A stretch of 64,000 nt of DNA from a virus, in IMG/VR virus record IMGVR_UViG_3300025978_000012, positions 12,191 through 76,190 of that record; one strand, written 5' to 3'. Below, one piece after another: positions 1 through 64,000 of the stretch. Position 1 is the first letter of the stretch. The number at the start of each line of letters is the position of its first letter. The position numbers were made by a program, and so were the translations under genes. The notes beneath the pieces are model-generated. The model saw only the letters and a program-made list of their open reading frames with translations, was not told the origin of the DNA and did not search any database.

Positions 1-603
1 ATCGAGATTATCTGAACTATCAGAACATGTTGTTGTCAATTTTGTTCCAGTAATGGTCATTGTCCCGGATACTGCACCGGTATATCGAATTGACATCAAA
101 TCAAGATTTACATCGTCTTTATTCAGAACTTCAAGACCTTTATAAAGTAGCTGAATAAGTTTTCCGGTATTTGATCCAGTTGATACCTTTATCGCCGCTG
201 TATTTCCATCGACACCGAATTTTTTCCATGCAAGATCAATTATCGGTGACGCACTTGCATCAAGTTCTGTTTCCGCCTGCGTCATTTGATTTACGACAAT
301 ACAATTTGCCTGAGAAGGTTTGTTGAATCTAGCGTCTTTTGTTGGAGTTAAGAAAAATTCGGCTCCATAATAAACATCTCCGCCGCCAAAAATTTCAAGG
401 GCTTGCGCCTGTCCTTCAACAACATTTATAACGTCCTCAACATCAGTATAAGCATTATACGGTATACCGCCCCGTGCGGCCTCTCCAAGAATAACCGCAA
501 GGCCCGTAACTGCTCCCGCACCTTGGTCTTGCGGAAATAATCTCTGTGTATATGCACCAGGAAGAATGATTTTTTGACCGGCGAAATCGTAAAACTGTGC
601 CAT
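1..603 (-). CDS. Contractile tail sheath protein, N-terminal part (runs off window start)
   Basis: Not in ORF track. ATG at 603 reads MAQFYDFAGQKIILPGAYTQ...LAVILGEAARGG...ALEIFGGG, a typical myovirus sheath N-terminus, located downstream of neck genes. Confidence 0.8.
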   Translation of the reverse strand, partial: MAQFYDFAGQKIILPGAYTQRLFPQDQGAGAVTGLAVILGEAARGGIPYNAYTDVEDVINVVEGQAQALEIFGGGDVYYGAEFFLTPTKDARFNKPSQANCIVVNQMTQAETELDASASPIIDLAWKKFGVDGNTAAIKVSTGSNTGKLIQLLYKGLEVLNKDDVNLDLMSIRYTGAVSGTMTITGTKLTTTCSDSSDNLD

Positions 604-682
604 AATAATTACTCCGCGTTAGAATGTTATGCCTCTATGCCGGATTATATTATGGCGTATGGGAGGACGTTTGGGGAAAAAT

Positions 683-946
683 TTATTTATCGACCTCTGA
701 ATAAAATTTCTTAATTAATTCATCCCAATTATTTTTAGTTTTTTTGGGATTTAGACAGTCTATTTTTTGATACCAACCAATAATAACTTTATCAATATTT
801 CTTTTTGTTGAAAATTGACTAAGATATTCAGTTAATGAATATTTCAATTCTTCCAGAATAGTTATTTTTTGTTGTTTTGCCATTAAGATTATTACCTTTG
901 CATCATTATATATAGTATAATTACTATATACGTTTATAAATGTCAA
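683..946 (-). CDS. Hypothetical protein between tail completion and sheath genes (start may be the internal MAKQQK)
   Basis: ORF in operon orientation. Confidence 0.5.
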   Translation of the reverse strand: MTFINVYSNYTIYNDAKVIILMAKQQKITILEELKYSLTEYLSQFSTKRNIDKVIIGWYQKIDCLNPKKTKNNWDELIKKFYSEVDK

Positions 947-954
947 GGATATTA

Positions 955-1704
955 TTAATTAGGAATTTCAAAAGTTCCGTCAAATTCATGATCGTTAATT
1001 TTTGCATCACCATATATAGTATAATTATTGTAGGTATTAAGAAACGTTAATGAATATTCTGTTCCAAATAATACGCGTCCAAAATTAAAATTGACAAGTC
1101 CTTTAACTACATTGTATTGCATTTTTTTTATTTTGGAGTTGTCTCCAGCGAATCCCGTTTCAATGTCCGCCATAATGCTATCAATAAGATTTCCAAGTAA
1201 AATGTCCATATCAGGTGTTTCAGACCACACACTTATATTTATTTCTTCATTTTTTCTCCATTCGTGAACTTGCACCAATACATTTCCTGCGCCTAATTTT
1301 CTATATGCCGCAATAATTGTTCCAATTTGAGTTTTTGTAATAAGCAATTCTTTTTGAATATTTTCGTCAGTCATTCCAGCGAAAGTTTGCAATATTGCAA
1401 TAAAAGCATCATTAACGACTTCTGGCTTAAATCCCTGTCCCAACGTAAAACCTTCATTAGTGGGATTTGAAGGCGTAACGCTAATTGCCGGGACTATTCC
1501 AGACCGTTCCGTCTCATCACGTCCCGCCAATTTATTTATCATCATTGTTACAATAGGATGTTGTTTCGAAACATTTATAATATCAATTCTTCCATCTGTC
1601 AGTCCGGGCAAATCTCTCAATATTAATTCATCCGCTATTTTAGTTCTAAAATAATCGATTGAATTTATTGCATAATCGGAATATTTGGATATTATAGTTG
1701 GCAT
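955..1704 (-). CDS. Putative tail completion/terminator-type virion protein
   Basis: 249 aa, PAISVT motif, position just upstream of sheath. Confidence 0.5.
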   Translation of the reverse strand: MPTIISKYSDYAINSIDYFRTKIADELILRDLPGLTDGRIDIINVSKQHPIVTMMINKLAGRDETERSGIVPAISVTPSNPTNEGFTLGQGFKPEVVNDAFIAILQTFAGMTDENIQKELLITKTQIGTIIAAYRKLGAGNVLVQVHEWRKNEEINISVWSETPDMDILLGNLIDSIMADIETGFAGDNSKIKKMQYNVVKGLVNFNFGRVLFGTEYSLTFLNTYNNYTIYGDAKINDHEFDGTFEIPN

Positions 1705-1747
1705 GATATTAATTCTTTTTTAGGCTCAATATTAAATAATAAAATTT

Positions 1748-2944
1748 TTAACTTGTCAACCCATATAATTTTATTAAATCTGATTTTTTTGTTTTCGTCC
1801 AGCTTTTTGCATAAATTATTTTTGGATAGCGGCGATTTTCTAAGTTGTTGGGTTCTGGATTTTCTTCGAATATTATGAACGCGGGTTTATACCCATATTT
1901 GACAGACATCGTGGCTCCTACTCGTGGTTGATTATCGGTAAGCCATTTTATATATCTATGTCCTTGTAGAGTATAATCAATTTCTCGAAAATATTTTTTA
2001 CCGTCTGTATCAAGAATAACATCGTTTAATTCAAAAACTTCTATTTGATATAATAAATCAAGTTCACCTTTATGAGGTAACATTTCTGTCTTTGATTGTG
2101 TATCGGCGGCGATAACAATAATATCACCTTTTGCTATGTTAAACCACGGATATACGGCCATCCTAATTACACCGCTTTCAAGATCGTTTGTCCATGTCTC
2201 TAAATCATCTTTTGTTTTTAAGTCAGCGGTAATAATTTGAGTTAAATCAGCATAATAATAATCGGCTTTTACCTGGCCTACAATTACATTTGGATTGCTT
2301 GAATGAATTGTATTTCCATCAAGAGTAAAATCTGTAATATCTTGATTTGTAACAAAATTATATAATCGTAAAATTTGAACAATATCGGCTTCGGCACGAA
2401 GCGGATTACTACTTTGATATTCGGCATTAAAAAATGTTTGAGTAGGGCGCATTAATCCATTTACGGCATCAACTTCAAGAACATCACCTTCAATTTTTGT
2501 CCAGCCATCAAAAAAATATGTAACTCGCAATTGCTCATATCTTTTCGCTTTTATTGTTGAATTGTCAACAAAAATTGTAGTATCATTAAATCCGGTAATT
2601 GGCAGCTCTTGTATGCCGCCTTGAATTGGCGCAATTACCCGCTCGACCTTTGTGACTTCAACGATAGGTATGTAGTATGGATAAATTTCTGTAACAGAAT
2701 CATTGCACAAACTAAATTCATCTGCAATCAAAAATCGACGTTGATATGTATAGACATATCCGTCACCATGACAAATCGGGCAATGAATTTTTGGAGAACC
2801 GCTGTTTTCAGGAACGCATGGGCAAAACATCGCCTGTTTAATTTTACATAACTGTCCGTGATTTTGAATTAACTTCGCAAAATCTTTTGGTTCGCCATAA
2901 ATAACAAGTGCGTTGTTTTGACCGGTATTCCTGAAAACTCCCAT
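1748..2944 (-). CDS. Putative neck/head-completion protein (Herelleviridae-like)
   Basis: N-terminal HGQ...AMFCPC...CPICHGDGY motif resembling SPO1/K-like neck proteins; synteny. Confidence 0.55.
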   Translation of the reverse strand: MGVFRNTGQNNALVIYGEPKDFAKLIQNHGQLCKIKQAMFCPCVPENSGSPKIHCPICHGDGYVYTYQRRFLIADEFSLCNDSVTEIYPYYIPIVEVTKVERVIAPIQGGIQELPITGFNDTTIFVDNSTIKAKRYEQLRVTYFFDGWTKIEGDVLEVDAVNGLMRPTQTFFNAEYQSSNPLRAEADIVQILRLYNFVTNQDITDFTLDGNTIHSSNPNVIVGQVKADYYYADLTQIITADLKTKDDLETWTNDLESGVIRMAVYPWFNIAKGDIIVIAADTQSKTEMLPHKGELDLLYQIEVFELNDVILDTDGKKYFREIDYTLQGHRYIKWLTDNQPRVGATMSVKYGYKPAFIIFEENPEPNNLENRRYPKIIYAKSWTKTKKSDLIKLYGLTS

Positions 2945-3023
2945 TTATCTTCGGCATCCTAAAAGTTTCGAATTACGTCTTAATTTTCTTGTTAATATGA
3001 AATTAAGTAATTTTTTTATAAAT

Positions 3024-3407
3024 TTACTCATTTATCCTAACACCCGACACGTCAATTTTATTTATTGCGTCGTCCATGAATTTCAAAATTTCAAGGGATA
3101 CTCCAGATTTTTGATAATATTGTTTTAGTTCTGAAAGTTGTTTTCTTCTTTCTTTGTTCTGGTTTTGAATCATTTCATTGCGAATTTTAATAAGTTCTTT
3201 ATCATCGTAAACAAATTTTTCTTTATTTTTTCTCGTTTCTTCTACAATAAATTGAATCATGGCATGATAATTTTCAACCCTTTTGTTATTAATATAATAA
3301 CGCGAATACTCCCCGGCCTGAAAATTATATTTTTTAGCATCATCAAGACTTTCGGCAGATTCAATTTTAATTTCATTTTTTCCCTGTCTTAAATGTTGTG
3401 TAATCAT
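3024..3407 (-). CDS. Hypothetical protein
   Basis: 127-aa ORF in structural operon. Confidence 0.6.
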   Translation of the reverse strand: MITQHLRQGKNEIKIESAESLDDAKKYNFQAGEYSRYYINNKRVENYHAMIQFIVEETRKNKEKFVYDDKELIKIRNEMIQNQNKERRKQLSELKQYYQKSGVSLEILKFMDDAINKIDVSGVRINE

Positions 3408-3409
3408 TG

Positions 3410-4339
3410 TTATTGACCCAAATTACCTATTAAAGTGCGACTGTATTTTGCTCTATTTTGAGCAAACCATGTTTTAATCTCTTCTTTATATATGCGAATA
3501 CGTGCACCGAAAGCAGCATTTTCAGCGGACAGGGTGGTGCTGAGACTTTCAGAAACCGAATTAAGACTTACCGATTTACTAGATACTGCGGCTAGTTTTC
3601 CATCACCGTAGATATTTAGGAGCGTTAATGTCGCCAGTTTTTCAATAATGTTTCTGAATTCATCGGGAACGTCTTGGCAATTAGTATACCCGGTTTCATA
3701 GTCAATAAGAAAAATATTCTGACGGTCATTATTATAAGGTGAAAACAAATAGTTTTGCCATATATATTGATATGTATTTGACCGTGCAGACAGATAACGG
3801 GGCCGAAAATAGCAAACCCCCATAAATCCATCTTTTACATATCGATACGGCATTAGATCGACAATTACATTTCCATAATAAGGATCAATGAATTTTGCGG
3901 TCAGAAGATCACGAACAGGTCTGCGCCGTAATTTCAAACGACATTCAAGACGAGCCGCAATTACGCGGTATGGATATCCCGGTTCACGGATATATAATTC
4001 TGATAATTGTTTTCGCGTCATTCTGGATGTAAAATCAGAATCATCTAATTCCCTGTCTATTTTATTCCCATTTTCGTCAATCTGGTCATTATATCGAATT
4101 CTACGTGGAAGTATATCGATATTCAATTCAACTTCCATATATCGTATAGCCACCCGAACATAATCATTTAATTGATCGTCAGTAATAGCCATGCTATCAG
4201 CAACCGCAATAAGCGGGTTTCCGAATAATTGGTTGTATCTCAATTCATCAGCCGTAACTAATAGCCCCCAACCGGGGGCTAAATAGTTATTGCTAATGTC
4301 TGGATTGTTGAATGCAAAACCAGTCCGTACTTCAGGCAT
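3410..4339 (-). CDS. Putative head-tail adaptor/neck protein
   Basis: 309 aa, IDYETGY...VPDEFR and SVSLNSVSESLS patterns of adaptor-like proteins; position after capsid genes. Confidence 0.55.
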   Translation of the reverse strand: MPEVRTGFAFNNPDISNNYLAPGWGLLVTADELRYNQLFGNPLIAVADSMAITDDQLNDYVRVAIRYMEVELNIDILPRRIRYNDQIDENGNKIDRELDDSDFTSRMTRKQLSELYIREPGYPYRVIAARLECRLKLRRRPVRDLLTAKFIDPYYGNVIVDLMPYRYVKDGFMGVCYFRPRYLSARSNTYQYIWQNYLFSPYNNDRQNIFLIDYETGYTNCQDVPDEFRNIIEKLATLTLLNIYGDGKLAAVSSKSVSLNSVSESLSTTLSAENAAFGARIRIYKEEIKTWFAQNRAKYSRTLIGNLGQ

Positions 4340-4344
4340 GGCGA

Positions 4345-4758
4345 TTATTTTTTGTAAGTCACATAAATGTCGCCAGAATCATCGTCACCATTCGGTACCG
4401 CAATCACGCCATCGGCCGAAACGATTTTATACGTTTGATCTATAGTTCCCATACGTGCAACATTATCGAGTGTAACACACGCAATTGCATCACTGATTGT
4501 TACCGGAGAACTAGCATCGGTTTTCAGCGTTATTGATCCGCTTCCATTTGACGCGGTACACTGAACAACGGCATCAATGATTTCGGCACCCACAGGAATA
4601 TCAACCGTAATATTCCCGCCGGATGGGACCACAGATGCTTTTGCCACACGAATAGCAGCAGAAATTTCTGCCGCGCCCCAATTGTCTTTAAGATATTGAA
4701 GAACTTCAAGGTTTGGATTACCTTGAGATTCACCATATGCACTTTGATGAATAGTCAT
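4345..4758 (-). CDS. Small virion structural protein (possible decoration protein)
   Basis: 137 aa, G/S/T/V-rich beta-type composition, downstream of MCP. Confidence 0.45.
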   Translation of the reverse strand: MTIHQSAYGESQGNPNLEVLQYLKDNWGAAEISAAIRVAKASVVPSGGNITVDIPVGAEIIDAVVQCTASNGSGSITLKTDASSPVTISDAIACVTLDNVARMGTIDQTYKIVSADGVIAVPNGDDDSGDIYVTYKK

Positions 4759-4762
4759 ATTC

Positions 4763-5008
4763 CTAACTCCTTAATATTTTTTGTACTAATGAAAAAGATT
4801 GTAGAAAAATTTTTTTAGTTTTATCAAGATAATTAATTGTATCTTTTAAAAAGAGTATTTCATCTTCATCAAAATTTATTTCCTGATTTTCTTTTTCATC
4901 AAACTTGATTTTGTCGAGTATTCTTACTACCAATTCAATTGATTTAATATCGGATTGAACCGGCAGTATGAATTTAAAATTCTCACGCTCGTTAAGTGTT
5001 AAGTTCAT
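4763..5008 (-). CDS. Hypothetical protein
   Basis: ORF overlapping the stop of the upstream gene (ATGA coupling). Confidence 0.55.
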   Translation of the reverse strand: MNLTLNERENFKFILPVQSDIKSIELVVRILDKIKFDEKENQEINFDEDEILFLKDTINYLDKTKKIFLQSFSLVQKILRS

Positions 5009-5316
5009 AGAGCCGCCTCAACAATAAAACCTTTGGCGATAATGACGGACCCCGTGAGGGTTATACCATTATCACAACGAATTGGGCTTTGATCCTGTTC
5101 GAAAGAAAGAACTCCCGTAGCCATTGTAACACCATCGCCATCTTTCAACGTAATACCGGCACCAGTATCATCTACGCGAAGCAATTCAAGATAAAATATC
5201 CCCTTAGGACATGATACTGTTGGATCGGTTCCGTATAAAATAACTTGACCACTGGCCCTTTGAGCGGGAGTGTACCCGCTCAAAGGTCTATTGTTTTTGG
5301 TTCTATAAACTGACAT
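5005..5316 (-). CDS. Small virion protein
   Basis: 103-aa ORF immediately after MCP. Confidence 0.5.
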   Translation of the reverse strand: MSVYRTKNNRPLSGYTPAQRASGQVILYGTDPTVSCPKGIFYLELLRVDDTGAGITLKDGDGVTMATGVLSFEQDQSPIRCDNGITLTGSVIIAKGFIVEAAL

Positions 5317-5326
5317 GTTATAATCC

Positions 5327-6832
5327 TTATATCATGTTGTAACGGTTCACGTTCGTCGAATCGATACCAATGTTCCTGATTTCTACAAGTACATTCGGTT
5401 TATAGTATTTCGGAACACCATACAGGTTTATAAGACCCTGGCTGAACCGGCCTACTTTGGCCAAATCGGTATTGTGAATCGGGAGCAATTGGCTGAACGC
5501 CATTACTCGTTGTTCCCCTGCGGTCGTTTGGTCAACGATGAACATACGCGCCGTTCCGGGAATGTACGAGTTTTTATCGGTATAAGTAACCGCCGCAAGC
5601 GGGTTTGTCGCCGCCGCTACGGTATCAAGATACCGAAAAGTGCCGCTTCCACCGACTTTTTCAGAATAAATTTCAAAACAAGATGGAAGTTTCGATCCTG
5701 AATCAGCCGGGTTTGGCGTAATCGTTATGAGAATTGATCCTGCCGCCGCAACAACGCTCGTTGATTCAACTGCCGCGCAAGCGATTGACCGGCCATACGC
5801 ATTTCGAGCCACAACGCGATAATTATATTTGACTCCAGAAGGTCGTACAGTTGCCGATGCAAATACAGACCCCGAAGTGCCAGCCTGATTGGTAAGGGCA
5901 ATGGACGGAACAGAGGGTGCCTTATCGGATGTTGCACCTTCAATCCATGTTGAGGTTGTATTCTGAAAATACTGTGGAACAACTTTTGCCTCATACGCCA
6001 TTCCCAGAAGTTTATCCATCCGAGGTATCATGAGGCCATAGTTAGTCATAATCCCGGATATTTTTCCACCAATGGTAATACCATTTTTACCCATTTCAAC
6101 GATTTTACGATCGCCACTTGATGCAGCTTGACTTTCAATAATCGTTGATAGGTTCTGGACGCCAGAAGGAGAAACATACAAACGGCAATTATCAACATGA
6201 CCATTGGCTTCAGTAATAAGTTGGCCCATGAGGTTAAACGTATTCATGGAAACACTTGCGCCTCTCATGTCCTGTATTTGGTCCGAAGATTGTCCGGATA
6301 TCGTTTTTGATAGTCCATCAATCGATTTTGGTATCCATGTGCTATTTCCAGCATAAAGTGCGATATCAAGATTTCTAAGAAGTCTGTTCATTGCAGCCCT
6401 TTGGGACCGTGTACGTTCATCGATTATCGTCTGAGTTGCTTCAGCAACGTCGCCCACCGTCCATCCTTCAGACATAAATTTAACGACAGCAATTTGTTTC
6501 AGGATATCAGGATCGCGAAATTCCGGGTTTTCAATCTGACCCACGAAACCGCCATCATTGATACCAAGTCCGATTTGCTGATCGTATTCTTCGACCGTCG
6601 AAAAGGCTTTAATTTTGTTAATGTCTTGCCACAGCGTAAAATCCGTGGCGTTCAAGGTTAGGTCTGCAAGCATCCCTTCAAGGGACTGTTTGGTCAGTGA
6701 CCCCCCTGCCGTATTGTACATATCATCGACGCTACCCGGAGCAAGTAAGGCTTTTGCCAATTGTTCCAGTTGTTGCGCCGAGCTGATCCCCATTTCGGTA
6801 TCAGCCAATGAGAGAATTTCTTGTTCGTTCAT
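5327..6832 (-). CDS. Major capsid protein precursor
   Basis: 501 aa. LAKAL cleavage-type site at about aa 25-29, GGSLTKQSLE, TVEEY and DGL motifs as in SPO1/K-like MCPs; follows protease and scaffold. Confidence 0.85.
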   Translation of the reverse strand: MNEQEILSLADTEMGISSAQQLEQLAKALLAPGSVDDMYNTAGGSLTKQSLEGMLADLTLNATDFTLWQDINKIKAFSTVEEYDQQIGLGINDGGFVGQIENPEFRDPDILKQIAVVKFMSEGWTVGDVAEATQTIIDERTRSQRAAMNRLLRNLDIALYAGNSTWIPKSIDGLSKTISGQSSDQIQDMRGASVSMNTFNLMGQLITEANGHVDNCRLYVSPSGVQNLSTIIESQAASSGDRKIVEMGKNGITIGGKISGIMTNYGLMIPRMDKLLGMAYEAKVVPQYFQNTTSTWIEGATSDKAPSVPSIALTNQAGTSGSVFASATVRPSGVKYNYRVVARNAYGRSIACAAVESTSVVAAAGSILITITPNPADSGSKLPSCFEIYSEKVGGSGTFRYLDTVAAATNPLAAVTYTDKNSYIPGTARMFIVDQTTAGEQRVMAFSQLLPIHNTDLAKVGRFSQGLINLYGVPKYYKPNVLVEIRNIGIDSTNVNRYNMI

Positions 6833-6833
6833 A

Positions 6834-7631
6834 TTACTTCGCCTCCTTCTGAAGCAGATCGGCTACAAATTTCTTTTGTGCGGGGTTAAGTTTGTTTACA
6901 TCCTGTCCGTGAGCCTCAAACGCCGAAATGACCAGGCCAGCATCTTTGTTTCCTGACTGTGTCGCTTTCATAAGCACTTCATATACGGCTTTCCGCGCTT
7001 CAGGTGCAATTTGAATAACACCAGCCTTTGCCATCGGAGCAACAATGCCTTTCCGCCCTTGCGGAGTAGACATAAAATCACCGAGACATTTTGCCTGTTC
7101 AACCTGAACTTTTGCGGCCTTTTGCATTAAATCATAAGATTGTTCATGAAGGGCCGCAACGGTTTCAATTCGACTAGATAACATTTTAATAGCTTTTGCC
7201 ATCGTTTCAGCAAATTCATTTTGTGTTTCCAGATACGGCTTAAGATCGACCATTTCAACAATCGACCCATCGGCGTCTGGATCAATGTCGTCGGCGGCTT
7301 TTTTCATTTCTTCTTTTGTTTCATCAACTTCTTTCATCATTTTTCCGCAAGTCGCCTTGTTTTCTTTCATATAGCGTTTCATGTGCTTTTTCATGTACTC
7401 TTCGCTATACCCTTTTTTTCCTTCGTCTTCGTCTTCTTCCTCTTCTTTTTCATTTGATTCATTGGCGTCTTTCCCCTCCTTGGCTTTAAATAGCGAATCC
7501 ATTTGTTCACCGTTAATAGCCTTTTCAAGAGCTTGGAGGGAATTATCGTCACTATCCTCAAAAGAAGCGACTATTTCATCCGCTACTTCCGGGGAAATTC
7601 CTTTTTGTAACAGTTCATCTTTTGTTAACAT
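6834..7631 (-). CDS. Capsid scaffolding protein
   Basis: Acidic helical 265 aa with many xxKA sites (LEKA, LFKA, MKKA, MAKA, MQKA, LMKA), between protease and MCP. Confidence 0.7.
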   Translation of the reverse strand: MLTKDELLQKGISPEVADEIVASFEDSDDNSLQALEKAINGEQMDSLFKAKEGKDANESNEKEEEEDEDEGKKGYSEEYMKKHMKRYMKENKATCGKMMKEVDETKEEMKKAADDIDPDADGSIVEMVDLKPYLETQNEFAETMAKAIKMLSSRIETVAALHEQSYDLMQKAAKVQVEQAKCLGDFMSTPQGRKGIVAPMAKAGVIQIAPEARKAVYEVLMKATQSGNKDAGLVISAFEAHGQDVNKLNPAQKKFVADLLQKEAK

Positions 7632-7705
7632 GTTACGATTGCTCCTTGTTAAATTTAAAAATATTTGTTAATAAATAGTTTTAATATTTATTTCAAATTT
7701 TTTAC

Positions 7706-8593
7706 TTAGTTAATGCTTCTATTCATCTTTATAAATTTATCAATCAACATAAATGATTTATTACCAAATTCTTTTTTGTTTTTCTTTTCAAAATGTTTTA
7801 GATATTCAGCTTTCCGTAACGGAATTTTTTTATTTTTTATTCCAATAATAGTATGTATTAAATCAAGACCTTCGTTTTCATCAAATAAAAGTTTAACTGG
7901 TTTTTTTTCAATGTCTTGTTTCGTTATGACGCCACCACTCGAACCATTATACATATCTGAAACATTTGAAGGAGCCATAAGTGCTTTCGTTAAAACTTCT
8001 TCGTGTTCGATTATTGAACTATTGCGAGAAAAAATATTGAGGTCGTCAAATTCACAAAGAATATCATTTGCTTTTTGTAAAAGACGAACATTCATTCCGG
8101 GTTCACGGTTTATAACGGAATTTGCAGGCGCGATTGCAAGATGGTCCCATTTTATTTTAGGAATAACTTTATGTTTTTTACCGAGACTGTCTGCGACTTC
8201 AAGCACCATTTTGCTCCCGCCAATACTCGCACTATAAACAGGTTGCTCCGCCTCTAAATGAGGAAGCATGGTTTGAACGATGGGGTGACTTTTGGTTAAT
8301 TGGGCTGTAACGACTGGCTTTCCGTCTTGCCAACGAAAAGCGATAGGTTTTCCAAGAAGATTTGAATTTTTTTCTTCTTTGGTAAGAATTGGGTTCTTAC
8401 TTTCGTGCCAAAATTCAACAACTCCAATATCAAGAAAATTTTTAACAGTTTCTTTGTTGAATGCTTCTTTTAGGACCAATTCATCGTCAGAATCAGGCGT
8501 CAAGTGATTTGCCACAATATCAACAGTAATGATTTTATCATTACTTGCTTTATTTAATGTTGATATAGAAAATCCATTAATCTGGAAAAGCAT
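7706..8593 (-). CDS. Prohead (capsid maturation) protease
   Basis: DSDDE...FWHE...SASIGG...LAIAPANSVIN pattern of HK97/herpes-fold phage proteases; synteny. Confidence 0.75.
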   Translation of the reverse strand: MLFQINGFSISTLNKASNDKIITVDIVANHLTPDSDDELVLKEAFNKETVKNFLDIGVVEFWHESKNPILTKEEKNSNLLGKPIAFRWQDGKPVVTAQLTKSHPIVQTMLPHLEAEQPVYSASIGGSKMVLEVADSLGKKHKVIPKIKWDHLAIAPANSVINREPGMNVRLLQKANDILCEFDDLNIFSRNSSIIEHEEVLTKALMAPSNVSDMYNGSSGGVITKQDIEKKPVKLLFDENEGLDLIHTIIGIKNKKIPLRKAEYLKHFEKKNKKEFGNKSFMLIDKFIKMNRSIN

Positions 8594-8686
8594 GTTTCGT
8601 TCCGTATCATTTGTTCAACATGTTTTCCTTAATAGGTAGGATTATTTTATTTTATTATCGCAATATAAACTATAGATTATCTGTTG

Positions 8687-8872
8687 TCAACAATTATTTG
8701 AAATCATTGTTCGGCACTGGCGGCATTTCATTTCTTCTTTTCCAGTTATTTTGTTTCGATGTAAAAGGGTTATTTTTCGATAAAGAATTTCTTTTTCATT
8801 TTCGATTGATAATACTGTATTACAATTGGGACATTTGTGTTTGATTCCATTTTCTATTAAAATTTCTTTCAT
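8687..8872 (-). CDS. Small zinc-ribbon protein (Com-like)
   Basis: CPNC...CRQC in 61 aa. Confidence 0.5.
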   Translation of the reverse strand: MKEILIENGIKHKCPNCNTVLSIENEKEILYRKITLLHRNKITGKEEMKCRQCRTMISNNC

Positions 8873-8874
8873 TA

Positions 8875-11800
8875 TTATTTGTCCTTTTTAGAGTTATCTT
8901 TTTCCCTTGTGGGATTAGAGATATTTTTATTTTTAATATTTTCTTTTTTCTTTTCGGATAGGGATTCGCCTGTCTTTTCAATCGCTTCTCCGGTTACGGG
9001 AACAGTCTCTTTTGCTGACAGTGCATTCGCTAGAATGTCAGCTACTTTTTTTAAGGCATCCCTCATTATTCCACGTTTTCCGCTAGAATCAGATTTTTTT
9101 TGTTGATCCGGTTTTTTTTTGTCTGTTTTCTTTTCATCTGTGTTTTTATTAGATTTTGGTTTCTTTCCTTCTTTTACCGGTTCCCATTTTCCCGGACCGA
9201 CTTTTCGCCATTTGCTGCCATCGGAATATGTATGCACCGCACCGACTTCTGCTTTTTTGGCTTTTTGGAGTTCGGAGAAAAGTAAGTAAGCGGCTTTGTA
9301 CATTTTTTGTTGAGAAGTTCCATTTTTTCTTATTAATTCATTTGGTTTTATTAAATTAAAAATTGACTTTTTGAGAGGGGATTTCTTTTCTTCGTTATTA
9401 TGTTTATCCAATTCTTTTGACATTTTTTCTTTTATGGCATCAAAATCATCGGCATTACTTATTGTTCCTTCGAAATTAGAAACAATTGTTTTTGACGGAA
9501 TATGTTTAATTGAAAATTTAACCTCTCCGGTATTTCCATCAACACTAGAAATTAACGCATATTGATTTGTATTGGAAGCGTTACGGCCAACAGAATTTAT
9601 ATGATTTTTAAATTCTTCTATTTTCGGATTTAATTTACTTAATGCTATTTTTTTATTCTTATGTAACGTAATTTCGCTTTTGTCTGGTTGTTTTTTTGAC
9701 ATTATTTCTCTTGCTTCCGAATGATCTAACCCAAGCAATTCTTTCATGGAATATTTTACACCAGAGGAACTTGTGACTGAAAATTCACTTTTTTTAGCTA
9801 TTCGGGGATTGCCGTTCGGATTTCCGAGTGGTATTTCATCACCTACTTTCAATTTATTCCAATATTCGACTTTGGCTTCTTTTATTTTTTCTTTTTTATT
9901 AAGAGTTGATTCTTCTTTTTTCTTATTTTCTTCTTTTTTGATTTTGTCAATTCCAAGCAATGATTCGATATCATTTGTTTTTTCCTTTATCCATAAATCA
10001 AAATTATCCTGAGACCGATCAAGCCCCCTTCCCCTGAAATCCGCCTGCTTTTTGTTAAAATTACTTCTACCGGCTACTGCCGAAGAAAACATTGAAGATG
10101 CAGATTTCCATATTTTTTCTCTTTCAGATAAATATTCTTTTTGAAAATTTTCTATTATTCCTTCAAGCTTTGTTTCATCAATATCAGGAATATATTTTTT
10201 TATATTTTCTTTAATTTCCTTAGTTACATCTTCAAAATATTTCTTTTCCACTTTTGCTGTATTTGATGGAGACAAATGAACGCTACTATATGCAGATTCT
10301 ACTCTTTTGGATGGGAATTCCACAATTGATTCTTTATTTGTTTCATCTCCATGATGTTTTTTTGAATCAGGATATTCGTAAAGCCAATCACCGCCTCTTC
10401 CTTTCCATCTTTTAATATATTTATGTCCTGGATGTTCCCCAAAATATGCTTTTTGTAATATTTCTTCGTCTTTTATGTACTTGTGCGGACCCGGCCTATC
10501 GGCCTTTTGTATTTTATTATAGATAGCTTTTTGTAAAATATCTGATGATTTCAATAATTCATTAGCATCCAATAATTTTTGAAAATAATCTTTTACATCT
10601 CCTTCAAATTTTATTCTATATCCAATAGCCCCTGCCCCCCCTGTTCTTATATTATTTTTTGACCAATTATCTCCATCCATCCCATTATTTTCAACATTCC
10701 AAATATATTCTTTATTGTCATCAATTAATAAATACGATCCTCCACCATAAATATTCATTGTATCAAAATATACTGTTCCTTTAAGATTTATTTGTTGTTC
10801 TGATTTAAAATATTCCCCTTTGTCTTGAATTAATTTTTCAATTTTTTCTTTTGCTTGATTAAAATTATTTTTTATTTCATTTTCTTTTTTAATTTTTTCT
10901 TGTTTTTCATTATATTGTTTTATTTCATCTTCTGTTGCTTTGCGATAATAATAGTACGATCCCCATTCACCTTCATGGCCTAATGTTTCAAAATATATAG
11001 ACGGCATATTTTCGTCAATTTTAAATGATTTTCCTTGTTTTTCATACACAATAATTGAATTTCCACTTTTTATAGGAATATTCAATTGTGGAGATTTTGA
11101 ATCTGGAAATATAGATTTTCCTCGTCCTTCTTCTTTGTTTTTATTTTCTTGTTCTTGTTTTTTTTCTTTTATAGAATCTAAAATTTTATTTAATTTTTCT
11201 TTTTTTTCTGGATAATTTTCAATTCCTAAAATCTTTAATGTTTGCAATCCTTTTTCATATACATATCCCTTATCTGCGGCTTCTTTCATATATTCAAGAT
11301 AATTATTTATTTTTTCAATATCTTTTTTATTTCTTACTTTAACATGAATTTCTTTTAATTCTTTTAAAAGTTCTTCTACTTTGTTAATTCCTAATTGTTT
11401 TAATCTTTCAACCCCTTTGTCATATATATATCCTTTGTTTGCAGCTTCTCTTACATATCCCATCCATCTGTCTAGTTCTTTTTTGTTTATTTCTGTGTTT
11501 GATTTTTCTTTTATTTCTTCAATTTCATTATCAGAAATAGGATATATTTGTATTTTTACACCATATTTATTTTCTTCTTTATGTTTTAATGCATTGATTG
11601 TAATTTTATCACCAGGTTTAAAATTCTTACTTGAATCGTTAATATATAAATCCATTTGAAAAGTTTTACCAGGATTTACGACTTTAAAATATTTTCTACC
11701 TTGTGAAATAATTTCTAATTCTATCTTTGAAGGTTTTATGTTTTTAAATTGTTCTGGAATATTTTCTGTTTCTTTTTTTTTTACTTTTTCATCTAATTTG

Positions 11801-12843
11801 TCTTCTTCTTCTTTAATTGATTCTTTATTTGTTTCATCTCCATGATGTTTTTTTGAATCAGGATATTCGTAAAGCCAATCACCGCCTTTTCCTTTCCATC
11901 TTTTAATATATTTATGTCCTGGACGTTCCCCAAAAGATGCTTTTTGTAATATTTCTTCGTCGTCTTCTTCCATATGCTTTTCACCACTTTCGCTATATGC
12001 GATAGCGATGGCTTGTTCACGATTTGTTACTATTTTTCCATCACTTGAATGGAGTGTACCTCTTCCGAATTCATGCATTACGGCATCAAATTTATCTTTG
12101 GGGGAAAGTCCTTTTCTTTTTTTAGCTCCCGCGCCCAATTTATTTGAATGTTTATATATGCTTTCTGAAATAGCCTTTTCCATTTTCTCATTCTTTACAA
12201 TATTCATTTTCCCATCTTTGTATTCAAGTGCCATTTTACCATCATTAGAAACAAATTTTTTATGTTCAAAATCCAGTTTTCCACCACGAAAAATAGCACG
12301 ATGTTCCGAACTCATACCTTCAATCGCAATTCTAAATTTTTCATGCAATTTGCTTGGTGTCAACGGACCTTCATCTTTTTCTTTCCCACCCTTCGGGGCT
12401 TCGACATAAGATTTATTTCCATGCCCTGAAACAGGTTCCCAAACTTTATCGCTAACTTTTTTATATTGCTTTCCGTCTCCCCATGTAGCGGTTGTTCCAA
12501 TGGGCATTGCTCTGGCTTTTTCCATTTCATCGTTATTTATTTTAAGAAAAATTTTTTTTCCGTTTTCACTGTACAATTCAATCATTTTCATATTATACGC
12601 CTTTTTCATTAAAATTTCTTTTATTTCAGTAGTATATTTCAAATTTTCATCGATAAGTCCAGCACTTTTTAACTCAAAATAGTATCGTGAATTTTCTTTT
12701 AAATGATCTGCGGCTATTTTAGCCGCCTCTTCTGGTCCCTCGTGATGTTCCATCTCGATTTGTATTCCCATTGCGAATTGAAGTGGATCAAATTTTTTAA
12801 ATTTTGATTTATTTTGTTTTATAAATTCAATAATTTTATTCAT
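8875..12843 (-). CDS. Large modular (polyvalent-type) putative internal head protein with DUF5661-like N-terminus and DUF6496-like domain
   Basis: 1322 aa. GIQIEMEH...IAADHLKE..RYY; VMHEFGRGTLHSS...NREQAIAIAYSE; repeated LxKA sites and repeated PGHKYIKR and KVxxxxWEPV tags. Confidence 0.7.
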   Translation of the reverse strand: MNKIIEFIKQNKSKFKKFDPLQFAMGIQIEMEHHEGPEEAAKIAADHLKENSRYYFELKSAGLIDENLKYTTEIKEILMKKAYNMKMIELYSENGKKIFLKINNDEMEKARAMPIGTTATWGDGKQYKKVSDKVWEPVSGHGNKSYVEAPKGGKEKDEGPLTPSKLHEKFRIAIEGMSSEHRAIFRGGKLDFEHKKFVSNDGKMALEYKDGKMNIVKNEKMEKAISESIYKHSNKLGAGAKKRKGLSPKDKFDAVMHEFGRGTLHSSDGKIVTNREQAIAIAYSESGEKHMEEDDEEILQKASFGERPGHKYIKRWKGKGGDWLYEYPDSKKHHGDETNKESIKEEEDKLDEKVKKKETENIPEQFKNIKPSKIELEIISQGRKYFKVVNPGKTFQMDLYINDSSKNFKPGDKITINALKHKEENKYGVKIQIYPISDNEIEEIKEKSNTEINKKELDRWMGYVREAANKGYIYDKGVERLKQLGINKVEELLKELKEIHVKVRNKKDIEKINNYLEYMKEAADKGYVYEKGLQTLKILGIENYPEKKEKLNKILDSIKEKKQEQENKNKEEGRGKSIFPDSKSPQLNIPIKSGNSIIVYEKQGKSFKIDENMPSIYFETLGHEGEWGSYYYYRKATEDEIKQYNEKQEKIKKENEIKNNFNQAKEKIEKLIQDKGEYFKSEQQINLKGTVYFDTMNIYGGGSYLLIDDNKEYIWNVENNGMDGDNWSKNNIRTGGAGAIGYRIKFEGDVKDYFQKLLDANELLKSSDILQKAIYNKIQKADRPGPHKYIKDEEILQKAYFGEHPGHKYIKRWKGRGGDWLYEYPDSKKHHGDETNKESIVEFPSKRVESAYSSVHLSPSNTAKVEKKYFEDVTKEIKENIKKYIPDIDETKLEGIIENFQKEYLSEREKIWKSASSMFSSAVAGRSNFNKKQADFRGRGLDRSQDNFDLWIKEKTNDIESLLGIDKIKKEENKKKEESTLNKKEKIKEAKVEYWNKLKVGDEIPLGNPNGNPRIAKKSEFSVTSSSGVKYSMKELLGLDHSEAREIMSKKQPDKSEITLHKNKKIALSKLNPKIEEFKNHINSVGRNASNTNQYALISSVDGNTGEVKFSIKHIPSKTIVSNFEGTISNADDFDAIKEKMSKELDKHNNEEKKSPLKKSIFNLIKPNELIRKNGTSQQKMYKAAYLLFSELQKAKKAEVGAVHTYSDGSKWRKVGPGKWEPVKEGKKPKSNKNTDEKKTDKKKPDQQKKSDSSGKRGIMRDALKKVADILANALSAKETVPVTGEAIEKTGESLSEKKKENIKNKNISNPTREKDNSKKDK
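10324..10470. repeat. 147-bp direct repeat, copy 1 (encodes DEEILQKAxFGExPGHKYIKRWKGxGGDWLYEYPDSKKHHGDETNKESI)
   Basis: Matches 11815-11961 with 3 mismatches by eye. Confidence 0.95.
11815..11961. repeat. 147-bp direct repeat, copy 2
   Basis: Offset 1491 bp (497 codons, in frame) from copy 1. Confidence 0.95.
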
Positions 12844-15083
12844 ATTTTTTTATACTCAAATTGATTTGTTTTAGGATTGAATTTTTTAAAAAATGCTTTT
12901 AACATTTGTTCATTTTCTTTAAAAAATTGCTCCATAAGTGGCATTATTTTTTCTTTAAAAATTTCATCAGAAGGATGATTTTTTTTATCATTCCATTGTT
13001 TTAAAATATCATCATTTCCACTTTTTATAGCCCAATATTGCTCCATTGCTCTTGCAAAACACTCTGCCGTTCTATTTTGATATTTCGATTTTTGAGGTTT
13101 TTCCATATTTTTACGAAACAAATAAGCTATTTTACCGGCAATATGATTGGGGTCATCGCTAATGTAATGTCTTTTTGATTTGTTTCCCATATAATAATCC
13201 ATAAAATGTCCCCATTCATGGGATAATATAAATCCTGTTCCTTTTTCACCTGATTCTGTTATTCCTATTGCGTGATAATATGGGAAAAACAAACCACATG
13301 CTTTCCGAGCGTGCATCATTTTTGTACCTGCATGACTTATTTTTAATCCGAAGTTTTTAGCCATTGATGATCTATCTCCAAAAATTTCATAAACTAAATC
13401 AATAGCGTTTTTAATTTCTTTTATTTCTTCTTTTTTTATTTCAGCACCATTTTGACGTTTTACTTTTACTCCATATTTTTCAAGCAAGTCGTTTTTAGTG
13501 CCTTTGTCGCCGTATGAAGTTTCTTCTCCTTTTGCATGAGCGTTATAAAATTCTTCAAGTTGAATCTCCATATCTTCTGTCTTTTGACGTAAATCTTCTC
13601 GTAATTTTTTGTACTCATTCCACATGGATAATGAATAATTTATTTTTTTTTCATTAAAGTCATTCATGAAATTTTGTTGAGCATATGACATTTTGTTTTC
13701 CGGCATTACCATAACGCGGCTTTTCATTCTTTTTCTCAAATATTCATCGTCGTATCTTCCGGGAGATTCACTTTTTATTTTTTCTATTCTTTTATTTATT
13801 TCTTCTTTTCTTTTTTCTTTTATTATTTTAAGCCAATAATCTTGTGTTGCAGCGAGTACATCCCTCGTTACAATTGCATAATTATTCTCACCTTGTATTT
13901 CTTGACTTGTCCCGCGAATATGTTCTCTTGAAGTTTGTATCAAATATTTATTTTCTTCAAGTTTAACAAATAAAAGAATATTCCCATTATATTTAAACCA
14001 ATTTTCATCCACAACCGGGATATAGGAAGGCTTTATCGTATCCATTATTTTCTTTTCAGAAATTAAATAAATATCTTTTGAGGCAACGGCGGTATAATCC
14101 AATGCCGAAACTTCTGAAGGATTACCACCTTTATAAAATGGAATTGTAATTTTCGATTCAATAGGTTTAAAATCAACTATTGGAATACTTATGTTTTCTT
14201 CATTTACAGGTTCAGCACCCATTATTTCACGTTCTTTCTCAAGGCGAGTTTCAGGGGTAACTTCAGTAATTATTTTTGCTATTTTTATATCTTTTTTATT
14301 TTTAATTTCTGATTCTTCTTTTTTTTGTTCTGGTTGTTTTTCAGGCATTGATTCAAAATTGTTGGGTGCTTTTTCTGTTCCTTTTTGTTTCTGTTTGTTA
14401 TTTTGAATACTCCCTCCATACAACTCATTTATAATTTTCATTACTCCGATTTTAAAAGTTGATTTTTTTACTTCGTTGCCAGTAGACGGAGTTGTTTTTT
14501 TCTTCTTTTTGCCATCACTAGGCTTTTTTTCTGCTGTTTCTTTTTTACCGGAGAATACCAATTGCCACTTGGCTTGATTTTTGAAATATTCATCAATATG
14601 CTGTTTCCAACCGTCCCATGTGAGATTGAATTTTTTATCAAGTTGTTGTTCTTTATAATCTTCTGCAATTTTTTTATTTACTTCTTTTGATTCTTTAAAC
14701 CCAAATAAATTAGCGATAATGTCAATCCAAGACGCTTTTGATTGTTGGTGTCCTTTCGGATCAAAATAAAAATAATCCCAACCTTTACCGGATTTTTTAG
14801 GGACGCGTTTGATGTACTTGTGGCCGGGGCGGGGGGAACCGGAGGCTTTGGTCATACCACCTTTTCCATCAGATTTTCTATTTATATATTTATGCCCAGG
14901 TCTCGGACCAATCGCCTTATTTAATTCAACCAATCCAAAATTTTTAAAATAATATTCAGGATCAGATTGAAGTCGTTTTATGGCGGTTATTGAAGCTTGT
15001 TTTGAATCGAAAGTTTTTTGTAATTCAATTTCTATTGCATCACGTAATAGTTGCGGAGAGTAAGAAAGTTTAGAAAAGTCCAT
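12840..15083 (-). CDS. Modular polyvalent-type protein with C-terminal LPD1/zincin-like domain
   Basis: 747 aa. Two RPGHKYI tags after LNKA and MTKA; HEWGHFMDY...ECFARAMEQY. Confidence 0.7.
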   Translation of the reverse strand: MDFSKLSYSPQLLRDAIEIELQKTFDSKQASITAIKRLQSDPEYYFKNFGLVELNKAIGPRPGHKYINRKSDGKGGMTKASGSPRPGHKYIKRVPKKSGKGWDYFYFDPKGHQQSKASWIDIIANLFGFKESKEVNKKIAEDYKEQQLDKKFNLTWDGWKQHIDEYFKNQAKWQLVFSGKKETAEKKPSDGKKKKKTTPSTGNEVKKSTFKIGVMKIINELYGGSIQNNKQKQKGTEKAPNNFESMPEKQPEQKKEESEIKNKKDIKIAKIITEVTPETRLEKEREIMGAEPVNEENISIPIVDFKPIESKITIPFYKGGNPSEVSALDYTAVASKDIYLISEKKIMDTIKPSYIPVVDENWFKYNGNILLFVKLEENKYLIQTSREHIRGTSQEIQGENNYAIVTRDVLAATQDYWLKIIKEKRKEEINKRIEKIKSESPGRYDDEYLRKRMKSRVMVMPENKMSYAQQNFMNDFNEKKINYSLSMWNEYKKLREDLRQKTEDMEIQLEEFYNAHAKGEETSYGDKGTKNDLLEKYGVKVKRQNGAEIKKEEIKEIKNAIDLVYEIFGDRSSMAKNFGLKISHAGTKMMHARKACGLFFPYYHAIGITESGEKGTGFILSHEWGHFMDYYMGNKSKRHYISDDPNHIAGKIAYLFRKNMEKPQKSKYQNRTAECFARAMEQYWAIKSGNDDILKQWNDKKNHPSDEIFKEKIMPLMEQFFKENEQMLKAFFKKFNPKTNQFEYKKI

Positions 15084-15095
15084 TATATAAATCCT

Positions 15096-15353
15096 TTAGT
15101 CATGTTTCCGACAATCAGCAGAAATAACTTTTCCGTATGGAGCGCAATAAAAGCAATCGCAATTCCAGTATCTAACGTCTATTATATTCATGATCTTGCA
15201 ATATAAATTACTTCGTTCTTTCCCTTTTCGATACATTATACATTCTGTTACATGTTCATATTTCAAATCAATCTTACATACATTAAAAACTTTTACACAA
15301 GATTGACAAAGACTTTTATTTGAATCAAGAATAGGGTTCGTAAGTATTGCCAT
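15096..15353 (-). CDS. Cys-rich small hypothetical protein
   Basis: 85 aa with multiple CxxC motifs. Confidence 0.45.
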   Translation of the reverse strand: MAILTNPILDSNKSLCQSCVKVFNVCKIDLKYEHVTECIMYRKGKERSNLYCKIMNIIDVRYWNCDCFYCAPYGKVISADCRKHD

Positions 15354-17373
15354 TTTTTATCCACTCTCTTAATTTTTTTGTATTCGTAGGAATAATTGAT
15401 AGAATATTTTTTTCCCATCCTTGTCGATAATTTGAAAGATACAATTTTCTGGCTTCGTCAAGAGTTTCACATCCCAAAATTATTTTGACTTCATCAAAAA
15501 TATTATTTCTACCCTGATTTATTATGAATACACGACTTGCGCCAATTTTAGGACCGATATAACAATCAATAGGTTCATTGTCTGTGCCATCTGATCCGGT
15601 TATATAACCATAGTGCGCTTTCATTTTTGAGGCCCACGGTTTGCCATCATTGGCTAATCCAAATCGCCAACTTCCCTTGGGATTTTCTATAGAAATATTT
15701 ATATTTTTATAAATTATTTTTCCTTTTTTATAATTTCCATTTTCTTTTTGTTTTTCAGTAGGTTCCACAAATTCCATTTCTTCAAGTTGTTTTTTTACTG
15801 ATTTAATTTCATTTTTTTCGTAGAATATATTTTTAATTATTTCAATTATTTTATCGTTTCGCTGATTGAAATTTACGGCAGTTCCGCCAGCCGCAGTCCA
15901 CGAATCAAGATTCACGGAAGTATCGTCTATTAATATACTTGTTTCATCTATTACATACTCTTCTTTATTATCAGAAAATATAACAGTATATTGCTCCCCA
16001 AAATTTTCTTTGATCCAATAAATTTTATCATGTTTGCAATTATCCATACCAGGACAGGGTGTAGTTAAAAATATAATAATATAATCATCTTTTAATAAAT
16101 TAAATAATTCGCGTCCCTTCTCAATTACCTGAAGATTGCGAAAAAAAGAAGGAACACTTATTACCGCCTGATGTATGGTAAAGGGGTCGTCTTGATAGGC
16201 ATCACGTAAAAATGTATTTTTATATTCTTTTGCAAAATTGCAAACTACTCCATCCATATCAAAAAAAATTTGTTTTCTGTTTGCATAAGGCGTAGCTTTT
16301 TCAAGAGGAGAAAAAATAATTTTATTTTTATTAACCGGTATTATCGCCTTTTCAAATTTTATGTATTGAATTCCATTTTCAACTTTTATAATATTATTAT
16401 TTAAAATTTTACGTGGTATTTCAATATCTTGAATTTTTTCAAGCATTCCCGCTTTACGCAAAAATTGTCCTGTTGCTTTATTGTATCTTGGATTAAGGTA
16501 TTCGAATATGTCATTTTTATTAGATTCCCATATATCGTTTATCATTTTATCATTTGCAATACGTTCGAATACTTTTTGAAGTGATGCAAGACCATTTGGC
16601 TCTTCATATTCAAGAATATTATAAAATGATTTATTAATTAAAATGCTTTTAAGATACCATTTATAGATAGTACAAAACATTTCTTCTGGATCGTGTCGTT
16701 CCCAATCATATTCGTATATAGCGGTTGGTCTAACAATTTTAAATAATGCCTTAAATTTTTCTTTTTCTTCAGATAATACAACTGTACGCCAAAAAAGATG
16801 TCCCATTTCATGTAAACAATTGTCAATATAATTTGATTGACTGTAAATATTTATATTGGCTCCTACAAGCATTGATACAATTTTTTTCTTTTGAAATTCT
16901 TCTGATGGAACAAGAAAATTGAACACTGCCGAATGTGCGGGTAAAAAAATTTCTCCCAAACAAAGTTTTCCAATAATATTATTAAATTGAGATAAACTGA
17001 ATTTACAAGTATTTCCATTGCTATCAATTTCGATCCAATCGGATCGTCCGATAATAGCGAAAGGAATATTTCCTGAAGTTTTATTATAATCTTCTTCATT
17101 TATTTTAACGTCTTCTATAATAACGGCCTTTACCATTTTTTCGATAGGAAAATTACTTTCTTCAGAATCAATAAATTTTCCGTCTTCAAATCCGATGACT
17201 AAATGTTCCTCAACAACAAATGGATTTCCTGAATGGATTGCTTTCAATAATTCAGATTTTTCATAATTTCCGTATGATATTTCATAATCTTTTTCTAATA
17301 TTTTTTTTGCTTTTTCAAGATTTTCATAAGGAATATTTTTTTTTGAAAGCTTAATTATTTCGCTTCTTTCCAT
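15325..17373 (-). CDS. Polyvalent protein: zincin-like HExxH domain, HAD 5'(3')-nucleotidase and inorganic-pyrophosphatase-like (InPase) domain
   Basis: HEMGH...EEMFC; FFDMDGVV...FLTT...ILIDD; GNYKKG...ISIENPKGS...HYGYI...D...PIDCYIGP...FDEVKIILG. Confidence 0.75.
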   Translation of the reverse strand: MERSEIIKLSKKNIPYENLEKAKKILEKDYEISYGNYEKSELLKAIHSGNPFVVEEHLVIGFEDGKFIDSEESNFPIEKMVKAVIIEDVKINEEDYNKTSGNIPFAIIGRSDWIEIDSNGNTCKFSLSQFNNIIGKLCLGEIFLPAHSAVFNFLVPSEEFQKKKIVSMLVGANINIYSQSNYIDNCLHEMGHLFWRTVVLSEEKEKFKALFKIVRPTAIYEYDWERHDPEEMFCTIYKWYLKSILINKSFYNILEYEEPNGLASLQKVFERIANDKMINDIWESNKNDIFEYLNPRYNKATGQFLRKAGMLEKIQDIEIPRKILNNNIIKVENGIQYIKFEKAIIPVNKNKIIFSPLEKATPYANRKQIFFDMDGVVCNFAKEYKNTFLRDAYQDDPFTIHQAVISVPSFFRNLQVIEKGRELFNLLKDDYIIIFLTTPCPGMDNCKHDKIYWIKENFGEQYTVIFSDNKEEYVIDETSILIDDTSVNLDSWTAAGGTAVNFNQRNDKIIEIIKNIFYEKNEIKSVKKQLEEMEFVEPTEKQKENGNYKKGKIIYKNINISIENPKGSWRFGLANDGKPWASKMKAHYGYITGSDGTDNEPIDCYIGPKIGASRVFIINQGRNNIFDEVKIILGCETLDEARKLYLSNYRQGWEKNILSIIPTNTKKLREWIKNGNTYEPYS

Positions 17374-17475
17374 TATTTTATTATACCAATTTCCAAAAAA
17401 TATTAAAATAAGTATATAAATGATTGTTTTTTTTTGTCAATTACTAAAAAAAATTGATAAAAATAATAAAAATGA

Positions 17476-17504
17476 TTGACAATTGACAAGATCAATTATA
17501 TATT
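17476..17504 (+). promoter_or_regulatory. Sigma70-type promoter overlapped by a 15-bp-arm palindrome
   Basis: TTGACA-N17-TATATT; ATTGACAAGATCAAT-tatat-ATTGATCTTGTCAAT at about 17482-17516. Confidence 0.75.
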
Positions 17505-17535
17505 GATCTTGTCAATAAAAAAAAGAGGGTTATTT

Positions 17536-18261
17536 ATGAAAAAAATATTTATTATTATCATATTTTCAATTAGTATTTCAGGCTGCATTAATGATCTTGA
17601 ACCATTAGATCGTTGGCCGCATGGTCGAATTCCATTTGAACTTATAGGTTTTAATGAACACGAAATCAGTATTATCTATTTAAGTATGTTAAGTTGGGAA
17701 ATTGCTTCTTGCGGAAAAATAAAATTTATTGATAAAGCAATTGAAAAAAATAAAAAAGATAAAAAAACAAAAAAACTATATATTATAAAAAATTCAATCA
17801 ACATATCGGCAGAATTAAACTCAACTAGTATGAGTATTGGTTATCATGGAATGAATTCTAATCATGAAAATACAATTATTTTAAATGAAGTTTTAAAGAA
17901 TAATGTAGAACATGAACTTGGGCATGTTCTTGGCTTAGAGCATGAACATCAACGCCCGGATATATCTACATTAATTATATGGGAAAACATACCAAATAGT
18001 TTACTCTTTAAATTTCAATTCATTCCAATTGAGCCAACATTATATGATTATAAAAAATATCCGTATGATCCAATATCAATAATGCATTATCCAGCAACCC
18101 TACTAATAGACGGAAAAGATATTAAAATTTTTAATGATCCTGAAAATAAAATACATGGAGAAGAATCAATAAGTCCAATTGATTCACAAAAAATTTATGA
18201 TATTTATAATGCAAATCAAGATTCTAAAACTAAATATAATACAGGACATTGGGCAGAATAA
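17536..18261 (+). CDS. Astacin-family (M12A) zinc metalloprotease lipoprotein
   Basis: Signal MKKIFIIIIFSISISGC (lipobox), HELGHVLGLEHEHQRPD zinc motif, Met-turn SIMHY; RBS AGAGGG before ATG 17536. Confidence 0.85.
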   Translation: MKKIFIIIIFSISISGCINDLEPLDRWPHGRIPFELIGFNEHEISIIYLSMLSWEIASCGKIKFIDKAIEKNKKDKKTKKLYIIKNSINISAELNSTSMSIGYHGMNSNHENTIILNEVLKNNVEHELGHVLGLEHEHQRPDISTLIIWENIPNSLLFKFQFIPIEPTLYDYKKYPYDPISIMHYPATLLIDGKDIKIFNDPENKIHGEESISPIDSQKIYDIYNANQDSKTKYNTGHWAE

Positions 18262-18262
18262 T

Positions 18263-19039
18263 TTATTTACTGTATTCTTTTACAATTTCTTTACAAAATT
18301 CACTTAACACTTCAGAAATTTGTCTGTTTATTTCATTTAATATTTTTGGAAATATCGGTTCGGCAGGAACATCGGGATATTGCCACCCAGTACTATTCGC
18401 AGTTACGCATCTAAAAAATCCATATTGAGAATGATATTTACGAGTATTATATCGAGTAAGTCCACCTATATCAATTTCTTTACCTTTCACATTTAAGGTT
18501 GTTCCAATAGGCATCCGTCCTCCGCCTTTTACAATTGCATGAATTTCATTTGTCATTTCACGACCACCGAAACTACTTTTTGCATTCATGCTTGTATTTT
18601 TTCTTGGAGTTCTAACGGGAAACGGAATAATAATATATTTTATTCCATCTTTTCCAATTTTTACTTTTTCTGATTTCATTAAAGCGTCTTTAATAGACCA
18701 TGATTTAACTCCTTTTTCCATCATCATTGCGAACATCAAATTTGGTTTGTCGCTTTCTTTATCAATTATCGATTCATCAAGAAAAATTTCTCCTTTATTG
18801 TTTAAAATTTCATATTTAACGGCAGGAGCATATTTCGTTCCCCATCCTCCAGCATTTATTGCTTCAGATTTCCAATCTTCGGCGGTCCCTTGTGTTAATA
18901 ATGCGATAACTCCCGGTAATTCTTCATTAATTGCATTACAAATTTTGTTAAATTTTTCTTCTGCCATATCCGATCCGGCTGTTTCTAATCCTGCCATTAT
19001 AGAATCAAGAATCAATTCAGAATTAATATCAAATACCAT
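18263..19039 (-). CDS. Putative neck/tail-completion virion protein
   Basis: YIIIPFPVRTP and FFRCVTANS..WQYP motifs resembling SPO1/K-like virion proteins. Confidence 0.45.
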   Translation of the reverse strand: MVFDINSELILDSIMAGLETAGSDMAEEKFNKICNAINEELPGVIALLTQGTAEDWKSEAINAGGWGTKYAPAVKYEILNNKGEIFLDESIIDKESDKPNLMFAMMMEKGVKSWSIKDALMKSEKVKIGKDGIKYIIIPFPVRTPRKNTSMNAKSSFGGREMTNEIHAIVKGGGRMPIGTTLNVKGKEIDIGGLTRYNTRKYHSQYGFFRCVTANSTGWQYPDVPAEPIFPKILNEINRQISEVLSEFCKEIVKEYSK

Positions 19040-20496
19040 TATTTATTCCTTTCGGCTTCACCAAAAATTTTATCATAGCGAGTACTATTTATAGCAACTG
19101 GTATTGGTAACGAAGCATCTTTATCCCATTCTGATTTTTTACGGGCATAAGAGGAAGATGGAACACGTTCATAAATATTATTTTGATATCTGACTAAATT
19201 TTCCCCAATGAAAACAGGTTTTCTTGATTTTTGTTCTTCTTTGCTCCGATAGGTGTAATCAGTCATTTGAGGGACATGCCTATATTTCTTTTGACGCGCC
19301 TCGACGTGTCCACTTTTAGGATTATAATATTCGCTTTCAATGTTTATTGGTTCAAACGTAGCTACATTATGCGGATGGGCGGGAGTTGCAACCCGCCATC
19401 CGTGAACAATTTTTGTCTCACGAAATCCTATATTATTCTTACCAATCCATATCGCAATATCGGTATTCGGGTCTTTTATTCCCATTGCAGATAAACTATC
19501 ATTTCCAGTATTTCCTACAATACTTGTAGGGACCATTCTAACAAGCGTTCCGTGATGCGCCCGACACCAGGGGCATGTTCCGCCCGTGAAGATGAAATAT
19601 TGTGCTTTACTTACATCTTTAAGGCTCTCCATTGCGATCTCTTCGTATGGCGCAAGCACTCCGGCCTCATAAACCGCCGCTGTTTCAGTTTGAGCTATTC
19701 GTGTCCAATTGTGCCGCAATGCCTCTGCGTTATATTTATTCGATAATTTTTCTTCTTTTTGAATATTCCAATATAAATCAGATGCAATCATTGTTGGAGA
19801 TTTTTTTTCATTCAATCCTTTTGTTATCTGATATTGTATCGCCTCTTTTAATTCGTTATTCGTATTAGTTACATACATTGCCATGTTAGAAAACGATTTA
19901 TTTAAGGCATTCTTTTCAGCATTAGTAAAATCATATTTCTTGTATGCATCAGCCAATTTTTTCGGCATGTTCCCGTTATATTGATCGAAGTCCACTTGAT
20001 ATAAACTTTTATTTATATACGGTTTTTTATTTTTTCTGAACTTTGTAGTATCACGACCAAGCATAAAACTTTTGACCGCGACATCTTCAGTCACAGTATC
20101 GGCATATTCTTTCCAATATTTTTCAATCTCATTATTGAATATTTCCCATTGTCGGGGTGTCATCGGCTTGCCGCTTTCAAATTTTCCATCTTGCGGCCTG
20201 AACTTTCCAACAATATGTTTAAATATTGATTTTAATTTTTCGAATATATTTTTAAAAAATCCTGCTTTTTGAAGCTTTCCTGGATTGTTTTGAATTAAAT
20301 AATATGCTTGTTTTTCATCTAAACCAAGTGCAATTCCGGTTCCTACAAAAATTTCATTTATAAGAGCGGCAATATAATCATTATAATATTCCTGGAGTTC
20401 TCGGATATATTTGACTTCATGAATTTCTTTATTATTCAACATAAACAAAACAAACAGGATAAAAAGAAAAATGTCAAACATTAAAATATATCTCAA
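19039..20496 (-). CDS. MuF/SPP1 gp7-like head morphogenesis protein (true start probably MLNNKE near 20443)
   Basis: WTRIAQTET, CPWC and PAHPHN motifs. Confidence 0.7.
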   Translation of the reverse strand: MRYILMFDIFLFILFVLFMLNNKEIHEVKYIRELQEYYNDYIAALINEIFVGTGIALGLDEKQAYYLIQNNPGKLQKAGFFKNIFEKLKSIFKHIVGKFRPQDGKFESGKPMTPRQWEIFNNEIEKYWKEYADTVTEDVAVKSFMLGRDTTKFRKNKKPYINKSLYQVDFDQYNGNMPKKLADAYKKYDFTNAEKNALNKSFSNMAMYVTNTNNELKEAIQYQITKGLNEKKSPTMIASDLYWNIQKEEKLSNKYNAEALRHNWTRIAQTETAAVYEAGVLAPYEEIAMESLKDVSKAQYFIFTGGTCPWCRAHHGTLVRMVPTSIVGNTGNDSLSAMGIKDPNTDIAIWIGKNNIGFRETKIVHGWRVATPAHPHNVATFEPINIESEYYNPKSGHVEARQKKYRHVPQMTDYTYRSKEEQKSRKPVFIGENLVRYQNNIYERVPSSSYARKKSEWDKDASLPIPVAINSTRYDKIFGEAERNK

Positions 20497-20661
20497 GCTA
20501 ATGAATATGAGGCTTTAGCAATAGGTCCAACCCGTATTGACGTATACGGATATCATCCGAATAATAAAAAAAAGCGTTTTCTTTAAAAAAAAGAAAACGC
20601 CTTAAAAATCATAGTGTCACACAATTTCCATTTATAAATATAATGGAAAAATCGATATATG

Positions 20662-20982
20662 TCAATTAATTTTCTTCCCACCTCCGGCTTTTATTATTTT
20701 TTCAGCATCTTCGATTTTTACAAAATTACTTATTTTTCCAAAATTTTTAAAATCCTTAAATTGAAAAACATCATATCCATGAAGAATAAATACACGTTTC
20801 AAATTGCTATTGTTGGATACTCCTAATATATCAGCGACATCTTTAATTCTGATATATTTCGAATAATCTATTTTTAAACATTCCTCTTTTATTTTTTTCA
20901 AATGTTCAATTGCATCTTCAGTTGTTATAATTTTAATGCCCTCTCTTTTAGAAATTCTCCCCTCAATAGATGTGATTGCCAT
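20662..20982 (-). CDS. Putative HTH DNA-binding protein
   Basis: IKDVADILGVS helix-turn-helix pattern. Confidence 0.5.
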   Translation of the reverse strand: MAITSIEGRISKREGIKIITTEDAIEHLKKIKEECLKIDYSKYIRIKDVADILGVSNNSNLKRVFILHGYDVFQFKDFKNFGKISNFVKIEDAEKIIKAGGGKKIN

Positions 20983-21734
20983 GTGTATGCTCCATCATTA
21001 TAAACATCAAAATGAATAAATCCTATATGAATTTTTCCTGAACATTTTCGAGTTCCAAATTTACTACCGAATCCCTGCATTGCGGGGGTAATGATTGCCA
21101 AGTGTTCCGCATCCCCATTAAATATATGGTAATGAGTGTGACTTCTTATTATTACATTTGACAGAGGTTGAGATTCATCAATTGACCACAACTGATTCCA
21201 TAGATGATCCCGCGCAATTGATGTATGACGACCATGTGGAATAATGCTTGATGAAATAAAATGTTTAAAATCAAAAATTATTCCATTAACATCAATCCAT
21301 CCATGACTACAAATTTTTTCAACATTTAATCCATTAGCAACAATATCTTCAAAATCTTCATCTACTCCAACATGAAATGGCGTTCCATATGATTTCACAA
21401 TTTTCTTTGCTTTTATTTTTTCGAGACACTGTATCGCCATTTCACATTGTTTTAATCTGTCAGTTTCGATTAATTCTGTTCCGCCACTTTTTTGTCCTTT
21501 CCCCTCAATTGAATCACCATTTTCAATTAAAATATCTATTGGTTGTAATTCTTTTATTTTATTTTCAAAAAAATTATATCCAGCATATTGCATTTCGGCT
21601 ATTTTTCTTTTATTAAGATTGTTACTTTGAAGATTATATTGATAATCAGGCGGGGTCAAACCTACGACATGACCACAATGAAGATCGGAAATAACAACAA
21701 CCCTTTTAAAACTTCTTTTTTTATTATTTTTCAT
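20925..21734 (-). CDS. Calcineurin-like metallophosphoesterase
   Basis: VISDLHCG, NGDSIEG, GTPFH, RSHTH. Confidence 0.8.
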   Translation of the reverse strand: MKNNKKRSFKRVVVISDLHCGHVVGLTPPDYQYNLQSNNLNKRKIAEMQYAGYNFFENKIKELQPIDILIENGDSIEGKGQKSGGTELIETDRLKQCEMAIQCLEKIKAKKIVKSYGTPFHVGVDEDFEDIVANGLNVEKICSHGWIDVNGIIFDFKHFISSSIIPHGRHTSIARDHLWNQLWSIDESQPLSNVIIRSHTHYHIFNGDAEHLAIITPAMQGFGSKFGTRKCSGKIHIGFIHFDVYNDGAYTWQSHLLRGEFLKERALKL

Positions 21735-22183
21735 TATTTTTCTGATTTTAAAATTTTTTTTATTATATCTCGATAAAATTCGTTAGTAAATTGTTTTTTA
21801 TTTCGTGCTCTATGTACATCTGAGGCGTCGTCATTGCATCTGCCATGAGATTTTGCCCATTCACATCCTCTGCATCTATCATGTCGATATTTTAAACAAA
21901 AGGGACAAAGTAAAAATGACAATCCATGACACCCGCCAAGCAAAATATTATCGCATAAGCGATTCCAAATAGATTTACAAATATCATTTGACCATAAACT
22001 TATTGCTTCTCGATCATGAATAACAAAATAAAATCTTCCGGCTAAAAGAGATTTATTTTCTAGAAATCGAATCAAATAATTGTTGTAATTTATTATTTTT
22101 GGCATCTTGTAAAAACTTTGTCCTTTCCCAAAATTCTTGTTGTTTGCCCTTATTGAAAGAATCAACGGGACGAAAATATCCAC
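21734..22183 (-). CDS. Cys-rich hypothetical protein
   Basis: CPFC...CRGC...C. Confidence 0.5.
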   Translation of the reverse strand: MDIFVPLILSIRANNKNFGKGQSFYKMPKIINYNNYLIRFLENKSLLAGRFYFVIHDREAISLWSNDICKSIWNRLCDNILLGGCHGLSFLLCPFCLKYRHDRCRGCEWAKSHGRCNDDASDVHRARNKKQFTNEFYRDIIKKILKSEK

Positions 22184-22200
22184 TTACTCTACAATATATT

Positions 22201-22509
22201 TCAGTTTGAATTTTTTTCATTATTTTCGCTCCACAATAAAATCAATATACACGCCATTGCATGTGCTAAATGAGAAAAATCGGATTCATCTCTTGCAGTA
22301 GTAGTTTTCCACGCTACTATGTGACGCATCATCGCATCAAAATATATTGATTTTTTATTTGGTACATTTTTCCAGTCATCTTCTTCATATTTTGTATTGC
22401 CATACATAAATACATTAACAACTTCTTCTAATTCTTTCCAAGGTAACAATCGCCATTGTGTATTTCCTAATTTTTTATGATGTGCATTTATTAATTTTTC
22501 ATGTTTCAT
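22201..22509 (-). CDS. dATP/dGTP diphosphohydrolase-like protein (DUF5664)
   Basis: WRLLPW.ELEEV..VF.YG..KY...W...YFDAMMRH..W...D..SHLAHA. Confidence 0.75.
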   Translation of the reverse strand: MKHEKLINAHHKKLGNTQWRLLPWKELEEVVNVFMYGNTKYEEDDWKNVPNKKSIYFDAMMRHIVAWKTTTARDESDFSHLAHAMACILILLWSENNEKNSN

Positions 22510-22530
22510 GTTATTAATTTTAAATTTTAT

Positions 22531-23040
22531 TTAAAAATGCAGAGTTGCGTCAGCGGTTATTATCACCCCCTGAATATTTGATATTTTGAAATATCCAAGC
22601 CCAGGCCCAATTGAGATCAATCTCCAGGAATATAAATAACGAGCACCTACGGCATACCCAGACGTTAATTTTTGAATATTGTTATCATAACCAATCATAC
22701 CGGCGACCCAGGGGCCGAAAGAATGATGTAAAATGGGGATGGAAACTTTTAATTCACGACTGGCACTTTTGCATTGATCTCCAGCGGAAATATTGAATTT
22801 TAATTTATCTTGTTTTCCTTTTATCCAAATATCTCCGCACTGTAATGACGGTTTTTCTTTCCCGCCTGATACATAGACTGTTTTTGTTACCTCATTAACC
22901 CAGGTAATTTTCAAAGCTTTTAAATAATGATTATATACAATATATCCAACTGACCCACCGCCAATCAATAGCCCAAAAATAAAAATTATTGAACAGATAA
23001 TAAGATTTTTAACCCAGATCGGCAGTGTAATTACAGTCAT
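22531..23040 (-). CDS. Membrane-anchored protein in lysis region (spanin-like candidate)
   Basis: N-terminal TM and C-terminal amphipathic beta strands ending in F. Confidence 0.4.
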   Translation of the reverse strand: MTVITLPIWVKNLIICSIIFIFGLLIGGGSVGYIVYNHYLKALKITWVNEVTKTVYVSGGKEKPSLQCGDIWIKGKQDKLKFNISAGDQCKSASRELKVSIPILHHSFGPWVAGMIGYDNNIQKLTSGYAVGARYLYSWRLISIGPGLGYFKISNIQGVIITADATLHF

Positions 23041-23620
23041 GTTTTATCCTCTAATTTTTCGACTATTTTTTGAAAACAAAAATTATTCATATGCACCATA
23101 TCACGAAATAATAATAAATTTTGAGTGCCATCTAAACCAGTAGTTAAAAAATATAAATCAATTATTTTAGGAAAAAAATAATTTCCAATCAATTCATTAA
23201 TCGATAAAACCACGCATTTGGAAACATGACTTTTAATATATAGAATTTCTGACAAATTCCGTCTAGTTTATTCAACAGAAGGTTGTTGCCGCCGAGATTT
23301 ATTATTATTTCATACCGGCTAATAAGATTTAATATTTTAACGCCATTCGGAAGATTAAAAAAATCAATCCAGTCATCAACAGTTGTTCCACCACGGCAAA
23401 AGTTCACCGTAGTTTTTTTAAATAATTTCATTGTGGCATAGATATTTTCATTTTCAGCGTTCGAGTCACCAATTATTATTCTTTTCAATCTAAAAAGTTT
23501 TGCAATTTTAATTTGCCAAAACATTCTTAAAAAATAGACATCAATTTTTTGTCCGGTTTTTGCAACAGGAATAATATTTTTTATTATTTTGAAATAAATC
23601 CATTGGTAAATATTATTCAT
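23037..23620 (-). pseudogene. SGNH/GDSL hydrolase split over two overlapping frames (23189-23620 and 23037-23255)
   Basis: Blocks IIGDS, CRGGTT and INLGGNN in the first ORF; IIDLY...RDMVH (DxxH) in the second. Confidence 0.6.
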
Positions 23621-23826
23621 TTCAAATCCTTTTTAATTTTGACCTCGACCGGTTTATGTGAACATCCAAGCACATCAAATTCAGATGTCAATAAGATTGC
23701 TCCGCCTATAATTATTATAATAATCATGGCCAGAATAAATCCTCCGCGTATTGACAATTTTATTTTTTTTCCACCGGCCTCAATATCTACAACCTCATCT
23801 GTAATATCAGATTTTTGCTGATCCAT
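23617..23826 (-). CDS. Small single-TM membrane protein (lysis region)
   Basis: Hydrophobic GGFILAMIIIIIIGGAILL segment. Confidence 0.55.
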   Translation of the reverse strand: MDQQKSDITDEVVDIEAGGKKIKLSIRGGFILAMIIIIIIGGAILLTSEFDVLGCSHKPVEVKIKKDLK

Positions 23827-23844
23827 GATTATTCCCTCGCAATG

Positions 23845-23997
23845 TTATCCAATAGAATCAATGCAGCCTTTAATTTTGACACCAAAAATAATGCCACAAA
23901 CAATCAGAGCAATAGCGATAAAAATAGCCGATGATATTTTTTTATGCAACATCGCCCAGCCAACAACAGCAACAAAAATCTTTTTAATAGTTTCCAT
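23845..23997 (-). CDS. Small hydrophobic protein, holin candidate (50 aa, not in ORF track)
   Basis: METIKKIFVAVVGWAMLHKKISSAIFIAIALIVCGIIFGVKIKGCIDSIG, RBS AGGAG, directly after endolysin. Confidence 0.5.
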   Translation of the reverse strand: METIKKIFVAVVGWAMLHKKISSAIFIAIALIVCGIIFGVKIKGCIDSIG

Positions 23998-23998
23998 T

Positions 23999-24553
23999 TT
24001 ATTCTCCTTTTATTAAATGTTCTGATTCATAATGAAAATTATATCCAGCATTTTTCAACAGTAATTGTAATTTTATCCAATCAAATTCCCCAGGGCAAGG
24101 AACTTTAACATATTTAGGGCCGGAATATTTAATCGTATTCATGACATGCCCAATGATAGATGTTATTGGATATTTATTTATTAAAAAAACAAGAAACTCA
24201 ACAGTTGAGTCATATTGCTCTTCGGTCAGTGCAGTTTTATTGAGCGCATCCGGTTTCAAATGTTCAATTCCAATTGTTACGGCGTCATGCCTACCGGACG
24301 ACGAATGATAAACCCAGTTATCAGGATCAATAATTTCATATATTTTCCCATCTCGATCATTGAGATAATGGAATAACGCAATTCCTTTTTTATATTCCTC
24401 TTCCCGTTCACCAGACAACATCCAATCAATCATACCCTGTGCAGTTGATCCGCCGCCTGTACCATGTATAACAACTTCAGATGGGGCATTTAAACGTTTA
24501 AAACCCTCAAAATATTTTTGACGAATTGACGTAATTTTAATTATTGAATTCAT
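23999..24553 (-). CDS. Endolysin, N-acetylmuramoyl-L-alanine amidase (Amidase_2)
   Basis: VVIHGT, HY...DG.IYE, YH, IGIE, IIGH, CPG. Confidence 0.85.
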   Translation of the reverse strand: MNSIIKITSIRQKYFEGFKRLNAPSEVVIHGTGGGSTAQGMIDWMLSGEREEEYKKGIALFHYLNDRDGKIYEIIDPDNWVYHSSSGRHDAVTIGIEHLKPDALNKTALTEEQYDSTVEFLVFLINKYPITSIIGHVMNTIKYSGPKYVKVPCPGEFDWIKLQLLLKNAGYNFHYESEHLIKGE

Positions 24554-24741
24554 TATTTTATTCCTTTTTTTATTTTTTTATTATTTCATTTTCAATACAT
24601 CCCGCCTGTCGTAAAAATAATTCTATACACTCTAAATTCATGCACATAATGCTTCCACCTGGACATAATTCTTTGCAGGCGTAGTTACGCAATAATATGT
24701 ATAAATTTTTTTGAGGATCGGAAATTTCATATGATTTTTTT

Positions 24742-25053
24742 TTATCCATTTTTCTTTATTTTTTTAAAACTTTTTTTGGTGACTATGGCTTCGGCTATCC
24801 AAAATTTATTTTTCTTATCGCAAAAATCAATACATTTATTTACAGCCTCATGATTATCAGTTCTTTCAAAAAGTATTTTAAGATCGCTTTTTATTCCTTT
24901 TATCTCATTTGATAAATTTTCAAAATACTTTAAAGAAAAATTATACATAAAACTAACAAACAACTTCCCACCGAGAACAGCAACCACAATTGAAACAATA
25001 ATTTTTGTAAACACGGTGATTGCGTCTTTATATTGACTGAAAAATTGTTCCAT
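24742..25053 (-). CDS. TM plus coiled-coil protein, holin-like candidate
   Basis: One TM then coiled coil, upstream of endolysin. Confidence 0.45.
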   Translation of the reverse strand: MEQFFSQYKDAITVFTKIIVSIVVAVLGGKLFVSFMYNFSLKYFENLSNEIKGIKSDLKILFERTDNHEAVNKCIDFCDKKNKFWIAEAIVTKKSFKKIKKNG

Positions 25054-25104
25054 CTCATTCCCGTCCTCTGTACATTGTATGCCGTAATAAGCAATTTATT
25101 TTTC

Positions 25105-25998
25105 TTATACATAAAAATAAGGTGCCTTCGCTTTTGTTGCCAATTGTGTTGATTGATAATGAAGATCAATATAATGAATAAAAACTCCATTTGACCCGCC
25201 CGTTATTGTCGGAAGCGTGGTAACTTCAAGATTCATTAAAATAATTCCATCCGGCTCAAGTAACGCGCTATCAATTTGGCTTCCCGAAGGCGCAGCAGCG
25301 GATAATTGAACCTCGCTCAATATGTGTTCGTATTGAGGTATTGCCGCTATTGTTGGTGTCGAAACAGATACAAGAATTGTCTTTTCAGCAGGAAAGGTTG
25401 CCTGTGAATGACTTTTTGCGTAAGTATATATACATGTGCATACAAAATTTCCGCTTATTGCGGTCCCATTATGTGACCAGTGAATATGTAAATATATATC
25501 GGTTCCCGGGACATAATCATGCGGAATATGAAATCGTATATCAGCTTTTTTGGTCGCTCCGTATAAATATTCACGAACCGACCCGGCTCGATATACTGTG
25601 AGTACAGGGGCATCTCCTCCAGCCGGATCAGTAATAACATTTCCACGCAAATCCTTCCATCCAAACGTAGGAGTAGTGACATCCACCTGGATTCCTTTCC
25701 CTGATGTTTTAGGCAATACAAGATTATTTGTAACAAGTGTATTATATGATGTTAAATCGCTTTGCAAATATACATCAACTTCACTTGTAGGGTTAGTAGT
25801 AACATCTGAAATATCCTTAACTTCAATAAGTGCTTCCGGTAGACTAAGGGGAGACGGTAAAGAAAATTTATCCGTCGCCCAGTCCTGTAGTATTGCGTTT
25901 ACCTCTGAGAGGCTTGAGACTGCTATCCATACATAATAATATGCAGTTAAATATTTAACGTAACAGAGTTTTAAACTTTTCTTTGCCGATACTGTCAT
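25105..25998 (-). CDS. Putative virion structural protein
   Basis: WKDLRG...FHIPHDYVPGTDIYLHIHW beta-rich domain. Confidence 0.45.
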   Translation of the reverse strand: MTVSAKKSLKLCYVKYLTAYYYVWIAVSSLSEVNAILQDWATDKFSLPSPLSLPEALIEVKDISDVTTNPTSEVDVYLQSDLTSYNTLVTNNLVLPKTSGKGIQVDVTTPTFGWKDLRGNVITDPAGGDAPVLTVYRAGSVREYLYGATKKADIRFHIPHDYVPGTDIYLHIHWSHNGTAISGNFVCTCIYTYAKSHSQATFPAEKTILVSVSTPTIAAIPQYEHILSEVQLSAAAPSGSQIDSALLEPDGIILMNLEVTTLPTITGGSNGVFIHYIDLHYQSTQLATKAKAPYFYV

Positions 25999-26019
25999 TT
26001 AAATTACCTCATTAAATTT

Positions 26020-27681
26020 CTATATTAATCGAATCGCTTTTTCCATGCCGCCCATAGCATCATCAATCATATTGCCTATTTCTTCATCGTCAAAATTTGT
26101 GTCTGAATTTTCATCTATTTGTCCGCTCTCGCTACCCATCGCAGATTGTCCCGCCGCCATTTGTTCTTTTTGTAAAATATATTGAATATATTGCGGATGT
26201 AATACTATGTCGCCATTAGGAAGAGGAGGCTTGTCGTCTAAGGCTCGGAGTTCATTTAAAGTAGTATTGGTTTCAACTGATTTTTTTCGCAAATCGGCCT
26301 CAAAACCCTTATCTTCTGTTGATAACCCATTAAATCGAAACATCCATTCTGTTGAAAATGGAAAATTAGATATTTCAAGAAAGTGGATAACCATGTGCCT
26401 GAATCCGCCAAGAATATCTTTTAGCCCGCGCTCTTTTGAAAATAATTGTTTAGCGTCCTGATTTTCTGAAAGTACTGACTGAGCTTGATTTAATCGAAGT
26501 CCTATTTCCGCAGAGTCTACGCCCATAATGGCACATGTCAATGCACCCGTAAACTCCATATATTTCTGATATTCCATATCACGATTATTCGGAAGAAGTT
26601 GCAAAACTTTCGCATCACCATTGAGAAGTGGTATATTCCACTGACCATCCATCGCCTGAAAATTTGACATCCACTCGTCTTGAGCATCTTCAAGCTGTTC
26701 TTGCGTATAGCTCGAATCCTTACCCATAGCGAGTGCTATTTTAGGTATTGATCCGCGAGACAGGCCATTCGAATTAAATGTGAGAGAATTTATAAATGCA
26801 ACTATTGCAAGATTTGCTTTTTCAGTTACAGAAAATCCCTGTTTATAAAAACGAATATCGTTTAATTCATTTGATAAATCATATATTAAATCTGTCTCAC
26901 GAAATGCGGCGGTTATTCCACCGCCACTTGATCCATATAATAATTCTTGAATATATGAAATTTCTTCTGTAGGTGGGATATTCTCAAGTTTTGCTTTTCG
27001 TATTTCGTCACTTAATCTATTAAATCCAACACTAATGCCAACACCAATTTGCGACGTACTGCCGTAAAATCCGCCGGGTAATATTGGAAGAATCGTCGCT
27101 CCATCAAGCACCCATAACGCGGCCGCTTGTCCTTTCCTATCACGTTCTATTTCCCAACAAACTTTATCGATTAATATACGATCCCGAACATATTTTGTCA
27201 TTAAATCTTTTAATGCGCCATGTTTCGGCTCTATTCCGGCGTAATCGTCCCGACGAGTTTTCACTAAAAAATTTTCAAGGAATTCTTTTTGTTTTTTTCG
27301 TTCAGAATTTAGGATTTTTTCATCGTCTTTAAGTACAAACTCCCAACCAGGAATATCTTTATTATGGGAAATACCCGAAAATTCCATCATTTGTTGAATG
27401 CGAAGGGTTATAATTGATCCAACAATTCCATTTCTACGTTCAATAAGACGAAGCAATCTATCAGGAATTTTATCGCGAGGATATACAACGTTATTCCAAC
27501 TGGTATTATTCAGCCAGTCATATTGCATACCTTTTGCGACTGTTTTAAATTTACGATCAACATTATTTATAAGGGACCGCGCCTCTTTATATGCCCTGTC
27601 ATAATCAAGAGACGCGGTATTAGGGGAATGAGAAGAAAAATTATTATTCTGTTGATTCTTGTTTTTCTTTCGAGACATCAT
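26020..27681 (-). CDS. Portal protein
   Basis: 553 aa. RDRILIDK..EIER, LDGATI, WNIPLL, RDMEY, AEIGL, TLNELR. Confidence 0.85.
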   Translation of the reverse strand: MMSRKKNKNQQNNNFSSHSPNTASLDYDRAYKEARSLINNVDRKFKTVAKGMQYDWLNNTSWNNVVYPRDKIPDRLLRLIERRNGIVGSIITLRIQQMMEFSGISHNKDIPGWEFVLKDDEKILNSERKKQKEFLENFLVKTRRDDYAGIEPKHGALKDLMTKYVRDRILIDKVCWEIERDRKGQAAALWVLDGATILPILPGGFYGSTSQIGVGISVGFNRLSDEIRKAKLENIPPTEEISYIQELLYGSSGGGITAAFRETDLIYDLSNELNDIRFYKQGFSVTEKANLAIVAFINSLTFNSNGLSRGSIPKIALAMGKDSSYTQEQLEDAQDEWMSNFQAMDGQWNIPLLNGDAKVLQLLPNNRDMEYQKYMEFTGALTCAIMGVDSAEIGLRLNQAQSVLSENQDAKQLFSKERGLKDILGGFRHMVIHFLEISNFPFSTEWMFRFNGLSTEDKGFEADLRKKSVETNTTLNELRALDDKPPLPNGDIVLHPQYIQYILQKEQMAAGQSAMGSESGQIDENSDTNFDDEEIGNMIDDAMGGMEKAIRLI

Positions 27682-27952
27682 TTTCTACTAGTTTGTCAAT
27701 TTTTTTGGCTGTCTTTGTAGTAGAAGACTTTTGCCCCTTTGATTCCATATCTTTTAATGATACGGAGTTTATTTGCATATTATCCCCGATTGTAACGCTG
27801 TCGTCAAGAACATTTTGCGCGATAGCAAGCATTGACCACATAAAGGCGAGTATTTTTGCGGTTCCAACGGTAATCTGAAAAACTTCGTTTTTTTCTTTTG
27901 CTTTTTCCTGTTGTATTTCAAAGGCTAAATCAAAAGCTTCTTTAAATTTCAT
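27644..27952 (-). CDS. Hypothetical protein
   Basis: ORF with AGGAG RBS overlapping portal start. Confidence 0.55.
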   Translation of the reverse strand: MKFKEAFDLAFEIQQEKAKEKNEVFQITVGTAKILAFMWSMLAIAQNVLDDSVTIGDNMQINSVSLKDMESKGQKSSTTKTAKKIDKLVENDVSKEKQESTE

Positions 27953-28054
27953 CTATTTTATTCTCCTATTTAAAAATATTTTTTATTTTATAAAAAAATT
28001 AAAAATATTGCAACTAAAAATAAACAAAAAGAATGTATAATTATAGGTTCTATT

Positions 28055-28252
28055 TTAATCTTCGTGATATATTATATATTCATTTATTTGACTTTCAATA
28101 AATCCTAATCCTTGTAAAGCTTGAATGATATGTCGAATAATATTTGGAAGATGTTTATCATGCACTTCATTGTCAAGATTTATTGATTCAGAAATACTTC
28201 GTGAAGTCTGGTCAAACTCATCTTTTAATTTAAGTTCTACTGAAATATCCAT
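28055..28252 (-). CDS. Hypothetical protein
   Basis: ORF with AGGAG RBS. Confidence 0.55.
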   Translation of the reverse strand: MDISVELKLKDEFDQTSRSISESINLDNEVHDKHLPNIIRHIIQALQGLGFIESQINEYIIYHED

Positions 28253-28269
28253 TATCTAAATCTCCTTTG

Positions 28270-28620
28270 TTAATTTCTTAAGGCAATATCATAATTTTTT
28301 TGTCTCATTGATTCATAAACTATAGGATCGCTGATTTTGAGCAGATGAGATTGTTCAAAAAATTTATCAAAAAATGGAACATATTTTAATTCACGGATAA
28401 ACGATAAAAGATTTATTCCTTTTATTGGAACAACATTTGGATTTTTTTCATATGGTATTTTACGTTTTTCTTTAATTTGTAATAATAATGGTAAACCAAG
28501 AGTTTTGTCATATTCTTTTTGGTCTTTTGCCAAAAGTTCGCGTTTTCCACCAGCATAAGCGATATAATACATTTCATTAAAAAATATTTTAAACATGCCT
28601 ATTTTTTCGTAATTTGCCAT
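28270..28620 (-). CDS. Hypothetical protein
   Basis: ORF in operon orientation. Confidence 0.55.
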   Translation of the reverse strand: MANYEKIGMFKIFFNEMYYIAYAGGKRELLAKDQKEYDKTLGLPLLLQIKEKRKIPYEKNPNVVPIKGINLLSFIRELKYVPFFDKFFEQSHLLKISDPIVYESMRQKNYDIALRN

Positions 28621-28851
28621 TTGGGGAATATTCCTTTTTTATCAAAATAATATGCCATAAATTCTGCCGTAATACGATATTTTTTTTCGTTATCTTCAAT
28701 ACGTTTACGAAGATCGTTATATATATAAAATAAACTAACGATACAACAAAAATTAAATATAATTAAAATTGTAATAATAAATTTCAATTCATTTATCCTC
28801 CATAAAATAATAGACAGGGCATAAAAAACCATGCCCTGTCTGCAATCAATA

Positions 28852-29121
28852 TTACATAATTGAATCATTTACATGGATGCTGTCATAATCCGGCACCGTT
28901 TTTTTTACTGCTATTTTTTTCATTGTTTTAACTTTCTTTCCCGGTTCCGTCTTTGACATAAGAGACTTTGCATTCTGCAAAGCAACGCGGATTGATTTAA
29001 GAACTTTTTTTTCTTCAGACATTTTAATATGTAATTTTTTAATTTCGAATTGCATATTATTAATTTTAGCTTTCTGCCGCATCCTGTCATTCATGAGTTG
29101 TTTCACTGATTTTTCTGCCAT
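28852..29121 (-). CDS. Basic coiled-coil hypothetical protein
   Basis: ORF with AGGAG RBS. Confidence 0.55.
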   Translation of the reverse strand: MAEKSVKQLMNDRMRQKAKINNMQFEIKKLHIKMSEEKKVLKSIRVALQNAKSLMSKTEPGKKVKTMKKIAVKKTVPDYDSIHVNDSIM

Positions 29122-29159
29122 GTTTTTTAACTCTCCTTATATCATTATTTTTTAATGCG

Positions 29160-29786
29160 CTACTCTTTTATTTTTCGTAAAAGGCGGGGTGTTGTTTTTC
29201 CGACGGTCATTTGAATTGATTCAACACATGCATTTCCCCTGTCAACAAGCTTCATTGCATCTGTGAAAACAGAAGTGCAGGCCATAGCTAATTCCATAGC
29301 ATCTTTAACTTTGCTTTGTGCCCTGGTAAACATTCCTGCCGCTCGTTCACCAGACGTTTCCATTGCAATTCCATAATCAAGAATGTTTTTATAATATTTT
29401 TTTTGTTCAATTTTTTCTTCATTAAGACGTGCAATTTCTTCATTCCGTTCACGCAAGAGGGGTTCATAATGATGTTGAACTTGATTTCGTATCGCGGATA
29501 CCTCGATTTTATTTTGATTCTGTAATCTTTTTATTTCAAGTTGATGATTTTCATTTATTTTTTCAATTTCTTTTTCCTGAGAATTAATCATATTTTTTAA
29601 AATTTTATCATGATTTTCTTTCAGACGTTCAGTTTCTTTCACATTAGAATCAATCATATTTTTAATAATTAAATCATGATTTTTTTTCATTTCTTCTGCC
29701 ATAACATAATCTTCTTTCCGTTGTCGTTTACGACCCAAAAGAATCGCTTTTTTATGCATAATAATAATTCGATGTATCAACGTCAT
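29160..29786 (-). CDS. Coiled-coil hypothetical protein with short internal repeat (KxNHDxIxKNMIxS twice)
   Basis: ORF translation. Confidence 0.55.
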   Translation of the reverse strand: MTLIHRIIIMHKKAILLGRKRQRKEDYVMAEEMKKNHDLIIKNMIDSNVKETERLKENHDKILKNMINSQEKEIEKINENHQLEIKRLQNQNKIEVSAIRNQVQHHYEPLLRERNEEIARLNEEKIEQKKYYKNILDYGIAMETSGERAAGMFTRAQSKVKDAMELAMACTSVFTDAMKLVDRGNACVESIQMTVGKTTPRLLRKIKE

Positions 29787-29979
29787 AAATTTTACCTTAT
29801 AGAAGATTTAACATTTAATTATTTTCCTCTATTTATTATTTTGTTAGCCATAATATTTTTTTGGATTTGCTCTGATGTCAACTTATTTTTAGATTTTAAA
29901 ATATCAACAATAAGAAATACAATTGCAACGACAAAAATTGAAATAGGAATTATAAATCTCATAAATACACCATCCCTTT

Positions 29980-30201
29980 TTAATTTATTAAAATTTTTTC
30001 AAGTTTTTGTTCTTGATATTCAATATCAAATTCTTCTTCTAATGTTTTATAACATTCATAACAAATTTCATAAAAAAATAAATCATTATAAAATGAAAGT
30101 GTTTCAGTATTAGTAATTTTAGGGATTATAATCAATTCCATTTTTTTATTGCACTTTTCGCACTGATATCGCATCGAAATATATTTTCTTCTATTTGACA
30201 T
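29980..30201 (-). CDS. Small zinc-finger protein
   Basis: CEKC...CYEC. Confidence 0.5.
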   Translation of the reverse strand: MSNRRKYISMRYQCEKCNKKMELIIIPKITNTETLSFYNDLFFYEICYECYKTLEEEFDIEYQEQKLEKILIN

Positions 30202-30502
30202 CGAGTTGTTCCTTTGTCGGAATATCCGGCAAATTGGCAGGCATCAATGAATAATGAAGCATTCGCATGTTGACGCTAATCTGTTCAAGATTTTCTTTAA
30301 CAATATTTTTTATTGACAAAACATAAAGCAAAACAATAAAAATAAAAATTGTATTAATAATTTTCAAATATATTTCAATCGTTGTTTTATTTTTCCTAAT
30401 GAATAAATCAGTCTGAACGGCATAATCACGACAGAACATTAAAACCATTTTTTTGTAATATAAAAATAATTTTTTTAGTTCTTCTTTCGTTATAATTTGC
30501 AT
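30191..30502 (-). CDS. Single-TM hypothetical protein
   Basis: Hydrophobic central segment. Confidence 0.5.
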   Translation of the reverse strand: MQIITKEELKKLFLYYKKMVLMFCRDYAVQTDLFIRKNKTTIEIYLKIINTIFIFIVLLYVLSIKNIVKENLEQISVNMRMLHYSLMPANLPDIPTKEQLDVK

Positions 30503-30749
30503 TTATAGTACCTTTTTTAATTAATCTGTGAAAAAGCAAGAGGGGAGGTATGCCTTCAATACAAAATCTCTTGCTCGGCCGAAACCATTGCCTTTTAATC
30601 TTTCACGCTGGATTTTAACTACAAATAAACTTAAAAAAACATTATTTATAAAACATAATCTTGTCAATAACTTTTATTATTTTTTTTTAAATTTTAAAAA
30701 AAATAATAAAAGTTATATTAAACTAACTTATCTATTTTTTTAAAAAAAA

Positions 30750-31628
30750 TTATATTTTTTCTAACTCTAATGTTTTCAACAGGTATTCCCCGTAGCCCGA
30801 TTTTCTGAGCGGCTCCGCGATGCCGCGAAGCTGTTCGCCGGTGATATACCCCATTTTGTACGCTATCTCTTCCACGCATGATATTTTAAGTCCCTGCCGG
30901 TCCTCGATCGCCTTGACGAAGAGCGCGGCGTCGATCATGGAGTCATGAGTGCCGGTGTCGAGCCAGGCGAACCCCCGGCCCATAATTTTCACCCGAAGTT
31001 TCCGGGCCGCTAGGTAGTGATTGTTGACCGCTGTTATCTCCAGTTCCCCCCGCGCCGAGGGCTTGATCGATTTGGCCACACGCACGATATCGTTGTCGTA
31101 AAAATAGAGCCCCACCACGGCGAAATTAGATTTTGGTTTGGCCGGTTTTTCCTCGATGGAAAGGACGTTACCGGCTTCGTCGAAATCGACCACGCCATAT
31201 CGATTTGGATCGTTTACATAATACCCAAAAACGGTCGCTCCCGAATCGGACAAGACGGCTTCCTTCAGCAATTCAGTGATGTCGTGGCCGTAGAAGATGT
31301 TGTCTCCCAGGATAAGACACACGCGGTCGCCTCCGATAAAGTCCTCGCCCACCAGGAATGCATCGGCTAGGCCGCGTGGGAAATCCTGAACCATATACGA
31401 CAGGGAAATGCCCAGTTGGCCGCCGTCCCCCAGAATCTCCTTGAAATGGGGCAGATCGACCGGGGTTGATATAATCAGAATATCACGGATGCCTGCCAGC
31501 ATGAGTGTGGAGAGGGGGTAATAAATCATGGGCTTGTCATATATCGGCAAAAGTTGTTTGCATACCACACGAGTAATAGGGTAAAGCCGAGTGCCGAAGC
31601 CCCCGGCTAAAATTATTCCTTTTAACAT
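30750..31628 (-). CDS. rfbA: Glucose-1-phosphate thymidylyltransferase
   Basis: [15 protein letters not shown]..[43 protein letters not shown]. Confidence 0.95.
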
Positions 31629-32995
31629 TATTTTTTTTCCTTCTCTCTTTTATTTTTTCGTTGTTGCCTCATTATCTCACGTAATTTTTTACGCTCAATG
31701 ACTTTTGCTTCGATAAGTTTTAATTTTTCTTTTGATTTTCCACCCGACAAAATAGAGGGTAAGCCGTGTGCGCGGGAAATAGGTTCCAAAGCGTACATGT
31801 GCGCCTTGATCGCATCGTCCTCTATTTCTACAGGGTCTTCTGTCGCATTCCCATTTTTATCAGTTTTTCTATGATATGTTTGCACTTCTTGTGCTGTTCT
31901 TGGACATACATCGGGGTCAATTATCCATTTTTGTGATTTAATGAAATCTATTCCTCGTTGAACGCTTCCCGGTCCTTTAACTGCACCGATAGCGCCATAT
32001 CCGTGTTGCAACCATTCTTTTATTTTTGATGGTTCTGCACTGTCACAGATAACCTTTTCACCTGCATGTAATACATCAAATTCTTCATTTAATTTAATAA
32101 ATTCCATATTTGTTTTTTCGGTAGAACATAATTCATTATATGTATACATCGTTCCATCTTTAAAACCAATTTTCACAATTATCTGGGGATGGACAAAACC
32201 CCAATCTTGGCCATTATATATCGCATCAAAATCTTCTTCTTTATATGTTATTTTTTCAAATGACCAGTTTGTAAAAATAATATTTCCGAACGCACCCCAC
32301 TCGCCAAGACAATAAACTCGATAAAATTCATAATCAATTTCTTTGTATCCCTCCAATACGGCTCGATAATCGTCATCAATGAATTTATTATCAAGATATG
32401 TGGTTTTTAAAATATAAACTTTTGTTTTTTTTTGATAAGATTTTAAGTCAAAAAATTCTCGTTTTATCCAGTGTTTATCAGAAATAGGATTTAACAATAA
32501 TGTAATTTGAAATGGAATGTTTTTTGGTTTTCCTGATTTTCCACGAAGACGAATGTTTAATTGATCGAAATCTTTTTGCGTTATTTCACTGGCCTCTTCA
32601 ATTATTATATCCGTTAAAATTCCCTTTGGAAATGTTAGACTTTTAATTTTTTCAATATCATCTAAACCTTTTAAAACTGCCATATATCCAGTTGATTTAA
32701 CCGTAATAGACATATCGGTCTTATTAACTTTAAAAATCTTATTTAATCCCATTTCATTGATAAGTTGAACCATCAACGCGTAGGTACTAGATTTATTTGT
32801 AGCCGCTACTTTCCTCGCAATAAGGTAATTGTGCCCTGGTTCCGCAATAAGTTTATAAATGGCTTCTTGAAAGGCTTCGTAAGATTTTCCCGATCCTCCG
32901 CCGCCGACAGATATACGAATACGGCTTTTATTTTCAAAAAAATCCCAAAAAACAGGATTAAGGAGATTATAAAACTCATCAAAATCTACAAACAT
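31628..32995 (-). CDS. terL: Terminase large subunit (PBSX family)
   Basis: GGGGSGKS Walker A, IIEEASE Walker B, LNP, DWGF, DSAEP, DDAI nuclease motifs. Confidence 0.92.
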
Positions 32996-33598
32996 TTAAG
33001 ATTCTTTTTCTATTTCATTTTTTTCTTCGTTAGGCCGTCGAGCAGGACGAACGATAATTTCACCTGTTAATTCAGATTTATCTTGCATCATTTCAAGAAC
33101 TTTTAATAAGTCTGAAAGTGCAGCGGTTTTTGAATGCATTCGAACTTTTGAAATTTTTTCAGGGCCATATTTTGTTTCCCGTTCGATAGTATCAATTGAT
33201 TGAATGGCGCGAGTATCAGCCTCCGAAAATGGTTTTATTTTCAGTGTTTCACCATCGAAATCGGCAATATCTTTTATATCAGCATTAGCGAGTGCCAAAA
33301 GATTTTTAAACGTTGTTCCGATTTCTTTTTTTTTCTCATTCCAAAGATCATCAAAAATTTCTTGGATTGCTTCGGCGGTTTTAGTATCTTTTAGCAGTTT
33401 TGCTCCATTTTGACCACATGTAGAATATTTGGCTGTTGGATATGCTTTTTTATATGCTAGTGTTGCATTTTGTAATTCTATATAAGCCAAAATAAATTCT
33501 TTATGTTTTTGGTTTTTAATTTCATCAAATTTTTTTCCCATCGGTATTTTCTCCATATACGACATGTTCATGTTTATTTTTAAGATACAATCCTTCAA
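32996..33598 (-). CDS. terS: Terminase small subunit
   Basis: FILAY...NATLAYKKAY...GAKLL; immediately upstream of terL. Confidence 0.8.
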   Translation of the reverse strand: MKDCILKINMNMSYMEKIPMGKKFDEIKNQKHKEFILAYIELQNATLAYKKAYPTAKYSTCGQNGAKLLKDTKTAEAIQEIFDDLWNEKKKEIGTTFKNLLALANADIKDIADFDGETLKIKPFSEADTRAIQSIDTIERETKYGPEKISKVRMHSKTAALSDLLKVLEMMQDKSELTGEIIVRPARRPNEEKNEIEKES

Positions 33599-33724
33599 TT
33601 ATTTTTATAATATAATTTGGCAATACTATTTTATTTTTTGAGATTACATGAAGTAATTCTCCAATTAACATATTTTTAATTTCGATTTCTTTATTAAGTA
33701 ATGTAATTTTTTCGAATGATTTTT

Positions 33725-34156
33725 TCACCAGCAAACCTCTATATATGTTCTGGCATTATGTGGAGTATAAAATTTAAAGAGTGTTCCGCCATATACTTGG
33801 TTATCATCATCAAAAATTATTTTTGAAAAACAATCCATGACCCATTTATCCGCATTATCTCTATCGATTTTCTTACAATAAGGGTAGTCTTCGTTTTTAA
33901 TTAAATCAAGTAATTTTTTTGTTTTTTCATTTTTTATTGGTTCAAAAAACCATGTAATGTTTAAAATTACAGGAGTTCCTTTTTTTATTATTTTAAAATT
34001 ATCTGGCAATTGGTTTTTGATATTATTTTTAACTATATTCATTTCTTTTTCTTGCGGATTATACCAATTTCCATACGCTCCTTTTCGTGATCGTTGTTTC
34101 GCAATAGGTTTTCCGGGAATAGTGATATATAGAATATTATTCATGTTCTTTATCAA
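33725..34156 (-). CDS. rusA: RusA-like Holliday junction resolvase
   Basis: IPGKPIAKQR, KIDRDNADK..D, DDNQV. Confidence 0.8.
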   Translation of the reverse strand: MIKNMNNILYITIPGKPIAKQRSRKGAYGNWYNPQEKEMNIVKNNIKNQLPDNFKIIKKGTPVILNITWFFEPIKNEKTKKLLDLIKNEDYPYCKKIDRDNADKWVMDCFSKIIFDDDNQVYGGTLFKFYTPHNARTYIEVCW

Positions 34157-34853
34157 AATTCCAGAAATAGGTTCTAATGTCTTTTGCTGATGTTTTTGTT
34201 TTTTTTAGAATTATAAATCCGCGTCCTTCAAGATCGGTCAACATATTTAATCGAACATGTTTTTCGAGTGTTTGAGTTTTTCGAATTAAATTCGTGAGGG
34301 TTATTCCACGATCTCCCGCACATTGGACGGCTGTTAAAATTCTGTTAATATATTTATCGACAATTGATTCTTTTTCTTTTATTTCTATTTTATCAATTTC
34401 ATCTACCGGTATTTTTTCGATGGTAACGATTGCCCTATATTTTTTATTTGGTAAAATATAAAAATCATTTTTAAAAACTACTTTTTCAGATTTTATTTTT
34501 GTTAATTCAAGAATACTCTCATTCACTTTTTTTATAAAGATATTGTGTCCTTCTTGAAATTCTTTATTTTTTTCTTCTAAAGAATCGGCCGATATTGAGT
34601 GCGATAAATATCCTTCTTTTGTCGGCAATTCACTAAGAAATTTAAAATACATATAAACATTATAATATGTTTTACGAGTACTTCCGATTATAATGAGGAA
34701 TGGTGTGATTGAAAAATTAAAATTTTCATCAAAATTCAGTGGGTCTTCCATTTTTTGTTTTATTTTTTTAAAAACAATTTGTTTTCCGGGCATTTTGTTA
34801 TTAGCTCCTTTTTTATTTATATAACAAACTACTAAAACTATATAATGTGTCAA
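34137..34853 (-). CDS. Hypothetical protein with C-terminal winged-helix-like domain (start probably MPGKQ near 34793)
   Basis: GITLTNLIRKTQ...RLNMLTDLE.RG.I. Confidence 0.55.
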   Translation of the reverse strand: MTHYIVLVVCYINKKGANNKMPGKQIVFKKIKQKMEDPLNFDENFNFSITPFLIIIGSTRKTYYNVYMYFKFLSELPTKEGYLSHSISADSLEEKNKEFQEGHNIFIKKVNESILELTKIKSEKVVFKNDFYILPNKKYRAIVTIEKIPVDEIDKIEIKEKESIVDKYINRILTAVQCAGDRGITLTNLIRKTQTLEKHVRLNMLTDLEGRGFIILKKTKTSAKDIRTYFWNFDKEHE

Positions 34854-35280
34854 GTAAATTATTATTATTGGAAAATAATAGTCTAATTATATAATTAGAA
34901 TTTAAAAATTATATTTTTTTTTGACGTAGAATACATTTTATAATTTTAAATTTTAGAAAAATACAAAATAAGAATTTATAAATTATAATCCGCATTGAAT
35001 GATTTTATAATTTTGATTTTCTATCTTTATAATAAGTATTCAATTATAAAGAATTATAAATTTTAATAATTAATAATAAGATAAAATTATATATGATTAA
35101 GTATATAAAAGTATACATTATTATTATTATTATATATATTATTAATATATATATATCTTATTACTAATATAATTAAAAATTATAATGTTCTGGTCAACAA
35201 AAAGTCTAAACGCCTTTTTGTTGACCTAAAACACATAATTTTTAGATGGGGTAGTTTTAAGTAGTTTCTTTTCTTAAAAA
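34854..35280. other. Very AT-rich non-coding region, candidate replication origin
   Basis: No ORF; long A/T tracts with recurring ATTATAA/TTATAAT words. Confidence 0.35.
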
Positions 35281-35281
35281 G

Positions 35282-35312
35282 AAATGGCCTTGAAGGTTAT
35301 TCAAGGCCATTT
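35282..35312 (-). terminator. Intrinsic terminator after glycosylation cluster
   Basis: AAATGGCCTTGAA-ggtta-TTCAAGGCCATTT followed by a T tract on the minus strand. Confidence 0.75.
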
Positions 35313-35407
35313 GAAATGATTTAAAATGGGGTATTATGGGTAACACGTACTATTCCTATTTAGGAATCACAATATTACTATATTTATATTATATGTCAAC
35401 GACTTTT

Positions 35408-36094
35408 TTAATCTATATTCTCATGTCCACGGCTCATTCCACCCAAATGATCGCATTTAATTTTTGTGTAATTGGCCAATCTGTATTCCCTACCTGCATC
35501 ATAGCTCATCCATGCATCCGGAAAAGCGCCGGAATTTTCCATTGACCATCGAAATTGAAATTTTTTTAATATTTCTCTTTTATAGAGAGAGCATCCGCTT
35601 AAAACATGATGAGTTGGCACCAGTTTCCATGTTCTCTCTGTATGAGTAAACCATTCTCCGTCATGAAAACCATAATAATAGATACCACCTATTATATCGG
35701 CCTTATTTACACATTCCAAAAAACATGAAATCCAATCCTGGCGTAATGGAATAACATCACTTTCAAGAATGATAAAATATTTCCACACATCAGTAATAGT
35801 AATAAATTGTTTTTGTAAAAATTCAAGACTTTTGGTTACATTTCTTTGAAATTGAAAACCATCATTTTTACGTTCAACATCAATATGAGAAATCATTATT
35901 TTTTTTAAATTATTTTTATTTAATTCAGGAATAATTTTTTTTAGAGAATTATAATAATCAAGTGTCGGACTATTATCAACGATACTTATTTGAGCATTAT
36001 CAATTTCAGAATTTAATAATGTTCCAAAAAATTCTTTATCGCAATATTTTTTGCATTCATGTGTATAAATCGCAATAAAAACATTTTCATTCAT
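35408..36094 (-). CDS. GT-A (family 2-like) glycosyltransferase
   Basis: IVDNS, ILESDVIP, GCSL, FPD, CDH. Confidence 0.65.
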   Translation of the reverse strand: MNENVFIAIYTHECKKYCDKEFFGTLLNSEIDNAQISIVDNSPTLDYYNSLKKIIPELNKNNLKKIMISHIDVERKNDGFQFQRNVTKSLEFLQKQFITITDVWKYFIILESDVIPLRQDWISCFLECVNKADIIGGIYYYGFHDGEWFTHTERTWKLVPTHHVLSGCSLYKREILKKFQFRWSMENSGAFPDAWMSYDAGREYRLANYTKIKCDHLGGMSRGHENID

Positions 36095-36095
36095 T

Positions 36096-36665
36096 TTATT
36101 TTATCCAAAAGAAACAAATTGAATTATATATATTAATTGATTTGCAATCGCATATGGGAATAGCACATAATAATTCATCTATTTTTTTATGTGCTATATT
36201 TATGGCCGGAACGCCGTCATTGATATAGAATCCGCCCCTAAACGATTGAAATTGTGTTCCATAGTCTTCTATAACATAGCATAATTTTACATGTGGATAT
36301 AATAATTCAAATGATTTTTTAATATCACTGCTAAAATGCGAACCATCATCAACGACAATTTCAGGGTTCCCGTATTTCTGCAGAATTGAATCAATAAATT
36401 CTTTAGTAGAAGCGTTTCCTATTTCAATTTTTATTCGTTCTTCTTCAAAATAACAGGATGGATCGATTTCCAACCCAACAATTACAGCATTCGGAAAATA
36501 TTCCTTCCATGCCCTGACGCTTCCTCCCCTATTCACTCCAATTTCAAAAATTAATTTTACATCGTTTCTTATTCTTGAAAATTCATTTTCGTATCCATAT
36601 TCATAATGACCAGGATTCACTTTGTCAGTGTCATGTCTTGAAAATATTTCTTCAAATTTATTCAT
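36096..36665 (-). CDS. SAM-dependent sugar O-methyltransferase (MycE/TylE-like)
   Basis: TDK...H.Y, FEIGVNRGGS..W, VVDDGSH, YVIED. Confidence 0.8.
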   Translation of the reverse strand: MNKFEEIFSRHDTDKVNPGHYEYGYENEFSRIRNDVKLIFEIGVNRGGSVRAWKEYFPNAVIVGLEIDPSCYFEEERIKIEIGNASTKEFIDSILQKYGNPEIVVDDGSHFSSDIKKSFELLYPHVKLCYVIEDYGTQFQSFRGGFYINDGVPAINIAHKKIDELLCAIPICDCKSINIYNSICFFWIK

Positions 36666-37938
36666 TTGTTTTTTTTTCTATTTGTTCAAGAATATTTTTC
36701 CATTCTCGTAATTTTACGTCATCAGGATATAGTTCTGAATATTGGATAATGCTCCCTTTGCTTTTTGAGAACCATTGCCGGTTTGATTTAAATAATTTTA
36801 TTATTTCTTTTTTATTATTTTGTTCAAAAATAAATGCATATTTTCCAAGTGATTGTTTGAATAGAACCGATCCCATTGAGGTATTATGCCATAATTTTTT
36901 ATTTTTATTAATATTTAAAATATTTTTAAATTCTTGTTCCCATTGAGTAGTTACAATTTTTGTATTATACAATTCGTCGGCCCTGTTTTTTGCATTAATT
37001 GACATGAAATTAAGTATATCGGGATTATTGTAAAGATATTCTATTTCACAATGATATTTTTCTTTCGATGTTATAATTCCATTAAAAAAATTTGTTACAA
37101 TAAAATATTCTGACGAATTATTTAAGACAACCGGGACAACTCCCGCCGCCATTGCCTCGCCAAGCACTTGTTCACAAGTTCCATAATGTTTTTCGTACAA
37201 TGGATATCCGAATACATCCATTTGGGAAAACCAAGGAGATAAATCATTAACCCTATCAGTAAAAATAAATTTTTCCCATAGTCCTTTGTTTTTTACCTGT
37301 TGCTTCACAGTATTTAAATCAGGACCGGAGCTACAAAAAATAAATTTTACATTTGGTATGTTTATTTTTGAGCACATTTCAACATAATCAGGATGCAATT
37401 TACTATTAAAGTCTATCGTTCCGGCATATCCTATATTAAATGTATCATGCGGTTCTTTTTTTAAATTATAGAATTTTAAAATATTAGCAACGGACCATAT
37501 AACTCCGAATTTATTTTTTTGTTTAATTGAAAGTTCTTGATATTCTTTCGCCTGATGTGAAACAATAGAAGTGAATATAAACCTATCACTCATTTCAACT
37601 AATTTTTCGGTTATGACATAGGGTGGATATAGATTATTTGCGTGTGCCCATACGATCAATCGGCATGGCGGAATTGATTGCATCACCAGAAATTCATATA
37701 ATAGCGGATTGTTATACCAGTGCAATACTACAATATCGTTTTTTTCAATAAGTTCTTTTAATTTTTCAGGATCATTTCGAAGATCGTGAATTGAGTGAGG
37801 GATGACAACACTACGCGAATCCTCGATATTCAGACACGCGATAGTATGCTCTATGCCGGTTGTATTTTTAACCAGATTTTCTATGACGGTCCCTACTCCG
37901 CCCCCGGTGTGAGTTGTTATATGCAATACTTTTATCAT
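36658..37938 (-). CDS. GT4 (GT-B) glycosyltransferase
   Basis: HTGGGVG, MDVFGYPL, EQVLGEAMAAGVVPV. Confidence 0.85.
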   Translation of the reverse strand: MIKVLHITTHTGGGVGTVIENLVKNTTGIEHTIACLNIEDSRSVVIPHSIHDLRNDPEKLKELIEKNDIVVLHWYNNPLLYEFLVMQSIPPCRLIVWAHANNLYPPYVITEKLVEMSDRFIFTSIVSHQAKEYQELSIKQKNKFGVIWSVANILKFYNLKKEPHDTFNIGYAGTIDFNSKLHPDYVEMCSKINIPNVKFIFCSSGPDLNTVKQQVKNKGLWEKFIFTDRVNDLSPWFSQMDVFGYPLYEKHYGTCEQVLGEAMAAGVVPVVLNNSSEYFIVTNFFNGIITSKEKYHCEIEYLYNNPDILNFMSINAKNRADELYNTKIVTTQWEQEFKNILNINKNKKLWHNTSMGSVLFKQSLGKYAFIFEQNNKKEIIKLFKSNRQWFSKSKGSIIQYSELYPDDVKLREWKNILEQIEKKTNE

Positions 37939-40409
37939 ATTTTTATTCCAAAATATTCAAATCGTTCAATCCATTTTGGATTTTCAGATATGCACTTTTT
38001 AACCATTTCCATGTTGTTTAAAAAATACCATGCGAAAGCTTCAGTTGGATATTTCCGCGCCACATATTCAAAATATTTTTTAGCTGTTTCTGTATCTCCA
38101 ATACTCGCTCTGTAATTTTCAACAAAATTCGTGCGCCAGTTCATATATTTAATTTGTTCATTTATATATTCGGCGGAATATTCGGGAGTATTTATAACCG
38201 CTTCAGTTATTTCGAAAGTACCGACATTTACATTTTTGATATATTTTTTTTGAATACATTCTTGCCGTAACCTACTTCCGTATACTGGGGCGGCTATTTT
38301 TGGTGAAATTATATCAGGTTTGACTTCCCTTATAAAATCGACAGTTTCTTGCCGGTGTACGTCTGTTTCACCCGGTATTCCAATAACTAAAAATATATGC
38401 AGAAAAAAATTATATTTGCGTATTATTTTAATAACATTTCGTGCCTGGTCCAAATTTACCGGTTTGTGCATCATTTTAAGAACTTCGGCGCTTCCAGATT
38501 CCAATGCAAGCACCAGGCAATCTACTCCGGCATTCCACATCAGATCAATCAATTCCTCGTCCATATAGGCGATACTGAGGCCGTTAGGCATTTCTATTCT
38601 AAGACCATATGGTTGTAGTCGTCTGAATAAATTTTTTGCGCGTTCCCTATTGTATAATATTTGTTCGTCGTAAAAGGTAAGAACATTCATTCTATATTTT
38701 TCAATAAGTTTTTCGACATGATTAATAATAGAATTAACTGAAGCATAACGAATTGATTTATCTGGATTAAGGGAGTTCTTACAGAATATACAATTATGAA
38801 CTAAAACATTATTTGCAAAGAACCAATTATATTTTGGGACTTCCATGCAATATGTATCTTGTTTTTCAACCAACCATTCTACTTTAATAACTTTATGATT
38901 TATTTCATTTTTTAAATTTTTTCTTTTAATTCCTAAATATTTTCTATATTCATCTACAGATTTATTATATTTTATTTTAAAATGTTTCCAAAAAAATGAA
39001 TAACTAATATTGAAATTTTTTATATATTTTCTTAGATTTTTACAATAAATAATATTATTAAATTCTTTTTCTAAACTAAAGGGAAGTTCTTTATAATTTG
39101 GATTCAATTTTCCTAGTTTGCTATTTCTATATTTTAGTTTTTGTGCCTTTGTTCTTTTTTTACCTTTTTGTTTTTTACCTAAATTAACAAAAAAATCTTT
39201 TGGCATATTAAATGCGGGATTATTAGTTTTCATTCTTTCTGAAATTTCAGGATGTAATTTCATGTGAATAGCAGAAGATTCACAAAGAAATAAATTATCA
39301 GGATGATTATTTGTTTTATCATGATCGATATGGTGTATTTTGTCAGATTTTTTTAATTTTTTATTATATTTATATTCAGCAACAACCCTATGTATTTTTT
39401 TAGAATATCTTTTCCACTCAATATCAACATACCCAAGTCGATTTTTTCGTATTTTTACGGCTCTCACACTTTGTTTTTCTTTTAAATATTGAGCTTCTAT
39501 TTCAATTTCTTTATGCGGCTTTCCAAATTGATTATTATTTTTAAAAGTTAAAAATTTATGATCGGGAGTACAATCAATATATGTTCTATCATCAAAATAA
39601 ACTCTAACTAATTGAGCTTTTTCTCTAGTTTTTTTTATATTAATTGCATCTGTGAATAATATTTGTTTAGAATTTTTATTATATGTTAAAACTGGGATTG
39701 TCTCATATTTTTCTGAAATTTCTTTAATTGAGATATTTCCATATATTGTATTGATTAATGTTTCCCCAGATAAACAATTGTAAGGACATCCCCGAGTTGT
39801 TATAACATAAAATTGCTTTTTACCTTCTTTTCCAAACATGAAAGGTGAGTATGTTTCTTCTATCTTTTCATGATATTTATCAACATCTATCAAGGAATAA
39901 TCAATATCGATAATATCGTCTAATTTCGATAATACATTTTTTATTGGAGGATCAATTGATCCTTTTGTTGCCCATCCTTTTTTAAATTTTCCAGTAGTCA
40001 AGTACTCCTTTACTGCTATTTCGCCTTCATCTGGACATATTGCATCTATTTCAGGATTTTCATTTAAAATTTCTTTGTAAGTTTGAAGCGTAGATATACC
40101 GCCCATTATAATAGTCGAATAAGGACTATGTGTTTTTATTATTTTCAGGATAGGCGATAGATATTTGTATGATGTATCAAACATCATACTAATTCCTATA
40201 ATATCAGGGTTTGACGATTTTATTTTTTCGGGAATATAGGAAAAATAATCTTCGTTTAAATTACAATCGAATATTTCAACGTTTGCCAGATGTTCAATGT
40301 ATTTAGAAATAGAAAGTACTCCATTGGGCATCGCGAGGAAACTTCGCTGCATAAGTTTTGATTCTTTAAAAACATAAGGTAATATTATAAATAGAATTTT
40401 TTTCTTCAT
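37935..40409 (-). CDS. Cobalamin-binding (class B) radical SAM protein containing an intein
   Basis: B12 domain (PDIIGIS, IMGG, EGE); TTRGCPYN-[intein]-CIFC; ALESGS; IGIPGET. Confidence 0.9.
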   Translation of the reverse strand: MKKKILFIILPYVFKESKLMQRSFLAMPNGVLSISKYIEHLANVEIFDCNLNEDYFSYIPEKIKSSNPDIIGISMMFDTSYKYLSPILKIIKTHSPYSTIIMGGISTLQTYKEILNENPEIDAICPDEGEIAVKEYLTTGKFKKGWATKGSIDPPIKNVLSKLDDIIDIDYSLIDVDKYHEKIEETYSPFMFGKEGKKQFYVITTRGCPYNCLSGETLINTIYGNISIKEISEKYETIPVLTYNKNSKQILFTDAINIKKTREKAQLVRVYFDDRTYIDCTPDHKFLTFKNNNQFGKPHKEIEIEAQYLKEKQSVRAVKIRKNRLGYVDIEWKRYSKKIHRVVAEYKYNKKLKKSDKIHHIDHDKTNNHPDNLFLCESSAIHMKLHPEISERMKTNNPAFNMPKDFFVNLGKKQKGKKRTKAQKLKYRNSKLGKLNPNYKELPFSLEKEFNNIIYCKNLRKYIKNFNISYSFFWKHFKIKYNKSVDEYRKYLGIKRKNLKNEINHKVIKVEWLVEKQDTYCMEVPKYNWFFANNVLVHNCIFCKNSLNPDKSIRYASVNSIINHVEKLIEKYRMNVLTFYDEQILYNRERAKNLFRRLQPYGLRIEMPNGLSIAYMDEELIDLMWNAGVDCLVLALESGSAEVLKMMHKPVNLDQARNVIKIIRKYNFFLHIFLVIGIPGETDVHRQETVDFIREVKPDIISPKIAAPVYGSRLRQECIQKKYIKNVNVGTFEITEAVINTPEYSAEYINEQIKYMNWRTNFVENYRASIGDTETAKKYFEYVARKYPTEAFAWYFLNNMEMVKKCISENPKWIERFEYFGIKI
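38793..39776 (-). mobile_element. Intein (328 aa) with HNH homing endonuclease
   Basis: Starts CLSGET; block B CTPDHKF; IHHIDHDKTNNHPDNL; ends TYCMEV...NNVLVHN followed by Cys. Confidence 0.92.
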
Positions 40410-41599
40410 AACTCTATTATTTCACCGCGAAAATTGAGTTTCTTTAATTCTTGTTTTAATTTTTCGGTATGTGCTGTTGCCGTTATCAATACGGGAAGCG
40501 TCGCATTTTCAAGAAATTCTCGGCCATTCATTTTTTTATTATTAAATGTCATTTTCTGTTGTTTATGTGGCGTATCGTCGATCAGTCCGGCAATAAAGCA
40601 TTTATTTAATCCGGCATTATTATAGAGGTACAAGAATTCCCGCCCGATACCCCAGACGTACAGAGGGTCTTTTAATTTTGATATTATTTTTCTTTTTTCA
40701 CGAAGTTTTTCCCGGCTATTTTTTATGTAAAATATTGTTCTACTTTTTAGATTAAAATTTTCAAATTCAACATTTATTTTATTTCCCGTATATTGGAAAA
40801 TCATTGACACATTCGGCAATATTGTTTTATTGCTTGTCATTGGATTTGTTGAATTTGTTGCCATTCGTAGTGCGAATCCATATTTTCCGGCGATCATAGA
40901 AAGATGTTGAATGTCGAAATGTTGAACATGCTCTCTCAATAAAAACCAATAAAAATCAAAAAAATTATATTTGTCGTAAAAATCAGCATTGGGAACACTA
41001 ATACAGAAGAATCCATCTTTCTTTATGACCTTTTTTGCCTCCATGAATATTTTTTGAGGATCGAATAAATGTTCAACAACTTGATCGGCGATTAAAAAAT
41101 CAAAAAATTCTAATGGGTAAGGAATTGATTCGGCAGTTCCCTTTTTAATATTCAAATATTCTTTTTTTTTGGCTTCTTGAATATATATGTCAGATAGGTC
41201 AATTCCATAAAGATTTTCATAACCATTTGTATGAAGATAATGCAAAAATCCGCCGCTGGCACAACCGATATCAAGGATTTTATCGGTAGGTTTTGCATAT
41301 GTTTTCATAAATCCATATAAAAAAGAATAGCGGATCAAGGAGTTCCTGCCACTGCTGCCGGGCGTATCGCCATTTTTATTTGGTGTATGTAAATTAATCG
41401 GAGAATATTCATTGTTGTAATATTTAAAAATATTTCTTTCATCTTTGAAAGAAACATTATTGAAGATATGTCCGCATTCGCTACAGCATAAAATTATTGC
41501 CGGATCATAAAGAAATGATTTATCCATGTTTCCGCACGTTAGTGATAATAATTCTCCTTGTTTAGTTGAATTACAAATTGGACATTGTTTCATTTTCAT
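40406..41599 (-). CDS. Class I SAM methyltransferase with N-terminal Zn finger (NDP-sugar C-methyltransferase-like)
   Basis: CPIC...CSECG, ILDIGCASG, VVEHL.DP, EHVQHF, YVWG.G. Confidence 0.8.
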   Translation of the reverse strand: MKMKQCPICNSTKQGELLSLTCGNMDKSFLYDPAIILCCSECGHIFNNVSFKDERNIFKYYNNEYSPINLHTPNKNGDTPGSSGRNSLIRYSFLYGFMKTYAKPTDKILDIGCASGGFLHYLHTNGYENLYGIDLSDIYIQEAKKKEYLNIKKGTAESIPYPLEFFDFLIADQVVEHLFDPQKIFMEAKKVIKKDGFFCISVPNADFYDKYNFFDFYWFLLREHVQHFDIQHLSMIAGKYGFALRMATNSTNPMTSNKTILPNVSMIFQYTGNKINVEFENFNLKSRTIFYIKNSREKLREKRKIISKLKDPLYVWGIGREFLYLYNNAGLNKCFIAGLIDDTPHKQQKMTFNNKKMNGREFLENATLPVLITATAHTEKLKQELKKLNFRGEIIEL

Positions 41600-42563
41600 A
41601 CCTTTTTAATAATTCTTCGGCATCATCATCCAGGTTTTCCGGTTGACCGGCAATAAGCTGATTGCATGATGCACATATCGGAATAGTATGTCGTAATTTT
41701 TGAAGCATTAATAATCGCATTGTTTGTAATCGTTGTCCATTCCAAATATTTTTTATGCTTTCAGTTAATATGTTTCCTATTATTATTTTTTGATTCCAAT
41801 CAAGAAAACATGCTGATACCATTCCATTATAATTTATTGAAAGATTATAAAAAATATATGGGCAAACCTGAACTTCTTTCAATGGTTGTCCGTATACGCC
41901 TACATTTTTATTTGGCATAAGTTCCATTTTAAAGTCATACCAACACGACATTACATTTTCTATTGCGATACCATCAGAAATAGGAGAAAAAATTTCAAGA
42001 AAAGTATTTTTATCTTCTTCTGAAATAATATCTCCATTTATTTTAATGAAAATGGTGCATTGTTTTTTATTTTCGTATAAATGTTTTATGTTTTCAACAT
42101 ATTTTTTAAAATCAATATCGTAATTACTAAAGTCTTTATATTGGTGCGCATTAACCCCTTCAACAGAAATATTTATGCGGTCTATCCCAGCATCAATTAT
42201 ATCAAGATTTAATTTCGGATTTAATTTGCTTCCATTGGTTGTTGTATCGATTGTTTCGGAAACATCATTATTTTTGGCGTATCGAATCATATCGGAAAAA
42301 TGCGGATTCAAAAGGGGTTCTCCGAATGCATATAGACGAAGTGTTTTTAATTTTTTATCAAATTGTTTTATGTCATAAATAATATCTTTATAAATGTGCC
42401 ACGGCATAATGCCTTTTTTTATTATTTTTTCATTATTTGAATGAAAACAAAATTTACATTGAAAATTGCAAACCGACGAAGGGTCCACGTTAATTACAAA
42501 GGGTGTTGACAATGGTAATTGTGGAATAAGCGATATGCGGCCTTTTTCTATAATTCGTTTCAT
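41571..42563 (-). CDS. Radical SAM protein with SPASM/twitch domain
   Basis: CNFQCKFC, FGEPLLNP, TTNG, C...C...GN...CASC. Confidence 0.9.
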   Translation of the reverse strand: MKRIIEKGRISLIPQLPLSTPFVINVDPSSVCNFQCKFCFHSNNEKIIKKGIMPWHIYKDIIYDIKQFDKKLKTLRLYAFGEPLLNPHFSDMIRYAKNNDVSETIDTTTNGSKLNPKLNLDIIDAGIDRINISVEGVNAHQYKDFSNYDIDFKKYVENIKHLYENKKQCTIFIKINGDIISEEDKNTFLEIFSPISDGIAIENVMSCWYDFKMELMPNKNVGVYGQPLKEVQVCPYIFYNLSINYNGMVSACFLDWNQKIIIGNILTESIKNIWNGQRLQTMRLLMLQKLRHTIPICASCNQLIAGQPENLDDDAEELLKRYENETMSNL

Positions 42564-43216
42564 ATTATTTCAGGCAATTTCCAGGTTGATTTTAATAATG
42601 CGGAATTGTCGGTATATCGCCCCGGTTGAAAATAATTTCCGAGTACGAATAAATCTGGCGCAAATTTTATTTTACTGCCGAATTTATTTTTTAGGTGTTC
42701 AGCTAGAATTCCATCATCCCATATATGGGTATTGTTGAATTTCACTTGTTTTAAAATGTTTCCTTTAAGAATAAATTGGAGCCCCACATTGCACACTCGT
42801 ATATCATTTAATGAATTGGGTATAAGGGGGTGACAGGGATGTTGTGCAACATCGCACGCCGGGGTTGCGTTTCCCCGCGCCACCGAATAGAATATTATTT
42901 CTGATTTTTCTGTTTTACATATTTCCCTAATTTTATCAAAAAATCCGGGTTCAAACATATCATCATCGCCCATAAAAGAATAATAATCATCGTCTATTAT
43001 TTCTTGAGTTTCGATAAAATCATTTAATTTCCGATACGCATAATCCGTCGGTAATAGTTCTTTCACCAAAAGAGGATGTATCCAAAATTTATTAAATGGA
43101 TAAAATTCTTTTTCGCTATAAATAGGGTGCCAGTGGATTAAAAATTCTTCAAGACAATGAATTAATGTTTTTGCTAAATGTATTCTATAAAATGCCGTAA
43201 TAACATGTATATTCAT
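42560..43216 (-). CDS. GT-A glycosyltransferase-like protein, paralogue 2
   Basis: DDDYYSFMGDDDM; similar to 43213-43845. Confidence 0.65.
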   Translation of the reverse strand: MNIHVITAFYRIHLAKTLIHCLEEFLIHWHPIYSEKEFYPFNKFWIHPLLVKELLPTDYAYRKLNDFIETQEIIDDDYYSFMGDDDMFEPGFFDKIREICKTEKSEIIFYSVARGNATPACDVAQHPCHPLIPNSLNDIRVCNVGLQFILKGNILKQVKFNNTHIWDDGILAEHLKNKFGSKIKFAPDLFVLGNYFQPGRYTDNSALLKSTWKLPEII

Positions 43217-43845
43217 ATTCCGTAATCCAGTCTCTTATCGTATCTTCCCGGTTCAAAATAATTAAATCTGATTCCTATCTCGGGAAGGATAAGAATATCA
43301 TTTGGCCATGTATTTTTAAGGTATTCCGCATAATGCCCGTCATCTTCGAAAGCCCGATATCCGAATTTTGTTCGTCGCAATATTTCACCTTTGATGATAT
43401 ATTGGCACATATCTATTCCGGCGACATGGACATCATCTATTTTGTTTATAATTATCGGTACAGGGGGCCAGTTGAACGGTCCAGGGTTCGGCGCATACCG
43501 TTCCCCGCGATCCATTGAGTAGAAAATTATTTTAGCTGTTTGTCGTTTTATTTTATTGATAAATCCTGGAACATACATATCGTCGTCGTGAATGAACCCA
43601 TAATAATCGTCATCTACGATATCTCCCGCATTGATGAAATCGTTATTCTTTCGATAACACATGTCTCCCGGTAGTAACGGCATGCATAAAAGAGGTTTGA
43701 TCCACGATAATGTGTTTTTTTCGAAAGAAGTCATGTCAACATTGTCACAAACCGGATGCCAGATAAGATTCATTGGTTCGAAATGTTTAAGAAGATCGTC
43801 TTTAAGATGTTTTCTATAAAATGGCATAATTGCATGGAAGTTCAT
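43213..43845 (-). CDS. GT-A glycosyltransferase-like protein, paralogue 1
   Basis: DDDYYGFIHDDDM. Confidence 0.65.
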   Translation of the reverse strand: MNFHAIMPFYRKHLKDDLLKHFEPMNLIWHPVCDNVDMTSFEKNTLSWIKPLLCMPLLPGDMCYRKNNDFINAGDIVDDDYYGFIHDDDMYVPGFINKIKRQTAKIIFYSMDRGERYAPNPGPFNWPPVPIIINKIDDVHVAGIDMCQYIIKGEILRRTKFGYRAFEDDGHYAEYLKNTWPNDILILPEIGIRFNYFEPGRYDKRLDYGI

Positions 43846-43848
43846 TGT

Positions 43849-44871
43849 TTATATATCCATTAATGATTTTACAATTTCTATTCTTTTCTTATTTACGGTA
43901 CTAAGCAACAAATTTTCTTTTATATATTCATAACTTTTTTCATAATTTTCTTTTCGAAATGTACTATTATTCATCAACTTGTCAATTTGATATTCTAAAC
44001 TATCATAATTGTTTTGGTTGTAAAGCGTTATTCCGGGCATATTGAATTCCGGCATATTGGGGGCGATTGTAGCCCCCCCGAAATAAGTTCCCTCTAGCCA
44101 TGAGCAATTTGATTTAGCTTCATTAAATTTATTGAATTTAAGTAATATAAGATTTATCGCAAAATTATTTTCAGAAATAAATCTAAAATATGTTATGATG
44201 TCTTTTTCTTCCATTGCAAAACATTTTTTTATAAAATCTGAAATGAACCAGGTTTCTTCACCAACCCAGGACCAACACCAATCGTCATGTTTTTTGGCGA
44301 TTGAAAATATTCTGTCTTTATATTCCCACAAATCGTATCGATGCGTTTTTGACCCGCGCCAGAAAACGAAGTCTACTGTTTTTTCTATTTTTTCGAATGG
44401 ATAGATATAATCGTTCCATGCATTCGGAATAACAACAATGTTTTTATTATATATTTTGTAATATTTTTCCATTGTCTGAGTCGATACCGTTACAATGTCC
44501 GCGAGTCGAATACTTTCTTCCATGTTTCGCAAAATATTATAAAAAATTAAATCTTTGTAAAACGGATTGTATTTAGGGGTTTCATGTAAATTATCATCAA
44601 AGTCAACCCAGACCTTGATGTTCATATCCTTTGCCATTCGAAGAGCCGTTAATTGTGTATCATACACGGGCCTTTGGAAAAAGGCAATTTCAACGTCATT
44701 GAGCGCAGGCCAGCTTACATTATTATCATATTCAATTTTAATATTATTTGATAAATGTTTTAATTTTTGGAGCACCCCCAATCCTCGATAATATGAACAA
44801 GCCGTTTGCTGTGTATGGGGGGATTCGAATATTTTAATTTTTATCATTAGTGATAGTAAGTGGTAGAGCAA
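43849..44871 (-). CDS. Phage GT-B-type glycosyltransferase (start probably 44847)
   Basis: CSYYR, FQRP, VDFDDNL, ADIVTVST, VIPNA, WRGSKTH..DL, FNEAKS. Confidence 0.75.
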   Translation of the reverse strand: MLYHLLSLMIKIKIFESPHTQQTACSYYRGLGVLQKLKHLSNNIKIEYDNNVSWPALNDVEIAFFQRPVYDTQLTALRMAKDMNIKVWVDFDDNLHETPKYNPFYKDLIFYNILRNMEESIRLADIVTVSTQTMEKYYKIYNKNIVVIPNAWNDYIYPFEKIEKTVDFVFWRGSKTHRYDLWEYKDRIFSIAKKHDDWCWSWVGEETWFISDFIKKCFAMEEKDIITYFRFISENNFAINLILLKFNKFNEAKSNCSWLEGTYFGGATIAPNMPEFNMPGITLYNQNNYDSLEYQIDKLMNNSTFRKENYEKSYEYIKENLLLSTVNKKRIEIVKSLMDI

Positions 44872-44910
44872 TACAATGTCAAAATAAATTTTTTATCTAG
44901 TTAAAAAAAA

Positions 44911-44942
44911 ATAATATTGTTAGCTTGGACTAACAATATTAT
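44911..44942. repeat. Perfect inverted repeat, 13-bp arms with 6-bp spacer
   Basis: ATAATATTGTTAG-CTTGGA-CTAACAATATTAT. Confidence 0.9.
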
Positions 44943-44943
44943 A

Positions 44944-45037
44944 ATTAGTCTATACTAACATCATTAATTTTTTTTTAAAAAATTAAAAATACTATTGACA
45001 ACCATAAGCGGATTGTGTATATTACATACATAGAGAT
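44944..45037 (+). promoter_or_regulatory. Early promoter cassette, copy 1
   Basis: A/T UP tract plus TTGACA-N17-TATATT; near-identical to 51018-51112. Confidence 0.85.
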
Positions 45038-45063
45038 CAAATAAAAAAAATAGGAGAAGCAAA

Positions 45064-45444
45064 ATGATAAACCACTCAATCAAACACCGCAGAGCCCAAA
45101 AAATAGCGAGCAAGCTCCCTATGGCTAACGCTGAGATATTGAGTCGCATACCGGATTATCTTAAAGAGAGATTAACCGGCCAAGAGCTAGCCTGTGTAAT
45201 ATCCGCGATGGACGAAAGTTACCATGCCGGAAAAGCTAGTTCTGGTGCAGAATTGATTGATGCGTCTCGACAAGATGGCGCAGTATATGTAACCGGATTA
45301 GGTATGATACAATGGCGGGAAATTAATGCGGAGTATGAGACAATAACGGAAGATAGCTACACCAATAACGGGGAGACTTATTGCGGCACGCGAACGTATT
45401 CCCGTAAAATAAAAAACGGGGAATTACAATTCTCGCTAAACTAA
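45064..45444 (+). CDS. Hypothetical early protein
   Basis: AGGAG RBS directly after promoter. Confidence 0.7.
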   Translation: MINHSIKHRRAQKIASKLPMANAEILSRIPDYLKERLTGQELACVISAMDESYHAGKASSGAELIDASRQDGAVYVTGLGMIQWREINAEYETITEDSYTNNGETYCGTRTYSRKIKNGELQFSLN

Positions 45445-45722
45445 CAGGAGGAAAAAAATGGCGTATTTAACTAAGTCACAATATGATTATCGCCGCGAAT
45501 CGGCGGCGCATCGAAACGCTGAAAATAAAAAAATTAAAACTATTACCGATATGCAGCACGACCTGTTGGCGGAAATTGCCGAAATGAGACACAAGATACA
45601 CTCTAGCCGTGACAGTATGTATTATAATGATAATAATAGATATTGGAATTGGCTTAACGACTCTGACGAGAGTATAAATAATCGTCGGAATTATGCCGTT
45701 GGCAAACCAGAGGTAATAATTA

Positions 45723-46409
45723 TCACTTATTTTGAATACAATTTAACAATAATTGGTAAATATTATTTTGAAGTACTCCAAATATAAATCCTAAAATTAA
45801 TGTTCCTGCTGCTACAAGCAAAGATTGCCACCATGTAAATTTTCTATCCTTTAATTTTTGTAATCTAAAATCTTCCATAATAGAAATAGATTTTTCAATT
45901 TCTTGTGCGTCATCTCTTATTTCATCTAATTCTTTTATGCATTGAGAAAAAGTAATTGATGATTGTTCTCCAATATCTTTCTCGTTTTTGTATTTTACAA
46001 TTCGTTCATGATAATTATCAAGATTTGCAATTTTTTTTGCAAAATGAGGAACAGCTTGTGTCTGAATTGATAATGAATATTTTTCTGTGTTATTTATTGA
46101 TTCTCGTAAAGATATAGCAATTCCATCAATAGCATCATATCCTGCTCGATATATATGCCCTCGTGCTTTATCAAAATTGATTTCATAATATGTATTTCCT
46201 TCTTTTCTTTTCTTTTTTCCTCCAGTTATAAGTTGATCACCAAATATTCGAATTAAATGAGATAAAGCATCTCTAAATTCTTTATTTATTTGTATATTTG
46301 CACCAGATTTTTTATCAATACTTTCTGCTTTTGAAACCAATTCTTTTGTTTTTATATATTCTCTACAAACTTGTTCTAAAAGATATTTTTCTTTTTTATT
46401 AAATCTCAT
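45723..46409 (-). CDS. Transposon passenger: possible HEPN-like domain with C-terminal TM
   Basis: EFRDALSH (Rx4H) in a helical protein; C-terminal hydrophobic helix. Confidence 0.5.
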   Translation of the reverse strand: MRFNKKEKYLLEQVCREYIKTKELVSKAESIDKKSGANIQINKEFRDALSHLIRIFGDQLITGGKKKRKEGNTYYEINFDKARGHIYRAGYDAIDGIAISLRESINNTEKYSLSIQTQAVPHFAKKIANLDNYHERIVKYKNEKDIGEQSSITFSQCIKELDEIRDDAQEIEKSISIMEDFRLQKLKDRKFTWWQSLLVAAGTLILGFIFGVLQNNIYQLLLNCIQNK

Positions 46410-46427
46410 ATTTGTATAACCTCATAT

Positions 46428-46462
46428 AAAAAAAGGCTGAATATTTTTTTTCAGCCTTTTTT
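46428..46462. terminator. Bidirectional intrinsic terminator-like hairpin
   Basis: AAAAAAGGCTGAA...TTCAGCCTTTTTT. Confidence 0.7.
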
Positions 46463-46484
46463 AAAAATAAGATTTTTCCAATGT

Positions 46485-46685
46485 TTAATATAATTTAATT
46501 GAAAAAGCCTTTTTTGCACGTTCTTCCATTTCTTTTTGAGTATAATATCTTCCAGTAGCAAGTCTCACGGAACCACGGATGTTAGGAGAAAATTTTTCAA
46601 TAGTTTCCCGATCAAAATCAACATTTGATTCAGGAAAATCACTAAAAAGAATATCCATCTCTTTTTGTGTTAATTGTTTTTTCAT
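46485..46685 (-). CDS. Transposon passenger, hypothetical 66 aa
   Basis: ORF with AGGGG RBS and upstream TTGACA. Confidence 0.6.
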   Translation of the reverse strand: MKKQLTQKEMDILFSDFPESNVDFDRETIEKFSPNIRGSVRLATGRYYTQKEMEERAKKAFSIKLY

Positions 46686-46885
46686 TTTTGCAACCCCTAC
46701 TTATTATCGGATAATTGCCATGATTTATTTCATATATTATCTTGTCAACGTCAACAATAAAAAATAGGATATTTTCTATTTAAAAATACTTATATTTTAA
46801 TGCAGAAAAAATATCAATTACTATTTTTTATTAATAATAAACATAAGAATATTTTTATAATTATTAGTAAATTTATGTTATCTAC

Positions 46886-46914
46886 TTGACAAACCATAAT
46901 ATCATCAGTATATT
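46886..46914 (+). promoter_or_regulatory. Sigma70 promoter for transposase-MTase-nuclease operon
   Basis: TTGACA-N17-TATATT 22 bp before ATG 46937. Confidence 0.7.
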
Positions 46915-46936
46915 GGTTGTATAAGAGGTAAGATAA

Positions 46937-47881
46937 ATGAAATATACACCACCTACTTTTAAGAGCATGAACGAAATGTCATATATTGATGTGGCGCGTT
47001 TAACTGAAGACCAGGCACGAGCAATACTTGAAAAGATACGGTGGCCGAAAGGAATTATATGCCCACATTGCGGCGGTACTAATATAGTAAGGATACAAGG
47101 AAAAGCAAAAAGAGTGCGGGACGGATTATTAAGGTGTAAAGATGACAGAAAACAATTCACGGTAACGACTGGAACTATAATGCATGGTTCACATATAACA
47201 TTACGTCAATGGGTTCAAGCCTTCCATGCAATGTGCGCGTCAAAAAAGGGCGTGTCCGCTTTACAAATAAAAAGAAATTTAGGACTTGGTTCTTATAAAT
47301 CCGCATGGCACTTAAACCATAGAATACGGTTTGCAATGCAAGACGTAAATCCTGAACTATTGCAAGGCATAGTCGAAGTTGATGAAACGTATGTTGGTGG
47401 CAAGCCGAGAAAAGGAACCGGCATAAAGAACAAAAAAGGTCGCGGAACTAAAAAGACTCCGGTACTTGCACTAATAGAAAGAAATGGAAATGTTATATCA
47501 AAGCCGGTGGGCGATGTAAGCGGAAAAACTTTAAAATTTGCAATCCGTGAAGTTGTTGACTTTAATTCTACAATAATGACAGATGAATGGAAAAGCTATC
47601 GCGGAATTGGTAAAGATTTTAAGGGCGGTCATGAAGTAGTTAATCATGGTAAAGGCGAATATGTCAGAGGAAATGCCAATACAAATACCGCTGAATCATA
47701 TTTTGCTTTATTAAAGCGCGGTGTTATTGGAACCTTTCATCATGTATCAAAACAGCATTTACTTCGTTACTGTGACGAGTTTTCATTTCGTTGGAACAAT
47801 CGTAAAGTAACTGACGGCATTAGAACGCAAAACGCGATTAAAGGTTTTGTAGGTAAAAGATTAGTTTATAAAAATATATGA
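46937..47881 (+). CDS. IS1595-family (ISXO2-like) DDE transposase
   Basis: RWP.G..CPHCG zinc ribbon, VEVDETYVGG, IMTDEW..Y, VNH, TNTAES, EFSFRWN. Confidence 0.95.
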   Translation: MKYTPPTFKSMNEMSYIDVARLTEDQARAILEKIRWPKGIICPHCGGTNIVRIQGKAKRVRDGLLRCKDDRKQFTVTTGTIMHGSHITLRQWVQAFHAMCASKKGVSALQIKRNLGLGSYKSAWHLNHRIRFAMQDVNPELLQGIVEVDETYVGGKPRKGTGIKNKKGRGTKKTPVLALIERNGNVISKPVGDVSGKTLKFAIREVVDFNSTIMTDEWKSYRGIGKDFKGGHEVVNHGKGEYVRGNANTNTAESYFALLKRGVIGTFHHVSKQHLLRYCDEFSFRWNNRKVTDGIRTQNAIKGFVGKRLVYKNI

Positions 47882-47890
47882 GAAGAAAAA

Positions 47891-48868
47891 ATGGCAAGAA
47901 ATGCAACAAATAAAAATTTAACAAAAGCAAAGAATGAAAAAAACGATGAGTTCTATACAATACTTTCTGACATTGAAAAAGAAGTTCGTCATTACAAAGG
48001 ACACTTTAAAGATAAAGTTGTTTTTTGTAATTGCGATGATCCAAGAGTAAGTAATTTTTTCCATTATTTCTCATATAATTTTGAACAATTGGGTTTGAAA
48101 AAACTAATTACTACATGTTATAAAAATCAAAACATCGATTTATTCAGTGAACATAAATCAGAAAAAGCGATATATTTAGAATATACTGGTGATAAAAATG
48201 GAAATAGATTTCCCGATATTGAAGAAATAGGAATAAAGCAACTAGGGGGAGATGGGGATTTTCGATCTAATGAATGTATTGAACTTTTAAAGCAATCTGA
48301 TATTATTGTGACCAACCCACCTTTTTCATTGTTCAGAGAATATATTGTACAACTTACAGAGTTCAAAAAGAAATTTTTAATTATAGGAAATTGGAATGCA
48401 ATTACATACAAAGAAATTTTCAAATTGATAAAGGAAAATAAATTATGGCTTGGCATAAATAGTAATCGTAATTTTTCAGGTTTTATTGTGCCGAAACATT
48501 ATTCTTTGCATGGAACGGAAGCCCGTATTGATGAAAATGGAAACAGAATTGTTTCTACTAATAATACTTGTTGGTTTACAAATCTTGATGTTCAAAAGCG
48601 TCATGAAAATTTAATTTTGTACAAATTATACAATTATGATGAATATCCTACTTATGATAATTATGATGCCATTAATGTTAATAATACCAAAGATATTCCA
48701 ATAGATTTTAATGGTATAATGGGTGTACCAATTACATTTATAGACAAATACAATCCTGATCAATTTGAAATTATCGGAAATGAATATGATCTTAATATTG
48801 AAAAAGGTCGTGGGTATATTAATGGAAAAAGAATGTATAGTCGTATCTTTATTAAGAGGAGAATATGA
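47891..48868 (+). CDS. Adenine-specific DNA methyltransferase, EcoRI-methylase family
   Basis: AK..KNDEFYT, CNCDDP, GDGDFRS, VTNPPFSLFREY, MGVPITF. Confidence 0.9.
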   Translation: MARNATNKNLTKAKNEKNDEFYTILSDIEKEVRHYKGHFKDKVVFCNCDDPRVSNFFHYFSYNFEQLGLKKLITTCYKNQNIDLFSEHKSEKAIYLEYTGDKNGNRFPDIEEIGIKQLGGDGDFRSNECIELLKQSDIIVTNPPFSLFREYIVQLTEFKKKFLIIGNWNAITYKEIFKLIKENKLWLGINSNRNFSGFIVPKHYSLHGTEARIDENGNRIVSTNNTCWFTNLDVQKRHENLILYKLYNYDEYPTYDNYDAINVNNTKDIPIDFNGIMGVPITFIDKYNPDQFEIIGNEYDLNIEKGRGYINGKRMYSRIFIKRRI

Positions 48869-49956
48869 AAATTGAACTTAAAGAAATTAAAGTCCGTGAG
48901 TTGGCGGATGGTTTCAAAGACAATGATGAAGAAGGTGTAGTAGGTTATGGTGGTAAATTAGACATTCGCCCTCCTTATCAACGAGAATTTATTTACAAGG
49001 ATAAACAGAGAGACGCCGTAATTAATACCATTACAAAAAATTTTCCTCTTAATATGATGTATTGGTCAGTTCGTGAAGACGGAAATTTTGAAATAATTGA
49101 CGGACAACAAAGAACAATTTCAATTTGCCAATATGTAAATGGTGATTATTCGATAAATGGTTTAGCTTTTCATAACTTAACAAATGACAAACAAAAACAA
49201 ATTTTAGATTATAACCTAATGGTTTATTTTTGTTCGGGTACAGATAGTGAAAAATTGGATTGGTATAAGACAATAAATATAGCGGGTGAAAAACTTACTG
49301 AACAGGAATTGCGTAATGCCGTATATGAAGGTTCGTGGGTTTCTGATGCTAAACGATATTTTTCTAAAAATAATCGCCCTAAAATTGGAGATGATTATTT
49401 GAACGGTTCGGCAAATCGTCAAGAATATTTAGAAACAGCTATTAGTTGGATTAGTGAAAGTAAAATTGAAGATTATATGTCTAAAAATCAACATGAACCA
49501 AATGCAAATGATTTATGGCTTTATTTTCAGAGTGTAATAAATTGGGTAAGGGTTGTTTTTCCGAAATATAGAAAAGAAATGAAAGGTGTTCCCTGGGGTG
49601 AATTTTATAACAAATATGGAAAGAAAAAACACGATTCATCAAAATTAGAAAAACGAATTGAACAATTTATGATGGATGATGATGTAATAAATAAAAAAGG
49701 AATTTATTCATATATACTCACGAGTGATGAAAAATATTTAAATATAAGAGTATTTACTGACACTCAAAAAAGAGCTGCATATGAAAAGCAAAAAGGAATA
49801 TGTCCTCTTTGTAAAGGTGAAAACAAGAAAAAGAAATGGGAATTTGAAGAAATGGAAGGAGATCATATAATTCCTTGGTCTGAAGGCGGAAAAACTTCTC
49901 CCGAAAATTTACAAATGTTGTGTAAAGAGTGTAATAGACGAAAAGGAAATAAATAA
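48865..49956 (+). CDS. DUF262 (ParB/GmrS-like) plus C-terminal HNH endonuclease
   Basis: RPPYQREF, IIDGQQRT, IN..G..L..QELRNA, CPLC...DHIIPWSEGG.T..NLQMLC.ECN. Confidence 0.9.
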   Translation: MKIELKEIKVRELADGFKDNDEEGVVGYGGKLDIRPPYQREFIYKDKQRDAVINTITKNFPLNMMYWSVREDGNFEIIDGQQRTISICQYVNGDYSINGLAFHNLTNDKQKQILDYNLMVYFCSGTDSEKLDWYKTINIAGEKLTEQELRNAVYEGSWVSDAKRYFSKNNRPKIGDDYLNGSANRQEYLETAISWISESKIEDYMSKNQHEPNANDLWLYFQSVINWVRVVFPKYRKEMKGVPWGEFYNKYGKKKHDSSKLEKRIEQFMMDDDVINKKGIYSYILTSDEKYLNIRVFTDTQKRAAYEKQKGICPLCKGENKKKKWEFEEMEGDHIIPWSEGGKTSPENLQMLCKECNRRKGNK

Positions 49957-49968
49957 AAGGAAACTATA

Positions 49969-50115
49969 ATGCCTAAAAAACAATCTCCCAAAAAGCCAAA
50001 AGAAAAACGCGACAAGCCTATTTCACTTTATCCACTAAAGCCGGAAGAGGCTCTATCAATATTTATGCAGGCCGATCCTAAAGAGTATAAGGAATGGTTA
50101 AAGAAACAAAAATGA
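49969..50115 (+). CDS. Small 48-aa transposon ORF (not in track)
   Basis: MPKKQSPKKPKEKRDKPISLYPLKPEEALSIFMQADPKEYKEWLKKQK, RBS AAGGA. Confidence 0.55.
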   Translation: MPKKQSPKKPKEKRDKPISLYPLKPEEALSIFMQADPKEYKEWLKKQK

Positions 50116-50345
50116 AGTATTACGACATACTATGGACATACGATGATACCATTGATAATAAAATAGAAATTGCTTTTATGCATATTAAAAAAGAAGTCAA
50201 TATCGCTTTTAAAAAAGAGATAGTAAAAAATAAGCATAATGCGCCGAGGGCTTTTTGGTTTTTAGAAGATCAAGAAAAAAGATTGACTCAAATATTGGAA
50301 CTTTATCCTAATGTAATTGAGTATTTTAAGGAAAAAGAATTATGA
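50112..50345 (+). CDS. Transposon passenger, hypothetical
   Basis: ATGA-coupled to the upstream small ORF. Confidence 0.45.
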   Translation: MKYYDILWTYDDTIDNKIEIAFMHIKKEVNIAFKKEIVKNKHNAPRAFWFLEDQEKRLTQILELYPNVIEYFKEKEL

Positions 50346-50371
50346 AAATGAAAAAAAATATGATTTTATTT

Positions 50372-50707
50372 TTATCTTTTTTTTGTTTTTACATTTTGTT
50401 TAGTATTATTTTTGTTTTCAATAATAATATTCAATTCTTTGACAGTGATATTATTCGTGATATGTATTTCGTTTATAGTGGTAGTACCGCTACTTGGTTT
50501 TTTATAGCGGTCATAGAGCCATTTTGCGAAAAAGCCACCCGCCGCAGAGGTAAAAATATTAACTGTAATAACAATAGTTGAAATAGATTTATTTAATGGT
50601 TTAGCCATTGACATGGGTTCATAGATTTCAATGAATCCAAGTTTGTTAAGCGTTCTTATATCATTTAAAAACGTAGGATCAGTAGTTTCAATTGTTAATT
50701 CGTTCAT
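50372..50707 (-). CDS. Transposon passenger, hypothetical with central hydrophobic segment
   Basis: IVITVNIFTSAAGGFFAKWLYDR. Confidence 0.5.
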   Translation of the reverse strand: MNELTIETTDPTFLNDIRTLNKLGFIEIYEPMSMAKPLNKSISTIVITVNIFTSAAGGFFAKWLYDRYKKPSSGTTTINEIHITNNITVKELNIIIENKNNTKQNVKTKKR

Positions 50708-51017
50708 ATTAACAATATCGGAAAATAAAGAAAAAATCGTGAATTATAGCGTTTGGTTTGCCAACTGCATAATTCCGATAATCGTTTGTCAATAAGTAAA
50801 TTACCACAAATTAAATGGACTGTTGACCTAGACGTTATACCCTGTTCAGATGATCGTTATGATGGTTGTATTGACGACACAGATGAAGCTGAGGAGGAAA
50901 ATTTCAAAGAATTTCATTCTATTTTACAAAAAATAAATAAAAATATTGAAACGTATCTGACGGCAATAGATAATCAATATGGTACGCAATATTCTCCGAC
51001 AGGCAAATTAAGACTAT

Positions 51018-51112
51018 ATTAGTCTATACTAACATCATTAATTTTTTTTTAAAAAAATTAATGATACTATTGACAACCATAAGCCGGTTATGTATATTAC
51101 ATACATAGAGAT
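51018..51112 (+). promoter_or_regulatory. Early promoter cassette, copy 2
   Basis: TTGACA-N17-TATATT; repeat of 44944-45037. Confidence 0.85.
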
Positions 51113-51153
51113 TAACTGGGGCCGCCGACCCTACAACGGCAAGGAGAAAAAAT

Positions 51154-51393
51154 ATGAGCTATGTACAACGGTGCGCGCGCATGATGAACGACGAAACCGG
51201 GTTCGCTAACGGCGAAAAGTTTTTATCCGCTTGTGATGTCCGTGAATATTTTACCGTAGACAATATGCTTGAAATGTTCGGGAGCGACTACCCACGGTAT
51301 TACGGCCGCGATAAGAACGAGGATATAACGGCTGATGTACTGCGAGATTATGCAGACTATGTAATCGAAAATAAATTACATTGCGATTTTTAG
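51154..51393 (+). CDS. Hypothetical early protein
   Basis: AAGGAG RBS after promoter. Confidence 0.7.
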   Translation: MSYVQRCARMMNDETGFANGEKFLSACDVREYFTVDNMLEMFGSDYPRYYGRDKNEDITADVLRDYADYVIENKLHCDF

Positions 51394-51464
51394 TACGCTC
51401 TCAAGCCCTCACCCGCATCATTGGAGCGGAGAGGGCAAAACACAAATAAAACAGGAGGAGCAAA

Positions 51465-51662
51465 ATGATAAACCACATAGACCACATTTTCGACGCGTAT
51501 GAAACGGCAGTAATGGAACTCAACAACATGCCGACGACGGGAAAAAATGAAAAACGCGCGGAGATAGAATTGTCAATTAAAGTCTTCAGCGCTGCGATTA
51601 AAATCCTCGTCGAAAATCAACGCATAGTTTTTAACACATTTAAAATAGGACAAAGAAAATGA
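51465..51662 (+). CDS. Hypothetical early protein
   Basis: AGGAGG RBS. Confidence 0.65.
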
Positions 51663-52024
51663 ATGTTGATTTCACTGGGGCAAATTTGACCGGGGCAAAT
51701 TTGACCGGGGCAAATCTGACCGGAGCCAACCGATTCAGGGCCAACCTAACCGGAGCCGATCTTACCGGGGCTAATTTATTCGGAATAAATTTTTTCGGAA
51801 TAAATTTTTTCGGAGCAATTGGGATACAAACTCCAATAATATCCATATCTGGTTCCATGCATAATTTTTGTTATTATAACGGAGAAATCGCAATAGGATG
51901 CGAGTGCCATACCGTCCAATATTGGATTGAAAACTATAAAACAATAGGCGCGCGACATAATTATTCTCACGAACAAATCGACGAGTATTTCGGATACATT
52001 AAAATGTGCGAAAAATATTTATGA
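51659..52024 (+). CDS. Pentapeptide-repeat protein 1 with conserved C-terminal IGCExH (DUF5758-like) domain
   Basis: A(N/D)LTG repeats. Confidence 0.85.
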
Positions 52025-52040
52025 AAATAGGAGGAAAAAA

Positions 52041-52580
52041 ATGAATATTGAAATAAAAAATAGATTTACCGGTAATACTATTATTGCCGGAGAATACTCT
52101 TCAATAAAAGAAGCACTTGAAGAAAATAGTACTGTTGATTTCACCGGGGCCAGACTATCCGGGATTGATCTAGCCGGGACAAATCTGACCGAAATCAATC
52201 TGACCAGGGCCGATCTAGCCGGAGCCAACCTATTCAAGTCCAACCTATTCGACGCCGATCTAACTTGGGCTGACCTGACCGGGGCTGACCTGACTGGAAC
52301 CAATCTAATCGGGACAAATTTGTTTGGAGTAAATTTTTGCAAAACTATTGGAGTAAAACTCCCAATAATATCAATATTTGGGTCAATCCATAATTTTTGT
52401 TATTATAATGGCGAAATAACAATAGGATGTGAATGCCATACCGTCCAATATTGGATTGAAAACTATAAAACAATGGGCGCGCGACATAATTATTCTCCTG
52501 AACAAATCGACGAGTATTTCGGATACATTAAAATGTGCGAAAAATATTTATGGACACAGGAGGAAAAAAATGAATGTTGA
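52041..52580 (+). CDS. Pentapeptide-repeat protein 2
   Basis: IEIKNRFTG N-terminus, repeats, same C-terminal domain. Confidence 0.85.
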   Translation: MNIEIKNRFTGNTIIAGEYSSIKEALEENSTVDFTGARLSGIDLAGTNLTEINLTRADLAGANLFKSNLFDADLTWADLTGADLTGTNLIGTNLFGVNFCKTIGVKLPIISIFGSIHNFCYYNGEITIGCECHTVQYWIENYKTMGARHNYSPEQIDEYFGYIKMCEKYLWTQEEKNEC

Positions 52581-53157
52581 AATAAAAAATAGATTTAACG
52601 GTAATACTATTATTACTGGAGAATACTCTTCAATAAAGGAAGCACTCGAAAAAAATAGTGCTGTTGATTTCACCGGGGCCAGACTATCAGGGATTGATCT
52701 AATCGCAGCCGATCTAGCCGGAATAAATCTGACCAGGGCCGACATGCCCGGAACCGATCTGATCTGGGCAAATTTAACCAGAATAAATCTGACTATGGCT
52801 CACCTATTCAGAACCAATCTGACCAGAGCTAATTTAACCTGGGCAAATTTGACCGACGCCAATCTGACCGGGGCTGACCTGACCGACGCCGACCTGACCG
52901 ACGCCGACCTGACCGGGGCAAATTTATTTGGAGTAAATTTGTGCAAAACTATTGGGCTTAAAACTCCAATAATATCAATATCTGGGTCAATCCATAATTT
53001 TTGTTATTATAATGGCAAAATCACAATAGGATGCGAGTGCCATTCCGTTGATTATTGGATTAAAAGATATAAAAAAATAGGGAAAATAAATGGTTATTCG
53101 CATGAACAAATCGACGAGTATTTCGGATACATTAAAATGTGTGAAAAATATTTATAA
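52570..53157 (+). CDS. Pentapeptide-repeat protein 3 (195 aa from ATG 52570)
   Basis: AGGAGG RBS; paralogue of protein 2. Confidence 0.85.
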   Translation: MNVEIKNRFNGNTIITGEYSSIKEALEKNSAVDFTGARLSGIDLIAADLAGINLTRADMPGTDLIWANLTRINLTMAHLFRTNLTRANLTWANLTDANLTGADLTDADLTDADLTGANLFGVNLCKTIGLKTPIISISGSIHNFCYYNGKITIGCECHSVDYWIKRYKKIGKINGYSHEQIDEYFGYIKMCEKYL

Positions 53158-53173
53158 AAATAGGAGGAAAAAA

Positions 53174-53380
53174 ATGAGTAACTCGGAAATGATGATACGG
53201 GCGCGGCTGAAGGTTCACAAGATTTTAACGGTAGACTTGATGGACCAGGGGCTCGATGCCCGAAATGCCAGCACGCTGGCATTTCGGGCTATTTGTTCGC
53301 GCGAAAATAAAAGCATACAAGAAATGATTAAAAATGAATACGAAAAACTTTATGCCAAAAAACAGGGGGACCTACAATGA
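53174..53380 (+). CDS. Hypothetical early protein (MSNSEMM...)
   Basis: AGGAGG RBS. Confidence 0.6.
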   Translation: MSNSEMMIRARLKVHKILTVDLMDQGLDARNASTLAFRAICSRENKSIQEMIKNEYEKLYAKKQGDLQ

Positions 53381-53497
53381 GACAGGAAACCGCGTTGACT
53401 ATCATGGTCATAGTCGCCGTTATTATGGACTGTATATATGTCTATATATTTACGGTTGATTGGAAAAAAAATAAAAAATTAAACAGGAGGCAGTAAA

Positions 53498-54193
53498 ATG
53501 AGATACTATACCACATTACACAGATTGCGTAAATACAATTTAAGTTCAAACAAATACATTAAACTCGTTTCCGCCATCGGTAATACCTGGAGAAAAATCG
53601 GCCTTGACGAAATATTGGAACACCTGGGACCGATATCCGCGTTAGAATCGTTATACACGGTTACGCGCACGGAAGATTTTTTGTGCGATTGGTACAATTT
53701 CAAGGCGGATGTCGCCGAGCATGTTTTACCATTGTTCGAAAAAATTTACCCGAATGACCAACGCCCCAGAACGGCGATTGCGGCGGCCAGAAAAATTGCA
53801 AAAAATTTAATAACTAAAAAAGAGGCTACCGAAATTGCATGGAAAACGGCAGAATCGTCGTGGACCCCGGAAGAATTATCACGGCAGGCATTGGATATCT
53901 TTGAGGATATCGAGGTTCCGGCAACAACCGGCCCTAATATAATCGCCGCCGAGGTCCGGGCAGCGGTCAACGAAATGCGATCCGTATGCCATGAGCATGA
54001 GCGACAGGGTGCCGCAAGCGCCGCCGCCCATAGCGCTGGATTGTCGGCGCTCCCTGTATGGACAAGCGCACTATCAACGGCGACATCAGCCATTAGAGCG
54101 CAATGGTGCGCGTATGGCATATCACGCAAAGGGGAACAAGAAGAAATTGATTACCAAATCAAATTATTCAAAAAATATTTTTGTGAGGACTAA
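53498..54193 (+). CDS. Imm5-like domain protein
   Basis: ADVAEHVLPLFE...PNDQRPRTAIAAAR. Confidence 0.65.
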   Translation: MRYYTTLHRLRKYNLSSNKYIKLVSAIGNTWRKIGLDEILEHLGPISALESLYTVTRTEDFLCDWYNFKADVAEHVLPLFEKIYPNDQRPRTAIAAARKIAKNLITKKEATEIAWKTAESSWTPEELSRQALDIFEDIEVPATTGPNIIAAEVRAAVNEMRSVCHEHERQGAASAAAHSAGLSALPVWTSALSTATSAIRAQWCAYGISRKGEQEEIDYQIKLFKKYFCED

Positions 54194-54194
54194 A

Positions 54195-54329
54195 ATGAAT
54201 AAAAAAGAAAAAGAAATTTTGTCGAATTACCTGTCAAAAATTGGGAAAAAAGGAGGGTCGTCTAAATCGGAGGCTAAACGGCAGGCAGCGTATAAACGAG
54301 AAGCCAAAAAAAGAGAAAAGAAAAAATAA
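54195..54329 (+). CDS. Small basic protein with IGKKGG motif
   Basis: MNKKEKEILSNYLSKIGKKGGSSKSEAKRQAA. Confidence 0.5.
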   Translation: MNKKEKEILSNYLSKIGKKGGSSKSEAKRQAAYKREAKKREKKK

Positions 54330-54334
54330 TATTC

Positions 54335-54357
54335 GCCTCCTCCGGGAGGCTTTTTTT
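54335..54357 (+). terminator. Intrinsic terminator ending the early operon
   Basis: GCCTCC-tccg-GGAGGC-TTTTTTT. Confidence 0.85.
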
Positions 54358-54476
54358 ATGAAAAAAAATCCCGCCAGGGGTAGGGCGGGACAAATAAAAC
54401 AGGAGGTATGCAAAATTATTATTTAATATAAATAATATAATTTTTTTGTCAATAATTTTTTTAAATATAAAAAATA

Positions 54477-54716
54477 TTAATTTTGGCATACTGAACACCT
54501 GGCATCTTTTAATTTATCTTCTTTTACTTTTGGTTGCATGAAGAACGTCATCTCTATGCCGCATTTTTTGCAAATAGTTTTTTGACCAATATGTGTTATT
54601 TTTTCATATTCGGATTCAATAGAACGGATTACCGCCTGCATATTGTTAAGGGTCTGATGTGCTTTTTGTTTTCCTTTTGATCCTTTGGGTCGGCCACGAT
54701 GTTTTTTTTCTTTCAT
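54477..54716 (-). CDS. Small protein with AT-hook (RGRPK) and zinc ribbon
   Basis: KHRGRPKG; CKKC...CSVC. Confidence 0.5.
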   Translation of the reverse strand: MKEKKHRGRPKGSKGKQKAHQTLNNMQAVIRSIESEYEKITHIGQKTICKKCGIEMTFFMQPKVKEDKLKDARCSVCQN

Positions 54717-54907
54717 TATTTTGATCTCTTATTGGCTTATTATACGCTTTATTTTTAATTCTATGGAACTATTCTTATATTTTACTCAAAAATGGTTATT
54801 TTATTAAAATAACGCCTCTCCGTTGATTATATGACACGACAAAAGGCGTGTTATGTCCTATTTTATGTTTTTTGTTGATTTTATTGAAGAACATATAATA
54901 AATGTTT

Positions 54908-57091
54908 TCATAGTGCCTCAAATATTGTTCTTTTCTTTTTCCCCTCGCCCTCTATTTTTTCAATTATTTGTTCCCCATCTTTGAGAGAAGAAAGAATGTC
55001 GCGTCTTGTTCGAGGTTGAATATGTTGCGTTTTATTCGTTAGTTTCGACAACGAAATTCTACCATGATCTCGAATAACCTGTAATATCTGTTTTACACAA
55101 TGATGATAATCATTATCTGCGATAAAATTTTCAGAAATATAGAGCATATGATCGGATAGGTGCTTTGCTAGACTGATTCCGTATGACATTTCCTGTTCCG
55201 TTATAACAGGAAAATCAATATTCACGCCTCCGGCAATAACCAATGCAATTTGCATTGCCATTTGAACTGTGCGATTATAAATAGATTCGAATCTTTTTTC
55301 TTTTTCTAATTCGGCACGATAATTGTCTATGTAAGTTTCAAAGTCATCAATCAAATCTTGTGCGTTTTCATTTAATGGAACAATTTGAGGATATACATTG
55401 AAATGAGATAAATCTCCTAATTGGGTATGATTTATTTTTTTATCTTTAATTTTTTTTATTTTTTCTATTAATTCAATAGGTGGTTTTTTTTCAATATTTT
55501 TTTTTCTATTTCTTTTAGGATTTGTTTCTTCTGATTCAAAAATAAACATTCTTGAAAGAAATCCATTTGTTATAACATTAAGATGAAGAGATTGATAAAG
55601 AGCCTCCGGTACAGTTGTTCCATATATACATAAATTTGGATTATCGATTTGAACTTGTTTTTTTGTGTCTGCATATAATTTTCCGTAAAACATTTGATTG
55701 GCTGTGTTATATAAACGATTCAAAACAGTTACGATATTTGAAAGATGCGCAGGGGCCAAAGTCGAACTAGTTGTTTTAAGGAATAAACCTATTTCATCCA
55801 ATAAATATATTTGTGATTCAAATCCTGGAACCGAAAGGTTATTTACTATTGCAGTGTCACTGGCGATATCCTCCCCGCTCGCCATGTGCCCGCATCCGGC
55901 GTAATGAAAGATATCTTTTATTGCTTTTCGAGCTGCTTCTTTTCCACATCCAGATGACCCGACGCCAAGACAATAAATATTTGTTCGCAACTCCGAGGAG
56001 GTTTGAATTTTCCTTCCCTCCAATGCTCCAACGGCAGATAATGCGGCTCCCACGGCCAATATTGGTTGATATTTTATTGATTTATAATTTATGAAATCTA
56101 TGAATTCTCCGACGAGTCCAGGTGGATGCAATAATTCTTCTGGAAATGGTTTTTTTTCCATTCTCTTTTGCGGTGTTATTAATTTTGGAATTTCAGTGTT
56201 TTTTTCTTTTTTTGTTTCATAGGTTGTTACCCATCCTGATTTTTGTGCTTCATGAAATAATGTTGCTATGGTAATGTCAGTTGGTTTTAATCCCTTCCAT
56301 CGTTTAGCGTCATCTTGTGGATTATATTTTTCACTTTTTTGTGACCATTCTGACCATAATCCGTAAGATGATTTGCTTCCTGTAGATTTCAAGGCCATTC
56401 CAATTTTGATCCATGTATCGCGGTCATCAGAATTTAAAAAAGCAAGTGCTGATCTAATTTCCCGAATTTCTTCAGGCGGCAAAGTCTCTTCATCAAAAGA
56501 ATTGTATTCGAATATTTTTCTATTTTTTTCGATATGATTTATCCAATCCGGCAAAGGGCTAATGCGGGAAAGTAAATTATCAACGTCCTTTTCTTCAATA
56601 TCATCATAAACTAAATATTTAATACCGTCTGGTGCAATAACGTACCCACCATTTGCTCGAAGGTCACAAGAAATTGAATTGTCAATAAATCGAGTTCTTG
56701 AGTTTAAACCAGTGTATTCAATTTTATAGTATAGATGCAATCCTCCGTTCATTGTTTCAACCTTGAATGTATCCGGCAACGGGCCATAATTTTCTTCGAT
56801 ATCTGCCATTGTTTCTTCGCGTGTGCGTGGATCAATAATCCCTTCGGGGTTCTTTTCTGTTTTACTTCCGGGAATAATTTTACCGACATCAATATCAATA
56901 ACTATAATTTTATTAACGTTTCCGGTTGGAATTCCGATTAGAAAATCATCGTGATTTTTGAATTGAAGATTTAATTCAGAAACATTGGACGTAGCCGCAT
57001 AAAAACCTAGATGCACCGCTGGAGATTTATTCGGGAGACACGCAAAAATTTTAATACCCTGATTGGCGTACTTTTTTATATATTCATTCAT
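54908..57091 (-). CDS. Bifunctional primase-polymerase with PriCT-2 and DUF3987-type helicase domain
   Basis: IGIPTG..VIDID, TMNGGLHLYY, DLRANGGYVIAP, W.KIGMALK, GSSGCGKE, LDEIG, GFLSR. Confidence 0.88.
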   Translation of the reverse strand: MNEYIKKYANQGIKIFACLPNKSPAVHLGFYAATSNVSELNLQFKNHDDFLIGIPTGNVNKIIVIDIDVGKIIPGSKTEKNPEGIIDPRTREETMADIEENYGPLPDTFKVETMNGGLHLYYKIEYTGLNSRTRFIDNSISCDLRANGGYVIAPDGIKYLVYDDIEEKDVDNLLSRISPLPDWINHIEKNRKIFEYNSFDEETLPPEEIREIRSALAFLNSDDRDTWIKIGMALKSTGSKSSYGLWSEWSQKSEKYNPQDDAKRWKGLKPTDITIATLFHEAQKSGWVTTYETKKEKNTEIPKLITPQKRMEKKPFPEELLHPPGLVGEFIDFINYKSIKYQPILAVGAALSAVGALEGRKIQTSSELRTNIYCLGVGSSGCGKEAARKAIKDIFHYAGCGHMASGEDIASDTAIVNNLSVPGFESQIYLLDEIGLFLKTTSSTLAPAHLSNIVTVLNRLYNTANQMFYGKLYADTKKQVQIDNPNLCIYGTTVPEALYQSLHLNVITNGFLSRMFIFESEETNPKRNRKKNIEKKPPIELIEKIKKIKDKKINHTQLGDLSHFNVYPQIVPLNENAQDLIDDFETYIDNYRAELEKEKRFESIYNRTVQMAMQIALVIAGGVNIDFPVITEQEMSYGISLAKHLSDHMLYISENFIADNDYHHCVKQILQVIRDHGRISLSKLTNKTQHIQPRTRRDILSSLKDGEQIIEKIEGEGKKKRTIFEAL

Positions 57092-57198
57092 GAAATTTCT
57101 TTATTTTGAGTAAAAATTCAACAACAATCAATCTGCACGGCATATTGATTTCCTGTTTTTGATAAGAGGATATGAATATTACAATAAATTAAGATAAA

Positions 57199-57531
57199 TT
57201 AAGATAAATTAAGATTAAAATCTTTTGCCAAAATCGATTCGACCAGTTGGCTCATGTTACCGGACAATTTGATTCTTTCAACAAAGCTTTGCGTAAAAGT
57301 AAAAGTTTTTTTAATTGGATATGATTTATAGGTCCGTTTTTTTTTAATTTTATTTTTTGAATTTTTTAAAATTGCCGTAACGCGGTTTTCGATAAACGCA
57401 GACGTGTTATGTCCAGGAATTGATTGAACACGTATTGCAATTTCTGAAATCAATCGCTGATCGAGCGTCAGCGATATAGTAGTATATTTGATTTGAGTAT
57501 TACTATCACGATATTTTTTCTTTTCTTCCAT
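57199..57531 (-). CDS. Putative small DNA-binding protein (tandem RHH-like)
   Basis: Two beta-helix-helix-like units (TTISLTL...NTSAFIE; KKTFTF...NMSQLVE). Confidence 0.4.
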   Translation of the reverse strand: MEEKKKYRDSNTQIKYTTISLTLDQRLISEIAIRVQSIPGHNTSAFIENRVTAILKNSKNKIKKKRTYKSYPIKKTFTFTQSFVERIKLSGNMSQLVESILAKDFNLNLS

Positions 57532-57659
57532 TTTTACCTACTTTATTTGTATAAATAAAAAGTATCTTCTTTTGCATGAATTATTCATTTGAAAATTTTT
57601 GTCAAAAATAGCAGTTTAATATTATCTTGTCAAATAAATTACATCTGATAGCTAAATTT

Positions 57660-57842
57660 TTACCAAATAAAATCAGTCGGCCATGAATTGCAAAATATTT
57701 TATAGTATCCGGGGTTTTCTATTTGAAATAGAGCCCATGCGTGGTCTTCATCCTGTGCGCGCACTGTTTGGGCAATCGTATGTCGTGAAAAAAATAAAGT
57801 AGAGCGATCGCACTGTTTTGCTAATATTTTAAAATATTTCAT
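57660..57842 (-). CDS. Hypothetical protein
   Basis: ATGA-coupled ORF. Confidence 0.55.
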   Translation of the reverse strand: MKYFKILAKQCDRSTLFFSRHTIAQTVRAQDEDHAWALFQIENPGYYKIFCNSWPTDFIW

Positions 57843-58018
57843 ATTTTTTCCTCGATTAAAAATATTTTGCGGCCATATATTTTATTTTCCATGTCATCAT
57901 TAAATTTTTCTTCAGCTTGAATTTTATTTTCAGCTTCAATTTCAATTTCTATGTTTGAACCGCGTCCCCCACTGGCGGAAAGAGAACCGGAATTGCAAAT
58001 TATTTTAAATTTTTTCAT
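57839..58018 (-). CDS. Hypothetical protein (MKKFKIIC...)
   Basis: RBS GAGGGG after promoter 58059-58087. Confidence 0.55.
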   Translation of the reverse strand: MKKFKIICNSGSLSASGGRGSNIEIEIEAENKIQAEEKFNDDMENKIYGRKIFLIEEKI

Positions 58019-58047
58019 AATGACCCCTCTCTTTTTATTATTTATTG

Positions 58048-58087
58048 TTGACAAGATCAATATACAATTTATCTTGTCAACCGTCAA
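58048..58087 (-). promoter_or_regulatory. Promoter with palindromic operator, homologous to the 17476 element
   Basis: TTGACG-N17-TATATT; GTTGACAAGAT-N13-ATCTTGTCAAC. Confidence 0.75.
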
Positions 58088-58342
58088 GTAATTTAAAAAA
58101 AAATGGAGAAATTATGTCGAGCGACATGACAATAAATTTGCAATCTGTACAAATAGTTTGATTCTTTTTAAGATTTAAAAAACGTTTTTTTTCTTCGTTG
58201 TCCAACAAATCTGAAAATCCATTGTTTTGTTGGGTAATTCTTGATTTACAAATTTTGCAATTCATTTAAATACTCCGAATGCGGTCCCTCGCTAGTTTTT
58301 AACGTCCCTGTACTTATTATGTCGGATTATAAAAGAAAAACT

Positions 58343-59107
58343 TTAAAATAATTTTCCCTGCTCTCTTAATTTTTTATTTCGAGTTTCCGCAATTTTAAAA
58401 TATTCGGCATCTAATTCAATTCCAATAAAATTTCTATTTGTATTTATACACGCCACGCCCGTAGACCCCGAACCCATACAATTATCAAGAACCGTTTCAC
58501 CTTCCAGGGTATAGGTTTTTATTAAATATTCTAATAAATCAACAGGTTTTTGTGTAGGGTGTATTATATTTTTTAAATCTCTATTTATTTTTATTAGTTG
58601 TATTGGATATCTTGTAGAATTATCTCTATATTTAATTGGTTTTATTGATTCATTATTTCTTGCGATAGTTTTTGAAAATCCTCCATCTCTGTTTTTATTA
58701 TTAACTATTTTTCCAATATGTTTTGTTTTTTCTGGAAAAAAACTACATTGTTTTTTATAAAATACTGAAATATTTTCTATAACTTTTCCCGGTCTTCTTT
58801 TTACTTGAAAAATATTTGTAATTCTTTCTTTTTCCCAATACCAATCATATTTATAATTTTTAATATTTGATAATCGTACATGCGATGAAAATGGTTATTG
58901 CCCAAAAATAAGTATTGCACCATTATTTTTTATTATTCTATTATATTGATTCCAAAGTAATTCAAAATTAATTATCTTATCCCACTGGAGGGATGTTGTC
59001 CCATAGGGAGGATCACATAAAATTAAATCAATAGATTTATCTTTTATATCTTTCATTATTTCAAGACAATCGCCACAAAACAATTTAAAATTATTCTCCT
59101 TTAACAA
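58343..59107 (-). pseudogene. N4/N6 (beta-class) DNA methyltransferase with one in-frame TAA at 58895-58897
   Basis: GDCL...DPPYG...FGQ*PFSS...HPTQKP...VLDNCMGSGST...FIGIE; 255 codons, same frame throughout. Confidence 0.9.
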
Positions 59108-59130
59108 TGCATTTATCCTCTATATTGTCT

Positions 59131-59325
59131 TTATTTATTTTTTATTTTCTCACAAATAATTTCTTTATATAAATTTCCAATTCTATTTGAAAATGCTGAT
59201 TTTGTTTTATGATAATTATTGTATTGCCAATTTCGCATTCTTTGATTGTAACATTCACGACATTCCGTACTGCTATAATAATTAGACAGAGAATCAATTG
59301 ATCGAAAACACGTTGAACAAATCAT
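59131..59325 (-). CDS. Small zinc-finger protein
   Basis: CSTC...CREC. Confidence 0.45.
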   Translation of the reverse strand: MICSTCFRSIDSLSNYYSSTECRECYNQRMRNWQYNNYHKTKSAFSNRIGNLYKEIICEKIKNK

Positions 59326-59478
59326 GATATTATACCATATTAAAATTGGTTTCGTTTTCCAGAGTAATCTTAATGTTTTTTTCTTTACATATTTTTACAC
59401 CAAGATAAACGCCTGTTTTTAAAAAACAAGAATAACATTCTTCGAAAGTTATTTCTTTATTTAATTTTGTGCAAAACA

Positions 59479-60339
59479 TTAGATTTTATTGCTTTTTTTA
59501 ATATTATCTATCGCCCATAAAGGTTGTAAATTTGTATAATGGAAACATTTTTTTTGTTCTTCTGGATTACTTAAGTCAAATGATGCACATGGTTTTATAT
59601 GATCAATGTGCCAACCATAAAGAGAGTGATTCTTCCATGTCATCCCTTGTTTAAATTGTTTTTCAAGGTGTTTTTTTAGTTCTTGCAATGAGCAGCCCAC
59701 TAAATTCATTGTAGAATTGCTTTTTTTATTATTTTTCAAAGCATATCTAATTCTATTTTTTAATAATAATTTCATTTTAAATGAAATATCTTTTTTTCGT
59801 TTTTCTTTTTCCCATTTATTACGACGTTTATTTATTTTTTCTTTATTTTTATTTGTATATAGCTTGTTTCTTTTCGAAATTTTCTTTTTATTTTTTTCGT
59901 TATATTTCTTGCTCCATTCTTTTATTTCTTTTTTATGTGTTCTATAATATTTTTTATCATATTTTATTTTTTTGTCTAAATTTTTAAATCTATAAATTTT
60001 GTCATATTCTGCTTTTTCTTTTTTATGTTTATAATTGTATTTATTTTGATATTGTAATATTTTTTCTCTATTTTTGTAATAATTTATTCGTATTCTTTTT
60101 AAATTTTTTATTCTAATTTTTTCTTTTTTTTCTGGGGTAATATTTTTAAAATATTCTTTATGTCTATGTATCCCACATTTTTTAGAACAATATTTATGGG
60201 AGTGTCTTCCGTAAAAAAATCTTTCAAATGGTATTAAATTTTTACAAATTATACATTTTGGTTTTTCTTTTTTCCATCTTTTTTTTGATTCTTTTATTCT
60301 ATTGTTATGTATAAATTTTGCTCTTTCTTCTTTATTCAT
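59479..60339 (-). CDS. HNH homing-endonuclease-like protein with Lys-rich helical region
   Basis: WHIDHIKPCASFD...CFHYTNLQPLWA.DN..KSNK. Confidence 0.8.
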   Translation of the reverse strand: MNKEERAKFIHNNRIKESKKRWKKEKPKCIICKNLIPFERFFYGRHSHKYCSKKCGIHRHKEYFKNITPEKKEKIRIKNLKRIRINYYKNREKILQYQNKYNYKHKKEKAEYDKIYRFKNLDKKIKYDKKYYRTHKKEIKEWSKKYNEKNKKKISKRNKLYTNKNKEKINKRRNKWEKEKRKKDISFKMKLLLKNRIRYALKNNKKSNSTMNLVGCSLQELKKHLEKQFKQGMTWKNHSLYGWHIDHIKPCASFDLSNPEEQKKCFHYTNLQPLWAIDNIKKSNKI

Positions 60340-61220
60340 ATTTTAATTTTAGAATTTTTAATATCCAGTGATGTATCACAATACATATCCAAAGTGATAC
60401 TTGTGCTAGAATGGCCGACGTATTTACTTACACTTTTTATGTCAATTTTGTCAACGCTTATTTTATAAGTAATAAAAAAATGTCTTAAATCGTGAACTGT
60501 CATTTTTTTATTTATCTTTTTTTTAAAAATATCATGTATTTTTCGCCATAACATTTTTCGACAATATCTATGATATCTACCTGAATAAAAGAGATTGTCT
60601 ATTTCAGAATTATTAGGATATAATTTTTTTATTTCATATAATAGTTCATTAGGAAGAAATACGAACCTCTCCTTTTTTCCCTTGCCAACAATTCGTACTT
60701 TTTTATTTTCCTTATCGTAGTCTGTAATATCATTATTTTTTATTCCAGTTAATTCACTAATCCGAAGACCAGTCATTGTTAAAAATCTTATAATTAAAAT
60801 TATTTTTCGTTCTTGTTCAGAACTATTTGATTTTAATTTTGTAACTTTTCTAATGTCTTCAATAGTAAGTGATACCTTTATTTCACGTGACGTTTTTCGT
60901 GATACATTTTTTAATTGTTTCAGAACTTCAACAGGATTGTATTTAATCTCTCCAGCCATTACTAAAATGCGAAACATTTTTGATAATGATGCAATTTTTC
61001 TATTGATGGTGCTGTTTTTCATTCCTTTTTTTTCGAGGTATTGAATATATGAAAGTATATCATTAGCGGTAACTTCTTTTTGTTCTTTATTTATATATTT
61101 AAAAAAAAGATTAAAATCTGATTGATATGCAAGGCGTGATTCTTCTGAAAGTGAAGACCATGCGGCACGTTTTATGTCTATCGCACAATTATTGTCAAAT
61201 TTTATTAATTCGTGTGTCAC
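60336..61220 (-). CDS. Tyrosine recombinase (XerC/D-like)
   Basis: TGLRISEL, GKGKKER, HDLRH, VGHSS..T..Y. Confidence 0.9.
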   Translation of the reverse strand: MTHELIKFDNNCAIDIKRAAWSSLSEESRLAYQSDFNLFFKYINKEQKEVTANDILSYIQYLEKKGMKNSTINRKIASLSKMFRILVMAGEIKYNPVEVLKQLKNVSRKTSREIKVSLTIEDIRKVTKLKSNSSEQERKIILIIRFLTMTGLRISELTGIKNNDITDYDKENKKVRIVGKGKKERFVFLPNELLYEIKKLYPNNSEIDNLFYSGRYHRYCRKMLWRKIHDIFKKKINKKMTVHDLRHFFITYKISVDKIDIKSVSKYVGHSSTSITLDMYCDTSLDIKNSKIKI

Positions 61221-62956
61221 ATTAGCCTCATTAATTGTTCATCGAAATCTTCTGATGAAATTTTTTCTTGTTTTTGATTTATTTCTTGTTGCTCTTGTTT
61301 TTCTCTTGAAATATGGAAAGGGATATCAACGGTATCGTCAAATTGATACTTTATTATTTTAGGAAATTTATCATTTAAGTCTACTACTATTTTTATTGGT
61401 TTTCTAAAATTTTGACATTCTGACAATGCATCTGTAACGGTTGTTATTTTTTTATCTGTTATTTTTTTTAAAAATTGCATAGCCTTTTGTTTAGCAAATC
61501 CGCCATGTTCAATACATACGTAAGTACTCCACTTGTTAAAATCATCATAATAATAATCTATTTTAAAACTATCTGGCTTTCCGGCTTTCTGGTGACGGCC
61601 ATAAAAAATATGATCTATCGTGTATTCTTTTGGTTTTTCCCATTTAGATAATATATCGGCCTCACTTGCAAGTTCTTTATGTTTGTCTTTCGTATCGAAT
61701 ACAAATCCGCATGTAGGGCATTCTGTAGCGGCTAAAAATAACAATTGTCCACAATTGGGACACGGTTTCATGGGAGCAGTGGTAATTTCGCGTGTTCCGT
61801 CTTTTTTTTTCCGAATTTCTATTTTATCGATGGGTCCCATCCGTTCTATATTCGTTCCAAAATCTAAAATTAAACAATTTTCTTTTGAGGGAGAAAGGCG
61901 CAAACCTCTTCCACACATTTGATAATAAAGTCCTGGCGACATTGTGCTTCTTAATAATATTATTGCATCAATTTCTTTATCATCAAATCCAGTAGTTAAT
62001 ATTCCTACATTGCAAAGAAATTTGAATTTTCCATCTTTAAAATCTTGTAAATTTTTATCATTTATATTTTTTGATTGTTTCGAATGAACAAATTTTGATT
62101 CTTGTCCTATTTTATTTAATTTTTCAGTAACTTCTTCACAATGTTTAATTCCTGCACAAAAAACTAATATTTTTTTTCTATTCCTCGTATATGTGGCAAT
62201 TTCATTTACAGCTTTACAAACTAAATCATTTTTTTGGAAAGCCTTTTCCATTTCTCCGGGAACGTATTCCCCGCCTCGAACATGCACTCCGGTAAGATCA
62301 ACTTTATTTATTCCGTTTTTTGATATAAGATCGCACAAATATTGTTTTTTATCTTTATTTTTATAATGTTCTGGATTTATTAATTCTTTTATTGTCACTT
62401 CATAGCATATATCTTGGAAAATTCTATTTTTATGACCTTCATCACAAAGGAGACCTCCTTTTGTTCTCCAAATTGTTGCGGATAATCCACATAAAATTAA
62501 ATTTTGATTTATTTTAAAAAGATCATTTATAAATTTTCGATAGGTTCCTTCATTCTCTGACGGTACATTATGAACTTCATCTATTATACATAGATCAAAA
62601 AATCCAATTTCCCATGCTCTGTTTCTAACAGATTGTATACCAGTTATTAATATTCTATTGCGAGTATTTCTGCAATTTAATCCAGCAGAATATATTCCAA
62701 TATCTAATAATTGATTATTTATATAATCTGTAATTGCGATATAATTTTGTTTTAATATTTCTTTTTGGCTTGAAATAACCAATATCCTTGTATTTTCATA
62801 TTCAAGCATTCTTTTAATGATTTCAGCTATTACAATTGTTTTTCCGCCGCCTGTTGGGATAACGATTAAAATACCATTGTTTCCATGTTCCACATGTTTT
62901 AACGACCAATTAAAAAAACTGTCGGTCGCATCCTTTTGAAAATATCTTAATTTCAT
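61217..62956 (-). CDS. SF2 DEAD/DEAH helicase with zinc finger (RadD-like)
   Basis: PTGGGKT, IDEVH, SAT, TTGFD, QMCGRGLR, CPNC...CPTC. Confidence 0.9.
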   Translation of the reverse strand: MKLRYFQKDATDSFFNWSLKHVEHGNNGILIVIPTGGGKTIVIAEIIKRMLEYENTRILVISSQKEILKQNYIAITDYINNQLLDIGIYSAGLNCRNTRNRILITGIQSVRNRAWEIGFFDLCIIDEVHNVPSENEGTYRKFINDLFKINQNLILCGLSATIWRTKGGLLCDEGHKNRIFQDICYEVTIKELINPEHYKNKDKKQYLCDLISKNGINKVDLTGVHVRGGEYVPGEMEKAFQKNDLVCKAVNEIATYTRNRKKILVFCAGIKHCEEVTEKLNKIGQESKFVHSKQSKNINDKNLQDFKDGKFKFLCNVGILTTGFDDKEIDAIILLRSTMSPGLYYQMCGRGLRLSPSKENCLILDFGTNIERMGPIDKIEIRKKKDGTREITTAPMKPCPNCGQLLFLAATECPTCGFVFDTKDKHKELASEADILSKWEKPKEYTIDHIFYGRHQKAGKPDSFKIDYYYDDFNKWSTYVCIEHGGFAKQKAMQFLKKITDKKITTVTDALSECQNFRKPIKIVVDLNDKFPKIIKYQFDDTVDIPFHISREKQEQQEINQKQEKISSEDFDEQLMRLM

Positions 62957-63003
62957 TTATTATTTAAATTGTTTTATCAATGATATTTTTTGTTATTTTA
63001 CAT

Positions 63004-63216
63004 TTATAACAAATTTTCGTTTTCATTTTTTTCTTTTTTCTTTCGATATAACTCTCGCCCTTTTGCCGGAGAATATCTTTTTCGATTATAATCAGAAACA
63101 CATTCAATGCAGACTGATTTAGGTATATCCCTTCGATAGTCCCACCTAAATTTATTGAATGATTTTATTTTTCCGCATGACGTACAGTTTCGTTTTTTAT
63201 GTTTATAGTCGATCAT
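63004..63216 (-). CDS. Small zinc-finger protein
   Basis: CTSC...CIEC. Confidence 0.45.
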   Translation of the reverse strand: MIDYKHKKRNCTSCGKIKSFNKFRWDYRRDIPKSVCIECVSDYNRKRYSPAKGRELYRKKKEKNENENLL

Positions 63217-63271
63217 TATTTTTAGATTTCTCTAGAAATTCTTTATCTTTTTCTATTATCTCATATTATTT

Positions 63272-64000
63272 TTATATATCTTTTAACCTTGAATCAATTT
63301 TCCCTTCTTTGTTCCATGCTTTTATAACTATCGGTGACGATTCTACAATTTTCCCGTTAAATTTTTTTTCAATTTTTGACGTTGCGGCGGTTAAATTATT
63401 GATTGATTTTATTTTTTCTCGTAACTCTTTACTGGTATAGATTGCATCACATCGACCTTTAATTTCAGGCATACCAGTAAGATTTGTGTTTGAAAAATAA
63501 AAATTTTCACTTATCTTATATAAACATCCATCGTCTTGATGTTCAACAAGTTCAGCCTGAATAAGTGCAGGATTGTAAATATGGGAAATACAATCAAGAC
63601 ACAATATCGTTGGATCAATGATTTTATCTTTTAAAAGACATTTACGTTGTCCACCTTGAACCGGGTCGCTGTACCGGCATGTTTGGCAGTTTACTTGCGG
63701 AAAATTCTTATCGTGACATATTTTTTGGAATTCACACCATTTACAAGAAAAATATTCACGGCTTTCGGACAATCTCGCTGGGATTGTCCAATTGTCAAAA
63801 ATTATAGACTTCGCTTTTTCGATTATTGATTCGGCATATTTCCGATTATATTCCGTGCGTATCGAAATATAACTACGTCCACCAGGAGTAGTAACTGTAA
63901 GGTAGTGCCGGGTGAGTTCGGCGCAATGCATGTATATTTGTGCCTGTGCATAATAGATTATATCCCATTCGTAAAGTGCTTGTTTCTCTCCCCTCTCTTG
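63272..64000 (-). CDS. Cas4/RecB-like PD-(D/E)XK exonuclease, C-terminal part (runs off window end)
   Basis: Frame open to 64000; YYAQAQIYM (QxxxY) and CKWC.F...C Fe-S-type motif. Confidence 0.75.
   Translation of the reverse strand, partial: QERGEKQALYEWDIIYYAQAQIYMHCAELTRHYLTVTTPGGRSYISIRTEYNRKYAESIIEKAKSIIFDNWTIPARLSESREYFSCKWCEFQKICHDKNFPQVNCQTCRYSDPVQGGQRKCLLKDKIIDPTILCLDCISHIYNPALIQAELVEHQDDGCLYKISENFYFSNTNLTGMPEIKGRCDAIYTSKELREKIKSINNLTAATSKIEKKFNGKIVESSPIVIKAWNKEGKIDSRLKDI

Follow-up and report, generated by a model that had tools for sequence, protein, structure and literature searches.

Internal proteins of phage T4, and Alt, carry a capsid targeting sequence that is cut off by the prohead protease gp21 at L/I-x-E. 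This cargo enters the scaffold core, is trimmed by the head-maturation protease and is injected with the DNA; it consists of single proteins with one N-terminal signal each. The prohead proteases of phiKZ (gp175) and SPN3US (gp245) have the motif [S/A/G]-x-E, and we know of no module-plus-tag cassettes described in these phages. Three reports (PMC5694885, PMC7411985, PMC10052503) describe the SPN3US protease as processing many head and ejection proteins.

Polyvalent proteins are large products of late genes, located beside virion genes, in which unrelated effector domains are joined in one chain (Iyer et al. 2017, PMC5512222). Examples of the domains are InPase, a zincin-like peptidase, ART, Zeta toxin, ddrB-ParB, RelA/SpoT and LPD, and it is predicted that the proteins travel in the virion and are delivered along with the DNA (PMC5512222). 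Their processing is credited there mainly to an embedded metallopeptidase, assemblin-like peptidases being present only as rare C-terminal fusions. A term search of the main text of that paper turned up neither a junction signal nor short tags. The Dar proteins of phage P1 (DarA, DarB, DdrB) are very large effectors, packaged in the head via localisation signals, and some of them are proteolysed (PMC9024508).

Comparison with described systems

The source phage is uncultured (~84 kb) and has three giant multi-enzyme genes, g682, g747 and g1322, beside its capsid genes. The window, i.e. the whole stretch of DNA that was analysed, is 64,000 nt long. As in polyvalent proteins, different domains are united in one chain: g682 has zincin-like, NT5C/HAD and InPase domains, and g1322 has DUF5661, DUF6496 and further modules. 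The phage-type signature InPase and the location among late/virion genes are also shared. The locus differs from the proteins of PMC5512222 in that its junction signal is the probable rule of a separately encoded prohead protease. In P1 Dar, signals and processing sites differ or are unmapped, and no repeated site-plus-tag grammar is known.

As in T4, the putative cargo carries a short motif of the capsid and scaffold substrates. However, the protease family differs, P1 is Lys here and Glu in T4, and the proteins are long polyproteins with many predicted cuts, in which a conserved tag follows the cut and would be kept. No removed N-terminal signal of the T4 type was found: the two short tags, A and B, stand after the predicted cut, and only DUF5661-like leaders or short leaders of 5–12 residues precede the site. 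In phiKZ and SPN3US one maturation protease likewise serves many head-internal ejected proteins, some with several sites, but the cutting motif is different, and cleavage was measured there and is predicted here. The cargo of those phages is mostly structural inner-body/ejection proteins and not shuffled enzyme modules.

SPO1 and phage K (Herelleviridae, Peptidase_S78) have a homologous protease with a copy of the capsid N-arm inside it, and display hydrophobic-x-K↓S/A (↓, predicted cut) on the capsid propeptide, scaffold and protease. Placement of the protease gene directly before the scaffold and MCP genes, a feature of the SPO1 gp3.2 type, is also seen here. The mapped head modules of SPO1 and phage K show no large gene between portal and protease, whereas here ~8.5 kb of putative cargo genes are directly upstream of the protease gene.

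The head gene locus

The order of the head genes, on the minus strand, is g682, g747, g1322, protease, scaffold and MCP; all features given below are on this strand. The putative cargo genes sit among late/virion genes, with portal/MuF-like genes on one side and the protease, scaffold and capsid genes on the other. Gene coordinates agree with the initial annotation, which placed three large genes directly upstream of protease, scaffold and MCP. The g682 gene (P0001, positions 15325–17373) encodes a putative cargo protein of three parts. The g747 gene (P0002, 12840–15083) encodes a leader, two copies of tag A, a Lys-rich linker and a C-terminal domain with HEWGH, and g1322 (P0003, 8875–12843) encodes a putative cargo protein of the beads-on-a-string type. 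Two small open reading frames are interspersed. The Cys-rich g85 (15096–15353), between g682 and g747, is without a [LMIF]xK[AS] motif or a family match, and g61 (8687–8872), between g1322 and the protease gene, has weak zinc-ribbon-like matches below the Pfam cut-offs.

The prohead protease (P0004, 7706–8593) is of the SPO1 gp3.2 type, Peptidase_S78 clan. The scaffold protein (P0005, 6834–7631) has seven [LM]xK↓A sites, and its first half is acid-rich. The MCP (P0006, 5327–6832; phrog_752, E = 5e-65) has 26–29% identity to the SPO1 and phage K capsid proteins and aligns with SPO1 Gp6.1, ALNK↓AL included. Its predicted propeptide cut, L25-A-K27↓A28 (6749–6760), is kept in all four relatives.

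The protease and its probable cutting rule

P0004 can be aligned with the proteases of SPO1 and phage K, with His63 invariant; for Ser127 (G-G-S-K) to meet the G-F/W-S serine of SPO1 and phage K, the alignment has to be shifted by one column. Pfam gives no significant match for P0004 itself, and SPO1 gp3.2 matches Peptidase_S78 (PF04586) with E = 6e-5; thus membership of P0004 in Peptidase_S78 is transitive. A local HMM made from the proteases of the window, the relatives, SPO1 and phage K recovers diverse homologues. Amino acid positions 201–225 of the protease (7919–7993), which follow L-T-K203↓A, copy the N-arm of the capsid protein.

The SPO1 scaffold has nine [LI]xK↓S sites (0.75 expected), the SPO1 protease has four motif sites, and the SPO1 capsid protein reads ALNK↓AL. 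In the phage K capsid protein the sequence is VVK24↓S25, and the mature chain, as deposited, has 24 residues fewer than the precursor; maturation appears to occur after VVK↓S. Together, the SPO1 grammar and the phage K site point to hydrophobic-x-Lys↓Ala/Ser/Gly as the probable rule by which the SPO1-type S78 prohead protease cuts. The hydrophobic residue is L or M, acidic residues are usual at P4–P5, and the rule is kept in the capsid protein, protease and scaffold of GC-rich relatives. The initial annotation had proposed that one site is common to the MCP propeptide, protease, scaffold and large genes. This is borne out, and the site is found in SPO1 as well.

Distribution of the motif

All peptides quoted in the initial annotation are present in the sequence. 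Expected numbers of [LMIF]xK[AS] were determined by residue shuffling. The motif occurs twice in the MCP (LAK27↓A28 included) and is in excess in the scaffold (7 observed, 1.09 expected, p = 0.001), the protease (5 vs. 1.10, p = 0.002), g1322 (12 vs. 4.9, p = 0.003) and g682 (7 vs. 1.7, p = 0.003). The excess holds for these four, but not for g747 taken alone (3 vs. 2.6, not significant). The rest of the contig, ~90 open reading frames, shows no enrichment (40 vs. 45.6).

Over this phage and four relatives the enrichment is 6–8 fold in scaffolds, 3–6 fold in proteases and ~2.2 fold in the large proteins. The scaffolds of the relatives have 7–9 sites apiece, and the tail-side open reading frames of the four relatives have 13 motifs where 16.0 are expected. 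Enrichment is also seen in SPO1 and GC-rich phages. The forward motif is enriched 7.0 fold in scaffolds, 4.7 fold in proteases and 2.2 fold in large proteins, against at most 2.1, 2.6 and 1.4 fold for permutations of the same composition. Only head-internal proteins show the enrichment, and only for the forward motif. Acidic P5/P4 and P2 preferences are identical at scaffold sites and tag sites.

The g682 protein

The zincin-like N-domain of g682 (aa positions 1–348) has HEMGH at positions 188–192 (16798–16812), and HExxH is invariant in 42 aligned homologues. It is followed by an NT5C/HAD deoxyribonucleotidase (aa 366–523; Pfam NT5C, E = 8e-8) and a polyvalent-type InPase (aa 536–681; PF18823, E = 2e-41). 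Homologues of this InPase in PHROGs are annotated as minor head or virion structural proteins. The AF2 model has a mean pLDDT of 88.5, and Foldseek finds deoxyribonucleotidase and pyrophosphatase folds in it.

A junction site, L357-E-K359↓A360 (16294–16305), is between the N-domain and the HAD domain, and sequence conservation indicates a second site, F340-E-K342↓A343 (16345–16356). In the N-domain family (55 members) the junction site is hydrophobic-x-K-[ASG] in 49 of 54 and site 340 is kept in 51 of 55 homologues; P2 is free at both. Depending on the homologue, the sequence after the junction site is a HAD domain, tag A, tag B or a third tag. Residues 359–361 are the only inter-domain stretch with pLDDT <50.

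The expectation that sites fall at domain boundaries of the AlphaFold model holds for K359↓A360, but five of the seven motif copies in g682 are within secondary-structure elements of the confident fold. The models suggest that copies within folded domains are probably not cut. Some domain boundaries have no site; one of these is the HAD/InPase boundary, a correction to the initial annotation.

The g747 protein

g747 starts with a DUF5661-like leader (aa 1–53). Two copies of tag A follow (14760–14924), each opening with an [LM]xK↓A site. The first (aa 54–76, 14856–14924) is truncated and scores 5.0 bits with a core-only HMM; the second (aa 77–108, 14760–14855) is complete and scores 34.7 bits. 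The C-terminal domain has HEWGH at aa 622, and aa positions 268–730 match phrog_22901 (E = 3e-70). The C-terminal site, M727-L-K729↓A730 (12894–12905), is followed by a tail of 18 aa; site and short variable tail are kept in the L001, L003 and L004 homologues. A homologue of g747 was also found in a Leptospira LE1-like phage.

It should be noted that g682 and g747, two of the three large proteins, have HExxH domains of their own and could do the cutting themselves.

The g1322 protein

The order of modules in g1322 is DUF5661, tag B, an alpha/beta module, DUF6496, tag A, a middle region, two tag A copies, tag B and a tail. DUF5661 (aa 18–59, Pfam E = 5e-7) precedes the first tag B with its site (aa 107–138, 12430–12525), which starts with M-E-K109↓A and scores 48 bits with the core HMM. 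The small alpha/beta module (aa 163–217) comes after this tag, followed by DUF6496 (aa 247–289, Pfam E = 9e-5) and the first tag A with its site (aa 299–335, 11839–11949), starting with L-Q-K301↓A. The middle region is long, coiled and Lys/Glu-rich, and the tag A pair comes after it, a truncated copy (aa 778–795) and then complete copy 3 (aa 796–832; together 10348–10512). Copies 1 and 3 are held in a 147-bp DNA repeat (11815–11961 and 10324–10470) with 98% identity. The last segment (8878–9270) comprises the second tag B and its site (aa 1192–1223), a basic low-complexity stretch and a conserved C-terminal tail. All four relatives keep this end in their final large protein, whose gene directly adjoins the protease gene on the upstream side. 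Other proteins contain the modules of g1322 in a different order.

The AF2 model of aa 1–345 shows confident modules with low-confidence linkers between them. Tag B copy 1 has three beta-strands at 118–137 (block pLDDT 85–91). Tag A copy 1 has a beta-hairpin at 314–326, and its site is within the low-confidence stretch 291–308. K81, K223 and K301 are in or adjoin low-confidence linkers, and K109↓A110 is within a short helix. Of the 11 modelled motif copies, 4–5 are in or adjoin low-confidence linkers and six are in confident folds.

Site and tag combinations in other phages

Five copies of tag A, three of them longer, and two of tag B had been listed initially. All were recovered: tag A at residues 61 and 85 of g747 and 307, 783 and 804 of g1322 (three full length, two truncated), and tag B ending at g1322 residues 138 and 1223. 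Neither tag has a model in Pfam, PHROGs or NCBIfam. Tag A is found in at least 612 protein clusters and tag B in at least 219, nearly all of polyvalent type. Proteins sharing the tags carry ART-PolyVal, ddrB-ParB, LPD1, Kinase-PolyVal, PBECR2 and MuF domains. Fusions of tag A to the C-terminus of a portal protein and to single enzymes (tRNA nucleotidyltransferase, RNA ligase) occur as well, and there are up to five tags per polyprotein.

Among 57 tag A copies, sampled without regard to site presence, 74% have a site within 14 residues upstream, compared with 6.9% of background windows. Several copies lacking a site are at a natural N-terminus. In five related phages a site is at the start of 14 of 14 tag A and 7 of 7 tag B copies, and most DUF5661/DUF6496 copies, HAD domains and C-terminal tails open with one. 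The register of the site to tag B is fixed. At protein starts the site often follows a leader of just 5–12 residues. An SPO1-type protease is encoded by nine of ten large tag-A contigs (E ≤ 3e-36), and it adjoins tag-A genes at 13 or more loci.

The original observation is real and is broader than first described: the tags come directly after such sites in hundreds of polyvalent proteins. By their predicted sites and tags, these phage proteins have the same grammar as the three large genes, and the best-conserved of the predicted sites are module junctions, whichever module comes next.

Proposed pathway and alternatives

We suggest that g682, g747 and g1322 are head-internal cargo polyproteins of the polyvalent kind. 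Comparison indicates that the signal of the capsid propeptide, scaffold and protease heads nearly every recurrent cargo module. The polyproteins would enter the procapsid along with the acidic scaffold. The active protease would degrade the scaffold, trim the capsid protein and cut the cargo at accessible linker copies of the signal, not at those buried in folds. Products would be the zincin-like domain, a deoxyribonucleotidase-pyrophosphatase pair and small helical modules. In many of these fragments a short Lys/Arg- and aromatic-rich beta-hairpin tag would stand 3–9 residues from the new N-terminus, i.e. tag A, tag B or, in relatives, a third tag. The tags would most likely serve, and this is the weakest step here, to bind the fragment to packaged DNA, or at an earlier stage to the acidic scaffold, keeping it in the head until it exits with the genome.

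Taken as a whole, this explanation attracts a little more belief than doubt. Conservation at junctions and the association of tags with the protease favour the initial reading of prohead polyproteins cut into modules by the protease; the many copies within folds do not. The site-plus-tag grammar suggests a route by which polyvalent enzymes may be loaded into capsids, separated and delivered with the DNA. As site and tag come with each module, recombination at the tags can bring the cargo into new combinations.

The tags may have another role, the cutting being the same: they could be loading signals that attach to the acidic scaffold, the capsid interior or the portal, comparable to encapsulin cargo peptides or the capsid targeting sequence of T4, or else docking sites for the protease. 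This is plausible but rather unlikely. The tags are basic and the first half of the scaffold is strongly acidic; they occur together with a single type of protease and head; and the portal C-terminus and single enzymes that bear tag A would need a loading signal. However, the tags stand after the cut and would be kept on mature fragments, whereas the T4 signal is removed, and loading would need just one tag per polyprotein, where as many as five occur. Sites in capsid and scaffold are recognised without any tag, which argues against docking.

It is improbable that the motif is uncut in the cargo and is a structural helix end before the beta-hairpin, inherited with the tags and common in Lys/Ala/Leu-rich phage proteins, the large proteins acting whole inside or outside the virion. 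The fixed register to tag B, motifs at the very N-terminus, where a cut would separate nothing, and copies within helices or strands of confident models agree with such a role. Against it stand the at least six unrelated module types that come after the motif, fixed P3, P1 and P1′ with a free P2, the lack of enrichment of same-composition permutations, and the best-conserved copy being in a disordered linker. Tag A copies lacking a site also tend to be at natural N-termini, which would be expected if what counts is a free N-terminus close by.

Cutting by the zincin-like HExxH domains of g682 and g747, with the prohead protease handling capsid protein and scaffold only, is very doubtful: HExxH is invariant in the g682 N-domain family and present in g747 as HEWGH, the two best-conserved g682 sites come straight after the zincin-like domain, and autoproteolysis by metallopeptidase domains was predicted by Iyer et al. 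2017 (PMC5512222), but scaffold, protease and capsid propeptide bear the motif too, with identical P5/P4/P2 preferences, SPO1 and phage K have the motif and no such cargo gene in their mapped head modules, none of 55 tag-A proteins matches the polyvalent metallopeptidase family of Pfam, and it is the serine protease, not a zincin, that tag-A contigs have in common.

Gene Order of the Head Region

The window belongs to a 76-kb viral contig; relatives and identical proteins are found on contigs of ~84 kb. In minus-strand order, the portal gene (27681..26020, minus strand, Pfam Phage_portal) is followed by several small genes, including an amidase, and then by minus-strand genes for a weakly MuF-like 485-aa protein and a 258-aa protein (g258, 18263-19039). 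After an astacin-like gene come g682, g85, g747, g1322 and g61, in that order and also on the minus strand, of which g682, g747 and g1322 are the large candidate cargo polyprotein genes. Next after g61, still on the minus strand, are the genes for a protease (295 aa), an acidic scaffold (265 aa) and a major capsid protein (501 aa). The capsid protein is 26–29% identical to capsid proteins of Bacteroides DAC phages and SPO1-like phages, and can be aligned with SPO1 Gp6.1 and the phi812 capsid protein, both of solved structure.

The astacin-family metallopeptidase gene (17476-18261, plus strand, Pfam E-value = 2e-15) lies within the block of head genes, on the opposite strand and immediately upstream of g682. 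Two small Cys-rich open reading frames are situated between cargo genes (15096-15353, 85 aa; 8687-8872, 61 aa). The 61 aa sequence is weakly zinc-ribbon-like; neither open reading frame gave a motif or family hit. g258 was considered as a carrier of tag B, one of the short basic tags described below, but the tag B HMM gives no support for this.

Probable Cutting Rule of the Protease Family

The window protease can be aligned with SPO1 gp3.2 (Pfam Peptidase_S78) and with the phage K protease. The His is conserved, and the catalytic Ser matches the SPO1 and phage K Ser only after a one-column shift of the alignment. The SPO1 scaffold displays nine copies of [LI]xK|S (the vertical line marks the predicted cut) where 0.75 are expected. 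The SPO1 protease has four site copies and the SPO1 portal has two, near its N-terminus. In the SPO1 capsid protein, ALNK|AL aligns with LAK|AL of the window capsid protein. The same pattern holds for the capsid N-terminus, the protease and the scaffold of GC-rich phages whose proteases are homologous.

The phage K capsid gene encodes the sequence ...EDVVK24|S25, and the phi812 capsid protein is deposited in the PDB as two chain lengths, 463 and 439 residues. Read together with the phage K gene, these chain lengths fit a mature start at S25. A search of the open literature for a stated capsid cleavage site in SPO1-like phages found none. Hydrophobic-x-Lys|Ala/Ser/Gly is probably the cutting rule of the SPO1-type prohead protease family. 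As the predicted cut is after Lys, it would be invisible to standard tryptic proteomics, and this may be why it has gone unnoticed.

In the window protease, an L-x-K|A site is followed by a close copy of the N-arm of the capsid protein (protease aa positions 201–225, 7919-7993; capsid aa positions 25–48, 6689-6760). A copy after such a site is likewise present in the proteases of SPO1, phage K and the GC-rich relatives. This suggests that the protease may dock as a capsid subunit would within the lattice, and be released by self-cleavage.

Enrichment of the Site

All peptides quoted in the initial annotation are present, with five copies of tag A, (R/H)PG(P)HKYI(K/N)..., and two of tag B, KA...G....(W/Y).DG..(Y/W).KV....WEPV. 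That annotation had suggested testing whether the site [LMIF]xK[AS] is enriched in the large proteins relative to non-head proteins. Compared with residue shuffles, enrichment is significant in the scaffold (7 observed, 1.09 expected), the protease (5 and 1.10), g1322 (12 and 4.9) and g682 (7 and 1.7), but not in g747 (3 and 2.6). The remaining ~90 open reading frames of the contig show 40 sites where 45.6 are expected.

Four IMG/VR relatives with proteases 54–74% identical to that of the window served for replication. Their scaffolds are enriched 6.7–8.2 fold and their proteases 3.4–5.7 fold, and their large proteins have 58 sites against 26.6 expected. Tail-side open reading frames of the same relatives show no enrichment (13 observed, 16.0 expected). 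Open reading frames lacking tag A at the tag loci were tried as a control and found to be enriched too, since they include proteases, scaffolds and other cargo; tail-side open reading frames and motif permutations were used instead. Permutations of the same composition are far less enriched than the forward motif, and therefore helices rich in Lys, Ala and Leu are not a sufficient explanation. In addition, scaffold sites and tag sites share an acidic P5/P4 and the same P2 preferences, none of which is imposed by the search pattern.

Sites at the Start of Modules

In five related phages, tag A opens at a site in 14 of 14 copies and tag B in 7 of 7. HAD domains also open at a site, as do most DUF5661-like and DUF6496 copies; one internal DUF5661-like copy has K|Q. 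Every g747 homologue in these phages has a site 14–30 residues before its end. The order of modules differs between the large proteins.

Module borders from an all-against-all BLASTP of 12 large proteins were not usable, the HSPs being long, Lys-rich and of low identity with ends that are too fuzzy. Borders were taken instead from anchored listings and from the g682 N-domain family, which consists of 55 homologues with differing downstream parts. In this family site 340 is kept in 51 of 55 members and site 357 in 49 of 54, with a variable P2; five sites inside the N-domain are kept in only 40%–74%. Depending on the homologue, site 357 is followed by an HAD domain, by tag A or tag B, or by a third basic tag. 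Site 357 thus belongs to the junction rather than to any one tag. The third tag, K|A-K-D-L-S-K-L-T-R-K-x-I-T-D-K-x-G-H-x-x-T-V-W-V-K, replaces tag A or B at the junction in, e.g. the g682 homologues P0293, P0301 and P0310.

These proteins repeatedly begin with a DUF5661-like domain that ends in (D/N)-P-x-Y-Y, with a site and tag A next (window positions 14925-15083 and 12667-12792; also in the relatives' loci L001 and L004). Such an N-terminal domain may serve as a leader that can be removed. The final cargo protein ahead of the protease gene invariably terminates in tag B, a run rich in Lys and a conserved tail, A-L-K-K-V-A-x-I-L-A-E-A-L-S-G-K...A-V-E-x-x-G-E (window 8878-9174; relatives' loci L001:5518-9711, L003:7389-9731, L004:6704-9709 and L002:1-801). 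The L001 protein opens with a similar A-L-S-G-K stretch.

A 147-bp direct repeat is found inside g1322 (10324-10470 and 11815-11961, 98% identical). Each copy encodes a site and tag A, with no relation between the flanking sequences. The downstream copy truncates another tag A, which stops after K-Y-I-K. The repeat looks like the product of a recent recombination event at the tag, by which modules might be shuffled.

Predicted Structures

The AlphaFold2 model of g682 (alignment of 42 homologues) has a mean pLDDT of 88.5, and only residues 95–99 and 359–361 are below 50. The latter segment coincides exactly with K359|A360, where the N-domain gives way to the HAD domain. Foldseek confirms deoxyribonucleotidase and pyrophosphatase folds in g682. 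The model of g1322 residues 1–345 (pLDDT 71) consists of confident modules with low-confidence stretches between them (78–93, 141–154, 226–233, 291–308 and 331–345). Tag B is modelled as a three-stranded sheet (blocks with pLDDT 85–91) and tag A as a hairpin (~73). Searches with the g1322 N-part by Foldseek, and of the ESM Atlas, gave no match.

K359|A360 of g682 and K81, K223 and K301 of g1322 are in or beside low-confidence stretches, as expected for sites at domain boundaries. The remaining g682 sites are not: K21 and K44 are in helices, K82 is in a strand, K248 and K307 are in loops within a domain, and K342 is in a beta-turn. K109 of g1322 is in a short helix just before tag B. In the models the best-conserved copies appear accessible; about half of the total are predicted to be inaccessible and should be left out of any count of cut sites.

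Distribution of the Tags

Among 1.84 billion representatives, a profile of tag A matches 612 clusters (50% identity) at E-value ≤ 0.001. The proteins are mostly 500–3000 residues long and have one to five copies of the tag. Pfam searches of 55 tag-A proteins show ART-PolyVal, Zeta toxin, InPase, ddrB-ParB, LPD1, RelA/SpoT, Kinase-PolyVal, PBECR2 or MuF domains. In a core-only model, a site lies no more than 16 residues upstream in 171 of 227 copies, in line with the proposal that the tags follow such sites.

A degenerate DNA pattern encoding only the tag A core, run on viral contigs, yielded 51 stretches with G+C from 0.30 to 0.73. Hydrophobic-x-K-[ASG] is present within 14 residues upstream in 74% of 57 distinct tag A copies, against 6.9% of background windows. 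For several copies without a site, a natural N-terminus is 8–11 residues away. At least 219 proteins contain tag B. Its site has a fixed register, with the strict motif in 84 of 135 copies and K|G in many more, and is often preceded by a leader of only 5–12 residues.

An SPO1-type protease is present at E-value ≤ 3e-36 in 9 of 10 tag-A contigs longer than 38 kb (a figure without a base rate for viral contigs), and is close to tag A in at least 13 loci.

Pfam, PHROGs and NCBIfam have no model for the tags. A term search of the main text of Iyer et al. 2017 (PMC5512222) finds no description of them, and literature string searches (tag sequences, and prohead protease with polyvalent protein) found none. 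The tag A and B peptides gave no match at an E-value of 10 in 50,697 phage records (tblastn), which is probably due to the short query and the low-complexity filter and is not evidence of absence.

Tag A also occurs without a polyprotein (L009:130-1593, L031:6700-8562, L047:4263-5741). It heads a tRNA nucleotidyltransferase (adjoining an RtcB ligase) and, in another locus, a T4 Rnl1-like RNA ligase, in both cases at the natural N-terminus; a portal protein has it at the C-terminus. The tRNA-repair enzymes with tag A may be pre-packaged counter-defence cargo.

Possible Role of the Sites and Tags

By inspection, Lys, Arg and aromatic residues are abundant in the tags. Once a site is cut, a tag would be a few residues from a free N-terminus. 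The placements of tag A on RNA enzymes and a portal fit a role inside the head for proteins acting early after injection. Because of these in-head placements, this residue content and the position near a free N-terminus, we infer that the tag would be a DNA-holding (or earlier scaffold-binding) handle, by which fragments would be kept in the head and leave with the DNA. That the tags are loading signals is nearly as good an explanation.

As to the cutting, the published proposal for domain separation in polyvalent proteins (Iyer et al. 2017, PMC5512222) rests on embedded metallopeptidases. Cutting by the cargo's own HExxH domains is quite improbable here and leaves unexplained the same grammar on the scaffold and capsid protein of phages without such cargo genes in their head modules. 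A purely structural role of the motif fits poorly with a free P2, with the disorder at the junction and with the variety of module types found after it.

An extension of the handle reading, which we regard as unlikely though worth stating, is that tags A, B and the third (K-x-I-T-D-K-x-G-H-x-x-T-V-W-V-K type) are portable, N-terminus-dependent cargo tags of all phages with SPO1-type proteases. A leader, hydrophobic-x-K|A and a basic hairpin of ~25 residues would then suffice for loading, trimming, DNA retention and injection of any protein. If true, this would explain the tag on single anti-defence enzymes, e.g. the tRNA nucleotidyltransferase and RNA ligase, and would give a general, engineerable rule for phage protein delivery.

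Among known systems, the nearest parallels are polyvalent proteins (Iyer et al. 2017, PMC5512222), cargo processing by the prohead proteases of T4 and phiKZ/SPN3US, the P1 Dar system and the SPO1-type protease; in the window the cutting is predicted from sequence. The extension of an explicit Lys rule to polyvalent cargo, the site-plus-tag cassette and the association of this cassette with one protease family appear to be new. Polyvalent proteins are widespread, and this locus and its relatives supply a concrete, testable grammar for capsid entry and domain separation, i.e. a putative cutting rule common to capsid protein, scaffold and protease together with three short tags at module starts in hundreds of proteins. 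If confirmed, it would allow mature injected effectors to be predicted from sequence, would explain rapid cargo shuffling (with tag recombination visible as the near-identical 147-bp repeat), and may offer a handle to load foreign proteins into phage heads.

A Related Locus in a Leptospira Phage

In the LE1-like Leptospira phage LinZ_10 (accession number KF114880; locus L058, 11308-16877), the g747 homologue opens with a leader of 16 residues, after which come L-I-L-K|G and a stretch resembling tag B. It is followed by an SPO1-type protease, a motif-rich scaffold and a capsid protein. This phage may be an accessible relative for experiments.
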